Below are positions 1 to 64,000 of a DNA stretch of 64,000 bases, in pieces (within the stretch, counting starts at the first letter, position 1; each line of letters opens with the position of its first letter). Source of the DNA: Histomonas meleagridis 2922-C6/04-290x (taxonomy: Eukaryota; Protista; Parabasalia). The position numbers were made by a program, and so were the translations under genes. The stretch spans positions 372,001 through 436,000 of the forward strand of contig JAANOX010000002.1 in the NCBI GenBank assembly GCA_020184695.1. The letters are read 5' to 3'. The notes below the pieces were generated by a model. That model was not told where the DNA came from. It searched no databases and worked only from the letters and a program-made list of their open reading frames with translations.

Positions 1-1473
1 GCCATTGTTGTTTTCATTTAATTCGGATTTACGACTTTGAATGTTTTTACGTAATAATGTAACAACATTCTTTAAAAAGTAATTCAAATAATGCGGCTGA
101 CAAAACTTTGCAATGAATTTAGTTAACGGTGACGCTACATATATGAAATCTTCAATGTTGACAAAAGCGCCCATTCGATTCCAGATGTCATTCATTAATT
201 CTATGACATTGTCACTAATGACTGTGTTGTTTAGGGAATTGATCAGTTTATACAAAAGTGTCGGCTTAGGAATGACATCGTCACTTTTGTCAATTAACAT
301 TAACAATACATTATATATTTTGGCAACAAACTTGGGTGGTAACTCATCTAATAATACAGATAATATAAATGATGATGGAATGCCAACACTATAAAATTCA
401 TTTAATGCTTCTTTAAGAAAATTGATGTCACCTACTGATACCATAACACTGACAAAGAATTCTAATGCTGGTCGATGCGTTTCAATGTATTTGGAGAATG
501 AATAATCAATGATATTAAATTGGCGAGAAAATCCACGATTCTTAAAATGTAATAAGAAAGTCGCATATGACGTAAATAATGGTAATAATATATCACATGA
601 AGTCTCTGGGAAATATGTATACAAAGTATACACTAAATACGCTCGAACATAAATACCAGACGAACCAGAGCCTAAACCAGGGATAGCTCCGATGATGTTT
701 TGGATTGATTCTTTTGTTGTTCGAAATGGATGAAATTTGGTCGATCGTAAAAACGCAATTTCTAATAGTAATCGAGGTAACAGTCGATCTGTGCGACATA
801 GTATCATTGACCAGTTCAAACATAACAATTCGCGACAGCCTTCTTTGGATTCAAGAAAATTACCTTTTGCCGACTCATGAGAAGATATACGGTCATAAAC
901 AATATTACCGAAATGTTCCACTAGTTCCAACACTAACATAAATTGCGCCGGATAAAATTGTGGAGATCTTGTGTTCATCAATAATCGACATGTTTTGGAG
1001 ATAAGTTCTATCATTTCCAAGTGTTTTGATTCCTTATACAGAGTACTAAGCATTGCGCTTTGTTTCTTGATTTCATTACGTAGTCGTTCTTCATTTTGTT
1101 GCATAAGCGCAAGTTGTTGTGCCTCATCACTCGTGACAGCTAACTCTGCAAGTCGATCACGCACTCGTTTAGATAGTAAATGGTAATTCTCGTTTTCTTT
1201 CATGAAGTCTGATGCGCGCGTTTGAAATGCGCCAAGACAATAATTCTTGAACTTGCTCCAACGCGACTGCATACTCATTGAAGAGCGGTCGCTTTGGATT
1301 GAGTCTGTGAATGGATCGGAATTTTTAGTGGATTCGATATCAAATGCTTCTTCAACGGAAACTTGTTGACCGAGAATCTCTACAGGAGATGGCTTAGGGG
1401 TAATCCTTTGATATCCTAATAAAACATCGGGGTCTTTATTAAGTGGAATTAAGTGATAAGTTTCTTTTGACAT
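1..1473 (-). CDS. VPS35L: VPS35L/C16orf62-like Retriever subunit, 3'-truncated by the window edge
   Basis: Not in the ORF track because it has no stop in the window. Manual translation from ATG 1473 gives 491 open codons (MSKETYHLIP...), including QFYPAQFMLVLELVEHFGNIVYDRI and LNWSMILCRTDRLLPRLLLEIAFLR. These match my recollection of VPS35L motifs ([44 protein letters not shown]). Confidence 0.8.
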   Translation of the reverse strand, partial: MSKETYHLIPLNKDPDVLLGYQRITPKPSPVEILGQQVSVEEAFDIESTKNSDPFTDSIQSDRSSMSMQSRWSKFKNYCLGAFQTRASDFMKENENYHLLSKRVRDRLAELAVTSDEAQQLALMQQNEERLRNEIKKQSAMLSTLYKESKHLEMIELISKTCRLLMNTRSPQFYPAQFMLVLELVEHFGNIVYDRISSHESAKGNFLESKEGCRELLCLNWSMILCRTDRLLPRLLLEIAFLRSTKFHPFRTTKESIQNIIGAIPGLGSGSSGIYVRAYLVYTLYTYFPETSCDILLPLFTSYATFLLHFKNRGFSRQFNIIDYSFSKYIETHRPALEFFVSVMVSVGDINFLKEALNEFYSVGIPSSFILSVLLDELPPKFVAKIYNVLLMLIDKSDDVIPKPTLLYKLINSLNNTVISDNVIELMNDIWNRMGAFVNIEDFIYVASPLTKFIAKFCQPHYLNYFLKNVVTLLRKNIQSRKSELNENNNG

Positions 1474-1591
1474 TGGAATATGAGCGGTTACGGTTTTACT
1501 ATATCTTTGGTTTAACGGTCGATGTTCCACAATGATTTTTTTCTATGATAATGTGGTCATTTCACTCACACGAAATATTTTGAAAGAATAA

Positions 1592-1599
1592 AACGGTTT
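1592..1599 (+). promoter_or_regulatory. M3-like trichomonad core promoter motif (AACGGTTT) upstream of Ran
   Basis: Matches the T. vaginalis M3 consensus RRCSGTTD, about 30 nt upstream of the Ran ATG. The same octamer precedes RPL19. Confidence 0.35.
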
Positions 1600-1630
1600 T
1601 GTCATGGTCTGAAACAATCCAAAAGGGTAA

Positions 1631-2263
1631 ATGCAGGCAAAACTCGTACTCGTAGGTGATGGTGGTGTTGGTAAGACAACATTCGTCAAGAGACATCAAA
1701 CAGGTGAATTCGAAAAGAAATATATTCCAACATTAGGTGTTCAAGTATCTCAATTATCATTCCAAACAACACATGGTGTTTTAACATATAACATTTGGGA
1801 TACAGCAGGACAAGAACGTTTTGGTGGTCTTCGTGAAGGTTATTATCTTGAAGCTAATTGTGCTATCATCATGTTCGACGTTACATCGCCTACAACATAT
1901 CGTAATGTCCCAACATGGCATCGTGATTTAGTGCGTGTTTGCCCAAATATCCCAATTGTTCTCGTTGGTAATAAGATTGATGTTCGTGACAGGAAAGTTC
2001 AAGCAAAGCGCGTTATTTTCCATAAGAAAAACAACATGAGATACTTCGAAATCTCAGCTAAAAGTAACTATCACTTTGAACTTCCATTCCTTTCATTAGC
2101 CCGTTCATTATCAGGTGATCCTAATCTTCAATTCACTACAGCAACTGTTTTGATGCCACCAGAAGTTGAAATGGATCCAAATCTTGCTGCACAATATGAA
2201 GCTGAACTTCAACAAGCAGAAGCTATTCCACTTCCAGAAGATGATAATGATTTCCTTAATTAA
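1631..2263 (+). CDS. RAN: Ran GTPase
   Basis: GDGGVGKT P-loop, [30 protein letters not shown], and an acidic C-terminal tail (EDDNDFLN) with no CAAX motif. Confidence 0.97.
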
Positions 2264-2582
2264 AAAATTAAATAACATTTTTTTGCTTTTATGTTTCAAC
2301 AGTTGATACAATAAAAGTATTAAAACATTTTTATATGAATAATGATACCAAATTTAATTTCTGATTGAGCAGTGCATTTTACATTTTAGTGCCAATATTT
2401 CTAATCTACAAAATGGACTTGCTATTATGTCTAAAAAAAAATCTACCGAACCAATTTTTCGAAATTTTTATTTCTTTTTCGTGTGCAGTATTCAATTTAG
2501 AATGTAATATATTGAATATAATTTGATCGAATTATTAACTTTTTCGATGTTATTTAATCGTGATGTGCGATGAATATGGGTA

Positions 2583-2590
2583 ATGGTGAT
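2583..2590. repeat. Left 8-bp target-site duplication (ATGGTGAT); right copy at 5217-5224
   Basis: Exact direct repeat immediately outside both TIRs. An 8-bp TSD is typical of hAT elements. Confidence 0.93.
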
Positions 2591-5216
2591 TAGGGTTTCC
2601 GAAAACGGTACTCGTACTTTTTAACCGTTTTTTGTCATAACGTTTAAACAGGTACAAGTACAAAAAGTGACGCATATGAAAAGTGACATGACACCCAAAG
2701 TACAAAAAGTGACATTTATATTTGTTTTATGCGTTTTTTCCGATACATTTGAGTAATTTATAAATATATTCAAATTATTTTGCATGTATATATGTTGATG
2801 AAAATATTATCAGAATACTATTTAAAAATCTATTTTAAGAGACACAATAATTTAAGATAAAAAAATTTTTTGGAGTAGACCGTTTATATGATGATCGTTA
2901 ACCGCTATTTATTGTGTAAATTGAAATGATTAAAAGATTTATTTTAAAAATAAAAATAAAAAAGATATTTATAATTAGAATAAGAATAAGAATAAGAATA
3001 AAATTAAAATAAAATACAATAGATTTTTCATCAAAAAATATTTAATTGACAGTTTCAACTCATTATGATATTAAAAATTATATCATTTCATAAAATATCA
3101 TCAAAATCAGCAATTATATTATCATATTACATAATTATTCATTTATAACAAATACACACACTTATAAAAATATATTTTAGTTGAATTTATTTAGCTTAAT
3201 AAATCAGCATTAACATAGAGAAAAGCTCTTTCAGTTGCACTTTCTTTGGACAATGCACCGCACTGGTCTGGTAAAGCATATCTTGCCATTGAAAATACTC
3301 GCTCTATGTTTGCTGAACTTGCTTTAAAACAAAAGTACTTTTCAGCAATTTTGAATGAATTTGGGAATTGTTTTGACTATATTTCCGAAATGATACAATA
3401 TTTGTATTATCTGGAATTCTAACTTTTTTAAATAGCTTGTATTCATTTGCATTTCGTGTTGCATTTCGAGATCTAGGCGAGGTGTTTATGTTATTTTGGT
3501 TAGTTTGATGTGGAATTTTTGATTTCAAGTAATTTTTAGCTTCGATATAATATTTTTTTAATTCATATGGCAAAAGCTTTTTGCCATCTAAACAAGGGTT
3601 AAGAATTGCTGCAATGGTTAGGTTATTAAGAAATTCTTCATATTTAATTAACCTTGTAAATAGTGTATTTTTTAAATTGTTGGATTGTTGAATGAATCCA
3701 CTCATATGCATTTCCTGAGTTATCTCTTGATAAATTTCCATTACTAAATCTAGGGCACAAATAAAAATATCATTTGAATCACTTTCAAGCTTTTTTGTAA
3801 TATTGCTAATTTTCGTTATATAAGGCAAAATTGCATTTAAATATATCCAATCATTGTCATTTAATTTATCATCATCTTTTATTTTTTATAATTCGATTGA
3901 CCTATCCTTAATTTAATAAAATTCGTAAATTTCCTTACGAAGTTGACATGCACGTTTGATTGAATTATATAAAGAAAGCCACCTAATTTCAATGTAACTC
4001 GGAATAATTTTACACTTTTTACCTTTCAAAGTAAGATATTGTTTGAATTGGCAATTGTTATATAAAACACTTAATTTATTGATAATTTGTTTGAGAGTTA
4101 AATCATTTGATATCCAATCAAGAAAAGCTCTATTTATAATATGAGAGCAACATGGTGTCCATTCAATGCCTGATATTTTGATTGCTTTTCTTACAGAAGA
4201 TGCACAATCTGTGCATGTACAGGCAATTTTATTTCTATCTAGGTTATAACAAGCTAAATTTTCATCCAAAATTCTGGAAATAACGCTTGATGTTCTGCTT
4301 ATATCGTCCGGAACCGTTAAACATAATAAATAATAACCACTCTCGATTGTTACCGAAATTCCAATAAAATTATAATTATACCTGATATATTCATCAAGAG
4401 AAAGGAAATAATATGGACATTGATCAAGAATACTTCTAATTTTCGATTGAATCATTAAATAAGTTTCATGGAATCTAGTTTCAAATGTCTCTAATGAAGG
4501 TAATGAATATGGAAATAATTCGGCAAACGATTTAAACTTTATTATTGAATGTGGAATTGCATTAACTGCAAAAAAATTTATTATTATTCTATCTAAATCC
4601 TTCTTCCATAATTGTGAAGTATAATGTTTTGCTTTAACATGTTTTGAAACATTCCCTGGATCTGAAGAAATATATTTGTTACACAAAGAACAAAAGCCAA
4701 TTTTACACCCAATCATCAAATAAATATAATCATGATTTTTATGTTTTTGTGCAAAAGAAAGAGTAATTGAGTTTGGTGGTTTGGGTACAATTATTTTTGG
4801 TAATTGATTCAGTCTATTAAAGTCAAAAATTTCATTAGCTTCAATAAATGGAATACTTACAATATTTTGCATCCGAAGAAATGATGTGATACCAGATCGA
4901 TTTGAGATAATCTAATAAATTTTTATCAAAATTCGAAGTTTGAATCTAAACACATGACTTTGAACTTAAAAATCAAAAATTTTGAATTCAAAAACTGCAT
5001 CATTTAAGAAATAATGCAATTTTTATCACCAAGTTTTTGAATGGTCTATTTTTAACCGGAATTTGGCGGTTAATGTACAAGTACAAGTACCTTCTTTTAA
5101 GAAAAATCGATAAACCAACCAAAAAAAAGTACTTCCAGATTGAGAGACACTTTTTGTACAAGTACTTTGCGTCACTTTTAACCGATCGTACAAGTACTTT
5201 ATTCTAGGAAACCCTA
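2591..5216 (-). mobile_element. hAT-superfamily DNA transposon, 2626 bp, both ends present, transposase decayed
   Basis: Perfect 10-bp TIRs TAGGGTTTCC (2591-2600) and GGAAACCCTA (5207-5216). Identical 8-bp TSD ATGGTGAT at 2583-2590 and 5217-5224. Subterminal AAAAGTGAC repeats (2663, 2679, 2705; inverted at 5171) and GTACAAGTAC repeats. Internal hAT transposase. Confidence 0.94.
3191..4872 (-). pseudogene. hAT transposase (BED finger, DDE, dimerisation domain), inactivated
   Basis: BED finger CSLC..HVKAKH, then SLDE, CTDCAS, CCSH (CxxH), IRWLS, DWIYL and AAILNP. The C-terminal FKASSANIERVFS...NADLLS* lies in a shifted frame ending at 3191. Two in-frame TAA stops (3913-3915 and about 3886) and a frameshift near 3380. 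Confidence 0.9.
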
Positions 5217-5580
5217 ATGGTGATAAACCAAAAGGCTTCCGGAAGATCCTTGAAAACAGAGCTCGAGATCAGTGAATAAAGCTGACTGTCGCGTGAACTT
5301 CGATGTAATTTCATCAACATTGAAATTCCAATACGACGATAAAGTTGTGAATTTTTGAATAACATGCTACACAATTTAATACATACAAATATCTGAGGCT
5401 CAAAATGGAATAAAGCAACATGTTGATAATTTGAAATAAATTGTATAGTTTACGTGCTTCTTTTTTCAAATTAATCGCTTTTTCAATGGAGTGATGTGAT
5501 GTGTGTTTGAAGTGATATGAACAAACTACAACATTTGCCAAATCTCTGTGGCTCTACAGTAACGACCATTTTATTCAAAA

Positions 5581-6590
5581 ATGTCAAGCGAAGAGCAGGC
5601 AACACAACCCAAGGAAGTTCTCTCGAATCCTTGATTCGATTCCACAAACTAAAAGCGTTTTCTTATTGGGTTCCATAGATGAAAAGGATGTCATTATATT
5701 ATTGGAAAAGACTCATTTCAATACAAATGATAATGCTTTTGAGCAAAGTAAAGATGGAGATAATACAAGTGAAGCTAAATTTTCAGATATTAAATCGATA
5801 GAAGATTTGAAAGAGAATAAAACAAATGATATTTATCATTGGGGGTTAGCTATCTTAGAGCAAGACATGGAACATAATCCCACTGCTAAGATAATATTGA
5901 TATATTCTGCCAAAGCCACTCATATTGAAAAATATGGAAAACAAAAGTCCCATTTCATAAAAGAAACACCTGAAGTTTCTCATGAAATTGTTGAATCTCA
6001 TATCAAAGAGATGTGCTCAGAAATAAGATTAAAATGGGTTCACAACATCTTATATGAAGGAGCCGAATCTGATCGTGAGATTTACAGAGAATATGATCCA
6101 AATGATATACAACAGTTTCGTCATATTACTAGAAATGAAATGGAATGGCTCTGATTTAGATTCCATGTATTTAATTGCCATAGTATATCTAAATGACATT
6201 CATTCATTACGTGATTTGAAACCAAAGGATCAACCATGGTTAAAAATGTTGATGAGAAAGATTAAAGCTGTTATATCCACGAAATATTCGGTTCATCCTG
6301 ATGAATTAAGAATATATATTCATTATCAGCCATCGCATTATCACTTCCATATTCATATCATGAATATATTAAATCCAGGATTGGGATTTTCAATTGCAAC
6401 AGGAAAAGCAATTTTACTGGATGAAGTAATCGAACAATTAAATTATATGGGAGGTGAAGGATATGAAAGAAGTACTCTATATTATGTACTTGGAAAAAAC
6501 CACGAGCTATGGAAAAGAGGCTTGAATAAAGTGGTGGAAAAGCAATTGGAAACAGAAGGAACGTCAAATATTCCTCCACAGGATAAATAA
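5581..6590 (+). pseudogene. DCS1: Scavenger mRNA decapping enzyme DcpS (HIT family), Saccharomycetaceae Dcs1/Dcs2-like, two frameshifts
   Basis: ATG at 5581 in aaaaATGtc context. Three frames join to give RILDSIPQTKSVFLLGSIDEKDVIILLEKTHF...NDIYHWGL...NPTAK...[15 protein letters not shown]...MKWNG..LDSMYLIAIVY...HPDELRIYIHYQPSHYHFHIH (HIT motif)...GKAILL...ELWKRGL. Frameshifts near 5622 and 6110. Confidence 0.9.
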
Positions 6591-6867
6591 AAAACCAATG
6601 GTTTTTTAATTTTTAAATTTGTGATTTTGGTTTTTTCATTCTTTTGCTCAAACGTTGAGACAAAAGTTCCATATTCGACTTGGAGTGAAATTCATTAAAT
6701 TATGCATGAAGTTTTAATTGGAAATGTTGATGAAAGTCAAAACGTTACAAAAACGAATTTTTATTTAGGCGTGTGACAAATAAACAGTTGCTTGGATAGG
6801 TGGAAGATTTTCGTTGTCGTAGTCATAGAATTCCATTTCTTCTTCTTCAGGTCTGCTGGTTCATTTT

Positions 6868-7556
6868 TCAACAAGAAATATCATTTCAAACAAATTTTGA
6901 TTTTAATCAAACAATTAATCCATCACTTTATGAAAGATGTGATTATGCAGCATTTTTCTATTAAATGTTTTAAATATTTACTTATAAATAATGCAAACGT
7001 TGAAGATACAGGTAAATATGCAGTTGTAGGTGGAAATGAAGAAATCATTCATTTATACTAACAAAATCATTCATTATTTAAATATGCATATGAAGCAGCA
7101 ATTGAATTTCATCGAAATTACATCTTTCATTATTTTTATGATAATAAGAAATTAATTATTTAGAAGAATTTGGAAAGCTTTGTATTTTATATAATAATTA
7201 TGAAATATTTTCATTTTTAGTTAAAGAAGAAATGAGAATCAATGATTATATTATTAATGAAGCAGCAACTATTAGAAATATTTATTTAGTTGAATGTTTT
7301 CTTAAAGATCATTCAGTTCGGCATGATATATTGGCATTTTTATCTGAATCAAGAAATATTGAAGTTGTTGAATACTTATTAAATCAAAAAGGAATTGTTA
7401 TTAATGTTGAAGATATTTATTTGTTTTAATTAAAATTTAATTTAATAATTTCTTGTTTCAAAATATTATTTTTGATTTCAAATATTTATTAGAGCATTTA
7501 TAGATGAAATTTTGGTATATTTGGAAAAAATAGAAAAGAACAATATTAATAATTAA
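6868..7556 (+). pseudogene. Degraded DUF3447-type ankyrin gene, 5'-truncated, with stops and deletions
   Basis: Fragments QEISFQTNFDFNQTINPSLYER, KCFKYLL and TGKYAVVGGNEEIIHL match the intact paralogs at 10066, 31653 and 35242. It carries the same type of spacer after INVED (7415-7490). Confidence 0.8.
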
Positions 7557-7751
7557 AAAATGAAATTATTTAATAAATAAAAATGATATTTGGTTTATTT
7601 CAATGTGTTAAATGATAAAATAATAAAACATTCTTATAGCCTATAAAAAAATATTTTCATTAAAGAATAGCATTGGATTGAATGGATATTTTTTAAGTTT
7701 AAAAATGCGAATTTGACATTTTCTTTAGTGTTTATTGAAACGAAATATTGT

Positions 7752-9145
7752 TTAATTCATAAGTCTTCCAAAGAATTCGATTCTGTTCAGTGTAAGGTAG
7801 TAGGTGCCACACCAGTTCTTATCAGTTTGTGTTAGCTTCAAATAACGGAATTGTTCTTGCTTTCCTTGAATCTCAAAAAATGCTTCTTTACTGTATCCAT
7901 TTAGTGAACCATTATTGGATATTTCATCAAGAATTGTCCAATTACTTTTGTCATTAGAACCCTCCAATTTCCAACTTTTAAGATATTGTGGACCCCAATT
8001 ATTTGAAGATTTTAATGAATATGCAGTGAGAGAAACTTTTCTATCTTTGAAATCGAATATAATAAATTGATTTACAATGTTTTGTGTACCGAAATATCCT
8101 TCATCTTGTACAATACTGCTTAATGGATATCTTTTATCATTGATAAATGAAGATGCTATCACTTCAATTGTTCCATTTGTTATAATATTTCAATTACTTT
8201 GTTTTGTGAGATGATCAAGAATTCCATTAAATTTATTTGTTCCGTCATATTTAGATAGAAAAGGTAAAAATCTCTTTAGAAATTCTTCGTCAGATCTTTT
8301 GCCTCGAATTTTTTTAAGCGCAGGCCACAGATCACCGATTTTATCTGGCGGAATTGAATCAATAATGGATGTCAATCTATCAGAATCTTCTTCTTCTAAA
8401 AATTCACTGTGAATATATTTAAATAAGACATAAAATTCTGGATTTTGTTGATATTTTCTAATAACAAAATCAAGCAATGATTTTTCATTTAAAAGTTTGA
8501 GTTTATCACATTTCAAAAACAATTCTAATTGTGACAACGAAAAATTTTGATCTTTAATTCTTCAGAATGTTTTGCTCCATATTCAATTTCTTTGTCAATA
8601 TTAACTCCTGCTTTCGTTTTGGTGTGAAGAATATTTATTAAATTGTCATTATTGATTTCAAGAGATAATTTTTCTATAAGTTCTGGATTTTTAAGATGGT
8701 TAAAAATGTTGATAAGTGGATCTTTCAAATCAATAATATTAACACTTTGTCCATGTAATAAATTCTCTAATTTATGAATTATTTCATCTGTTACAACTTC
8801 GTCAACTTTTAAAAAAATCATTTTTGGGTTTTTAGCTTTCATATTTGAAACAACAGGTGAAATAAATTCTGCAAGGAAGTCAGGTACTTTTAATACTTTA
8901 TTATTTTGAAATCGAAACTCGAAATTATTTTCATAATTTTTAAAATTAATTCTTTTTAAACCTTCTACTGAAAGTGAAAAATTCAATAAACACTTACAAT
9001 TGAAATTTTCTTTATAAGGCCTAATGCCACAATTTGATATCGATTCCATAAGTCGTAATTTATGTGAAACAATGCTAATGCAAAAAATGCCATTACAATT
9101 TTCGGAGCTAACGGTTGCCACATTTAAAAAACCGTTGGAAACCAT
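7752..9145 (-). pseudogene. BTB-like plus F5/8 type C (discoidin) domain protein, disrupted
   Basis: Three consecutive ORF pieces. AEFISPVVS (BTB-like N-terminus), then a C-terminal F5/8-C domain (FIIFDFKDRKVSLTAYSLKS...LKSWKLEGSND...FRYLKLTQTDKNWCG...LNRIEFFG). Frameshift near 8530 and an in-frame TGA at 8190-8192. Confidence 0.75.
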
Positions 9146-9629
9146 AAATTGCTATATTTTTTTATATGCCAATACTAAGTGAGGGCGCTAGTTTAGTCAT
9201 TGTGTTGTAGGAATATAGATGGCGTTTTCCAATATGAGTATCAAATTAGTTTAAAGATATTTTAAATATTTTCTCAAATTTATGTCGTCGTTCACCTTCT
9301 GAACTTGGTCATGCAGTCAATTGTATTAGATTTGACGTACTATCGTACTGCAAATTATTGGATCGTTCGTACACATGTGGAACTTCATGGGGCGAAGATG
9401 TCCCTATGAACAAGAACAACCAATGCGGCGTTGCAGCAGATGCCGTTATACCAATTACATAAATAAACGAAATTCTTTTATTACATTTCATAAATATAAC
9501 GCAATAATTTTTATTTATTTCAAAATTCCATAAAATTCTACTTGTCGTTGATGAATCCCATCATCTCAGCGAAAAGCTCGCCTTCAGCGTATTCTCTTGA
9601 AGTCGTTTCTCTTGCGATCACATCTGCCA

Positions 9630-9830
9630 TTATTGCTATCCATTTGGTTAAGAAGGGCAATGCCTTTGCCGGTAGAATCAGTAGGCATCAAAGGCGCAAC
9701 ATGGAACATAACTTTATAAAACATATCATCATAATAAATTGAATGTGTTCCATTTGTGAATCTTTTTGTGTCCAAAAGTCCATCATAACCTTTGAAGTTA
9801 CTTAGGTCCTAGACACACTGACCTATAGCT
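9630..9830 (-). pseudogene. Isolated Rap/Ral-GAP domain fragment
   Basis: IGQCV*DLSNFKGYDGLLDTKRFTNGTHSIYYDDMFYKVMFHVAPLMPTD resembles the RapGAP core (GGLD...TGTHS.Y...IMFHVSTLMP). In-frame stop upstream; the homology ends abruptly. Confidence 0.6.
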
Positions 9831-10065
9831 AAAAGGTAACTTTGGAATTACGGCGTTGTATCATGTAAAAAATTTGCTAAAATTTATTTTTGTGTGAATT
9901 GGTGCACCCCGACGTAAACGGTTACTCAATTTATGCCAATTTGGTATTCAGTTTTGTTCAGATTTTCTCACAAAATATTGCCCTTTGTCGATCAAAAAAC
10001 AAACAAAAACTAAATAAATTTATTCAATTCTTCTCAAACCTGAAAATTTATTTAATTTATTTCAA

Positions 10066-13000
10066 GTGGGAGGAAACCAAAGTAAAGCGATTATCAAATA
10101 CAACGAAAACCTTCAAATATTGCAAGCTATTGAGAGAATTATTTTCGATTTAAATGAGGAAAATATTGATCAGTCAGTCGAATCTTCTTTTCAATACTTT
10201 TCTCAAGAATTTCCAATTTCATTTCTTCACATTATTAGCAGAATTATTTATTCATATTTTGTTTCCAAAGGATTTGAAAAATTATGCATCAAGTATTTAC
10301 AGAAAGCAGAAATAAAATCGAATAATACCTTAATTAATGTTGTTACTCAGTTTTTATTAACAATTAATAACGAAGAATCAAATTATTTTATTGAAAAAAT
10401 GATTGAAAGTAAATTAATAGAACCAAAAATTATTCAAAATAAAAATAATCCTTTTTATATACATTATGTTTCAGAAGAAGAATTCATAAAAAAATATGTT
10501 AAGAATGGACACAATCCAAATAAAATCGCAACAATAATTCGTAATGATGAAGTCGAAAAACTTCAAGAAATATCATCACAAACAAATTTTGATTTTAATC
10601 AAACAATTAAACCATCGCTTTATGAAAGATGTTCATTTATTAATCAAAGAAATGTTAGATTAATTGATTATGCAGCATTTTTTTCTTCAGTTAAATGTTT
10701 TAAATATTTACTTATGAATGGGTCTAAATTAGATAAAACAGGTAAATATGCAATTGCAGGTGGAAATGAAGAAATCATTCATTTATGTGAGCAAAATCAT
10801 TCATCATTTGATAGCGCATATGAAACAGCAATCATGTTTCATCGAAATGATATCTTTAAATATATTTATGAAAATAAAATTAACCATGATAATAATTTAG
10901 AAGAATTAGGAAAAGAATGTATTTTACATGATAATTTTGATCTTCTTTCATTTTTAAAAGAAGAAGGAATGATTATCAATAAGAATCATATCATCAATTC
11001 TATTAGAACAGGAAATATTTTTATTTTTTTATATTTCCTCGGAAATAATAAGATTTCACTAAATTTTTTGGAGATTTCAGAGATTTCTATCAAGGAAGAA
11101 TTTTTTAACTACCTTATTAATCATAAATATATTAATTTAAAGAGGAGTGTTTGAAAATTTTTTTGAAATTTTATTAAAACAATTTGATATTTTAAAATAC
11201 GATTTAAATTTTTATTGTAAAATTTAATACAGCACTTATTTTAGCATCTGAAAAAGGTCACACAGAAATTGTTAAAATACTTCTTAAACAAGAAGGAATT
11301 GATGTTAATGTAAAAGATATTCATTTGAATAATTTGCAATATGTTTTAATAATTTGATATATGTTTTAATAATTTGGAATATGTTTTAATAATTTGAAAC
11401 AGCACTTCATATAGCAGTTAAAAATAAAAATATAGAAATAGTAAAATTACTTTTAGATAAAGAAGGAATTGATGTTAATGCAAAAACTATTCATTTGAAT
11501 AATTTGGAATATGTTTTAATAATTTAGAATATGTTTTAATAATTTGAAACAGCACTTCATATTGCAGTTAAAAATAATAATATAGAAATAGTAAAATTAC
11601 TTTTAGATAAAGAAGGAATTGATGTTAATGCAAAAACTATTCATTTGAATAATTTAGAATATGTTTTAATAATTTGGAATATATTTTAATAATTTAAAAT
11701 ATGTTTTAATAATTTTATATATGTTTTAATAATTTGAAATATGTTTTAATAATTTGGAATATATTTTAATAATTTGATATATGTTTTAATAATTTTATAT
11801 ATGTTTTAATAATTTGAAATATATTTTAATCATTTGAAACAGCACTTCATATAGCAGTTAAAAATAATAATATAGAAATAGTAAAATTACTTTTAGATAA
11901 AGGAATTGATGTTAATGCAAAATATATTCATTTGAATAATTTAGAATATGTTTTAATAATTTTATATATATTTTAATAATTTGAAATATGTTTTAATAAT
12001 TTGGAATATGTTTTATTAATTTGGAATATGTTTTAATAATTTGGAATATGTTTTATTAATTTGGAACAGCACTTCATATAGCAGTTAAAAATAATAATAT
12101 AGAAATAGTAAAATTACTTTTAGATAAAGGAATTGATGTTAATGCAAAATATATTCATTTGAATAATTTGGAATATGTTTTAATAATTTTGTATATGTTT
12201 TAATAATTTAGAATATGTTTTAATAATTTGAAATATATTTTAATAATTTGAAATATATTTTAATAATTTTATATATGTTTTAATAATTTAGAATATGTTT
12301 TAATAATTTGAAATATGTTTTAATAATTTGGAATATGTTTTATTAATTTGGAACAGCACTTCATATAGCAGTTAAAAATAATAATATAGAAATAGTAAAA
12401 TTACTTTTAGATAAAGGAATTGATGTTAATGCAAAATATATTCATTTGAATAATTTAGAATATGTTTTAATAATTTATAATATGTTTTAATAATTTGGAA
12501 TATGTTTTAATAATTTTATATATGTTTTAATAATTTAGAATATGTTTTAATAATTTGAAATATGTTTTAATAATTTGGAATATGTTTTATTAATTTGGAA
12601 CAGCACTTCATATAGCAGTTAAAAATAATAATATAGAAATAGTAAAATTACTTTTAGATAAAGGAATTGATGTTAATGCAAAATATATTCATTTGAATAA
12701 TTTAGAATATGTTTTAATAATTTATAATATGTTTTAATAATTTGGAATATGTTTTAATAATTTTATATATGTTTTAATAATTTTATATATGTTTTAATAA
12801 TTTATAATATGTTTTAATAATTTGAAATATATTTTAATAATTTGAAACAGCACTTCATATAGCAGTTAGAAATAATAATATAGAAATAGTAAAATTACTT
12901 TTAGATAAAGGAATTGATGTTAATGCAAAATATATTCATTTGAATAATTTAGAATATGTTTTAATAATTTGAAATATGTTTTAATAATTTGAAATATATT

Positions 13001-15413
13001 TTAATAATTTTATATATGTTTTAATAATTTATAATATGTTTTAATAATTTGGAATATATTTTAATAATTTGAAACAGCACTTCATATAGCAGTTAAAAAT
13101 AATAATATAGAAATAGTAAAATTACTTTTAGATAAAGGAATTGATGTTAATGCAAAATATATTCATTTGAATAATTTAGAATATGTTTTAATAATTTGAA
13201 ATATGTTTTAATAATTTGGAATATGTTTTAATAATTTTATATATGTTTTAATAATTTATAATATGTTTTAATAATTTGAAATATATTTTAATAATTTGAA
13301 ACAGCACTTCATATAGCAGTTAGAAATAATAATATAGAAATAGTAAAATTACTTTTAGATAAAGGAATTGATGTTAATGCAAAATATATTCATTTGAATA
13401 ATTTAGAATATGTTTTAATAATTTGAAATATGTTTTAATAATTTTATATATGTTTTAATAATTTTATATATGTTTTAATAATTTATAATATGTTTTAATA
13501 ATTTGAAATATATTTTAATCATTTGAAACAGCACTTCATATAGCAGTTAGAAATAATAATATAGAAATAGTAAAATTACTTTTAGATAAAGGAATTGATG
13601 TTAATGCAAAATATATTCATTTGAATAATTTAGAATATGTTTTAATAATTTAGAATATGTTTTAATAATTTGAAATATGTTTTAATAATTTGAAACAGCA
13701 CTTCATATAGCAGTTAGAAATAATAATATAGAAATCGTAAAATTACTTTTAGATAAAGGAATTGATGTTAATGCAAAATATATTCATTTGAATAATTTAG
13801 AATATGTTTTAATAATTTGAAATATGTTTTAATAATTTGGAATATGTTTTAATAATTTTATATATGTTTTAATAATTTTATATATGTTTTAATAATTTAT
13901 AATATGTTTTAATAATTTGAAATATATTTTAATAATTTGAAACAGCACTTCATATAGCAGTTAGAAATAATAATATAGAAATAGTAAAATTACTTTTAGA
14001 TAAAGGAATTGATGTTAATGCAAAATATATTCATTTGAATAATTTAGAATATGTTTTAATAATTTGAAATATATTTTAATAATTTGAAATATATTTTAAT
14101 AATTTTATATATGTTTTAATAATTTAGAATATGTTTTAATAATTTGGAATATGTTTTATTAATTTGGAACAGCACTTCATATAGCAGTTAGAAATAATAA
14201 TATAGAAATAGTAAAATTACTTTTAGATAAAGGAATTGATGTTAATGCAAAATATATTCATTTGAATAATTTAGAATATGTTTTAATAATTTGAAATATA
14301 TTTTAATAATTTGAAATATATTTTAATAATTTTATATATGTTTTAATAATTTTATATATGTTTTAATAATTTGAAATATGTTTTAATCATTTGAAACAGC
14401 ACTTCATATAGCAGTTAGAAATAATAATATAGAAATAGTAAAATTACTTTTAGATAAAGGAATTGATGTTAATGCAAAAACTATTCATTTGAATAATTTA
14501 GAATATGTTTTAATAATTTAGAATATGTTTTAATAATTTGAAATATGTTTTAATAATTTGAAACAGCACTTCATATAGCAGTTAGAAATAATAATATAGA
14601 AATCGTAAAATTACTTTTAGATAAAGGAATTGATGTTAATGCAAAAAATATTCATTTGAATAATTTGGAATATGTTTTAATAATTTGTAATATGTTTTAA
14701 TAATTTATAATATGTTTTAATAATTTGAAATATGTTTTAATAATTTAAAATATGTTTTAATAATTTTATATATGTTTTAATAATTTTATATATGTTTTAA
14801 TAATTTGAAATATGTTTTAATAATTTTATATATGTTTTAATAATTTTATATATGTTTTAATAATTTGAAATATGTTTTAATCATTTGAAACAGCACTTCA
14901 TATAGCAGTTAGAAATAATAATATAGAAATAGTAAAATTACTTTTAGATAAAGGAATTGATGTTAATGCAAAAACTATTCATTTGAATAATTTGGAATAT
15001 TTTTTAATAATTTAGAATATGTTTTAATAATTTGAAATATGTTTTAATAATTTGAAACAGCACTTCATATAGCAGTTAGAAATAATAATATAGAAATAGT
15101 AAAATTACTTTTAGATAAAGGAATTGATGTTAATGCAAAAACTATTCATTTGAATAATTTAGAATATGTTTTAATAATTTGAAACAGCACTTCATATAGC
15201 AGTTAGAAATAATAATATAGGAATATTAAAATTACTTTTAGATAAAGGAATTGATGTTAATGCAAAAGATATTCATTTTAATAATTTGGAATATGTTTTA
15301 ATAATTTTATATATGTTTTAATAGTTTGGAATATGTTTTAACAATATTTTACTGCAATTCAAATTGCACATCAAAAAGGTTACACAGAAATAACAAATGT
15401 ACTTCGTGAATAA
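10066..15413 (+). CDS. DUF3447-type ankyrin gene with 20 spacer-interrupted C-terminal ankyrin modules (coding only if spacers are removed)
   Basis: Open N-terminal ORF 10066-11154 that starts with GTG (GTG GGA GGA AAC). It is followed by 19 modules of 87-90 nt (TALHIAVKNNNIEIVKLLLDKGIDVNAKx) and a capping module TAIQIAHQKGYTEITNVLRE* ending at TAA 15411-15413. Confidence 0.7.
11149..15413 (+). repeat. Nested tandem array: ankyrin module plus n x 20-nt minisatellite (ATATGTTTTAATAATTTRRA)
   Basis: Spacer lengths counted by hand: 80,80,60,200,140,200,160,160,140,140,140,80,160,140,140,80,240,80,40,80 nt. All are multiples of 20. Confidence 0.95.
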
Positions 15414-15555
15414 AGTACAAATGAAAATTTTAAATCAGATTCCTCTTCTACAAACATCAAATCTTCATTTTCAATAAGAAATGGAAATAAAGCATATATT
15501 GTTAACAATATTAAAATCAACTCGAAGATCAAATGTTCGCAAAAAACATTTCTTA

Positions 15556-15800
15556 GATATTCTCCTCAACATGGTTGAGCATAATTCTAAAATCACTCCA
15601 ATTCCAAATTTCCATATGTATTTTATCTAATTTAGCAATTTCGTTCATTTCTTCTCAGTGATTTTTGAAGTACCAAATGCTAAAGTTCTCTGTGTTTCCC
15701 ATATTAATGCAACCTGAGCAATTGTTTTTCCATGTGTATCGCGAATCTTCTTAAGCATTACTTTTTGGAAGATACCAAACAAGCCTTCAGCGAGAGATCA
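15556..15800 (-). pseudogene. Aldo/keto reductase C-terminal fragment
   Basis: Manual translation gives SLAEGLFGIFQKVMLKKIRDTHGKTIAQVALIWETQR and, after a frameshift, MNEIAKLDK. This matches the AKR pattern (P.AEG...IF....L..I...YGKT.AQV.LRW..QR). Confidence 0.65.
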
Positions 15801-16434
15801 CCCATTGTATAACATAAATCTTGTTGTTGTTATAAAAGAATATGAACAATTCATTACAAGGAAATATTTATGTTAAAATTACAAGACAATAATCTTATTT
15901 CAATGTTTGTGTTAAGATTTAAACTTTTTAAATTAAAAATTACTATTTGATAAAAGCATTTATCCATGCGCAAAAATTATGATTTTGAAAATGTTTAATA
16001 CAGAATTGGAGTGATTTTTTAATTAACCTCGGTACCGAGCTCTCCAAGCAAACACTAAAGCTATGTTGCTCACCAAAAACGCCTAATCACGGCGCTTTTA
16101 TCCTTTCACGCCTGTGATCTTATATCTGTATCTATAAGGGATTCAAAAAGTTCTTCCCCACCTCTTTTTTTGATGATTAAAATAAAAAATTTTTATGACT
16201 TGTTTACTTTTATTTAAAGAAGTGGTCTTCGTGATTCTTTACTATTAAAGTCTTTTTATCTTTGACACAAACATAGTTAAAGCTCTCCATAAGTGGTAAT
16301 TCAAAATATACAAATAATTTCATTTTTTAAATTGTATTATGTATTTTTCTCCATACGCTTTCAATTTTCTTTAACCATTCCAAAGAATTACATATTTTTA
16401 AAATAAAAATAAAAACAAACTCTATAACTTTTAT

Positions 16435-19400
16435 TCATGATTTTTTCAAAATTATTGTTTCAGGAATAATTTTCACATTACCTTTCTTTGTTGTTATCAT
16501 TAATGATTTATGTTTTTTAATATAAATTATATTTGTTACTTCTGATTGTAATGAAATTCTTGGATCATAAATATTCAAATAAAAAGCTTCGCATGTATAT
16601 AATCGATTTTTATTATCGATAATTAATAAATAATCAATACATTTTTCATTATTCCATGTATACCAATATGAAATATTCATCAAAATTTTCTTCTTTTGAA
16701 GAATATTTCCATTACTATTAATTAAAATCAAATTCGAATTTGTATAAATAATAATAAAACAAAATGAATTCGTAATAATTATTTTTAATGGAATGAAATC
16801 GATATTTATATTAAATATTAAATTAGATTTAAAATCATATAATAAAATATTTCCTTCAATTGTACCAAAAATAATAATTTGATATATCGAATTTAATGAA
16901 TATGTTGAAATAGAATCATTAAAGATTAATATACTTGTGATCAAATTACCATTATTTCGCATATCAATAATAGAAACATTTCCAATTTCATTAATTATCG
17001 CTAAATAATTTCCCGAATATTCAACATTTATAATATGTCCAAATTTATATGAAAACGAATTCGAAATTGTTAAACTTTCAATAATTAATTGTTTCGAATT
17101 AATAAATAAAAATCCTTCATTAATTATCCGAATATCAAATGATTTCGGTATACATTCTATTTCTAATTGTTTAATAATTTGTTCTTTCGGATTATTAATA
17201 TTAATTTGGATTTCAATGATTGAACGATTTAAACAAAATCCTAAAAATTTAAATATATTATTATTAGATGAAATAAATACTACGTTTATAATATCATTTT
17301 GATTAAAATTAAAATTATATTGTTTAGTTATCATTGATGTTTTATGTTCTAAATTTTTTTTCGGATGTTTTTCTTTAAATATTTGCGTTGATAAATGTCC
17401 ACATTTTGATAATATTTTAGTAACTATTTCCGGATTTATATTATTCGATGAATCCCATATTGTTTCATAAAGTGTTTGTGAATAAATATTATGATTTGGT
17501 ATAAATTCTTTATGTTCAATTGAATCAATACCAAATATTTGATCAATCCATAAATCAAGTGTTTTCGAAATTTCATCACTTTCAAGTGCTTTACGTTGTA
17601 AATATATAAACTCATCAGATGTCATATTCCGTGTTCCTTCATCTGTTTTAATTAATGGTAATTCGATATTATTAAAAAAGATTGGTGAATAAAAGAATTC
17701 TGGTGTAATTTCAAAACAATTTGATTTTTCTGAACATTCTTTGAATGCTTTATTCATCGACGAAATGTGATCTGAAATCAGTAAATTTTCTTTATAAATA
17801 TTTTCTTTTAATTCAGAATAAGGATAAATATTGGATAAAAAATATGATATTATTGTAGGGTTTGAAGGTGCTATTGATAAGATATTAGGTTCTGTTGAAA
17901 ATTGAAAATTAACAGGTTTCGACATATCTCTTAAGTTTTTTAACCATATAAAATCATTATAAACCCAAGGAAATATTGGATATAATGAAGGATCATTAAA
18001 TGTACGACCAGAATATAAATTTAATAACATTAAATATTCGAAATTTGTTATTTCATTATTTACCCATTTATTAGTAATTCCAGAAATAGATATAAATTCT
18101 GGAATTGATATATTTTCGATTGGTTTTGTTAATAAATTATTAAGTAAATCAATAATTGTTGTTGAACTTATAGGTGAGAAATCAAGAAAATAACTTTTCC
18201 CATTATTTAAATATATTTCAAATGAATTCTTTAAATGAAATCGTTGTCTTTTAAGTATTATATTAATATTTTCGAATTTTATAACTTTATGTGATTTATT
18301 AGTAATTAAATGTATCGAATCATTCGTAACATTAAATAAAGTATTATAATCTTTTAATAGAGTAACTTTAATACATTTAAATGAATATATATAATTAGTA
18401 TTATTATCATTATCAATAATTTGTTTGTTATTTTGATGATTTAAATCATTTTCTTTCTTAAATGTCGTTTTAATAAATGGTCGAGTTAAGTTATTACATA
18501 GTTTAGAATTAACTTTTAATATCATTTGATTTTTAATATTATGTTTTAATGGTGAAATACAATTTATTTGATTTAGAATCAAATGTCTGAACTTTTTATT
18601 TTGTTTATAATAATTTTGCATTTGTATATTTATATAATTATTAATTGATTCTTCAGATCTTTTAAAGATTTGAAGTTTTTCATATATTAAAAGATCAGAT
18701 GCAGAAATTATATTTTCATTATATCGTTGAATCGCATGTTCTTTAAAATTAAGAATTCGATTATAATAACCTTCGCCAACTATAATTAAGTATTTTGGTA
18801 TGAATTCATTTAAATTTGATTGCGTTTGATATAAATCATTTTCATTATATAATGAATGTTCTAACATAAACTTTAAAATTGATTTATAAAATAATAATTT
18901 ACCTCCATCAGAGTTAGGACTATTTTGTAATAACATAAATATCATTTTTTTATTAACTAATTCTCCTTTTTTATTTAACAAAAATGAAAAAGTATAACTT
19001 GAAGACATAGGTAAATCTTTAAATATTCGAATTATATCAAAGAAATGTTTTACTTGAATTAAATTTTTATTATTATTTTCATTTAAAATAGGCTCATTAT
19101 TAGAAAATAATGAATTATTATATATATTTATGATTGCTTCTGATGTTTGATGATTTAAATGTAATACAATACTTTTAAAACATCGTTCAAACATTCCTTT
19201 TTCAGGGAAATGTTCATATAATAATCTATATAAAGATTTACTAAATGATTCAATATTAGGAAATGATAATGAAGTTAATAAATCAATCATAGCTACTAAT
19301 GTATCGATTATATTATAAGCAAAAGATTGTTTAATAATATTAAATATAAAATTTAATATTAATTTTCGTTGTGATTTATTTATAAAAGAAATAAGTAATA

Positions 19401-22400
19401 AAGGTGTAAATGACCAAAATGGATCATTTACAATTATTTTACTTAAATTTTCATTAATTTTTAATGAATTTAATGCATTAATTACTAAATCAAATTCATT
19501 TTTATTAAATGAATATAAAATACATAAAGGATAAACTAAAGGAATTTCAGGAAGTAAATTTATTAATTCTTGATAAATAGAATCCTTAAAAAATCTTTCA
19601 TTCATTAATGACATTAACGATTCTAAATGTAAACTAAAATGTTCGATATCTAAATAATAAATAATTTTAATTGTTAAGATTAATCGATCTTTATCAGGTA
19701 AAAATTGTGAATAAATAAGTTTACAAATTTCATATTTCTCTTCAGAATTAAATGAATTTGTTTTAATGATTTCTAAAAATGTATTTAACAATGAAATTAA
19801 ACCTTTTGAATCATTACAACACATTAAATGAGATATCATTAAAAAAGCATTTTCTTTTGTAAATGTTTTATTACAATAAGATACTAAAATATTATGAAAA
19901 TGTTCTCGAATTAAATCAATATTTAAATCAGTTGATCTTGGTCTTGTTGATTCAATTGTACCTTTAATTATATTCTTTTCGATTGGTTGATACCAAAAAT
20001 ATGTTCGAATCATTGAAAGAATTTTACCTAAACTTGGAAAATAATTTCGATAAGTTGGAAACAAAATTGTTTCCCAATTTATAACAATTTTTAGTAATGC
20101 ATTTGAATCACAATTAATCCATAATTCGAAATTAAATAAAATATCATTAATTAATGATTCAATTAACTTTTGATTTTTTATGGAATCGAGCATCGAAAAA
20201 AACTTTTTATATATCGAATAATTTAATTTATTTTTAACTTCATGAATTAATATATAAGAAATTAATGGGAAAAAATTAAAATTACTTTGTGTTGAATCAC
20301 TATAACATATAATTCTTTGTAAAATAGTCAAGAAAATATCTTGAAAATGATTTGTTAATTGATCAAAAATAGTAAAAAATGGAATTAATAATTTCATTGA
20401 TTTCTTTAATGAAAATATATCGAAAATATTTAAATATAAAGGAAATTGTTGTTTAAATGAAAATTGTAATTTACCTTTTTTATTTCTTAAATCTAATAGA
20501 GGATTAATATCAGAAACAGAATTTTCGAAATTACGGATTTCAATATTAGTTAAAATCCCTTCGAATATATATAAGTCGCCAACTTCTGCATAAAAATTAT
20601 CTTTTTTATTTTCTTTTCCACCGAAAATAATTTTCAAATTTTCAGTTAAAAAAGGAAATAAATCTAAAGGAAAATTTATTGAAGGTTTTCCTGAATAAGA
20701 AAATGATAACAAAGGTTTTTTATTTGGTATGTTTTCAATTGTAATTAAGATTGGAACCCATTCACAATTAGGAAAATCGATAACTAAAGGTGCACTAGCA
20801 CAAGTATCATCGACATTAATTTCGGATAAAATTGAGCCTCCTTGAATATAAAAACGAATTCCATTATCTTTTTCATCATAAATATTAAACATTTCACATT
20901 GGCCATTAATAATTTGAGCATAAAATGAATCAATTTTTAGATAAAAATAAATAGTAATACCATTTTTAAGTTGTTCAAGTTTTAATCCTTTAATAATAAC
21001 TTTTCTATCTTTATAATTTAATAAAGTAATTTGATGAGGATTTCTCGATTTTATAAAAGAAGAATTCGCAAATGATTTTAATAATTCTTCTGAGAATTTT
21101 TCATTATTATTTTGTGGATAAATAATTGATATCATATTTGATATTATTGGTGGTGAAGAAATATATTGTGAAATTAAGAATATTAATGGAATAATTCGAT
21201 TTATTACATAATCTTCAGTAAATTTTAAGTTAAAAGTAAATCCATGATAAGAAAATTTGTTATTAAAATTTTGTATTATCTTCAGTAATAATACATCAAA
21301 ATAACTTTCATGACATTGAATACAATTATAAATCGAATAATTACATAAATCATAAAATAAATTTAAATATTTTTTTGAGTTTTCTTCACTTTCAATTACA
21401 CTTAATAATAATAAAATTAATGAAGGAACATGTATAAAAAACATAGAAGATGAATGAATAGTTCGACTTCCTGCTATAATTCCTATTAAACAAGATAAAG
21501 TTTCTTCATCGACACCAATATTCTTTATAGTTGAATGTAATTGATATACATTCGTTAATGATAAATTAAATCCTTGATTATTCGATGATAAATGTGAAAA
21601 AAATGTCAAAACTTGTAAAAAAAATTGTTTCGAACAAAAATGTATATTATAATTTATAAATGTAGGAATTAAAGATGAACAATAAAATGATAATTTTGGA
21701 TTATGTGTAATTGCATCATTAAAACATTCTAATAATCGTAAAGGTAAATCTTTAAATGAACCTTTATTACATACATCAAATATTCCTCGAATGAATTGTA
21801 TAGTTTGTGTAACATTCGAACCATTGTTATTCATTAAAAATTGTTTTACACATGTAATGATTGGTGATTGTAAAGATGGCTCGAAAATTCTTGAAAGAAA
21901 ACAACTTGTAAATGATGAAGATGAAAAACATTGTAATGCTGTCGATTGATTTTCTAATAAAGCAAATAAATATATTAAAATTGTACTTCGAGCATTTTGT
22001 ACAATATTTTTCGATTCTAAATTTAAAACTAAGAAATCAAGTACTGCAAGTACTCTAACAACTATAGATATCGATTGTTCTTCAACTAAAACAATTGGAT
22101 CAAAATCATTTAACTTAGAATGAATACATCCAATAATATCCGAAAATAAAAATGGATGCGTTTTATATTTATTTAATAATTCATTTAAATATTTAGGATT
22201 TGCGTCTATAATAATATCAATTGAAGTTTTCCGTAAAAATCGAATTAGTTGAAAGTTTTCACATTTATTAAACGATGAGATTCCTGGTTGAAATATTATT
22301 TGTGATGTTAATATATTAAAAATGTCTTTATTATTTGAATCAATTCGTTTAGATTGAATTATAATATATTGAAATATCATATAAACAATTGGAAAATTAT

Positions 22401-23460
22401 ATTCTTCGTTTTGGAAACATTGAATAAAACTATTCGTAAATAATTCGATATAATTTGTAATTGTATTTAACATTCCGGATGATATTAATTTAAGTAATTT
22501 CATTTCATCTTCATTAAAATAATTACTAAAAGTTTGTGAACTCTCAAATTCTGTAAGATTTAATGGTGTTAGCCCATCAGGCATTGTGTCTTTTTCTTCA
22601 ATTTGAAATAGAACTTCATCTGTTTCTTGGATTTCATCGTTCTTTGAAATTTCCGTATCGTTGACGGTTGGAAGACGTTTTCTATTTGAATTAAGGAATT
22701 TTTTGATAAGAAGAATTGGAATTCTAAAAAATATTGTTTGAAGTGATTCATTATGAATATGAAGTGATGATAATGCACATATGAGTTTTATAGAATTTGG
22801 TTCAAGATTTTCGAAATTTGGTAATATTGCTTTAATAATTTCTTGTGGATCATTGTGTGAAAAATTAGGATTTTCAACAAATTGAAAAACAATAAATCCA
22901 GTAATATAACTGTACAATTCTTCATCATTCATAAAAAGTGAGTGTTTAAGGATTTTAACAACTTCATAAAATAATTCTGGATAATTAACTTTATCAAAAA
23001 TTTCTGAAATCAACGAAGGAAGAAAACGTAATCCACCATGGAGGAAACGGTTAATGCTTTCGGAAATTAAAAATTTTAAAATTGGCTCTGGAATTAATTT
23101 ATTTGAATCAATAATTGCATGAATAAGTTGGATAAAAGATTCTGATGGATTTTCTATTCTTACAAAGTGAGGGTCTGAAACCCATGCAATAAAATTGAAA
23201 TAAATTGCGCTTAAATGATTTTCATCTGATTTTATGTTGAAAAGAGATGAATTAAATCGAAAAAGCGATGAAATTGGTTCTAGGGAAGCAGATAATGGCG
23301 TGCTATTATTGAATTTTGATTCACATTGAATTATTTGGTTTTTATCAATTTGAGGAAATAAAAATGGTGACCCTTTCTCATCATAACTGCTTTGCTCATA
23401 CTTATTTCTATCTTCAGTAAATAAGGAAAGAACTTTGTATAATGGAGTATGAAAATTCAT
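16435..23460 (-). CDS. BEACH-domain protein (PH-BEACH-WD40 C-terminus)
   Basis: 2341-aa ORF with [60 protein letters not shown] and C-terminal WD-like beta repeats. Confidence 0.9.
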   Translation of the reverse strand: [2341 protein letters not shown]

Positions 23461-23881
23461 TCAAGCAGAATTGGGCAGGTGAGGAAACTTTACAATCTTC
23501 TGAAAAAGTTTGTTGAATACCTTTCAAATCAAACTTTTTGAATCGTAAAAATTTTGCCTCAATTTTTGTTAACAAAAATACCAAGCCGTTTATTTTTTTC
23601 CAAAATTACCGCTTCTTTCTTTGGAGATGTTTATTCTATATATATCGCAAAGCATCTTATTAAGTAAGTCTAAAAAATTGGAAAATGATTCTACACAAAA
23701 AATCTGAACAGATTTTGAATTGATTATTTGGAAATTTTATTATTTTCATTATATTTTAAAAAGTTACCAGATTCATTATTTACACCTAAATAATGAGAGT
23801 CATAAAATATTGTTGTTCTCTATGAAATTTTTCTTCTTGGTAAAACATAAAGAACAATAAAATTTGACTATCTTTGTCTGG

Positions 23882-23886
23882 CCTTT
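23882..23886 (+). promoter_or_regulatory. M5-like (CCTTT) initiator motif of the RPS17 gene
   Basis: CCTTT 5 nt upstream of the ATG. M5 replaces the Inr in many T. vaginalis ribosomal-protein genes. Confidence 0.4.
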
Positions 23887-23890
23887 CCTC

Positions 23891-24277
23891 ATGGGACGTA
23901 TTCGAACAAAAACAACAAAGAGAGCTTCACGCCTTATTATTGAAAGATTCTACGGCCAACTCAGCTTCGATTTTCAAGATAACAAACGTGTTTGTGATGA
24001 AGTCGCAACAATTCCATCCAAAAGAATGAGGAATAAGATTGCAGGTTATGTAACACATTTAATGCGTCGTCTTGAACGCGGACCTGTTCGTGGCATTTCA
24101 TTCAAACTTCAAGAAGAAGAACGTGAGAAACGTGATAATTGGATGCCAAAAGTTTCTCAACTTGACCTACAACCAACAATCTCTGTTGATGCTGACACTA
24201 AAGCTATGCTTGATGCCATTGGTCTTGATAAAATGGAAGGTGTTATAGTTAGGGAAAATAATCGTCGTCGTAAGTAA
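23891..24277 (+). CDS. RPS17: 40S ribosomal protein S17 (eS17)
   Basis: [21 protein letters not shown]...[52 protein letters not shown]. True start is ATG 23891; the track start is an upstream TTG. Confidence 0.97.
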
Positions 24278-24359
24278 ATAAACAAACAATTTGCAAATAA
24301 CAAAAAAGAAAAAAAAAATTCGTCCAAAACATTTATTCCAAAAAAAATTATTTGGCAAT

Positions 24360-25181
24360 TTAGAATTCTTCTTCTAAATCTGTTTCATCTGCGCTTTCGT
24401 CCGTTAAGAAATAAACGTTCGACAAACGAATTCTCGTTGATGAAGTGCAACGTTTTTTCTCTTTCGTTTTCTTTGAGGGGGCCGGTTTTTTACGTATGGC
24501 ACCCGAGGAACATGTTTTTGTAGGTGGCTTTGGATACATTGAATTCAGTATTTGTTTCTTTAAAGATTCACTATCATTTAGTGACATTATTTTTGAAGGA
24601 GTGTCCCAACATCGTGATTCCCAAAAAGCAGGAACTAAGTATGGAGTTGGTTTTTGGCATTGATAGCGATTGAATTTCTCAGCTTCTATGTCATTTAAAA
24701 TAAGATCTGGCCCACACTTGGATTCCATTTCCACAACATAACCAGGGTGCCCATACTCTGGGGCAAGTCCATTTATGATGTGATTTTCACAGAATTCAAG
24801 ACGTGCATGAATTTGTATTTGATTGAATTGAAGTGTATTTGCATTTGTTATTTGGTGGTTACTCTCCTGAACAATTATCCAACCTGGAGTTTGTATTATT
24901 TTTTCTGGTTCTGGTTTTTGTATTGGAATAAAGGGAGGTGGATTTATCTTTTTTCGGGGTTCTTTTCGTTTTACAGTCTTCTTTTGTGTTTTTTCTTTTT
25001 CTTTTTTGTTTGTTATGTCTTTATTTTTCAATTTGCTGAAAATATTTTTTCTTTTATTTATCTCATAGATAAATTCTTGAAGTTCTGGATTGCATATAAG
25101 ATTTGGATCGTGACCTTGAGGTGGTGAAGCAACAATAACATTTAAATCTGTGTTATCACCCCAAGAATCAGACATTGTCAT
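24360..25181 (-). CDS. Hypothetical basic/acidic low-complexity protein
   Basis: Open ORF of about 273 aa from the first ATG; no family recognised. Confidence 0.65.
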   Translation of the reverse strand: MTMSDSWGDNTDLNVIVASPPQGHDPNLICNPELQEFIYEINKRKNIFSKLKNKDITNKKEKEKTQKKTVKRKEPRKKINPPPFIPIQKPEPEKIIQTPGWIIVQESNHQITNANTLQFNQIQIHARLEFCENHIINGLAPEYGHPGYVVEMESKCGPDLILNDIEAEKFNRYQCQKPTPYLVPAFWESRCWDTPSKIMSLNDSESLKKQILNSMYPKPPTKTCSSGAIRKKPAPSKKTKEKKRCTSSTRIRLSNVYFLTDESADETDLEEEF

Positions 25182-25580
25182 GAAACCGTTAAAAAAATTC
25201 AGCAATGCACATGTGTGTTTGAAAGTGTTGAATTTGAATAGGATTTATGACAAACCTACAATTTTTCCTCAAAAAGTTTTCTTCTAATACGATTTAAAAA
25301 ACGATTGGGAGTTTTTCTTATCCCTCTACTGCCGCTTTTGTGGAAAATAGATATTATTTCGATGTGCAAAAATAGCTCAGTTAATATAATTAAGCAAATG
25401 ACAATAGTTTTTTAAACTTCTTTAAATTTCATCTCAAATTATTTGTTTTACAAATAACAGACCTTGCACCCAGTCTGATAAGCTGGAAACTTTAACAAGC
25501 AAAGAAATATTTTACTATTAAATTCACTAAAAAATATTATTTCATAACCTATTCTTCATATTTTATTAATTAAATTTTGA

Positions 25581-26483
25581 TCAGAAGTCATCTGTCATAA
25601 AGCTGCTCCAATCTTGTTCAGCCTCTGTGTTATTAGAAATCACATCATATTGGAATTCTGGTCGTTCTCCAACTCTTAGATCTGTATATGGCAACGGGCA
25701 TCCACAAATAGGGCAAATCCAAGAGGTAAGGGCCTGTGCCTGTGTTAAGTATGGGAGAAGATCAAAACAATTTGCGTGGTTGCAGTTGACTCCACGAGCT
25801 GGAATTTCGATCTGCATTCCAGTTAATGGACATAAAGAAGTGTAATCATTAAAAAAGAATGTACCGCGAGTTTTAATTTCATCTGCAATTTCATCAAATG
25901 TGCGATATGAAGCCCAAATACCAACAATGCTGAAAGGAACAGGATGATTTCCTGTTTCAACAATGAGCCAATTTTGTTGTCCGAATGACATTAATAATGA
26001 TGTAACATCAATCGGCCTTGAATCAGTCGCCCAATGGAGAATTGTATTTCTGTTTAATGAGAATCTGATAGGTGATGTCGAAACTGGAGTTAAACAAATA
26101 GGATATAGTAAAAATCGAGGTTTTTTAAGGTTGATAGGAGGCTGAACAAAAAATGGAATGGCATTGTTAGAAACAAGGATGTCAAATTTAAATGAAGGCT
26201 CAGCTGATGGATCAAAAGAATAGAAAATTGATGGTGCTGTTAATGTAATTAATTGACCACGAGATGGATCTTTTGGTTTTTCTAATGTAGCTTGTGGTGA
26301 CATTGGACGAAATTGCCGATTATCAGCCTGTGGTGATCCAACATTTGTTGGAATAGGAGATGAAGGAGAGAATCGTTGAGGAAGATCAATAGGCATTGAA
26401 AGCCGAACAGTTCTTAGCTGAGTTTGCTTCTTTCCACTATGATCATTGGACAAAGGAATGTGGATAGGCTCAGGAAAAGACAT
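25581..26483 (-). CDS. MIZ/SP-RING zinc-finger protein (SUMO E3 ligase-like)
   Basis: SLCPLTGMQIEIPARGVNCNHANCFDL...WICPICG matches the SP-RING consensus. Confidence 0.88.
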   Translation of the reverse strand: MSFPEPIHIPLSNDHSGKKQTQLRTVRLSMPIDLPQRFSPSSPIPTNVGSPQADNRQFRPMSPQATLEKPKDPSRGQLITLTAPSIFYSFDPSAEPSFKFDILVSNNAIPFFVQPPINLKKPRFLLYPICLTPVSTSPIRFSLNRNTILHWATDSRPIDVTSLLMSFGQQNWLIVETGNHPVPFSIVGIWASYRTFDEIADEIKTRGTFFFNDYTSLCPLTGMQIEIPARGVNCNHANCFDLLPYLTQAQALTSWICPICGCPLPYTDLRVGERPEFQYDVISNNTEAEQDWSSFMTDDF

Positions 26484-26823
26484 TCCCAGCGAGTTTGAAC
26501 GTTAGGGAATTGTGTGCTATACATTAGACGATAGCAAATCTCTCAACGTTCAAATTTTGCATTGAAATTTCGGTTATTATTAATATTTTCAATGAGAAAC
26601 AACGAAGAACTTGGGGGTGCTCCAATACATGTTGCTAAAAGTTCAAGAACTTTAATAAGAGTATTAAAGTCTTAATCATTTTATCCAACCATCACATTAT
26701 GAACGCATTCTTTGATAATTTCAAAGACAAAAGAAAAAAAGTTAAATTAATTTTAATAATATTTTTTCTCCTCATTTTCCAGAATATAATTTTAAAAAAC
26801 AATTCTAGTAATTTATAGCAAGT

Positions 26824-27354
26824 TTAGTCTCCTTTTTTGTTTGTTGTTCGTTTTGTAACAGTGTTTTTTGATGGTTTTGGTTTTGCATCAACAACAATAA
26901 TATCATCAGCATCATCTTCAATTTCCCACTTATCGTTATCATTATGTAAAGGTGTTTCGTAGTTTGTTTCTGATTTAGGAGTTGGTTCATATTGTTGTTG
27001 TGGTACTTCCTCAGGTTCTCTTGACTCATAATTACTTCTAGGCTTCATATGATATGCACCCATTCCTTCGTCATCTGCTGGAGGACAAATTGTTTTCATA
27101 ATCCATCTTCCAATTTTTGTTGCTGTTGAGTAATTTTCTGCATCAGCTGCCTTCCAAAGAGCATCGTAAATTCTTCCTGTTTCTTCATCGAAAGGAAAAG
27201 CTCCGCCAAATTGTGCTCTGCTTGGCTTTTTAAAAAGTGCTTGCTTAAGTTCTTCAAGTGTATTTCTGCATCCAAGGTATTCGCATATTTGATTTAATGG
27301 TCGCTCCATGTCCGGGTTGTAGGATAGAGTCGTGTACACGTCATAGAAGTTCAT
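26824..27354 (-). CDS. Hypothetical protein
   Basis: Open ORF from MNFYDVY with an acidic/basic tail; no family recognised. Confidence 0.6.
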   Translation of the reverse strand: MNFYDVYTTLSYNPDMERPLNQICEYLGCRNTLEELKQALFKKPSRAQFGGAFPFDEETGRIYDALWKAADAENYSTATKIGRWIMKTICPPADDEGMGAYHMKPRSNYESREPEEVPQQQYEPTPKSETNYETPLHNDNDKWEIEDDADDIIVVDAKPKPSKNTVTKRTTNKKGD

Positions 27355-27594
27355 CCGAACAATTAGACAAACCCCCTCAAAAATTAGCGTAAAAGTTAGC
27401 ATTTGAGTAGTTTATTTGGGAATGAAAATGGCTAATTTACGATCAATTTAAATTGAAAATTAATTTTGGCTGATTCAGGTTTTCATTTATCGTTGCAACA
27501 CACAATTAAAATGAGATGTGAAAGAATATTCGAAACAGAACTAATATTTCTTAAAAATTTAAATATATAAAAAAAAATTTACAAACAAAAAATT

Positions 27595-29040
27595 TCATGA
27601 AATCTCGTTTTTCATCCACTCCCCAAGAAAAATTGCTTTTTGTTTCAAGGTTTCATCAGTGCAATTTTCAGCGAATGAGAGAAATGCTTCGACAAGCTCT
27701 TCTTGTACAATTATTTCTTTAATTTCTGTTCCTTTTTCTGGGTCCCTTTGCAAAACAGAGTGAATTATATCGAAAATTTTCAGAATGCTAAAAGCAAGTT
27801 GCTTCGATGAGTTACTTTCGAGTAAGTCATTAACTTTACCGAAAAAATTAAATCTCAATATATACTCAATAACACTTTCATTATGAAAATCAGTTAAAAT
27901 CAAAGAAAGTAATATAATAATTTGTTGAATTACACAAAAGCTTCCATTGTCTAAGCCATAATTCAAAACGATATTAAACTCATCAAAATCATTTAATTGA
28001 AGGAAAGACGTATCAAATGAACCTATTTGATGAACTTGAACAAGCACATTATATATCGTTCGTAGACCGAATTTTCCACAAGAGTTAAATGCGTTTTCAT
28101 CTAATAAAAAATGTGAAATTTCACCGATGAAATTGCATTCAAAAATTTGTGAACAAATTTCGTTGGATGAATATGTCGCATTAGAAAGAAATTCGGTGAT
28201 GGCAAGCGAGACAAATGGATGAGATTCATTTAGCCGTTGCAGAACAATCTGCGAAATATTGGAGTTGAAAATAATTTCAATATGTGGATAATTTGGAAAT
28301 TTGAAGACTTCAAATGAGAGAACACAAAGAGAATAGTGAACTATTTCTGCATCACTTTGGAATGGATCTGAAAGCAAAAAGTTAAGAAGAATATTAGTTA
28401 TAGAAACAAGATCTTCATTTCTTGACATTATAAAATAAACTGAGGAAACAAAACTATTCAATGTTTGAATCAATATTCTAAGTTCTGTGAATTCCGTAGT
28501 CTTTTGAATGAGAAAAAGAAGAAATTGAAGAAAATTATTTGTTGACAAATATGTAAATGCAATTGGCGAATTTTCAAGAAACTGCATTAGCACTGGAAGA
28601 GCTGCTTCAATGCTTACACCTTTCTCAAGTTTTTTTAATTCTTCAAAAATGTAAGAATATAATAATTTATCAGAAAAATTAGAAACAAATTTTGGACTTT
28701 TTTCACATATTAGATGTACGAGATTAAGGACATAAACTTTAATATATTTCTCTGTGTTTGGGTTTGAAAATAGAGAAGAAAGATCATTAAAAACATAAAA
28801 TGATGTTTCTCCAAATAACACAGAATTAGTTTGTTTTTCAATATTTAAACGAAGGTCAAGAAGAGCTGTTGATTGCCTTTCTGATGAATTTGAAATTATT
28901 TCTTGATGAAACTGAGAATAATAATTTTTATCAAAGACATTGTAATCCATATCCTCGTTTAGTAGACTTAATCGCCTAATTTCAGTCAGTTTATCTCGTT
29001 TAATAATGGGAACTTTTCTTTTTTCTTCATTTGGTTCCAT
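27595..29040 (-). CDS. ARM/HEAT alpha-solenoid protein (importin-alpha-like fold)
   Basis: 481-aa helical ORF with ARM-like segments such as EFLSNATYSSNEICSQIFECNFI and GLRTIYNVL. Confidence 0.6.
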   Translation of the reverse strand: MEPNEEKRKVPIIKRDKLTEIRRLSLLNEDMDYNVFDKNYYSQFHQEIISNSSERQSTALLDLRLNIEKQTNSVLFGETSFYVFNDLSSLFSNPNTEKYIKVYVLNLVHLICEKSPKFVSNFSDKLLYSYIFEELKKLEKGVSIEAALPVLMQFLENSPIAFTYLSTNNFLQFLLFLIQKTTEFTELRILIQTLNSFVSSVYFIMSRNEDLVSITNILLNFLLSDPFQSDAEIVHYSLCVLSFEVFKFPNYPHIEIIFNSNISQIVLQRLNESHPFVSLAITEFLSNATYSSNEICSQIFECNFIGEISHFLLDENAFNSCGKFGLRTIYNVLVQVHQIGSFDTSFLQLNDFDEFNIVLNYGLDNGSFCVIQQIIILLSLILTDFHNESVIEYILRFNFFGKVNDLLESNSSKQLAFSILKIFDIIHSVLQRDPEKGTEIKEIIVQEELVEAFLSFAENCTDETLKQKAIFLGEWMKNEIS

Positions 29041-29083
29041 GAATAATTTTTGAGTGGTTTACAGATATTTTGGGGTGCCCCTG

Positions 29084-29114
29084 AACGGTTTTGACGGGCC
29101 AAGAGCGACCCTTT
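29084..29114 (+). promoter_or_regulatory. M3-like (AACGGTTT, 29084-29091) plus M5-like (CCTTT, 29110-29114) core promoter of RPL19
   Basis: Both motifs occur in the expected order just upstream of ATG 29122, inside an 81-bp divergent intergenic region. Confidence 0.5.
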
Positions 29115-29121
29115 TTGAACT

Positions 29122-29658
29122 ATGTCAAGTCTTAAACTTCAGAAGCGTCTTGCAGCATCAGTTCTTAACTGCGGTGTTGGTCGCGTTTGGATGGATGAAA
29201 CAGAAATTTCAACAATCGCAATGGCTAACTCCCGCCAACAAATCAGAAAACTTGTTGGAGATGGTATCATTGTTCGTCGCCCAGTAGCTATGCACTCAAG
29301 TGCTCGCCACACAAAGCGTGTTCTTGCAAAGCGTCTTGGTCGTCATAGGGGTTATGGTAAGCGCCGTGGTACACGTAATGCTCGTCTTAATTCAAAATGG
29401 CAATGGATCCGCCGTATCCGTGTACTCCGTCGCACACTCAGAGATTTCAAACAGAAGAAAGAAATCGATTCACATCTTTATAGAAAACTCTATCTTAAAG
29501 CCAAAGGTAATGAATTCCGTAACAAACGTGTTTTAATGGAACACATTCATACACTTAAAGTTGAAAACGAACGTGAAAAGAATCTTCAACAACAAATTGC
29601 TGCTCGTCGCGCACGTAGCCGAAGAATGAGAGAAAAGAAGGCCGCTGCTGCTAAGTAA
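29122..29658 (+). CDS. RPL19: 60S ribosomal protein L19 (eL19)
   Basis: [25 protein letters not shown]...[13 protein letters not shown]...[16 protein letters not shown]...[19 protein letters not shown]. Confidence 0.97.
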
Positions 29659-30081
29659 ATCATAATTTTACTTTATATTTTCTTCGAAATAGCATTTTCA
29701 TTCCAATAATTGGAATAATTGGCCAAATTAATTTTACTGTTGTAGACGAGCCAGATTCGAAATTATTCAATTTTGATGTAAAGTACTCAAAAAACCAAAT
29801 AAATTATCATATTAAAAAATATTTTTAAAAAATTGATATAATTTTTTTAAAGTTGGAAGAAAGCAATAGATATTTTAATGAACAATGGGCTGTGCGAACA
29901 GCTCTGGATATTGATTGTGAACATGTTCTCTCACAGTGGAGCAAGCTGCCAGTGAAGCACATATTTGAATGAAAGATAAGTACGGAAGAATCTAAGATGT
30001 AGTAAAGCCTGTAGCACCAAGTTCGCAAAAAAGATTATTTCAAAGAGAATAAATTTAAATTGGGCCAACCAACTTTCCCTC

Positions 30082-31653
30082 TTATAGATTTCTTTTTAAT
30101 TTTAAAATTCTTTTTGTTTCTTGAAGTAATTCAACTATTTCTGTATGACCTTTCCAAGATGCCCAAATAAGTGCTGTTCTAAATAATTTGAATAATTTCC
30201 AAATATTATTTTGAAATATTAAATTATTAAAATAAATCCAAAATAAAACAAATAAATACCTTTAGCATTAATATCAATTCCTTCTTGTTCAAGAAGTAAT
30301 TTAACTATTTCTGTATAACCATTTGAAGATGCATAAATTAGTGCTGTATCAAATAATTTGAATAATTTCCAAATATTATTTTGATATATAATAAAATTAT
30401 TAAAATAAATCCAAAATAAAACAAATAAATATCTTTAGCATTAATGTCAATTCCTTTTTGTTCAAGAAGTAATTTAACTATTTCTGTATGACCAAATAAA
30501 GATGCTTTCATAAGTGCTGTATAAAATAATTTAAATAATTTCCGAATATTATTTTGAAATATAAAATTATTAAAAAATATTTTAAATAAAACAAATAAAT
30601 ATCTTTAGCATTAATATCAAATCCTTCTTGAACAAATAAAAAGTTAAAAATTTTATGATTAATGAATTTATCACTTAAACAACTCATAATAATTGTATTT
30701 GCAGAAAAATTAATAACATTATTTTCATAAAGATATTTAAAGATATCATTTCGATGAAATTTAATTGCTGCTTCATATGCACCTTCAAATGATGAATGGT
30801 TTTGTTCACATAAATGAATAATTTCTTCATTTCCACCTGCAACTGCATATTTACCTGTTTTATCTAATTTAGACCCATTCATAAGAAAATATTTAAAACA
30901 TTTAACTGAAGAAAAAAATGCTGCATAATCAATTAATGTAACATTTTTATGATTAATAAATGAATATCTTTCATAAAGTGATGGTTTAATTGTTTGATTA
31001 AAATCAAAATTTGTTTGTGATGATATTTCTTGAAGTTTTTCTATTTCATCATTTCGAATTATTTTCGCAAGTTCATTTGGATTATGTCCTTCTTTAACAT
31101 ATTGCTTATGAAGCGCAAAATCATTATTTAAAAATTCTTCATAATTTCCATCAAAAGGATTATATAGATTTATTGAACTATTTGGAAAATGGTGTACAAA
31201 GTAAAATAGATGTTTGTCTTTAACAGATTCTGATGAAATTAAATTCATATCAATCATTCTTTCTAATATGAAATTTGATTCATATGAATCAAAATTTAGA
31301 AAAAAATCTATAAATGTAGTAATTAATTCATAACAATTTCCTTTGGTTTCAATTTGTTTCATATAATTTAAATATATGCTTAAATCTTTCATCTGTGAAA
31401 GAATTGCTGAACATACCAATTTAATGAGAATTGAATTTGAGTAAGATGAAATATCTCCAAAGGCTAATAAATTTATGGATGAATTAACAGATTCTGTAAT
31501 GTTATTTTCATCTAAATCAAAAATAATTTCTTCAAGAGATTCCAAATCTTTATTGAATTCAGGTACAAAATAATGAATTGGTAGTGTTACATTTATTTGA
31601 AATGATTGATTAATACTTGTTTTCGTTTGATTTTTGCTTGCGCCATTCCCCAT
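30082..31653 (-). CDS. DUF3447-type ankyrin gene with 3 spacer-interrupted ankyrin modules
   Basis: ORF MGNGASK... to INAKD (30601). Spacers 30521-30600 (80 nt), 30348-30430 (83 nt) and 30178-30257 (80 nt) separate modules TALMKASLFG..., TALIYASSNG... and TALIWASWKG...RNL* (TAA 30082-30084). Confidence 0.75.
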
Positions 31654-32190
31654 TACCTTAAATAAATACGATTAAAAACCATAGAAAAAAAGCACTTTTT
31701 TATCATCCTTTTTCAAATTATTTTTTGTGTTCTCATTCACTGAGCATTAACTTGTCAGTACACATAGAGTATTTATAAAGAAATGTGATCCAATTCCGAA
31801 ATTTGTCAAAATTGAATTTTTTTTATGTAAATATTCAAAATAAAATTTATATTTTATATATTTGGAACATTCCTATATTTTTCCTCATGAGTAAAGTTAA
31901 CAAACGGTCTCTCGTTATACTTATAAACGGTTACTCTGAAGAATTATCTAAAGGACTTTTTATATAAACCCCACAAATTTGTGGTGAGCGACAACATCCC
32001 TTTTGGCCGCAAGAAACCCAACAATAGGTTCGTATTAACCTAGCGAAACAATGGTACGTAAATCAGTCAGATAAAGCCCAGTTAATCCTAATGCACTTCA
32101 GAACAAATTTGTTCAGCGATTCGAACGCACTCATTCGCACGTGTGTGCTGCACTCAATCATTAAAACAAAAGTAGTTAATTGTGTTGTGT

Positions 32191-34845
32191 TTAGGCTTTG
32201 ATGTGCTCTCTGAGTTTGATACTCCAAGCGAATAAGACGAATGCCAAAATCGTTGCGATTCCTTCGATTGGTAACTTCTTAATCAATTCGCTGATTGACT
32301 TTTCGATGACTACTCTCTGTGTGTAGATTGGCTTCTCGTTGTCATCCTCTCCGATTCTTCTCAGTTCGATTCCGCATGCGCCGTTGAGTCCCTCGGTGGT
32401 GTAACTCAAACGACTTCCCTTCTTCTTCTGCGTGAGTGGAACGACGTCTACTAAGTCGCCCTGCTTGTCGTAGATGTTTGCCTTCAATGCGCCGCTTGGC
32501 AACTTCTTGTTGTCCACAATTATGTTGTAGTCAACGATTAAATATTTTGCGGATTCGATGACTTTGGACTTGATGTCGATGCTGCCGATGACTTTGACTT
32601 TCGATTGGTATAAACCGGACTCAGTGTTCACTGGAACGAGTTCTTTGCCTTTACGTATCATTATCGCAATGGTTATTTCACCTGATGGAATAGCGCCGGT
32701 GATTTGGATCTTAGCGTTATACTTGTCGTCAATTAATTTGGCCTTCTTCTCAAGTAACACGTTCTTAGTCTCTGGATTTATGATGACAATGACTGGATAT
32801 GCGTATGTTGATGTGAGTACTTTATCACTATCTTTGTCTTTAAGAACAAATTGTAACTTAAGCTTGTCGCCGTATTTCAAGTTATCAGTGCTAATTTTAT
32901 CGCCTTCAGCAATGATTGTTGTGCTTACTTTGATGAAGCATTCCTTCTCTTGTTGTAATAAAATTGGTTCATTTGATTCTGAGTCAAATAAGAAGTCAAC
33001 TGTGAATCCGGTTGCGATATCTAAGTTCTCGTCAACATTACTTTCGAATTCGACATATAATTTCTTTTCTTTATCAACTTTAACATCACCGTCAATAGTT
33101 TTAATGACTGAATCTCCAACTTTAATGCGCATCTTATATTGTTGTGTTTCGGATGATGTCTGTGGATAAAATGCTTCGCCTGATGCATCAATTAATTCTC
33201 CTTTAATGATTTCTTCATTTTGGAATGGTACATATTCTTGTCCAATCTCTAATGCTGGTGTCATCTTAACCTTAAGGACATCGCTTAATTTAAGATCTGT
33301 TGGCAATTCGATGTTAATTGCGGACATTGTACCTTCGACTTTATAAGAGAATTCTTTACGTGTGTGAATGCCATTAACTTTATCACCAATTTCAATAATC
33401 GCCTTTAAGTTACCAATTGGTATAGCTAATGATGGTAATTGGTATGTAAACTCAAGTTGTGTCTTGAAGTCTTCATTCTTATGATATAAAATTGCGCCGG
33501 CGGAATCGGTGATTTGGAATGTGACTGCTGTTGTTGGTTGAACTTCAATTGATTCATCAAATTTGCCTTCGATTTTAACATTGAAGTTAACTCCGGGTGA
33601 AACTACGCCACCAACTGGGATGATCTCATCTGCTTGGAGATATGCTTCGCATGAGACATCAACTGGTAATGAAACATGTGCACGGACAGATTTGGTGATG
33701 ACAAGTGGAATGCTCATCTCTGTTGTGAACCATGCAACAACATCAATTCCCATTTGGCCAAGTTTGTTAACAGATGCAAAACGTTGGGCATTGTAAAGAC
33801 CTGTCTTATAGTCGATTTGTAATGTTTCGGTGTATGGAGCTTCATCACCTAAAAGTGTTGTGACATTGACTCTCATTAATGGATTGACAAATCTGCCAAG
33901 TGAGGTAACTGCAATGACTGGATGGATAACTTGTTGTACTTTAACTCCTTCCTTTTCAATATCAAACATGTTGCCTTCGACTGATCCACATAATACTTTG
34001 ATTTCAAAGAATTTGGAAATTTCACCAGAGGCTGAAAGAATGACATTGGCATAGTATAAATCAGCTAATGAGCCACTCATCTTAACTGCATGGACAAGTG
34101 AAATTGGGAATGCTTCTCCACCAAGGAAGTAAAGGAAGCGAGCACCTGCAGCTGCTTCTTCGTTGTCAAGTTTTCCTTCTTTGATTTGTGCATTTAACTT
34201 GGAAATGACATATTCGGAAATGCGATGATATGGAATGGAAAGAGAAATGAACTTAGCAATGGAACCAGCATAAAGTTGAGCTTTGATTGGAGAAACACCT
34301 TCGATTTCAAAATGATCTTCAACAAGGAGATCTGTAATGAAATTCTTTGTGGCAAATGTGTTGAGCCAAGTGGTATCAGAATCATGGAACCTTGAAAGAA
34401 GTTGGTAAGCATAGTATGTTGCTTCAATTGATGGTTGTGATTCTGGTGTATCCTTGAATAAACCTGAAACCATATCATAGTTAGAATGAAGGAATTCAGT
34501 GATACGTTGGATATCAATTGATTCTGGAGCAATCATTGTGCACATGATGAAGTAGAGATAAGTTCCATAAATTGAGGATTTAGATCCTGGAGTAAGAGCT
34601 GCACCTCCATCACGGTTATGAAGGGTTTGGATCCAACGGAAGCAAGTTTTAGCTTCAATATATGGGAAGGCACCATAGGTAGCGGCAATCCAAACAGCAC
34701 GGTATGTATCACGTGCATTTGCTTCACGATCAGTGTCATAAAAACCACCACTCTGGTGTTGGAAACGAATTAAGTCTGTGACCTCCTTTCCCATTGTGTA
34801 GGCATCAATAAGGGAAGATGCAAGAGTCAAAAGACCAAAAAACAT
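32191..34845 (-). CDS. Type I membrane protein with luminal prenyltransferase-like (PFTB) repeats; possibly ribophorin II/Swp1-like
   Basis: Signal-like N-terminus MFFGLLTLASSLIDA (ATG 34845). Repeats FQHQSGGF..DTYRAVWI, LHNRDGGA..YGTYLYF and SGLF..EATYYAYQLL. Beta-rich middle region and a C-terminal TM segment (IATILAFVLFAWSI). Confidence 0.6.
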   Translation of the reverse strand: MFFGLLTLASSLIDAYTMGKEVTDLIRFQHQSGGFYDTDREANARDTYRAVWIAATYGAFPYIEAKTCFRWIQTLHNRDGGAALTPGSKSSIYGTYLYFIMCTMIAPESIDIQRITEFLHSNYDMVSGLFKDTPESQPSIEATYYAYQLLSRFHDSDTTWLNTFATKNFITDLLVEDHFEIEGVSPIKAQLYAGSIAKFISLSIPYHRISEYVISKLNAQIKEGKLDNEEAAAGARFLYFLGGEAFPISLVHAVKMSGSLADLYYANVILSASGEISKFFEIKVLCGSVEGNMFDIEKEGVKVQQVIHPVIAVTSLGRFVNPLMRVNVTTLLGDEAPYTETLQIDYKTGLYNAQRFASVNKLGQMGIDVVAWFTTEMSIPLVITKSVRAHVSLPVDVSCEAYLQADEIIPVGGVVSPGVNFNVKIEGKFDESIEVQPTTAVTFQITDSAGAILYHKNEDFKTQLEFTYQLPSLAIPIGNLKAIIEIGDKVNGIHTRKEFSYKVEGTMSAINIELPTDLKLSDVLKVKMTPALEIGQEYVPFQNEEIIKGELIDASGEAFYPQTSSETQQYKMRIKVGDSVIKTIDGDVKVDKEKKLYVEFESNVDENLDIATGFTVDFLFDSESNEPILLQQEKECFIKVSTTIIAEGDKISTDNLKYGDKLKLQFVLKDKDSDKVLTSTYAYPVIVIINPETKNVLLEKKAKLIDDKYNAKIQITGAIPSGEITIAIMIRKGKELVPVNTESGLYQSKVKVIGSIDIKSKVIESAKYLIVDYNIIVDNKKLPSGALKANIYDKQGDLVDVVPLTQKKKGSRLSYTTEGLNGACGIELRRIGEDDNEKPIYTQRVVIEKSISELIKKLPIEGIATILAFVLFAWSIKLREHIKA

Positions 34846-35241
34846 ATTGTGACACTTTTTACCGGCCTCGTGCTGTGAAAAATGACGGTTATTGAAATAA
34901 TTGGCGATGTCATTTGACAACTCAAATGGCGGTTGTCCGTTTTGAAATAATTTCGGAAGTTATCAATTCAAAAACGCTTTATCGTTTCTTTATTCATTGT
35001 ACGTTAAAAAGCCCGGCAAAATAAATTGTTCAAATAATATCTACATAAAAAACGACAAATTAAGTATAATCCGGTTATGTTCATTGGTATATTGGACATA
35101 TAGACATAAAGATTAATCTCAAGTGGCTGTTTGGGGTGAGGTTGAAAAAGATCAATTCAAGTGGAAAATAATCGTTATATTGGTGAAAAAGTTGTAATTA
35201 ACGGTCGCTATTGTAAGATATTTAAATAAATTCATTTTTAT

Positions 35242-38056
35242 ATGTGTGAAACAAAATTTGGGACATCACAGACAGATTTTTTAGAAAGTAAAATAGAGAG
35301 TTCTAAAGGTGGATTCACCATAATGCATTTTTTAACTGAACTTGAACAAATAATTTTCAATTTAAATGAAGAAAATTTTAATATATCAATTCATCAAGCA
35401 ATGAATTTATTTGATTCTAATTTTGCATATTCATTTAATATTGCTATTTGTATATTATCATATACAGCATTTTCTTCTTTAAGGAATGAATACGATTTAT
35501 ATTTTCAATTTCTAAAAACAATTAAATCAAAAGAAGACGAAATAAGTAATAACAATTATAAAGCAATTGATATTTTTGGTAAATATGTTTCTAAAATTGA
35601 AACACAAGAAGCATATTTTCTTATAGAAAGAATGATTATGGAAAATTTAATTAGCAAAAATGTTACAGTCAATATTCAATCTAAATATTTTGCTCATTAT
35701 AAAACAGAATCAAAGAATAAAAACATTAATAAAAATGATCCATTCTTTGAAAAATTTTATCATAGTTATTCTCAACTTTCAAAAAATGATTGGGAACTTC
35801 ATAAGAAATATGTTAAAGAAGGAGTTAATCCAAATGAACTTGCGAAAATAATTCGAAATGATGAAATAGAAAAACTTCAAGAAATATCATCACAAAATGA
35901 TTTTGATTTTAATCAAACAATTGAACCATCACTTTATGAAAGATATTCGTTTATTAATAAAGAAAATGTTTCATTAATTGGTTTTGCAGCATTTTTTTCA
36001 GCAGAAAAATGTTTTAAATATTTATTTATGAATGGTGCAAACGTAAATGACATTGGTAAATATGCAATTGCAGGTGGAAACTTAGAGATCATTTATTTAT
36101 GTGGACAAAATCAAGCATCATTTGACGATTTATTTGAAATTGCAATTCAATTTCATCGAAATGATATCTTTAAATATATCTATGATAAAGATTATCAAGA
36201 TGAAAATCATTCACAATTAATGAATAATATACATTTCACAAATGAATTTGGGCAAAAAGATTATAATAAATTAATTAATATTTGTGTTAAAAGTGAAAAT
36301 TATGAAATTTTTTCATTTATAGAAAAAGAAGATAAAATTGATAATTTTATTATAAATGAAGCAGCAAAAATTGGGAATTTTTATCTCGTTAAGCATTTGA
36401 TTGATAATAATCGCATTCCAAAAGATATTTTGATATTTTCTTCTTGTTCTGATAACATAGAACTAGTAAAATATATTATTAAACAAAAAGTTATTAATAT
36501 TAATGAAAAAGATATTTTTTTTATTACTTTTAAAATCTGTTTTTTGAATTTGACGATTTAAGATTATATTTGGAATATAATATAAATATTTTGCACAGCA
36601 CTTATTAGAGCTTCTGAAAATGGGAATAGTGAAATCATAAAAATACTTCTTAAACAAGATAAAATTGATGTCAATCTTAAAAACATTAATTTGTTTTAAA
36701 TAAAGTTTTTTTCAATGATTTTATATTTTTTATTAATATTTGGAAATTATTTCTAATTTTTGATATCGCACTAATGACAGCTTCTAAAAATGGGAATAAT
36801 GATGTTTTAAAATTACTTATTGAACAAGGGGGATCTAATATTAATACTAGAAATATTCAATTATTTTGTATTATTTTTGTTTTTTTAATTAGATATTTTA
36901 AAAAAATATTTGGAAATTGTTCAATTTTTTTTTAATACAGCAATTATATATGCATCTGAATATGGCCATACAGAAGTAGTTAAATTACTTATTGAACAAG
37001 AAGGAATTGATATTAATGCTAAAAATATTTATTTCTTAATATCAACATTTAATTTAATAATTTATTGTTTCGAAATTGAATTTAGAAATTGTCAAAAATA
37101 TTTAATACAGCACTTATTTTAGCTTCTTTAAATCGATATCTTGATATTGTCAAACTCTTACTTCAAAAAGGAAACATAAATATCAATGAACAAAATTTTT
37201 ATTTGTATTATTCATTGTTTATTGTATTTGTTTGATGTATCACAATAATATTTGGAAATTATTTTGATTATTTAAAACAGCACTTATAATTGCATCTTCA
37301 AAAGGTCATACAGAAATAGTTAAATTACTTCTTGAACAAGAAGGAATTGATATTAACGAAAAAAAATATTTATGTATTTTATTTAGAATTTATTTTAAGA
37401 ATTTTGGATTTCAAAATAATATTTGGAAATTATTTATATTATTTGATACAGCACTTATGTTTGCATCTTCAAATGGTCATACAGAAATAGTTAATTTACT
37501 TCTTGAACAAGAAGGAATTGACATTAATGCTTTAGATATTTATTTGTTTTATTTTATGTTTATTTTAATAATTTAGAATTTTAAAATAATATTTGGAAAT
37601 TATTTAAATTATTTAAAACAGCACTTATATTAGCATCTGATAATGGTAGAATAGAAATAGTTAAATTACTTCTTGAACAAGAAGGAATTGGTATTAATGC
37701 TAAAGATATTTATTTGTTTTATTTAAAATTTATTTGAATAATTTAATATTTCAAAATAATATTTGGAAATTATTTATATTATTTAGAACAGCACTTATGA
37801 AAGCAACTGAAAAAGGTCATACAGAAATAGTTAAATTACTTCGTGAAAAAAAAGGAATTGATATTAATGCTAAAGATATTTATTTGTTTTATTTAAAATT
37901 TATTTTAATAATTTTGGATTTCAAAATAATATTTGGAAATTATTTATATTATTTGATACAGCACTTATTTCAGCATCTAGAAATGGTCATACAGAAATAG
38001 TTAATTTACTTCTTGAACAAGAAGGAATTAAAATAGATGATTCCAAGCGAATATAG
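35242..38056 (+). CDS. DUF3447-type ankyrin gene with 9 spacer-interrupted ankyrin modules (170-nt period)
   Basis: ORF 35242-36561, then 90-nt modules starting at 36595, 36765, 36937, 37107, 37277, 37448, 37618 and 37788, and a last module 37958-38056 (TAG). Spacers are 81,80,82,80,80,81,80,80,80 nt. Confidence 0.78.
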
Positions 38057-38259
38057 ATTTCTTGGAAAAATTATGGAAATTTTGAAACTATCTTTATTTA
38101 TTTCTATAGAAGCATATGCTATTTTTAGAAATTATTTAAAATCGATGATTTTTTAGAAATAATTTTATTTGTTTGATAATTTTTCATACATGTCATCTTA
38201 TATTATGAGTTTATGGTTATATAAGCTTGATGTTGAAGATCTTTATGTGGAATATTCAT

Positions 38260-38420
38260 CAGTGCACATGTGCATTGAATTATATGATAATTTCCATCAG
38301 TTTTGGAGCTGATTATACCATAGCACAGCCTGTGCTATGTAAGGCTAAGAATTCCAAATCTTTGGTTTTGGGACGAACGAATAGTTATGGGCAATTAGGT
38401 CTTGGGAATATGATTAGATA
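38260..38420 (+). pseudogene. RCC1-like repeat fragment
   Basis: ISFGADYTIA...GRTNSYGQLGLGN resembles one RCC1 blade (GxNxxGQLG); no surrounding gene. Confidence 0.4.
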
Positions 38421-38700
38421 TATAATTTTAGTCTGATCAAATTTAATTCCAAACAACGTTTTATGGGTTCCACATGTTGTGGTTTCTTTACACTCCTTCT
38501 TACTGACTCAACCTTTGTGTAGGGAATCCCATACAAATCAAGTTAGATAAGGATTTATGGATATCAAAAAATGAAATTTTATCGCATAAAAACTCAACAC
38601 ATCAAATTCAGGCGCGTGGCCCATCTCAAAAAAAACAAACTTTTTGTATGTATAATTGAATTGAGTTGACCGGTTTATTTTGAACACAATAACTTCTCAA

Positions 38701-39312
38701 ATGAGAGCTGCCACAGATGAAAACAGGCGCAACAAAGCTAGATCCATTAAAGTTGTTGTAATTGGTGATTCTGCTGTTGGAAAGACTTGTATAATTAACA
38801 TCGCAAACACTGGAGAAGTTGGAAGTAAACCAAATCCAACAGTTGGTGCGTGTTTTGTTGTGAACAAATATACCTTTGGTGACACTCAAATCAAGTTAAA
38901 CATATGGGACACTGCAGGACAAGAAAGATATCGTTCTTTAGCTCCAATGTATTATCATGATATGAACGTTGCAATTGTTGTTTATGCGATTGACAGCATT
39001 GAATCATTCCGTTCTGTTGATCAGTGGGTTGATGGAATACATTCAGAATTCGAAAAAATGCCAAAATTGTATCTCATTGGAAATAAAACCGATTTAGAAG
39101 AGAACAGAAAAATTTCAAATCAGGATGGTTATGAATGCGCTCAAAGAATTGGTGCCACATTTATAGAAACCACTACTCAACAACCAGAAATTATAATTGA
39201 ATTATTCAAAAGAATTGCCGAACAAGCAGCTCAAGAGCAAGCACATCAACCAGAACAACCCAAACTTGTGGAAATAAAAGAAACAGAAGAGAAATCTTCA
39301 TGTTGCAAATAA
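38701..39312 (+). CDS. Rab-family small GTPase
   Basis: [39 protein letters not shown] and a C-terminal CCK prenylation motif. First ATG is at 38701. Confidence 0.93.
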   Translation: MRAATDENRRNKARSIKVVVIGDSAVGKTCIINIANTGEVGSKPNPTVGACFVVNKYTFGDTQIKLNIWDTAGQERYRSLAPMYYHDMNVAIVVYAIDSIESFRSVDQWVDGIHSEFEKMPKLYLIGNKTDLEENRKISNQDGYECAQRIGATFIETTTQQPEIIIELFKRIAEQAAQEQAHQPEQPKLVEIKETEEKSSCCK

Positions 39313-39451
39313 TTACGTAATGTAATTCCTACATTAAGTACTTATTGTAACAATAAATTGTTCGTTTGTTCACGCATAAATAACATAACTATCTTAAAAT
39401 ATTGGTTTTTATTATGTACCGATACATATAAACTATTCAAAACAAATTATT

Positions 39452-42400
39452 TTATTTTTTCTCTTGTTCAAACAATAACCCAATGACTTTTGTAGCTGCT
39501 ATTGCAATTTCATCATGTTGGTCAGATACGAAATCAATTATCCTTTCGATATAATTCAAAGCTTGACTTTGGTTCATATTACCAACAAATCTGATTGCAG
39601 CAGTAATCATCCAAACATTCATTGACTCGAAGAAAATACCGAGTACAATGGATACATCATTTTGTATACTTTCTTGGTAGATATCAAAATCATATTTTGT
39701 CAACTTTTCGACAATTTTTGGATTTTGATGTAATTCGATTAACTTATAAACAATATAATATTTCGTCTTAAACTCATCTGCTTTCGAACGTATAACATCA
39801 TCCAATACATTTATTAGATTAATATCATTATCAAAATTACTTTTGTTACATAACTCTACAACAATTCCAAATAAAAATTGATTAATGTTCTTATTAATAT
39901 TATCTGAAAACTTGTAACAAAAATTATGTAAACAAATAGATATTGCATCGAATAACTCATTCGACTTACATTGACACATCTTAAAAAGAGTTTGTAATAT
40001 TCGTGTATGTAAAGGTTGCTCCACCGATACAAAAGTGACATCGCTTCTTTGGATGAATTTCACCAGACCGTTTACGCAACAAAGTGAAGTCAAAACGCCG
40101 AAAAGATGACCAAACGATAACAATGTTTGGAAATATAAATTAAAAATACCTGAATCATCATTAAGTTTTGGTATTCGAAGTAATACTTCGCCACAGAATC
40201 CAGCAATTCCTGATGAAATTTTACCTTTATTTAATTCACAAGTTGACATTAAAAAGTTCATAACATAAACTAACATTGATACATCATTTTGTAACATTGC
40301 ATTTATACAATTATCAAAAACATTATTAGCGTCATTTATCAAAACAACTCCAGGTTTAATTCGATTAAATGCTATGTTTAATATTTCATCAAATTTTTGT
40401 AATTGTTTTGATTCCATAAAACATTTTAATGTTTCGAATTTTTGGATTTCAGGAATAAAAAGTTTCGAAATGTTTAAAAATAATTTTCGAGAAAATCCAA
40501 GAATTAACAAAGAAGATAAAAGTTGGAACAAATGTACCAAAGGAATTTCATTATCGAATTGTAAAACGAAACCGACAAAACTTAATATTTTAATAATTTG
40601 TTTTTCATCTTCTGGAATTTCGAGTAATTTCACGCAAAATTGTTGAATTAATAATTCGACACATTGTGATTCGTTTAAAGTCTTTTTCATTATTTCACAT
40701 GAAAATGAGTTATAACCTATATCAAGTGCAGCTTTAACAAAAATATCGGAATTAATGATTAACAATTGTTGAATAAATTCGGGTATTACTTGGATTTTAT
40801 TAGAAAATATATCTTTCGATAAATATGTAATACAATTATGTCTTGGGAACAATGAGTTTTTCATAATGATTGATAACACATATGAATAATTTGGTTTCCC
40901 TAAATAAATTGCTTTTAGTGAATATTCAATAATTGATTTTATTTCGTCGGAAGTTAATAATTGATATAATTGATTAAAATCTTTAATTTCTTCATTAAGA
41001 TTTCGATCAATATTATATAATAATATCGATGATAAAAATGAATATTTGTTCTCTTTATATGAAATAGATGTTAAAACACTTATACATTTAGTTAAAAATG
41101 GAATTTTTCCAAGTTGAATTTCTGTATAGAAATTATTTGAATTCGGTTTGTTTAACATTGATAAAATTTCATATATTAATTGAAGAATTTGTTCTTTTTC
41201 AATATTTGGTATTAAAACTTGTAATAATAATAACAAAATATCGATATTTGGCAATACACTTATTAAAGCGAAAATAAAAGATTTTAATTCATTAAATAAT
41301 TTTTCATCATTTAATGAAATCGAAATAATTTGTGGAGTTAAAACTTTTTCTTTAATTACTTTAAATTGATTATTTGTTAAACATGGCGGAACTTGAATGA
41401 AATATTTTAGAGCAGATAATGAATGTAAAGCGATTTGTTTTTGTTTAGAAGTATTATTTATAAAACTATTTATTATATATTGGAAGAAATAATCGGGATT
41501 TTTGATTGAAAAAGAAGTATTTTTATTAAATGTAATTCTTTCGCAAGCACTTTCTATGCAAAATATTGCATTTACTTCTTTCTTTTTGGTTAATATATAA
41601 ATTAAATGAAATATATAATCACGTATCTTATTAACAAATGAATTAATTTGTAATTCTTTTATAATATTTAATAATGTTTTTGAGATGAAATAATTTGTTA
41701 TTGGGATTTTATTTTTGCCCATTAAAATCGGTGATTTCATTTGTATCCATTTATCTAAAATTGGAAATATTAATTCATCATTATGCGATGAAACTTTACC
41801 TAAAAATATTGAAAAAGCATTTAATAAATTATTATCATCAAAAGTATATATTAAAAACAATTTATCTAAACTTGAAGAACTTACATCACTTGGTAAATAA
41901 GGAATTAATGCATTAAATATTCTTAAACAATTTATGGTATGTTTTATATTAAAATTATTTTTGATTTCTTCAATTATAACTGAACATAAAGAAAGTCGAA
42001 AATTATTATCATTAATTGAATTCATTAAATTTGATAATAATATATCAATTGAAGAATTTTCATCTTTATTTTGTTCAAATAATTTATTTGCTGTATTAAA
42101 TACATTTCTAATTTCTTCAAATGCCATCGGAAATGTAAAGTTAAAGAAAACAGATAAAATAGATATTAATGATGAAGAATAAGGATGAAATATTCCAAGT
42201 GAAATTAATGATGAAATAGATCTTAATAAAAATATTGACTTTTCATTCACATTTTTCTTCATGAATATCGTAGCTAAAGGATGTAATTCACTTGATTTTG
42301 AATCTTCATCAGGTTCATGTACATAAAAAGAAGTATTTTTTTGATTTAATCCTAAACTAATTAAATACATAATCGAAGATATTAACGGGATTTTAGTATC

Positions 42401-43705
42401 ATCAAATAAATCATCACATAATATATCAAAAACTTGTGACTTATAACATTCGTTTATACTTAACATTTGTAAAAAGTAATGTGAATTTTGTAATGAAATT
42501 GCAGAATTAGTAATATAATTAATCATTGATACTAAATCAGTATCAGATACATTATCTTGTTGTAATATATCTAATGATAAACGACATAATGATGGATATA
42601 TAATTCTTCGTGATGCGATTCCAATTATAGTACATATTATCATTTGAATTTGTTCTTGTGAAAATGAAATTGTTTTAATAAGATTTGAAATAATATGAAA
42701 TATAACAGAAGGAATATTGGTATCAATCATTGATAATAATATCGATAATACAATTTCTGTGTTTTCTTTCGATATTTTAATGATTGTCTCAAGTGAATGT
42801 GTAAAGAGTATTGTTGAACAAATATGTTCCATTTCAGCTGCTACAATTGGAAAGTCTCCGCCTTTTGATATAGTTACATTTGATTTTTTATATTCTGAAC
42901 ACATTACATTTATAATAAAATTCATTGAAACTGTTATTAAATTATTCGTTATAGAAAATAATGAAAACATATCAATGTACAAAAGAATGATATCTTCTGA
43001 TAAATTTATGTTAATTTGATTAAGTTTCTTGGCATATTGATTAAGTAAAATTGGACATGCTTCAGGATATAATGAATTAAAAATATTAATAATGCAATCA
43101 CATCCTTCTTTGGTTGGATGATCAAGGTTATGATGGAATATATATCGGAAACATTTGCTAAGAAAGAGTGTAGGCTCATGTGTATGCTTTGATAAAGATG
43201 AAACAAATTGAATAAAATATTTGTTGTAATTTGGAATAATAGGATTTTTTACCTCATCTAATGTAGAGATAATTTTATTGGAAATATAGGTAGAACAATG
43301 TGTAAGAGTAATAAGATTTGTGATTGAATTTAAATTATTGATAAAAACTGAATTTGATGATTCTTCAGAAATAATAATTGACTTGCAAATTGTGTCCCAA
43401 AGAGAGAAAACTTCTTGACTTTTTGAATCTAAAATTCGTGTTTGAAATGTTTGGAAAATTTTTAATGCAAGATCATTGTTTTCTTCTGACTGAAAGTATA
43501 TTTCATTAAATATTCTAAGTGTCCTTTCTGATATAGGAATTTGTCCTTCAATTAATTTTAGAAAAAATTGTAGTACTAAATGTTGTTTTGTTTTTGATAT
43601 TGCCTTCAATGCTTTCATGGATGCCTCAAGTACATCACCCTTTCGTATTGTAATATTAGATATTAATCTGATAATAACTTTGGAAAATTCTTCTTGTTCC
43701 GACAT
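39452..43705 (-). CDS. Large HEAT-repeat protein (possibly MROH/maestro-like)
   Basis: Helical ORF of about 1417 aa from MSEQEEFSK (ATG 43705). The upstream track extension overlaps the divergent gene. Confidence 0.6.
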   Translation of the reverse strand: MSEQEEFSKVIIRLISNITIRKGDVLEASMKALKAISKTKQHLVLQFFLKLIEGQIPISERTLRIFNEIYFQSEENNDLALKIFQTFQTRILDSKSQEVFSLWDTICKSIIISEESSNSVFINNLNSITNLITLTHCSTYISNKIISTLDEVKNPIIPNYNKYFIQFVSSLSKHTHEPTLFLSKCFRYIFHHNLDHPTKEGCDCIINIFNSLYPEACPILLNQYAKKLNQININLSEDIILLYIDMFSLFSITNNLITVSMNFIINVMCSEYKKSNVTISKGGDFPIVAAEMEHICSTILFTHSLETIIKISKENTEIVLSILLSMIDTNIPSVIFHIISNLIKTISFSQEQIQMIICTIIGIASRRIIYPSLCRLSLDILQQDNVSDTDLVSMINYITNSAISLQNSHYFLQMLSINECYKSQVFDILCDDLFDDTKIPLISSIMYLISLGLNQKNTSFYVHEPDEDSKSSELHPLATIFMKKNVNEKSIFLLRSISSLISLGIFHPYSSSLISILSVFFNFTFPMAFEEIRNVFNTANKLFEQNKDENSSIDILLSNLMNSINDNNFRLSLCSVIIEEIKNNFNIKHTINCLRIFNALIPYLPSDVSSSSLDKLFLIYTFDDNNLLNAFSIFLGKVSSHNDELIFPILDKWIQMKSPILMGKNKIPITNYFISKTLLNIIKELQINSFVNKIRDYIFHLIYILTKKKEVNAIFCIESACERITFNKNTSFSIKNPDYFFQYIINSFINNTSKQKQIALHSLSALKYFIQVPPCLTNNQFKVIKEKVLTPQIISISLNDEKLFNELKSFIFALISVLPNIDILLLLLQVLIPNIEKEQILQLIYEILSMLNKPNSNNFYTEIQLGKIPFLTKCISVLTSISYKENKYSFLSSILLYNIDRNLNEEIKDFNQLYQLLTSDEIKSIIEYSLKAIYLGKPNYSYVLSIIMKNSLFPRHNCITYLSKDIFSNKIQVIPEFIQQLLIINSDIFVKAALDIGYNSFSCEIMKKTLNESQCVELLIQQFCVKLLEIPEDEKQIIKILSFVGFVLQFDNEIPLVHLFQLLSSLLILGFSRKLFLNISKLFIPEIQKFETLKCFMESKQLQKFDEILNIAFNRIKPGVVLINDANNVFDNCINAMLQNDVSMLVYVMNFLMSTCELNKGKISSGIAGFCGEVLLRIPKLNDDSGIFNLYFQTLLSFGHLFGVLTSLCCVNGLVKFIQRSDVTFVSVEQPLHTRILQTLFKMCQCKSNELFDAISICLHNFCYKFSDNINKNINQFLFGIVVELCNKSNFDNDINLINVLDDVIRSKADEFKTKYYIVYKLIELHQNPKIVEKLTKYDFDIYQESIQNDVSIVLGIFFESMNVWMITAAIRFVGNMNQSQALNYIERIIDFVSDQHDEIAIAATKVIGLLFEQEKK

Positions 43706-43785
43706 TTTTTGAGCGGTTATTAGGTAAGATTGAATAGAAAACCGTTTATTTTTCTTGTAAATATAAACGGCAGCTAGAACAGACG

Positions 43786-46700
43786 ATGAAAGTAACAGTA
43801 AGAATCGAAGAAGCTGTTGGACTTGATGAAAATCGAGCGCACTCTGTTTACTGTGTTGCAAATTTTGAAGACCGGAATACAAAGAGAAAAACAAAAATAC
43901 AACAAGGATGTGATCCAGTATTTAATCAGGATTTTACATTTCAGAATATAGACAATGATTCTGTTTTGGTGGTACAGCTTTATGACGCAGTTACAAATGG
44001 AACTGATGAAAAAATTGGAATTTCAAGAATACCTTTCAAATCTCTTCAATTAGATAAACCAATTGATGATTGGTTTGATATTCTTGAGATAGATGGTAAA
44101 AATGAAGCTAAATTACATCTTGTTATTTCAGCACAAAATAAATCTGATTCAGAAGATTTTGACAATTTCTTAGAATCTGTTGATTTTGACTCAATATTAG
44201 GAAAAAATAATTCAGATTCAGAAGAGGAAGATATTGATATCGAAAAACTTTTGAAAGATTCAGATGATGACGATGATTATGATATATTAAAACAACTCGC
44301 TGAAGAAGATGATGACGAAGAACCAAATCAAAGTGACGAAGAGAAACTAAGGGCTGAGGAAGATGAAAGATTAAGGGCAGAAGAAGAAGAACGCCTCAAA
44401 GCTGAAGAAGAGGCAAGATTAAGAGCTGAGGAAGAGGCAAGACTTAAAGCTGAAGAGGAAGCAAGACTTAAAGCAGAGGAAGAAGCAAGACTTAAAGCAG
44501 AGGAAGAAGCAAGACTTAAAGCAGAGGAAGAAGCAAGACTTAAAGCAGAGGAAGAAGCAAGACTTAAAGCAGAGGAAGAAGCAAGACTTAAAGCTGAAGA
44601 GGAAGCAAGACTTAAAGCTGAGGAAGAAGCAAGACTTAAAGCTGAAGAGGAAGCAAGACTTAAAGCAGAGGAAGAAGCAAGACTTAAAGCAGAGGAAGAA
44701 GCAAGACTTAAAGCAGAGGAAGAAGCAAGACTTAAAGCTGAAGAGGAAGCAAGACTTAAAGCTGAGGAAGAAGCAAGACTTAAAGCTGAGGAAGAAGCAA
44801 GACTTAAAGCAGAGGAAGAAGCAAGACTTAAAGCTGAGGAAGAAGCAAGACTTAAAGCTGAGGAAGAAGCAAGACTTAAAGCTGAGGAAGAAGCACGTAA
44901 GAAGGCTGAAGAAGAAGCAAGACTTAAAGCTGAGGAAGAAGCACGTAAGAAGGCTGAAGAAGAAGCAAGACTTAAAGCTGAGGAAGAAGCAAGACTTAAA
45001 GCTGAGGAAGAAGCACGTAAGAAGGCTGAAGAAGAAGCAAGACTTAAAGCTGAGGAAGAAGCACGTAAGAAGGCTGAAGAAGAAGCAAGACTTAAAGCTG
45101 AGGAAGAAGCACGTAAGAAGGCTGAAGAAGAAGCAAGACTTAAAGCTGAGGAAGAAGCACGTAAGAAGGCTGAAGAAGAAGCAAGACTTAAAGCTGAGGA
45201 AGAAGCAAGACTTAAAGCTGCGGAGGAAGCCAGACTTAAAGCAGAGGAGGAAGCACGTATTAAAGCCGAAGAAGAAGCACAAAGAAAAGCTGAGGAAGAG
45301 GCAAGATTAAGAGCCGAAGAGGAAGCACGTAAGAAGGCTGAGGAAGAAGCAAGACTTAAAGCTGCGGAGGAAGCCAGACTTAAAGCTGAAGAAGAAGCAA
45401 GATTAAGAGCTGAAGAGGAAGCCAGACTTAAAGCTGAGGAAGAAGCACGTAAGAAGGCCGAAGAAGAACGCCTTAAAGCTGAGGAAGAGGCACGTATTAA
45501 AGCAGAAGAGGAAGCACGCAAGAAGGCTGAAGAAGAGGCAAGACTTAAAGCTGAGGAGGAAGCACGTAGAAAGGCCGAAGAAGAAGCGCTCATGAAAGCA
45601 GAAGAAGAAAAACTCAGAGCTGAAGAAGAAGCCCGGATAAAAGCCGAAGAAGAAGAATTTCTGTTGTTCGAAGAAAGCAGAAAGAAAGCCAAATCCGAAG
45701 AATTCAGTGACTCTGATTCAGAAACCGGGTTAATAAATGAGGAAGATGCGAAGTCAGAAGGAGATGAGTCCACATCATCAGTGCATAAGACAGAATCAGC
45801 GCCCATTAAACCCAAAGAAGAACCGAAACCAATTGCAGCCAAAGCGGCATCACATTCACGAACCAAACCCAAAGAATCATCAGCACATTCAGTCGGCAAA
45901 AACCAAAAGTCCGAACCAAAGCCAAAAGAAAGGCCAATTAAGAAGTCCATCGAACCTAAAGCTAAAGATCTCAAATCTCGAAAGAGCGAAACAGTCAAAA
46001 GCAAACTCAATGAAAGAACAATTCCAAAGCGAACAGAGAAGAACACCGCCAAACCCTCCAGCATACCAATCTCCACCACTCGCAAAAGCGTCAGTTCCAT
46101 TTCAAGCTCAACGAAAACAACAAAGCGCTCAACCACTACATCTGTTTCATCAATTCCAAAGCGAACTACAACAACTAATACCAAAGCACAGTCGAGTCGT
46201 ATTCCACGTACATCGCAAACTACAAATACTGAATCAACGCTCACGATTACAATCATTAGTGCGGATAATTTGCAAGCGCCAACATCAGATCGATGCGATC
46301 CGTTTTGTCGTATCAAGTTATCGAATCAAGATCGAATTGAGGAGACAGAAGTTGTTGAGAACACATTAATTCCACAATGGAATGAAACATTTACATATAC
46401 AATAACTGACGTTGAAGATGCGTCAATTGAAGTTGATATATATGATCAGAAGCAAATAATTGAAGAAGGGTTAATCGGTTCAATATCATTACCATTATCA
46501 CAAATCAATAACAGTTTCGATGGTTGGATTCCACTTATTCCGGATGGAAGTGGACGTATACATATCAAAGTGATACTTAATTTACCGCCCAAAAAAGTTT
46601 CTGTTACAACTACAAAACGCGCAACGAACACTGGCGTCACACTTAAAAAGAATTCCAAACCTAAAGTTATTCAACAAAAGTCAAAAGTACAAAGTAAATC

Positions 46701-47331
46701 ATCGATATCTGATGTTAGAAGTATCACAACGAGAAGTATTACTCCATCAGATACTAAAAGTAATGCTTCGCAATCGAGAATCAAATCAAAGAGTAATATT
46801 CCATCATCGAAAACTCGAAATAATATTTCAGACACGAAAAGTGTTTCAAATGTTTCGAACTTAAGACGGAAAAGTAATATCCCAATCGAGAAAAGAAGTA
46901 TAACATCGCCGAAAAGTAAAACTTCTGACTCTCGAAGCGTTGTTTCACCACCGAAACGTAAAAGTCGAATTCCTTCTGACGTTAGAAGTACTATTTCTCC
47001 TCCGAGAATGAGCAGTAACTCATCGGTAACTTCGCCATATAAAAACTACGCAAATTCCGTAGTGTCAAGAGCCGAATCAATAAGTTCGCAATCGCCAAGA
47101 TCGAGGAAAGAAAGATTAATGCAATCAATAGAGAACTTCGATGGCGATGCCGAAGAAATAGAAAACACTGCAAGAAATGCGGCGGCTGAAGCTTACGAAA
47201 GAATGTTGAAGAGAATCGCGCCAATGTTCTCAACAAAATATTCACAAAGAAATATTTTTGCGAATCGTGAAACTATAGATCAAATCGAAATCGAGCTTCA
47301 AGGAAAAAATATTGACGAAAACGATAAATAA
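43786..47331 (+). CDS. Tandem C2-domain protein with a long charged single-alpha-helix linker and Ser/Thr/Lys-rich tails
   Basis: C2 domain 1 ([30 protein letters not shown]) and C2 domain 2 ([32 protein letters not shown]) flank an AEEEARLK repeat. Confidence 0.9.
44341..45654 (+). repeat. 24-nt coding tandem repeat ([16 protein letters not shown]), roughly 50 units
   Basis: Near-identical gaagaagcaagacttaaagctgag units, in frame. Confidence 0.95.
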
Positions 47332-47379
47332 ATAATTTTTTATATAACAATAAGATGTCACTTGTTTATGTTTATATTA

Positions 47380-50300
47380 TTATTTATTGATATGAACCTT
47401 TTCTTCAAAGATTTTTAGCGACGATTCAATAAATACTCTTCGTGCATCAAGCAAACCGTCGCGAGTAAAGTTATCAAATGGAACCTCATGTCCGAGAGAT
47501 TTCATCCCCTCTCGAACAACATAAAACTCATCAACTAATATCGTTAAAGGTTCTCCATGTGTGTCATTTTCTGTCTTCTTTTGCATGAGATTAAGCCACT
47601 TAAAGATAATTTGACATAATGTTGATGGATCATTTTGAGCAATTCTTTCGTTAAGAATTTCAATAAGTCGAATCTCTGACGCAAAAGGTATTTTAAGCAT
47701 GTCAGATAATGCTTTCATAGTTAGCGTTCGAACTCTTGGTACATCATCAATTAAAAGTCGATATGCTATCATAATACCTTTCTTCTTGTCAAACAAAAGC
47801 ATTGGAAGAACTTCTGCTAATGCAATATGTATTGGTGTCATCTCTTCGCTTAAATTATATACAAAATTTAAGAACAAATCAAATAATGATCCAATTTGTA
47901 ATTCGGATGCTTTCGATGCCTTCAAAAGTCTAATCAAATCGGCCGTGACTTGTGGAGGGAATTCACCACGAATTAATTGTATTATAACATTTGAATCAAC
48001 ATTTGGTAATTCCTTTTGTTTGCAAATGAAATCCATTCCGGAACAAACCAATGCTTTGTCCATATTTATCATTTCCTCATTGATGATAGTATTTGTTAAA
48101 ATTTGTAAAAGATCCTTTGGTGGCTGATTTTTTGCATCAATACTTGCAAGCAATGCCACAAGTGCTGATGTATTTAAATTTTGAGAAACAGCGCCTCTAT
48201 AAATAAATAATGGAACTTGGTCATATACGAAACAATTGAGTGGAATTTCATCGTCAGGAATACGTTTAATTTCATTCAATTTTGACATCACGAAAAATAA
48301 ATCATTGAAAATAAACGGTGGAATATTTTCCACTTCAATTTCAGGAATTTCTATTTCATGAACAATAAAATCTTCATCCAATAAAAGTTCTTTTAACAAT
48401 AAAATATTACCATGTAATAAATTGAAATTATCAAAATTATTTAAATTCGAAATAATTTCATTAAATAAATTGATTCTATCTTCACCTTTTGCTGTAACAG
48501 AAACACAAACACGTGCAGCTAAGCGACGCACTCTTGAATTTCTCGAACCTAAATATAATTTTACATAATTTCGAAGTTCGAAATCAGTTTCAGTTGTTGT
48601 GAACATATTCAAAACAATTAAAGAAAGATAAATAAGATGAAAATTATCAGAATTTAAACTTTCGATTATTACTTCCTTTGAGTTTTGCATTTTATTAAAG
48701 AATTGTTGCAAATCCAATGAATTATTTGATGCATTATTTTTGATAACTTTACGTACAACTGCAACGATACATAAGTTTACAGCGGTTATTAAATCCCAGC
48801 TATTTAACCGTTTGCATAAATTGAAAGATAAAACGAACACTTTTGATATAAACGATTCAATTATGGGTGAAGTCACTTTATCAGTTAAAATTGCACGAAT
48901 TACATTTAAACAATTTGTAGCTTCTGTTAAACTATTTGTATTTGAAATAACATTAAAAAGTAAGTTCATTAACTTTTCGAAAATGTCTTCATTTGATTTC
49001 ATTATATTTGGAGGTTGAAGTCTTAAAATTGTTTGAGCTAAAAATGGTAAAGCAGCAGAACGGCGCATGTTTTCCATATCGAATCCGTCCATTATTGACA
49101 CTATTTTATTCATCCAATTATTTATTATTACGTTAAGCTTTGTTTGAGGTAAATATGTTGCTATTGTTTCGAGTGCAATTTGTCCATTACAAGCTATACC
49201 TAAAGTTCTTGTGTTTAATACTATTTCGAATATTTCGTTTAATGTCATTTCGATTATATTATTTGAAATGTTTCCTTTTGTTATTATATCAGTAATTTGT
49301 TGGAATAAATTACATTGTTCATTCCATTGTTTTTCATTTTTAAGTGTTTCGATTAATTTTATTATTTTATCATCTTCATTTATTTTTATAATATTATTTT
49401 GTTGTTGTACTTCTAAAAGATATTGTTGAAGTGATTTACATTGTAATAATTTTAAGTAATTTAATGTTTCGATATCATTTATGAGATTTTTTATTAAATT
49501 TTTCACTTGTGAAACAAGTTGTGCATTCGAATCTGTTAATAATGAAACAACAGATTTCAAATGTTCTTCTTCGAGTATATCATTATATGAATTATATATC
49601 GACATAAACAAATCAAATACAAATTGATGATGACTTGAAATAAAAGAAGGAGTCATATGACTTGTAATTATATCCAATAATTTCTTTAATAACTTTTCAT
49701 TAAGTTGTTTTAATTCCGGTTTTGATCTTGTTTTAATTCGTAAAATGAAATCATTAAATGTTGTCACAAAAGATGAAATATGTTTCGGTGAATCAATATA
49801 TAAAAGATGATTAAAATTCGAACATAAGAATTCAACATCATATTCATCATTTGGATATTTCGCTAAATTATATATCAAAAAACCTAAATCACGTAAATCC
49901 CAATTACCCGAATCAAATGATATTTGTATATCTTCTTTAAGGTCATCTTCTTTAATTATCCATTTCGTTCTTGGAATAGAAATTAAACATTGAAATCGTT
50001 TCCAGATTTCTAAATATGTTTTCCCTTCACTAAATCTTTCAAAAATCGAATTTATTAATTTCGGTTGGTTTTCTATTATTGGCTCAAGAATAGGTTTAAA
50101 CATTGGTAATGATTGATCAATTTGATAATCTTTTGTTGCTTCAATATAATTATTAATTAAATCATTACATATTTCAGGTGACTTTGCTAATGTTTTTATA
50201 CATTTAGTTACAAATCCGGATGATGATGGATCTTGTGCTAAGTTAAATAATTCATCGAAAATATTCCCTATAAATTCATCGATATTGGAATATGGTAATA

Positions 50301-51411
50301 ATAATGGTAAAAGCCATGATTTAAGTTTCGAATGAAATGAAAGTGGATTCATTAACTTAATTAATTTGTTGGATATTTCATTGATTTCATTTAATGATTT
50401 CGATTTCTTTATTATCGATTTAATTAATGTACGTAATGGACTTGAGACAAGATTATTAGAATCAAAGTCACGAAGTAAATATGTTCCAATGTTATCAATA
50501 ATCAAATCTATTGTTGAAAGTGAATTAATAATTTGTGTAAGTGAATGATAGCCATAGATTCGATCTATAAGTGTTGGATTTTCTTGAAGAAGGTGTTGGC
50601 ATAAATGTAAACAAAATTCTGCTTTAGTATTATCACCTTTAAATAGTCTGGTTAATACTGATAAAAATAAGATATAAAGACTGCTTTTGATGTTTTGCGT
50701 AATAAACAATTTAAATTCTGTATTGTTTTGTTCAAAAAGTTCTTCGAAAAGTGAAACTGGAAGAATTTTACTTAACATGTCAACAAGAGAACGAATAAAT
50801 GAAAATGTTCCTTCAAAATGTAATTGCATGTTAGCAATACGAAGAATAGATGAAGATAAAAGTGAATGAGATGTAGTTTCATGTGTAAATTTTATAAAAA
50901 GATCTTGATAATTATCAAACGATTTCATAGGTATTGGTGTTGTTTGATATAAATTAAACTTTTCTACAATTTTTGAAATTGAAACATATGCTTCTGTTGA
51001 TAAAGTTGGTGGTAAATTTAAACAAAGAATTTTGACAAAATCAGTTTGGTGATTAGTAAAAAAGATATCAGACGAAAAGAAATTAATGGCATTAATGGCT
51101 ATGGAAAAGTTTGGGTTTGTTGAATTCCAAAAATTGATTTCAATTGATTTTTTAGAAATTTCTTCAAATTCTTGAAGAAGTTGTTGTTTTCTTAAAAGCG
51201 TGTTAGTTTGAGATGCAAATGCTTGTATTGCAGAAGTTGAGTTAATATTAAAAAAATAATCATTAATAATTTTATAAGTTTCATGGACATTTTCCTTAAG
51301 AGATTTTTCTACACAAGAAATCATATGCTTTAAATCTTTGGTGGTTACATCAGATGAATTTAATATTTCTTTCAGACCATTCATTCTGTGCATTGAGTAA
51401 CGTTCTTTCAT
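47380..51411 (-). CDS. THADA: THADA/Trm732-like HEAT protein (DUF2428), cofactor of Trm7/FTSJ1 tRNA C32 2'-O-methylation
   Basis: 1343-aa HEAT ORF with MRRSAALPFL (RRSAGLP signature) followed by NCLNVIRAIL (cf. HCLNILRALF), in the usual THADA position. Confidence 0.75.
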   Translation of the reverse strand: MKERYSMHRMNGLKEILNSSDVTTKDLKHMISCVEKSLKENVHETYKIINDYFFNINSTSAIQAFASQTNTLLRKQQLLQEFEEISKKSIEINFWNSTNPNFSIAINAINFFSSDIFFTNHQTDFVKILCLNLPPTLSTEAYVSISKIVEKFNLYQTTPIPMKSFDNYQDLFIKFTHETTSHSLLSSSILRIANMQLHFEGTFSFIRSLVDMLSKILPVSLFEELFEQNNTEFKLFITQNIKSSLYILFLSVLTRLFKGDNTKAEFCLHLCQHLLQENPTLIDRIYGYHSLTQIINSLSTIDLIIDNIGTYLLRDFDSNNLVSSPLRTLIKSIIKKSKSLNEINEISNKLIKLMNPLSFHSKLKSWLLPLLLPYSNIDEFIGNIFDELFNLAQDPSSSGFVTKCIKTLAKSPEICNDLINNYIEATKDYQIDQSLPMFKPILEPIIENQPKLINSIFERFSEGKTYLEIWKRFQCLISIPRTKWIIKEDDLKEDIQISFDSGNWDLRDLGFLIYNLAKYPNDEYDVEFLCSNFNHLLYIDSPKHISSFVTTFNDFILRIKTRSKPELKQLNEKLLKKLLDIITSHMTPSFISSHHQFVFDLFMSIYNSYNDILEEEHLKSVVSLLTDSNAQLVSQVKNLIKNLINDIETLNYLKLLQCKSLQQYLLEVQQQNNIIKINEDDKIIKLIETLKNEKQWNEQCNLFQQITDIITKGNISNNIIEMTLNEIFEIVLNTRTLGIACNGQIALETIATYLPQTKLNVIINNWMNKIVSIMDGFDMENMRRSAALPFLAQTILRLQPPNIMKSNEDIFEKLMNLLFNVISNTNSLTEATNCLNVIRAILTDKVTSPIIESFISKVFVLSFNLCKRLNSWDLITAVNLCIVAVVRKVIKNNASNNSLDLQQFFNKMQNSKEVIIESLNSDNFHLIYLSLIVLNMFTTTETDFELRNYVKLYLGSRNSRVRRLAARVCVSVTAKGEDRINLFNEIISNLNNFDNFNLLHGNILLLKELLLDEDFIVHEIEIPEIEVENIPPFIFNDLFFVMSKLNEIKRIPDDEIPLNCFVYDQVPLFIYRGAVSQNLNTSALVALLASIDAKNQPPKDLLQILTNTIINEEMINMDKALVCSGMDFICKQKELPNVDSNVIIQLIRGEFPPQVTADLIRLLKASKASELQIGSLFDLFLNFVYNLSEEMTPIHIALAEVLPMLLFDKKKGIMIAYRLLIDDVPRVRTLTMKALSDMLKIPFASEIRLIEILNERIAQNDPSTLCQIIFKWLNLMQKKTENDTHGEPLTILVDEFYVVREGMKSLGHEVPFDNFTRDGLLDARRVFIESSLKIFEEKVHINK

Positions 51412-51458
51412 TGAAATAATTTTTACATAAATCTTTTCTTCTTAAAAAGAAAATGAAA

Positions 51459-51531
51459 GGGACTCTAGCTCACCTGGGAGAGCACACGACTGAAGATCGT
51501 GAGGTACGTGGTTCGAGTCCGCGGAGTCCCA
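51459..51531 (+). tRNA. tRNA-Phe: tRNA-Phe (GAA)
   Basis: Acceptor stem GGGACTC/GAGTCCC plus discriminator A; D arm; anticodon stem CACGA/TCGTG with loop CTGAAGA; T arm CGTGG-TTCGAGT-CCGCG. Confidence 0.96.
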
Positions 51532-51539
51532 TTTTTTTT
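51532..51539 (+). terminator. RNA polymerase III terminator (T8)
   Basis: T run immediately after the tRNA discriminator base. Confidence 0.8.
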
Positions 51540-51981
51540 ATTTTTTTTGTTCCTTTTGATTATGAAATTTGGTCACTCAGGGAATAAAAGTTTAAAGTTA
51601 TACGATTGCTTGTGTATTAATTTTAGATGCATGCGTGTTTGGTGTTAACTATAGAAAAAAGATAATGCGAAAGTTTTGATAAATTTGATTTCAGATTATT
51701 TATGGCATATAATAATTATGACATAAATTTTTTGGTTTTAATTATTTTAAATTTAATTTTATGTTTTTGCTTTTTGTTTGTGTAGGTATCACATGAGTTC
51801 ATTTATCGAAAAAAATATTTTTTATAAATTAAATGAATGCGGCAATTCCTTTGAATAAAGCAGCCTTGATGAAAATACTAGATTCATTTTCTTGAGCAAA
51901 ATGAGTCTAATTCAGCCTAAAATCCTTTTCTGGACCACGTTATATTTTGACAGTCTCTGTTAAAAAAATTTCATTGTCCCA

Positions 51982-54954
51982 ATGTCGAGCCTTGAAGAAA
52001 TATTTTCAAAACTTCAGACAGCAACAGATAATGAGACAGTAGAACAAATTACCCAAATCATCATGAACGCGTATTCAGATCCAATGACAATATTTCCTTT
52101 AATTGAACTTTTATGTACAAATCAGAATCCCTTTGTTCGTCATCAAAGTTCTATTGGTATTAAGCAAATGCTTGAAAAACATTGGCGAACATATTGTATG
52201 ACACCACATGGCGAACAAATAAAAATAGCTTTATTAAATGCGCTTTCCAAAGAAAGCATTTTTTCGATTCGACATTCCATTATTTATTCGCTTGAGCCAA
52301 TTTGTCAAATTAGAGAAATTCCATGGCCAGAATTAGATAATTTTGCGATTCAGCTAATACAAAGTTCTAATCCATCAGAATTAGAGATTGGAATGTCTCT
52401 TTTCGAAGTTATCATTCCATATCTTCCAGAATCTTTTATTGTTTCAAACATAGAACAAATATGTGAACGAATTGGTTTTGCAATGACATTAAATTCACCT
52501 GAATTATTAATTGCCACAATTGATTTCATGACGTCTCTTTTCCAATTATTTGATCCACCAATCCCTGAAGGCCTTAGCCAATTAATGGAAAAGCTCTTAA
52601 TGGTATTCCAAATGTCACTTATCCAAAATTGGCCATTTGCATATCAAATTGCAGAATCTATAAACAAAACTATATGTACTCCACCGCGTGTCAGCTCCAA
52701 AGATCTTCTTGATTTTCTTCTTAATCTTGCTAATAATGAAGCTGTTCCTCATGAACTTCTATTCCATATATTCAACCCTATTAATACACTTGTTTCTACT
52801 CAATACAAATCAATCCGTAAGCAGCTCCCTGCATTAGTCATCACTGTTATCAAGTGCGCGGCTTACAGCCTCCAAGACGACTGCTTCAATAATCAATCAG
52901 ACCTCATCTTCATAACCGACGTAATTGAGGGGATAACCGCCGAAGAAGGAGAAGATCTTTTTTATACAATCCAAGAAATTCTTAATGATTCTTCACCTAA
53001 TATGTCCTTTGTGAGTCTTATTATATTTCAATTTTTCATTGATGAGATGCCTGGTGTTGTTGCTGAAAATCTTCAATTTTTTGTTGAGTTTATTATCAAG
53101 CAATATACTAATCAACAACATCACTGTATTAAAGAGGAGTCATTAGTTTGTATGCAACATTTAATCCGTATTATAAATGGTGGAATTTCTCAACATACAC
53201 AATTAATCTTAAGATGTTGTTTAGATGCAATTTCTTGTGATCATGAAACTTTGGTTAATCTTGGATTGATTGCAATAGCCGAGTTAATGTCAACATTAGA
53301 TTTTCCACATGAACTAATTCCACAAATCTTTAATTTATTATGTTCGCTTCTTGGGAAATCCGCTGAGCTTCAGTACAATGTTCTTTATTCCTTGACAGCC
53401 TTAACATTTGCATCTCGAGAAGACATTTTACCATTTGTCCCACAGCTAGCGACCGTTTTTGGGAATTCAGCTAATTTGAATGAAACCGTTCATCCCACAC
53501 TCAAATCGATAGGAATTGAAGGCTTAGCCCGTTTATTATGTTCTCTACCTAATCGCATTGATACTATTGCAGTACCTACATTAAATTTATTAAATGAATC
53601 AACCAAATGTTCAGATTATGATGTTTTATCAAGTGTCATTACATCATTTAAACTTTTAGTTGAATCACAATTTCCACAAATCGAAAGCATATTACAAAAT
53701 CCAGTTGAATTAGCGATGAAAATACTTTCAACAGAATTACCAATTATCCAAAGTGATAGTGAATATATTCCTTCCATTATTGTCTTAAAAAGTAAATCAT
53801 TTTCATTCATCTCAGTATGTATCCAAAGGTTTCCGAATGTATTTACAAATTTTGTAGTTTCATGTACACAAATTGCTATTTCACATCTCGAATGTAATAT
53901 TTCGATGTTACAAATCGAATGTATGAACACATTAATCATATTGACGACAACATATGGATTAAATCCGACAGAAATCATTATGCACTTATCACAACTAATT
54001 GATAATGATGACCCATATACAGTTTCAAAATTATTATCATCATTTCGTAAACTTTTATCCTTCACGACAATCGAAATTAATGCTGAACAACTTCAAGGAA
54101 TAGTAAACTTTTCATATAAAGCAATGATGCATAAACTTCCATGTCAATATGATAGTTATGATAATGACATTGATTTAATTCGTTCGCTTTATAAGTTTTA
54201 TTGTATGTTAGCACAAAGATATCCAAACTATTTCCCTTACGATCAATATATTAGTCATGGTAGAGCATTAAAGAAACAAAAACAATTTCAAGAACTTTCG
54301 TTTTTGACGTTACCTCTTTCATATCTATATAAAACGTTTGGAAGTCAACTTCCCGGTGTTGCTATTAAGGCAATGATTGGGTTAATATTTAGTACGATCT
54401 CTTATTGTGATGGAACTATTTCGCCATTACCAATTAAAGCAATTTACGTGTTCATTGATTTCGATTTCCAAACTTCGATGCAATTTTTGCCGGAGTTATC
54501 ACATACATTAAAAATGATTCTTTCATTGGAAAATAAGGGTCAGCCTACATACGAAGAAACAAAAGTTTTTGCAATTTCATTGTTGTTTTTGTTGGCTGTA
54601 AAGGGTTGTGACGTGAATGAGTTTTTGGCTTTAATGATTTCGATAATACCTTCGAATATGTACGATGAGGCTGTGAATATTTTTAACTGTTTAATTAATT
54701 TGTCAATGAATAAATTCGAAATGTTTCAGCCGGTGTTGCAACAATTGTTCGTTGCACTGGTGAAAACTTTGGCATTGAGTGATAATAATTTGAGGTTAAT
54801 GAAATTAAATAACGAAATTGTGAATGGTTTAATCGGATTATTTATGAAGTTAATGAGCGTCGTCCCAGATGCGCAGAATGTAATTCCGCAAATAATTGGG
54901 GACCAAAATGATCAACAAAGACTTGCTGCTCGTCTTTCAAAGCCACAGATGTAA
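51982..54954 (+). CDS. Importin-beta family karyopherin (importin-4/Kap123-like)
   Basis: 990-aa HEAT protein with an importin-beta N-terminal pattern (L..L.TATDNE.V.Q.T...VRHQSSIGIKQMLEKHW). A TCATT Inr-like motif lies just upstream. Confidence 0.78.
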   Translation: MSSLEEIFSKLQTATDNETVEQITQIIMNAYSDPMTIFPLIELLCTNQNPFVRHQSSIGIKQMLEKHWRTYCMTPHGEQIKIALLNALSKESIFSIRHSIIYSLEPICQIREIPWPELDNFAIQLIQSSNPSELEIGMSLFEVIIPYLPESFIVSNIEQICERIGFAMTLNSPELLIATIDFMTSLFQLFDPPIPEGLSQLMEKLLMVFQMSLIQNWPFAYQIAESINKTICTPPRVSSKDLLDFLLNLANNEAVPHELLFHIFNPINTLVSTQYKSIRKQLPALVITVIKCAAYSLQDDCFNNQSDLIFITDVIEGITAEEGEDLFYTIQEILNDSSPNMSFVSLIIFQFFIDEMPGVVAENLQFFVEFIIKQYTNQQHHCIKEESLVCMQHLIRIINGGISQHTQLILRCCLDAISCDHETLVNLGLIAIAELMSTLDFPHELIPQIFNLLCSLLGKSAELQYNVLYSLTALTFASREDILPFVPQLATVFGNSANLNETVHPTLKSIGIEGLARLLCSLPNRIDTIAVPTLNLLNESTKCSDYDVLSSVITSFKLLVESQFPQIESILQNPVELAMKILSTELPIIQSDSEYIPSIIVLKSKSFSFISVCIQRFPNVFTNFVVSCTQIAISHLECNISMLQIECMNTLIILTTTYGLNPTEIIMHLSQLIDNDDPYTVSKLLSSFRKLLSFTTIEINAEQLQGIVNFSYKAMMHKLPCQYDSYDNDIDLIRSLYKFYCMLAQRYPNYFPYDQYISHGRALKKQKQFQELSFLTLPLSYLYKTFGSQLPGVAIKAMIGLIFSTISYCDGTISPLPIKAIYVFIDFDFQTSMQFLPELSHTLKMILSLENKGQPTYEETKVFAISLLFLLAVKGCDVNEFLALMISIIPSNMYDEAVNIFNCLINLSMNKFEMFQPVLQQLFVALVKTLALSDNNLRLMKLNNEIVNGLIGLFMKLMSVVPDAQNVIPQIIGDQNDQQRLAARLSKPQM

Positions 54955-55191
54955 TTACATTAGAAAAAGTAAAACATAAATAATAATAATTTTTATTTAA
55001 ATCGTTTTTCGTGATGAAATTTTGCTCAAATCTTTAAAATTCTTCATTTGTTAAGAAATGGGAAATTAACAAATGTAAAAACAAAAAATGACTTACAATA
55101 TAATATTAAATTCTAAATATTATTTCCTTCTGAATTGATAATAATAAAAAAAGATATAATGATAAACACATATTTTACTTAATAACAAATT

Positions 55192-56592
55192 TTATTTGCC
55201 ATAAAACTTTTTCCTTAGTTCATTTTCATTCAGTTTCTTAATATGTTGCACTAATCCCTCACAATGTGCCATAGCGAATTGTCTATCGCTTGATTTCAAC
55301 TCATATTCACTAAACTGTGCACAATATTCCAACATTTCCAACAGCTCATCTACGCCGAAAGCAAACACACAAACCAACATATAAGAAAACAGCTCATCAA
55401 ATCCAGGCGCGTCATCAACTTGATTATTTGACTGTAACATTTTTAATTTTTGTGTCACATCAGTCGTAAAAGCTAAAACGTCCCAAAACAAATCCGCAAT
55501 TATAAAAGGATCACATTGCACCAAAATCACGAAGAACTTCTCAGATATCTCACGCAAAGGCCAATCAGTACTATTCAGTTTCGAAAAAGGCACATCGATA
55601 TACTCAGAAGGGAAAAAAGGCGGACCAAAAACGCGAGGAGTCAAATCGAATATTTTTGGTAACCTTAACTCATGAACAGAAGAAAAAGGAAATAAATATA
55701 ATTGCCAAGACCTTTCGAATATAAATGTGCGCACTCTTGTGTACATTTTCGGCGACGATTCACAGATGGCTTTGATGATGACTTCGGCATCAGGATATGT
55801 CATTTCTTGAAGGTTTTCAAGGAATCGATGAATTACGCGGCCCGAACGACGCTTCATTGATGTGATTATGCAGACCCAATCGTTGCGTGGAAGGTGGACT
55901 TGGATATATTGTCTTTGCACCTTGGAAAGAAGTGAAATTTCTTTCTCAACTTTGGTGAGATCAGGAAATGGCTGAAGAAAATTGAGAAAAAATTTGTCAA
56001 GATCAACGCTTGGGACAGCTTTATGATCGTGACAATACTTGTCAAGGAATTTAAGAAACTGTTCGCATGTTTGAATGTTGGATTGGATGGATGTGATGAT
56101 TTTGGAGCAACGATTTATGTTCTTTCTGTGATAAAGTTCTTTGAGAATAAAGTTCCGACGAATATAACGTATAATATTTTTGTAATTGGAAATGAGATTG
56201 CAAAGTTCATTGATGGAATTCATATGTTTGGATGATTCTGATAAAAAATCATCAATATCATCATAGTTTTGCTTGATGATTGCATTGATGGATGACTTAA
56301 TAGCATCAAGTGGAATAAAGTCACTCGGGCTTTTTGAGGTTGATATCAATGAATGAAAATCTGGAACAATTTCAATTTTTTTCCGAACTCGCGCTAAAGG
56401 TGGATTGACTTGTTTTGGTGCTTCTCGAAGATTAAATCCGAATTGATTATGTTTTTCAATGTAATTTGAATCAAAACTATTTGAAATATCTTCTGAATTC
56501 GATGTTATATTTTCTGTATTATCAAGAGGATCTTGAACAGAGGCATCATCTGAAATATCAATGAAGAATTGGTCTTTTACATTTGGTTTCAT
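55192..56592 (-). CDS. Hypothetical protein with a VPS9-like C-terminus
   Basis: C-terminal PGFDELFSYMLVCV...YCAQFS...QFAMAHCEG resembles VPS9 (GADDLLP.L.Y...Y..F...Y.LT..E.A). Confidence 0.5.
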   Translation of the reverse strand: MKPNVKDQFFIDISDDASVQDPLDNTENITSNSEDISNSFDSNYIEKHNQFGFNLREAPKQVNPPLARVRKKIEIVPDFHSLISTSKSPSDFIPLDAIKSSINAIIKQNYDDIDDFLSESSKHMNSINELCNLISNYKNIIRYIRRNFILKELYHRKNINRCSKIITSIQSNIQTCEQFLKFLDKYCHDHKAVPSVDLDKFFLNFLQPFPDLTKVEKEISLLSKVQRQYIQVHLPRNDWVCIITSMKRRSGRVIHRFLENLQEMTYPDAEVIIKAICESSPKMYTRVRTFIFERSWQLYLFPFSSVHELRLPKIFDLTPRVFGPPFFPSEYIDVPFSKLNSTDWPLREISEKFFVILVQCDPFIIADLFWDVLAFTTDVTQKLKMLQSNNQVDDAPGFDELFSYMLVCVFAFGVDELLEMLEYCAQFSEYELKSSDRQFAMAHCEGLVQHIKKLNENELRKKFYGK

Positions 56593-56763
56593 TGTTTTGT
56601 CTTGGTTATGAAAAGTGCTTTATTTCTTTTTCGAAAAAAAGTCTTTAAAAATTAAAAAAAAATATTCATCCTGTCCATTCAAATACTTATATAGTAATTA
56701 AATCAAGAATATATTTCATGAAAAAGAAAATGATTAAAAAATTTGTATTTATCAAAAACAATT

Positions 56764-56982
56764 TTATTTTGCAAAATTAAAATTACCTGGGTTTGTAAAG
56801 AACTCCACTGCAAACTCATTGACGTCATCAGGTTTTTCTTTTAAAACAGAATAAACAAATTCTTGAATAGCTTGATTTATTTCTGGATGTTCTCGCAAAT
56901 ATTTTTCATTCTCTATTCTGAGTTCATCGAGTTCTTTCTGTGAATTTTGGTTATCAGGTGCGGAGGAATGTGGTGACGACAT
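56764..56982 (-). CDS. Small RIIa dimerisation/docking-domain protein (RIIAD1-like)
   Basis: EKYLREHPEINQAIQEFVYSVLKEKPDDVNEFAVEFFTNP. Confidence 0.75.
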   Translation of the reverse strand: MSSPHSSAPDNQNSQKELDELRIENEKYLREHPEINQAIQEFVYSVLKEKPDDVNEFAVEFFTNPGNFNFAK

Positions 56983-57874
56983 TTGACATCAGAAACCTTT
57001 TTCAGAAGCTTACGAAAAACTCACATTTGTGAACTGCGTCAGACGATCAAATATCGATCAGTGAACGATGACATCACTCTTATGTCAAATTTGACAACGA
57101 TATGTATACAATTTGGTTTATCGGGCTTCAAAACTATCAGAACCATAACCTTGGTTCCACTCCATATTTTAACAACACTGATAAAAAATGTACACAAATA
57201 AAGAATTTTCAATATATGCATTTGTTCGAAGATATCATAAAATCGATCCCAAGCCTTAAATCAGTTATATTTTACAGAATTTTTTTGACTTTGATAAAAG
57301 GTTTAGCTCATTTTTCATTCAAAAACGACAACGGTTATTATGCCCATACCAACCCTTTATCAAAGAAAAAAAAATTTTGTCTGCTCCAGAAATAGGAATA
57401 AATTCATCTTCACCTTATATTAACCCAACTTTATTGATCACTACGACACAACAAAAAATTATAATTGAACATTTTTATGAAACTTTGAATTTTTCAAGAT
57501 TTTTACACCTTTGTTTTAATCTTTCAACTATTACTTACAAATTCTTCTCATATTTTTCAGATATTTTTTCTTTCTTAATTAAAAATATTTCAATAATTTT
57601 TTTGTTTGTTATTTTATTCATATTCACTTTAGATTTGATTAATATGATAAATTTTACCCATTATAAATTTTACAATAAATATAAAATTAATTTTAAAATC
57701 ATTTCTTTATTAATCATTATTTATTTCACATTTTCATATACAATATCCGACCCAACAACACAAACACTTTCAGTATTGAATTCTAACGAATATTTTGGGG
57801 AAAAATAGTTCTAAAGTACAAACAAAATATATTACTCTTTCGTTGGGAGTGCTTTTAAACAAAGGAACTCATTA

Positions 57875-58951
57875 ATGAGAGTAATAATATCAGTTGAAAT
57901 TGGGAAATCAATGAATTCATTTGGAACTTCTGCATTTGGATCATGTTCATCCATAAAAAATATTACAATACCTAATTCAGTTACATCAATTGGAAATTAT
58001 GCATTTAGTTCTTGTTCTAATTTAGAAACAGTTATTATTGGAGAAAATGTCACATTAATTGGAGATTCTGCATTTTCCGATTGCATTAATCTGAAGTGTA
58101 TTTATTTTACAGGTTATAGATCGCCAACATCTTTCGGTGCAAATGTATTTTCTGGTGTACCAACGCAATATGTAATGACATCATATTTATATCAAAACAC
58201 GACATTTGGACCACTTAATATAATCTATAATCTGGCTGATGAATGTGATATTTATCTTTGGCCAACTCTTACATTTACGAAATCAAACACATTTTCGAAT
58301 ACATTTTCTAAATCGAATACATTCTCTAACACATTCTCTAAATCAGATACATTCTCTAAATCAAATACATTTTCTAATACAAATACATTTTCTAGTTCGA
58401 ACACATTTTCTAGTTCAAATACATTTTTTAATACAAATACATTTTTTAATTCAAATACATTCTCTGATACAAATACATTTTCTAATTCGAATACATTTAC
58501 GGCTTCATTAAATTCAAGTGTATCGTATACTGTAACTATGATTCATTTTTATTCCGTTACAAATACGTATATCATCAACACATATTTATCGAACACATTC
58601 ATTAGATCAAGTTCCATTTATATCGCCACCAAATTAATATTTTATAATTACACAATATATCAGTATTCGACATATTATAATATTTATACCGTATTTTATA
58701 CAATAATTCATACTAAATCACAACACCAAAATATTTCAATGAATCTGTTGATTGGTATCATTTGCGGCACAATTGCATTGGTACTTATTATTGTCGGAAT
58801 TGTTGTATTCATTATTCGACATAGCAAACAACAAAATTCAAGTTCAGACAAAAGTTTCGATATTTTGTCAGCAGAAGATAAAGGCGAACAAATCGAATGT
58901 GTTAAAGCTGAATTAAATGACTATGTTAATGAAGAAGACCAATGGATATAA
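57875..58951 (+). CDS. BspA-like (TpLRR) surface protein, probably 5'-truncated
   Basis: ITIPNSVTSIGNYAFSSCSNL TpLRR repeats, an SNTF-repeat stalk, a TM segment (LLIGIICGTIALVLIIVGIVVFII) and an acidic tail. An in-frame TAA at 57812-57814 separates it from the hydrophobic upstream ORF 57377-57808. Confidence 0.8.
   Translation: MRVIISVEIGKSMNSFGTSAFGSCSSIKNITIPNSVTSIGNYAFSSCSNLETVIIGENVTLIGDSAFSDCINLKCIYFTGYRSPTSFGANVFSGVPTQYVMTSYLYQNTTFGPLNIIYNLADECDIYLWPTLTFTKSNTFSNTFSKSNTFSNTFSKSDTFSKSNTFSNTNTFSSSNTFSSSNTFFNTNTFFNSNTFSDTNTFSNSNTFTASLNSSVSYTVTMIHFYSVTNTYIINTYLSNTFIRSSSIYIATKLIFYNYTIYQYSTYYNIYTVFYTIIHTKSQHQNISMNLLIGIICGTIALVLIIVGIVVFIIRHSKQQNSSSDKSFDILSAEDKGEQIECVKAELNDYVNEEDQWI
57959..58411. 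repeat. Inverted duplication of about 455 bp; partner at about 62665-63120
   Basis: Both BspA translations share NITIPNSVTSIG...SSSNTFS with essentially one amino-acid difference (VTLIG vs VTSIG). Confidence 0.92.
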
Positions 58952-59630
58952 ATATTACTAAGTAACAAATTGCGAATAAGGAAATATGTTTTACATATGA
59001 TATTTAATCTCCGAATTTGTCACTTTGGAATGCATGTGATCCTAGGATTCAAATTCTGTAATGTATTGCCACAACTAAAAACGCTGTTTTACATCCATTA
59101 GACTTGAATATCACATTTCATTGCTAAGAATAGAAAAAATCGTTTGTTATTCGGCAGGACACTTCGCATTAGTAGGAAAATCTGTTTTATTGAATGCATT
59201 CGAAAGTAATAACAAATTTTAAGCGATGAATTTCTTCATAATGGCATATTAATGTGACTAAGTTCAAAGCACCTTTGCTGGTGCTTAGTGCTCAGTTAAC
59301 TCACATTTAGAATGCTTGTAAGCATTGGACGCTCTCTGTTTACTTATATTACAAAAATGCTTTCATTGTGGAATTGCATCTCTGAGTCTTTTGTAACGTC
59401 AAACATCGATTTGAAATAAATTTGTTGAATATTTTGAGCAAGAGAAATTTCTGATGATTCCGATCGTACTGTCACACAAATTGAGACGTTATGACGATTA
59501 CATTGCATACAAAAAGTTGTGTATTCTATCAAAACGATAAACGGTCAACGATCAGATTTTATACGTTTTTTTATTTGTTATTTCCTTATAGAAGTTAATA
59601 AAAAAACATTTATTCGATAAATTTGTTTTT

Positions 59631-60560
59631 TCATTCTGCTGCATCAAGTATAGAATCGAAACTTTCGGTTTTCTTCTTTCCCGCACAAGAAAATGACACT
59701 AAAAACATAATTAATGACGCAACACTTACCACAAATACTAACACTGTGAGCCAAATCATTGCAAAAGCAATGTGTTGGAACTCTCTGTGCTCTTTGGAAG
59801 CCAAAATATAATTCAAATATTTGTGATCTTTCGATCCTTCAGTATACTTAACTTTTCCTGTGTCATCGTCTAGCTTAAGAGACGCAAACATTCCGACAGA
59901 TGCATCGTTTGAGAACTCGGAATCAAGCTTTGTTATTGAGCCGACAACGATATTAAATGATACGGTACTAAACTTTGATGACGAAATATGGATAAGGCCT
60001 GGTCCTTTTAATGGAATTGTGTCATTTTGTTTGCAGATAATTTCAACTTCATCATTTTGAGTATAATTGAAGAAAGTAAGAGCAAGTCCCGTATCACGTG
60101 GATGTTTAAAAATTCTAACGTCTAATCGAGCGTCATCACCAAAATCAAAAAATGTTGGGTAACGACTGGGAACAGTGATCTCTTCGGCACAATAAATACA
60201 ACCTGCTGTATCACCGACAAAACTTGCTTTATCTTTGTCATAACGTGCATGCCATATTGTAAAGAAGCAATTATCTGCACCTGATTGGGAACATGTGACT
60301 GTGAAGTTAGAAAGTAAAACTTGAATGCCATTTCCAGATGTCAAATCTGGAATTGACTCACTCATCAAAGGTGATGTTATTGATGCAGTGCTGGTGTATT
60401 TGTTATGAAGATAAAGAGCTGTTTGTCCTTGTGGATAAAAATCAATTGACTCTCCTTTTTCCAAAATGCAACGAGTGAATCTACTTTCATAACTGTAGTT
60501 GCCTTGGCACTTATCAATGGAATAAACGAGAGTAGGTAGAGATAGAAGCAGGAAAAACAT
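59631..60560 (-). CDS. Type I membrane protein of unknown family
   Basis: Signal peptide MFFLLLSLPTLVYS (ATG 60560), a Cys-containing ectodomain, a TM segment (IAFAMIWLTVLVFVVSVASLIMFLVSF) and a short tail. Confidence 0.75.
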   Translation of the reverse strand: MFFLLLSLPTLVYSIDKCQGNYSYESRFTRCILEKGESIDFYPQGQTALYLHNKYTSTASITSPLMSESIPDLTSGNGIQVLLSNFTVTCSQSGADNCFFTIWHARYDKDKASFVGDTAGCIYCAEEITVPSRYPTFFDFGDDARLDVRIFKHPRDTGLALTFFNYTQNDEVEIICKQNDTIPLKGPGLIHISSSKFSTVSFNIVVGSITKLDSEFSNDASVGMFASLKLDDDTGKVKYTEGSKDHKYLNYILASKEHREFQHIAFAMIWLTVLVFVVSVASLIMFLVSFSCAGKKKTESFDSILDAAE

Positions 60561-60924
60561 GTTGTTCCTTCGAAAGTCAAATTGTTCAATTTTTACGTTC
60601 AGAGGATTACAACGGAGTAATCGCACATGATAAAAATCAAAATATGTCTTGGAAAACTAATATTTTCTCACTAATAACTCATTAGATTAATAAAACTCAT
60701 GCGAATATAAATCATATTAAAAATGCATTTGATTTTATTAATTTTTGTATATTAGATAAAAATGAAATTTTCTATAACATAAAATCCTTTCATAGCTTTT
60801 AACGAGAGCATGAGCAGTACTTATGAAAAAAATAGTTTAAGGGAGCAAAATTTAAGATTTGGAAATAAAAAAAAATGATTTAAAAAAAAATTTATTACGA
60901 ATTAAAAGAATGACAATAAGGTTT

Positions 60925-61596
60925 CTATGCTGTTTCTGTGATTGTATATTGACGATCTTGAAATACAAGTTTGAGATTACAACTTTCATCTGTTTCAAGC
61001 TCAAGCTCTTCAAATATCTGTGATGGCTTTTGACCGGTGCTTTCACAAAGCGTGTCAACGATTTGTTTGCAAAGAGCTTTTCGTTTTCTCCATTGTTCAC
61101 ATCTAGTGAAATACTGTTTTTGAATATTCGTGGCATCATCAAATGTTATACCTTGAGCTGCCTCCTCTAGTTCATCCCTTTTTGCCTTTGATTTTTCTAA
61201 AAGATCATTGCATTCTTGATGGTAATCTCTTAATTCTTGAATAGTTTTAGTGGCTAATAATCTATCTCTTCTAGCTCTCAATTCGTCAGCTTGCTCTTTA
61301 AGTGTTTCTACCCTTTTCCTTAATTCTTCCAAATTTGCATCCATTTTAGCTAATTCATCAGAACTTGCAACTTCTAACCCATCTTGATTTGCGAAATATA
61401 ATTTAGTTGATTTTCCGAAAAGTTTGCATGTAATTTTTCCATTTGCTGCAAGAGCATCTAGAGCTTTTTGAACAGCAGATTTTGCAAATTCTCCATGTAA
61501 TTCATCAGTTAAAGTTGTTGAGCTATACGGGCGATTTTTCTCTGATAAAACTTTTATAATTGCAGGAGATGGATCCGCTTTTGATTTTGGTGGCAT
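60925..61596 (-). CDS. HOP2: Meiotic homologous-pairing protein Hop2 (TBPIP/PSMC3IP)
   Basis: NRPYSSTTLTDELH..FAKSAVQKALDAL...ITCKLFGKSTKLYFANQD winged helix, a coiled coil, and W.KRK..CK.I at the C-terminus. Confidence 0.85.
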   Translation of the reverse strand: MPPKSKADPSPAIIKVLSEKNRPYSSTTLTDELHGEFAKSAVQKALDALAANGKITCKLFGKSTKLYFANQDGLEVASSDELAKMDANLEELRKRVETLKEQADELRARRDRLLATKTIQELRDYHQECNDLLEKSKAKRDELEEAAQGITFDDATNIQKQYFTRCEQWRKRKALCKQIVDTLCESTGQKPSQIFEELELETDESCNLKLVFQDRQYTITETA

Positions 61597-62132
61597 CAAA
61601 AATGAAATGAACAGTGTGTAAAGTATTCAAGCAGATTTGATGGAGGAAGTCACACATATGGGGGCCGTTTACTTCAATAACGTCTTTTTAGAAATTTAAA
61701 TGATAAAACACATTGAACAACACACAAATATTCGAATATTTCATTCACATTATTATGGAAAAAATTTCAAATGACACTTTTATGGAGATAGAAAAAAATT
61801 ATAGTGATTTTTAAATGATTAGTTGTCAATTACATCAAATGTTTATTTTAATACACAAAATCAATATGCATAATTTTCATGAATATGTATCATTTAAAAT
61901 ATTTGATTTTTTCTCATTGTGTATAAATGAATAATTTGACTAATTATATAGGTCCATTTTAGAGAGTTTTTTTCCCTATCAAAGTACTTGAAAAATATAT
62001 AAAATACAAATTATTTTCTCGAATTTTATAATCATTTATAGCCTTAGTAGTGAACATTATACATATTTTTAATTTTCTTATGCTTTTTTATTATCTCAAA
62101 AAAATATAAATTTTATTCGCTTTTATTAACTT

Positions 62133-63535
62133 CTAAATATGATTGAGAAATTTTTCTTCTTTGAAATCTTCAGCAAACGGATCTTCTTCAATGTTATTCT
62201 ATGTTAAATTTTGAAATGAACTTTCGATTTCGTTGTTATCATGTTCTGAATTTTCTTCTTCTTGAATATCATCAGAATGTTTCTTATGTTTGATTTTAAT
62301 CAAAAGAATAACAATTAAAGTTCTTAAAATAATTCTGATTATTACAGATCAAACAGAAATGATAATGACATTCCAATTTTCTTTCGTTTGAATTTCATTC
62401 GATAATAAAATTGTATAAAAATAAGAATAAAAACTATAATAACTTGAATAAACAATGATCGTATAATCATAATAAATAAATTTTGTTTTAATATATGTTG
62501 TGATGAATTAAGAATTGAATATGAATATGAATTCATTTGTGTTTCATATATCGTAATCGTTTGTGTAATAGAATATGAATATGTTAAAGTACTCATAAAT
62601 GTTAATGAAGAACTAATGAAAAATGATTTTGTAAATGTATTTGTATTAGAAAATATCTTCGAATTAGAAAATGTGTTCGAACTAGAAAATGTATTTGTAT
62701 TAGAAAATGTATTTGATTTAGAGAATGTATCTGATTTAGAGAATGTGTTAGAGAATGTATTCGATTTAGAAAATGTATTCGAAAATGTGTTTGATTTCGT
62801 AAATGTAAGAGTTGGCCAAAGATAAATATCACATTCATCAGCCAGATTATAGATTATATTAAGTGGTCCAAATGTCGTGTTTTGATATAAATATGATGTC
62901 ATTACATATTGCGTTGGTACACCAGAAAATACATTTGCACCGAAAGATGTTGGCGATCTATAACCTGTAAAATAAATACACTTCAGATTAATGCAATCGG
63001 AAAATGCAGAATCTCCAATTGATGTGACATTTTCTCCAATAATAACTGTTTCTAAATTAGAACAAGAACTAAATGCATAATTTCCAATTGATGTAACTGA
63101 ATTAGGAATTGTAATATTATTTAATGATGAACAATATTGAAATGCAGCACCTCCAATTTCATTTAAATTATCACTTAGTTGTATTATTTCTAAGGAATAA
63201 CAATTATAAAATGCAGAACTTCCAATTGTTGTAACTGAATTACTCATATTAATCGATTTAATTGTTGTCCATTCATTAAATGTATTATTTGGAATATTAT
63301 TAATTAAATCATCAATAATCACATGTTCTGCTATATTTTTATATGTGCCATCAAATTCATCTTCTTTTGTTATTGTAAGTGTATTCGTTATATTATCAAA
63401 TGTTTGAAAAGTATTTATAAAAAATACAAAAAATATTATAAATAAATTACTTTTCTTGTTTTCTTTGATAAAAATATTGTTTGAATTATCATGATTTCGA
63501 ATGAAAATTATTATGATAATGAAAATAATAGTCAA
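62133..63535 (-). pseudogene. BspA-like (TpLRR) surface protein, 3' part frameshifted
   Basis: Several TpLRR units and an SNTF stalk. The TM and tail (IIRIILRTLIVILLIKIKHKKH...NIEEDPFAEDFKEEKFLNHI*) lie in another frame with internal TGA/TAG stops, ending at 62133. Confidence 0.75.
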
Positions 63536-64000
63536 ATCTTAAACAAATTTTATGATCATAACATGCACATTCTATTGGGAGCCCTAAGCTCTCACGTGGT
63601 ATATGTGTTAAACTTGATAATTTTTTGTTTTTTAAATAATCAGTATTAAATCTTGCAAATTTTTTGAATATAATATTGGAAATTATTGAGTACATCATGT
63701 TTGTAAGTGATTTGCCTCCTTTGTTTTTGTACTGCTGCATGTGATAATATGTTAAGTTTAAAAAAACTTGTTTGCTGTATAGTCCATTGGATATTAAAAC
63801 ATATGTTATAGGAAGAACCAGAAGGAATTTTGGAGTTTCCATGTTACACATGAAAATATGGATGAAGCACGTTACAAAAATTTATTTAGTTTCTCAAAAA
63901 GCTAAAAATTTCAGAGATATAACCAAAACAATGAATTTGTCACATGATGACACACAGATTTGAAAAAACGTATTCTTGTTATTTAACACATAAAAGGAAA

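Follow-up and report, generated by a model that had tools for sequence, protein, structure and literature searches.

A frameshifted, yeast-like DCS1 gene relic and its second copy in the genome of the parabasalid Histomonas meleagridis

The window analyzed here is a stretch of 64,000 nucleotides from the genome of the gut parasite Histomonas meleagridis, a 43 Mb genome with 28.7% GC that was sequenced for two strains with Nanopore and Illumina reads from clonal culture with E. coli (PMC8529796). The window encodes a Ran gene (1631-2263), DUF3447-type ankyrin genes typical of trichomonads, and a VPS9 protein whose nearest atlas clusters are those of Parabasalia. The Ran, zf-MIZ, and VPS9 proteins of the window are exact NCBI/UniRef entries, and the region lies on the 590,249-bp sequence WSYJ01000030.1 (GCA_020186115.1); GCA_020184695.1 is a second assembly. 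Each assembly has several further genes for exactly this Ran protein of 210 aa (L004-L008), with differing neighbors, and we did not identify a DcpS copy at any of these other loci. In the public annotation of the locus, no gene is called between Ran and the end of the retrieved region.

Downstream of Ran, on the minus strand, is a hAT-type transposon (2583-5225), recognized by its terminal inverted repeats (TAGGGTTTCC/GGAAACCCTA at 2591-2600 and 5208-5217), its transposase ORFs, and an 8-bp target duplication (ATGGTGAT) whose two copies, 2583-2590 and 5218-5225, match perfectly. The BED/ZBED1-like transposase is broken into two minus-strand ORFs (3913-4872 and 3304-3828), whose atlas features score 0.95-0.96 to ZBED1/BED/DUF659 clusters. 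The element is complete-looking, with subterminal repeats (GTACAAGTAC..., AAAAGTGACGCA), and the reads reveal variant hAT copies elsewhere in the genome. Its target duplication ends at 5225, 356 bp before the start codon of the gene described below, in agreement with the distance of about 360 bp given in a preliminary description of this DNA. Further downstream, positions 6793-7530 are occupied by a high-copy host repeat of ankyrin-family DNA (no strand assigned), with a read depth 100 to 1000 times that of single-copy sequence and with numerous joints and variable short insertions around 6940-6960 and 7140-7400.

Between the transposon and the repeat, on the plus strand, positions 5581-6590 comprise a full-length DcpS/Dcs1 gene that translation and homology search show to be spread across three reading frames. 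DcpS/Dcs1 (m7GpppX diphosphatase) hydrolyses the m7GpppN cap remnants of 3'-to-5' mRNA decay, and the central histidine of its HIT motif is catalytic. Frame 1 provides the start codon (ATG at 5581) and the first nine codons, MSSEEQATQ (5581-5607), which align with the MS..EEQ start of Monosporozyma-group Dcs1; this frame ends at a TGA at 5632. The DcpS N-terminal domain and linker follow in frame 2 (~5612-6105), identified by the structure 5BV3 and by PF05652 (5.5e-24; 85 bits against a cut-off of 25; 5630-6151). Frame 3 resumes at 6108 (YNSFVILLEMKW) and encodes the HIT-like DcpS C-terminal domain up to the TAA at 6588-6590 (PF11969, DcpS_C, 5.3e-22; 5BV3), including an intact histidine-triad motif, HFHIH, at 6342-6356. 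Both the full-length DcpS gene and the intact motif had been proposed in the preliminary description, and both are confirmed here. No single uninterrupted frame encodes the two-domain protein, and the window copy is a gene relic rather than a working member of the DcpS family. GC content around the gene is 27-30%, and an A-rich context of the ATG is expected anywhere in a genome of this composition; the yeast-like start context of the preliminary description is a conjecture, as is its gut-commensal yeast source.

At the 3' end, the stop codon of the relic lies inside TAAATAAAAAA (6588-6615 region), with TTTTTTAATT about 20 nt further on. These two motifs resemble the UAAA-type polyadenylation signal and the cleavage motif of trichomonads. 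Should the resemblance be real, the yeast gene would have gained host-type 3' signals.

The two main pieces of the relic were searched separately, and were joined with an X at the break for the phylogenetic trees. Among solved structures, the top match of both pieces is Dcs1 of Saccharomyces cerevisiae (5BV3), at 5.9e-48 for the frame-2 piece and 3e-57 for the frame-3 piece, whereas the DcpS structures of Chaetomium, human, and mouse score only 2e-11 to 1e-7 and 3e-25 to 8e-21, respectively. Since 5BV3 scores far above the other solved DcpS structures, the yeast-specific likeness of the relic is real. The relic is colinear with S. cerevisiae Dcs1 (5BV3, 6TRQ) over its whole length, with which it shares the same two domains, the HIT motif, a yeast-specific insert in the N-terminal domain, and the C-terminal tail HxLWKRGL...QLE..G, and its two pieces are ~51% and 58% identical to a protein (P0004) that is itself 97% identical to the S. 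cerevisiae one. The colinear and yeast-specific match to Dcs1 that had first been proposed without database searches withstands comparison with non-yeast DcpS structures.

We examined the physical linkage of the relic to its surroundings in sequencing reads. Three DNA runs of one study, from two samples, contain 67-89% of the 31-mers of the region. Two of these runs (X1 and X2, one per sample) were aligned as contigs to positions 4000-8400. None of the contigs that reproduce the window has a substitution, and most are also free of gaps. One X2 contig matches positions 5076-5888 with 0 differences, from the hAT end region through the first of the lesions described below. Contigs of X1 cover 5240-5945, 5948-6381 (0 differences, spanning the second lesion), and 6352-6593. 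On the 3' side, an X1 contig over 6572-6984 (record 5; no substitutions, 4 gap letters) reaches the high-copy host repeat, and an X2 contig over 6573-6801 also matches without substitutions. A few length differences of 1-2 letters occur in X1 contigs within the flanks. Read depth in X2 is 616 across the gene versus 573-603 in the single-copy flanks. The relic is thus physically continuous with host DNA at single-copy depth in two samples. The continuity with host flanks that the preliminary description wanted checked is borne out by exact contigs that join the gene to both the hAT element and the ankyrin-family repeat. Simple contamination by a live yeast, against which it had argued from the lesions, is also contradicted by these contigs.

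The reads also contain a second form of DcpS, about 92-93% identical to the window copy. In X2 this form is part of a 3928-nt contig (record 12; depth 591) that aligns only from 5556 on, so that the two copies have in common a 5' leader at 5556-5580 (plus strand), and the remainder of the contig has no likeness to the window. X4 has the second form as an 898-nt contig over 5706-6595 with 60 substitutions relative to the window, and it is present in X7 contigs too. Its equal depth, and the loss of similarity 25 nt upstream of the ATG, point to a separate locus and not an allele. We did not find it beside the other identical Ran loci, and protein searches returned no DcpS protein of the Histomonas genome, although its proteome is in the database.

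Evidence for transcription differs between the two copies. Five runs from two other studies, classified as probable RNA by the tool's guess, contain ~10% of the region's 31-mers, the level that a 92-93% identical paralogue would give by itself. Across the gene, X4 and X7, both among the probable RNA runs, contain only the second form, and the unique flanks of the window copy have no counterpart in the X4 contigs. Thus, the window copy appears to be silent, and the second copy is probably transcribed.

Relative to the second copy, the window copy has suffered two frameshifting deletions, which correspond to the frameshifts noticed earlier near 5622 and near 6110. In second-copy contigs there are 26 extra letters within 5600-5888. 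The first lesion, a loss of these 26 nt that shifts the gene from frame 1 to frame 2, is supported by read contigs and protein alignment and was placed at 5600-5612 (plus strand) from the point where frame-2 homology begins. It removes ~8-9 codons, the EFLDLVKR segment of yeast relatives. The second lesion, at 6105-6107 (plus strand), is the loss of two nucleotides (TT) and shifts frame 2 to frame 3; the TT is inserted behind 6105 in the read data of both X2 (669/1222) and X4 (21/21). An alternative interpretation of the second frameshift, an extra T at 6116-6118, is ruled out by the reads that show the 2-nt deletion at 6105. A probable third deletion of 6 nt is in-frame at the VIST/KYSV site (plus strand), its exact place within 6270-6293 being estimated from reads and alignment: contigs of X7 (record 26) and X4 (record 19) have 6 extra letters within 6116-6599, and yeasts have two more residues at this site, seen as a 2-residue alignment gap. 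Together, the 26, 2, and 6 nt account for 34 nt missing from the 1010-nt window copy, relative to a length of 1044 nt.

The pattern of substitutions was compared with 45 Saccharomycetaceae homologues. The relic retains 85% of the invariant columns, 72% of the columns conserved at 90-99%, and 25% of the most variable ones. This gradient indicates that most of the divergence of the relic arose under constraint. Eight residues that are invariant in the 45 homologues are changed in the relic, while even the most divergent yeasts lose 0-3, and this excess of losses would fit a later phase of decay. Compared with S. cerevisiae Dcs1, the relic differs overall by the two frameshifting deletions, the absence of 8-9 N-terminal and 2 internal codons, and these eight changed residues. 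Where the listed differences between the two copies could be polarized by eye against the yeasts, the window copy was more often the derived one, as with P to S at 5906 and K to E at 5858. Every lesion is confined to a single copy, and the reading frame was therefore open at the time of duplication.

The second copy has changes of its own. A C>T difference at the position matching 5744 was recorded in one DNA run (X2) and in two probable RNA runs (X4 and X7), within a partial list of differences. Given that the X4 contig has no indel over 5706-6105, this change turns a conserved Gln codon (the Q of QSxDG; CAA in the window) into TAA in the frame shared by the copies. The second (parent) copy may therefore also be damaged, in which case no intact copy would remain. 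Codon changes between the copies over 5741-5923 number 13 non-synonymous to 4 synonymous, a ratio that looks neutral.

As to how the second locus arose, no A-run beyond 'taaaaaaacc' follows the stop codon, and the window copy lacks the combination that marks a processed pseudogene, a poly(A) remnant with a target-site duplication at the transcript ends. A variant X2 contig still aligns at 6687-6703, past the gene, which suggests duplication at the DNA level; the 5' boundary at 5556 would fit DNA-level duplication and a retrocopy alike. Like duplicated (unprocessed) pseudogenes, the window copy has a ~92-93% identical paralogue elsewhere, private frameshifts and deletions, lost conserved residues, and no transcript evidence. 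It differs from them in that its parent gene is foreign and may itself carry a stop codon.

The yeast affinity extends to protein collections. A search profile made from an alignment of the two relic pieces (as separate rows) and two yeast fragments recovered 1027 relatives, and the named proteins among the best 120 of these matches are all from Saccharomycotina, with no parabasalid protein among them. The nearest proteins are 55-65% identical, namely P0006, P0010 (Monosporozyma, formerly Kazachstania, unispora), P0011, and P0012; the relic and the unispora-group Dcs1 have in common the motifs NDIYHWGL and QDMEHNPTAK. A HMMER scan of the C-terminal piece against 1.84 billion representatives returned four matches at 1e-30 or better, and the two best of these (48% and 46% identity; P0080 is from Wickerhamomyces mucosus) group with budding yeasts in trees, indicating that there is no closer non-yeast family elsewhere. 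Among 20 named representatives (fungi, an alga, an amoeba, and a millipede), we did not identify a native parabasalid DcpS, and Giardia has been reported to be without DcpS (PMC3282835). A long-branch, yeast-like DcpS of 324 aa (P0095), encoded on a 9.3-kb contig of another assembly (GCA_015689235.1), might stem from a contaminating yeast or from an independent transfer into another organism. At only 46% identity to the window copy, it was rejected as a relative of the present case.

Phylogenetic trees place the relic among budding yeasts of the family Saccharomycetaceae. In a quick tree of 119 rows, the window sequence joins M. unispora in a clade of eight rows (SH-aLRT 98), and addition of 70 diverse representatives leaves its placement the same (SH-aLRT 96 for the small clade and 99 for the family). 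More careful trees recover the M. unispora clade at 99/98 and the Saccharomycetaceae including the window at 100/98 (59 rows), and place the window within an 18-row Saccharomycetaceae set at 100/100 (49 rows). Named outgroups were Rhizina, Saitoella, Kickxella, Quaeritorhiza, and Botryococcus (Pezizomycetes, Taphrinomycotina, Zoopagomycota, a chytrid, and a green alga). An AU test on the 49-row set rejects a position of the window outside the budding yeasts (dlnL 51.7, p 0.0075). In a separate AU test, a position immediately outside Saccharomycetaceae is not rejected (dlnL 7.9, p 0.33). The phylogeny that the preliminary description had called for thus nests the protein, its pieces joined for the tree, inside Saccharomycetaceae, with the test excluding positions outside budding yeasts rather than those just outside the family.

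At the level of genus, the unispora-group proteins (P0010, P0006, P0011, and P0012) are nearest overall and sister to the relic in whole-length trees (99/98), but the N-terminal half (5612-6103) prefers Lachancea (93/83) inside Saccharomycetaceae (99/96). The C-terminal half (6108-6587) is inside Saccharomycetaceae as well, with the unispora group (SH-aLRT 98). This conflict between halves could be noise on a long branch, or could reflect an unsampled donor or a recombinant donor gene. The end branch of the window sequence is long, at 0.7-1.0 changes per site, 5-10 times the branches of the unispora group, and long-branch effects on its placement are possible. Given the long branch, the p of 0.33 for a position just outside the family, and the disagreement of the halves, we name the donor to family and not to genus. 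Judged from these sequence comparisons, a Saccharomycetaceae yeast is supported as the donor, with the Monosporozyma/Kazachstania unispora group as the best candidate over the whole length and the N-terminal half pointing to Lachancea.

Base composition does not separate host from donor, with GC3 at 26% in the relic versus 18-33% in the host and 31% in the donor, and FYMINK content and searches of the flanks for yeast DNA were uninformative on origin. In two yeast loci, we observed the gene order SEC22-DCS1-TMA7-ARF. The relic resides in a protist genome away from this synteny, and no trace of SEC22 or TMA7 was detected within window positions 3000-9000. The missing synteny indicates that only the coding sequence was transferred or kept, and absence of the yeast gene order is normal, and expected, for a lone transferred gene.

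The family identity, yeast affinity, host integration, lesions, and second copy are best explained, quite probably in our judgment, by entry of a Saccharomycetaceae DCS1 gene into the parabasalid nuclear genome as a bare coding sequence, followed by its duplication and the death of the window copy. Under this explanation, a DCS1-type scavenger decapping gene would have entered the host nuclear genome alone, without its yeast neighbors, and would later have been duplicated inside it. The duplicate in the window would then have decayed through loss of 26 and 2 nt (the frameshifts) and a further 6 nt and through change of eight invariant residues, consistent with its absence from the probable RNA runs. 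Its sister, free of these deletions and seen in the probable RNA runs, would be the parent. By analogy with Dcs1, the parent, if active now or formerly, may clear m7GpppN cap remnants. Apart from the lesions the frame is open in both copies, and conserved sites have been spared in the divergence from yeast; the gene thus probably functioned in the host for some time before it was duplicated. The earlier proposal that yeast DNA was acquired and is now decaying is therefore right as to yeast origin and decay. It omitted the duplication, and the relic is a degraded duplicate of a second, probably transcribed locus.

A quite different history would be one in which the gene never functioned in the host. 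DNA or cDNA of a divergent, unsampled Saccharomycetaceae yeast could have arrived fairly recently and been segmentally duplicated once, with both copies drifting since; on this view the long branch would reflect the history of the donor itself. The possible TAA at the position matching 5744 in the second copy, the neutral-looking 13:4 ratio between copies, and the lack of a DcpS protein in the collections, with neither copy annotated as a protein, keep this alternative alive, and it also accommodates the retention of a coding sequence without yeast neighbors or flanks. We nonetheless consider it unlikely. Although hundreds of yeast homologues were sampled, identity to the closest is only 57%, whereas end branches in the candidate donor clades measure 0.05-0.2; moreover, the second copy is present in probable RNA runs of two studies, and the privacy of the lesions to each copy implies a frame still open when duplication took place. 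Native descent is far harder to sustain. A parabasalid DcpS might look yeast-like through an artefact of rate or composition, both genomes being AT-rich and no native parabasalid DcpS having been found for comparison. This is very improbable in light of the AU rejection of positions outside the budding yeasts, the family-specific inserts and motifs that are absent from other fungal and animal DcpS, and the lack of any named parabasalid in the best 120 matches.

The frameshifts of a living gene could be assembly errors from long-read homopolymer miscalls, given that assemblies from Nanopore and Illumina data, presumably including that of the window, were reported for this organism (PMC8529796) and that X1 contigs show differences of 1-2 letters in the flanks. 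However, both lesion sites are reproduced with 0 differences in independent contigs of two DNA runs, and deletions of 26 nt and 2 nt relative to the paralogue are unlike homopolymer slips; the eight lost invariant residues and the absence of the window copy from probable RNA runs also argue for a dead gene, and there is scarcely any probability left for a living one. Extremely improbable, finally, is yeast contamination or a chimeric contig, with parasite DNA wrongly linked to a gene from a yeast living in the culture. The likeness to a yeast family is very strong and the parasite culture was non-axenic, if the organism is the one of that study (PMC8529796), but exact contigs connect the gene with the end of a host transposon on one side and a high-copy repeat of the host on the other, its depth is that of single-copy host DNA, and it is found in two samples. 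Yeast synteny is missing, and the gene, with 57% identity, corresponds to no known yeast and carries disabling lesions.

Well-supported transfers between eukaryotes are few and often disputed as contamination; transfers from fungi to oomycetes are documented. Bacterial genes transferred into trichomonads have also been documented (e.g., PMC12612818, PMC10461829). As in known transfers into protists, the Histomonas case involves a foreign gene that lies in host DNA and whose phylogeny disagrees with that of the species; here, however, the donor is a eukaryote, from a single family of yeasts, and the product is a core enzyme of mRNA decay, neither secreted nor metabolic. We found no literature report of a yeast-to-parabasalid DcpS transfer and no literature on trichomonad DcpS, and the genome description mentions neither yeast, fungi, decapping, nor lateral transfer (PMC8529796). 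The case is a eukaryote-to-eukaryote transfer followed by duplication and pseudogenization, which is rare, and it is well anchored: the donor is narrowed to one yeast family, linkage to the host is proven, and two diverged copies give the order of arrival, duplication, and decay.

The finding opens no new kind of biology. For gene annotation, it matters that the public gene set apparently includes neither of the two copies. For the parasite, the transfer points to past physical contact between its lineage and a budding yeast, and it raises the question of whether parabasalids are natively without DcpS, with the yeast gene filling a gap in cap clearance. More tentatively, and somewhat against our own expectation, a working yeast enzyme may have served host mRNA decay for a long time under fast, AT-driven evolution, been duplicated, and now be undergoing a staged loss in which the window copy is dead and the transcribed copy carries a fresh stop codon. 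If this is true, the locus would represent the first documented transfer of a core RNA-metabolism gene from a budding yeast to a parabasalid, and it would offer a snapshot of the whole life cycle of a transferred gene.
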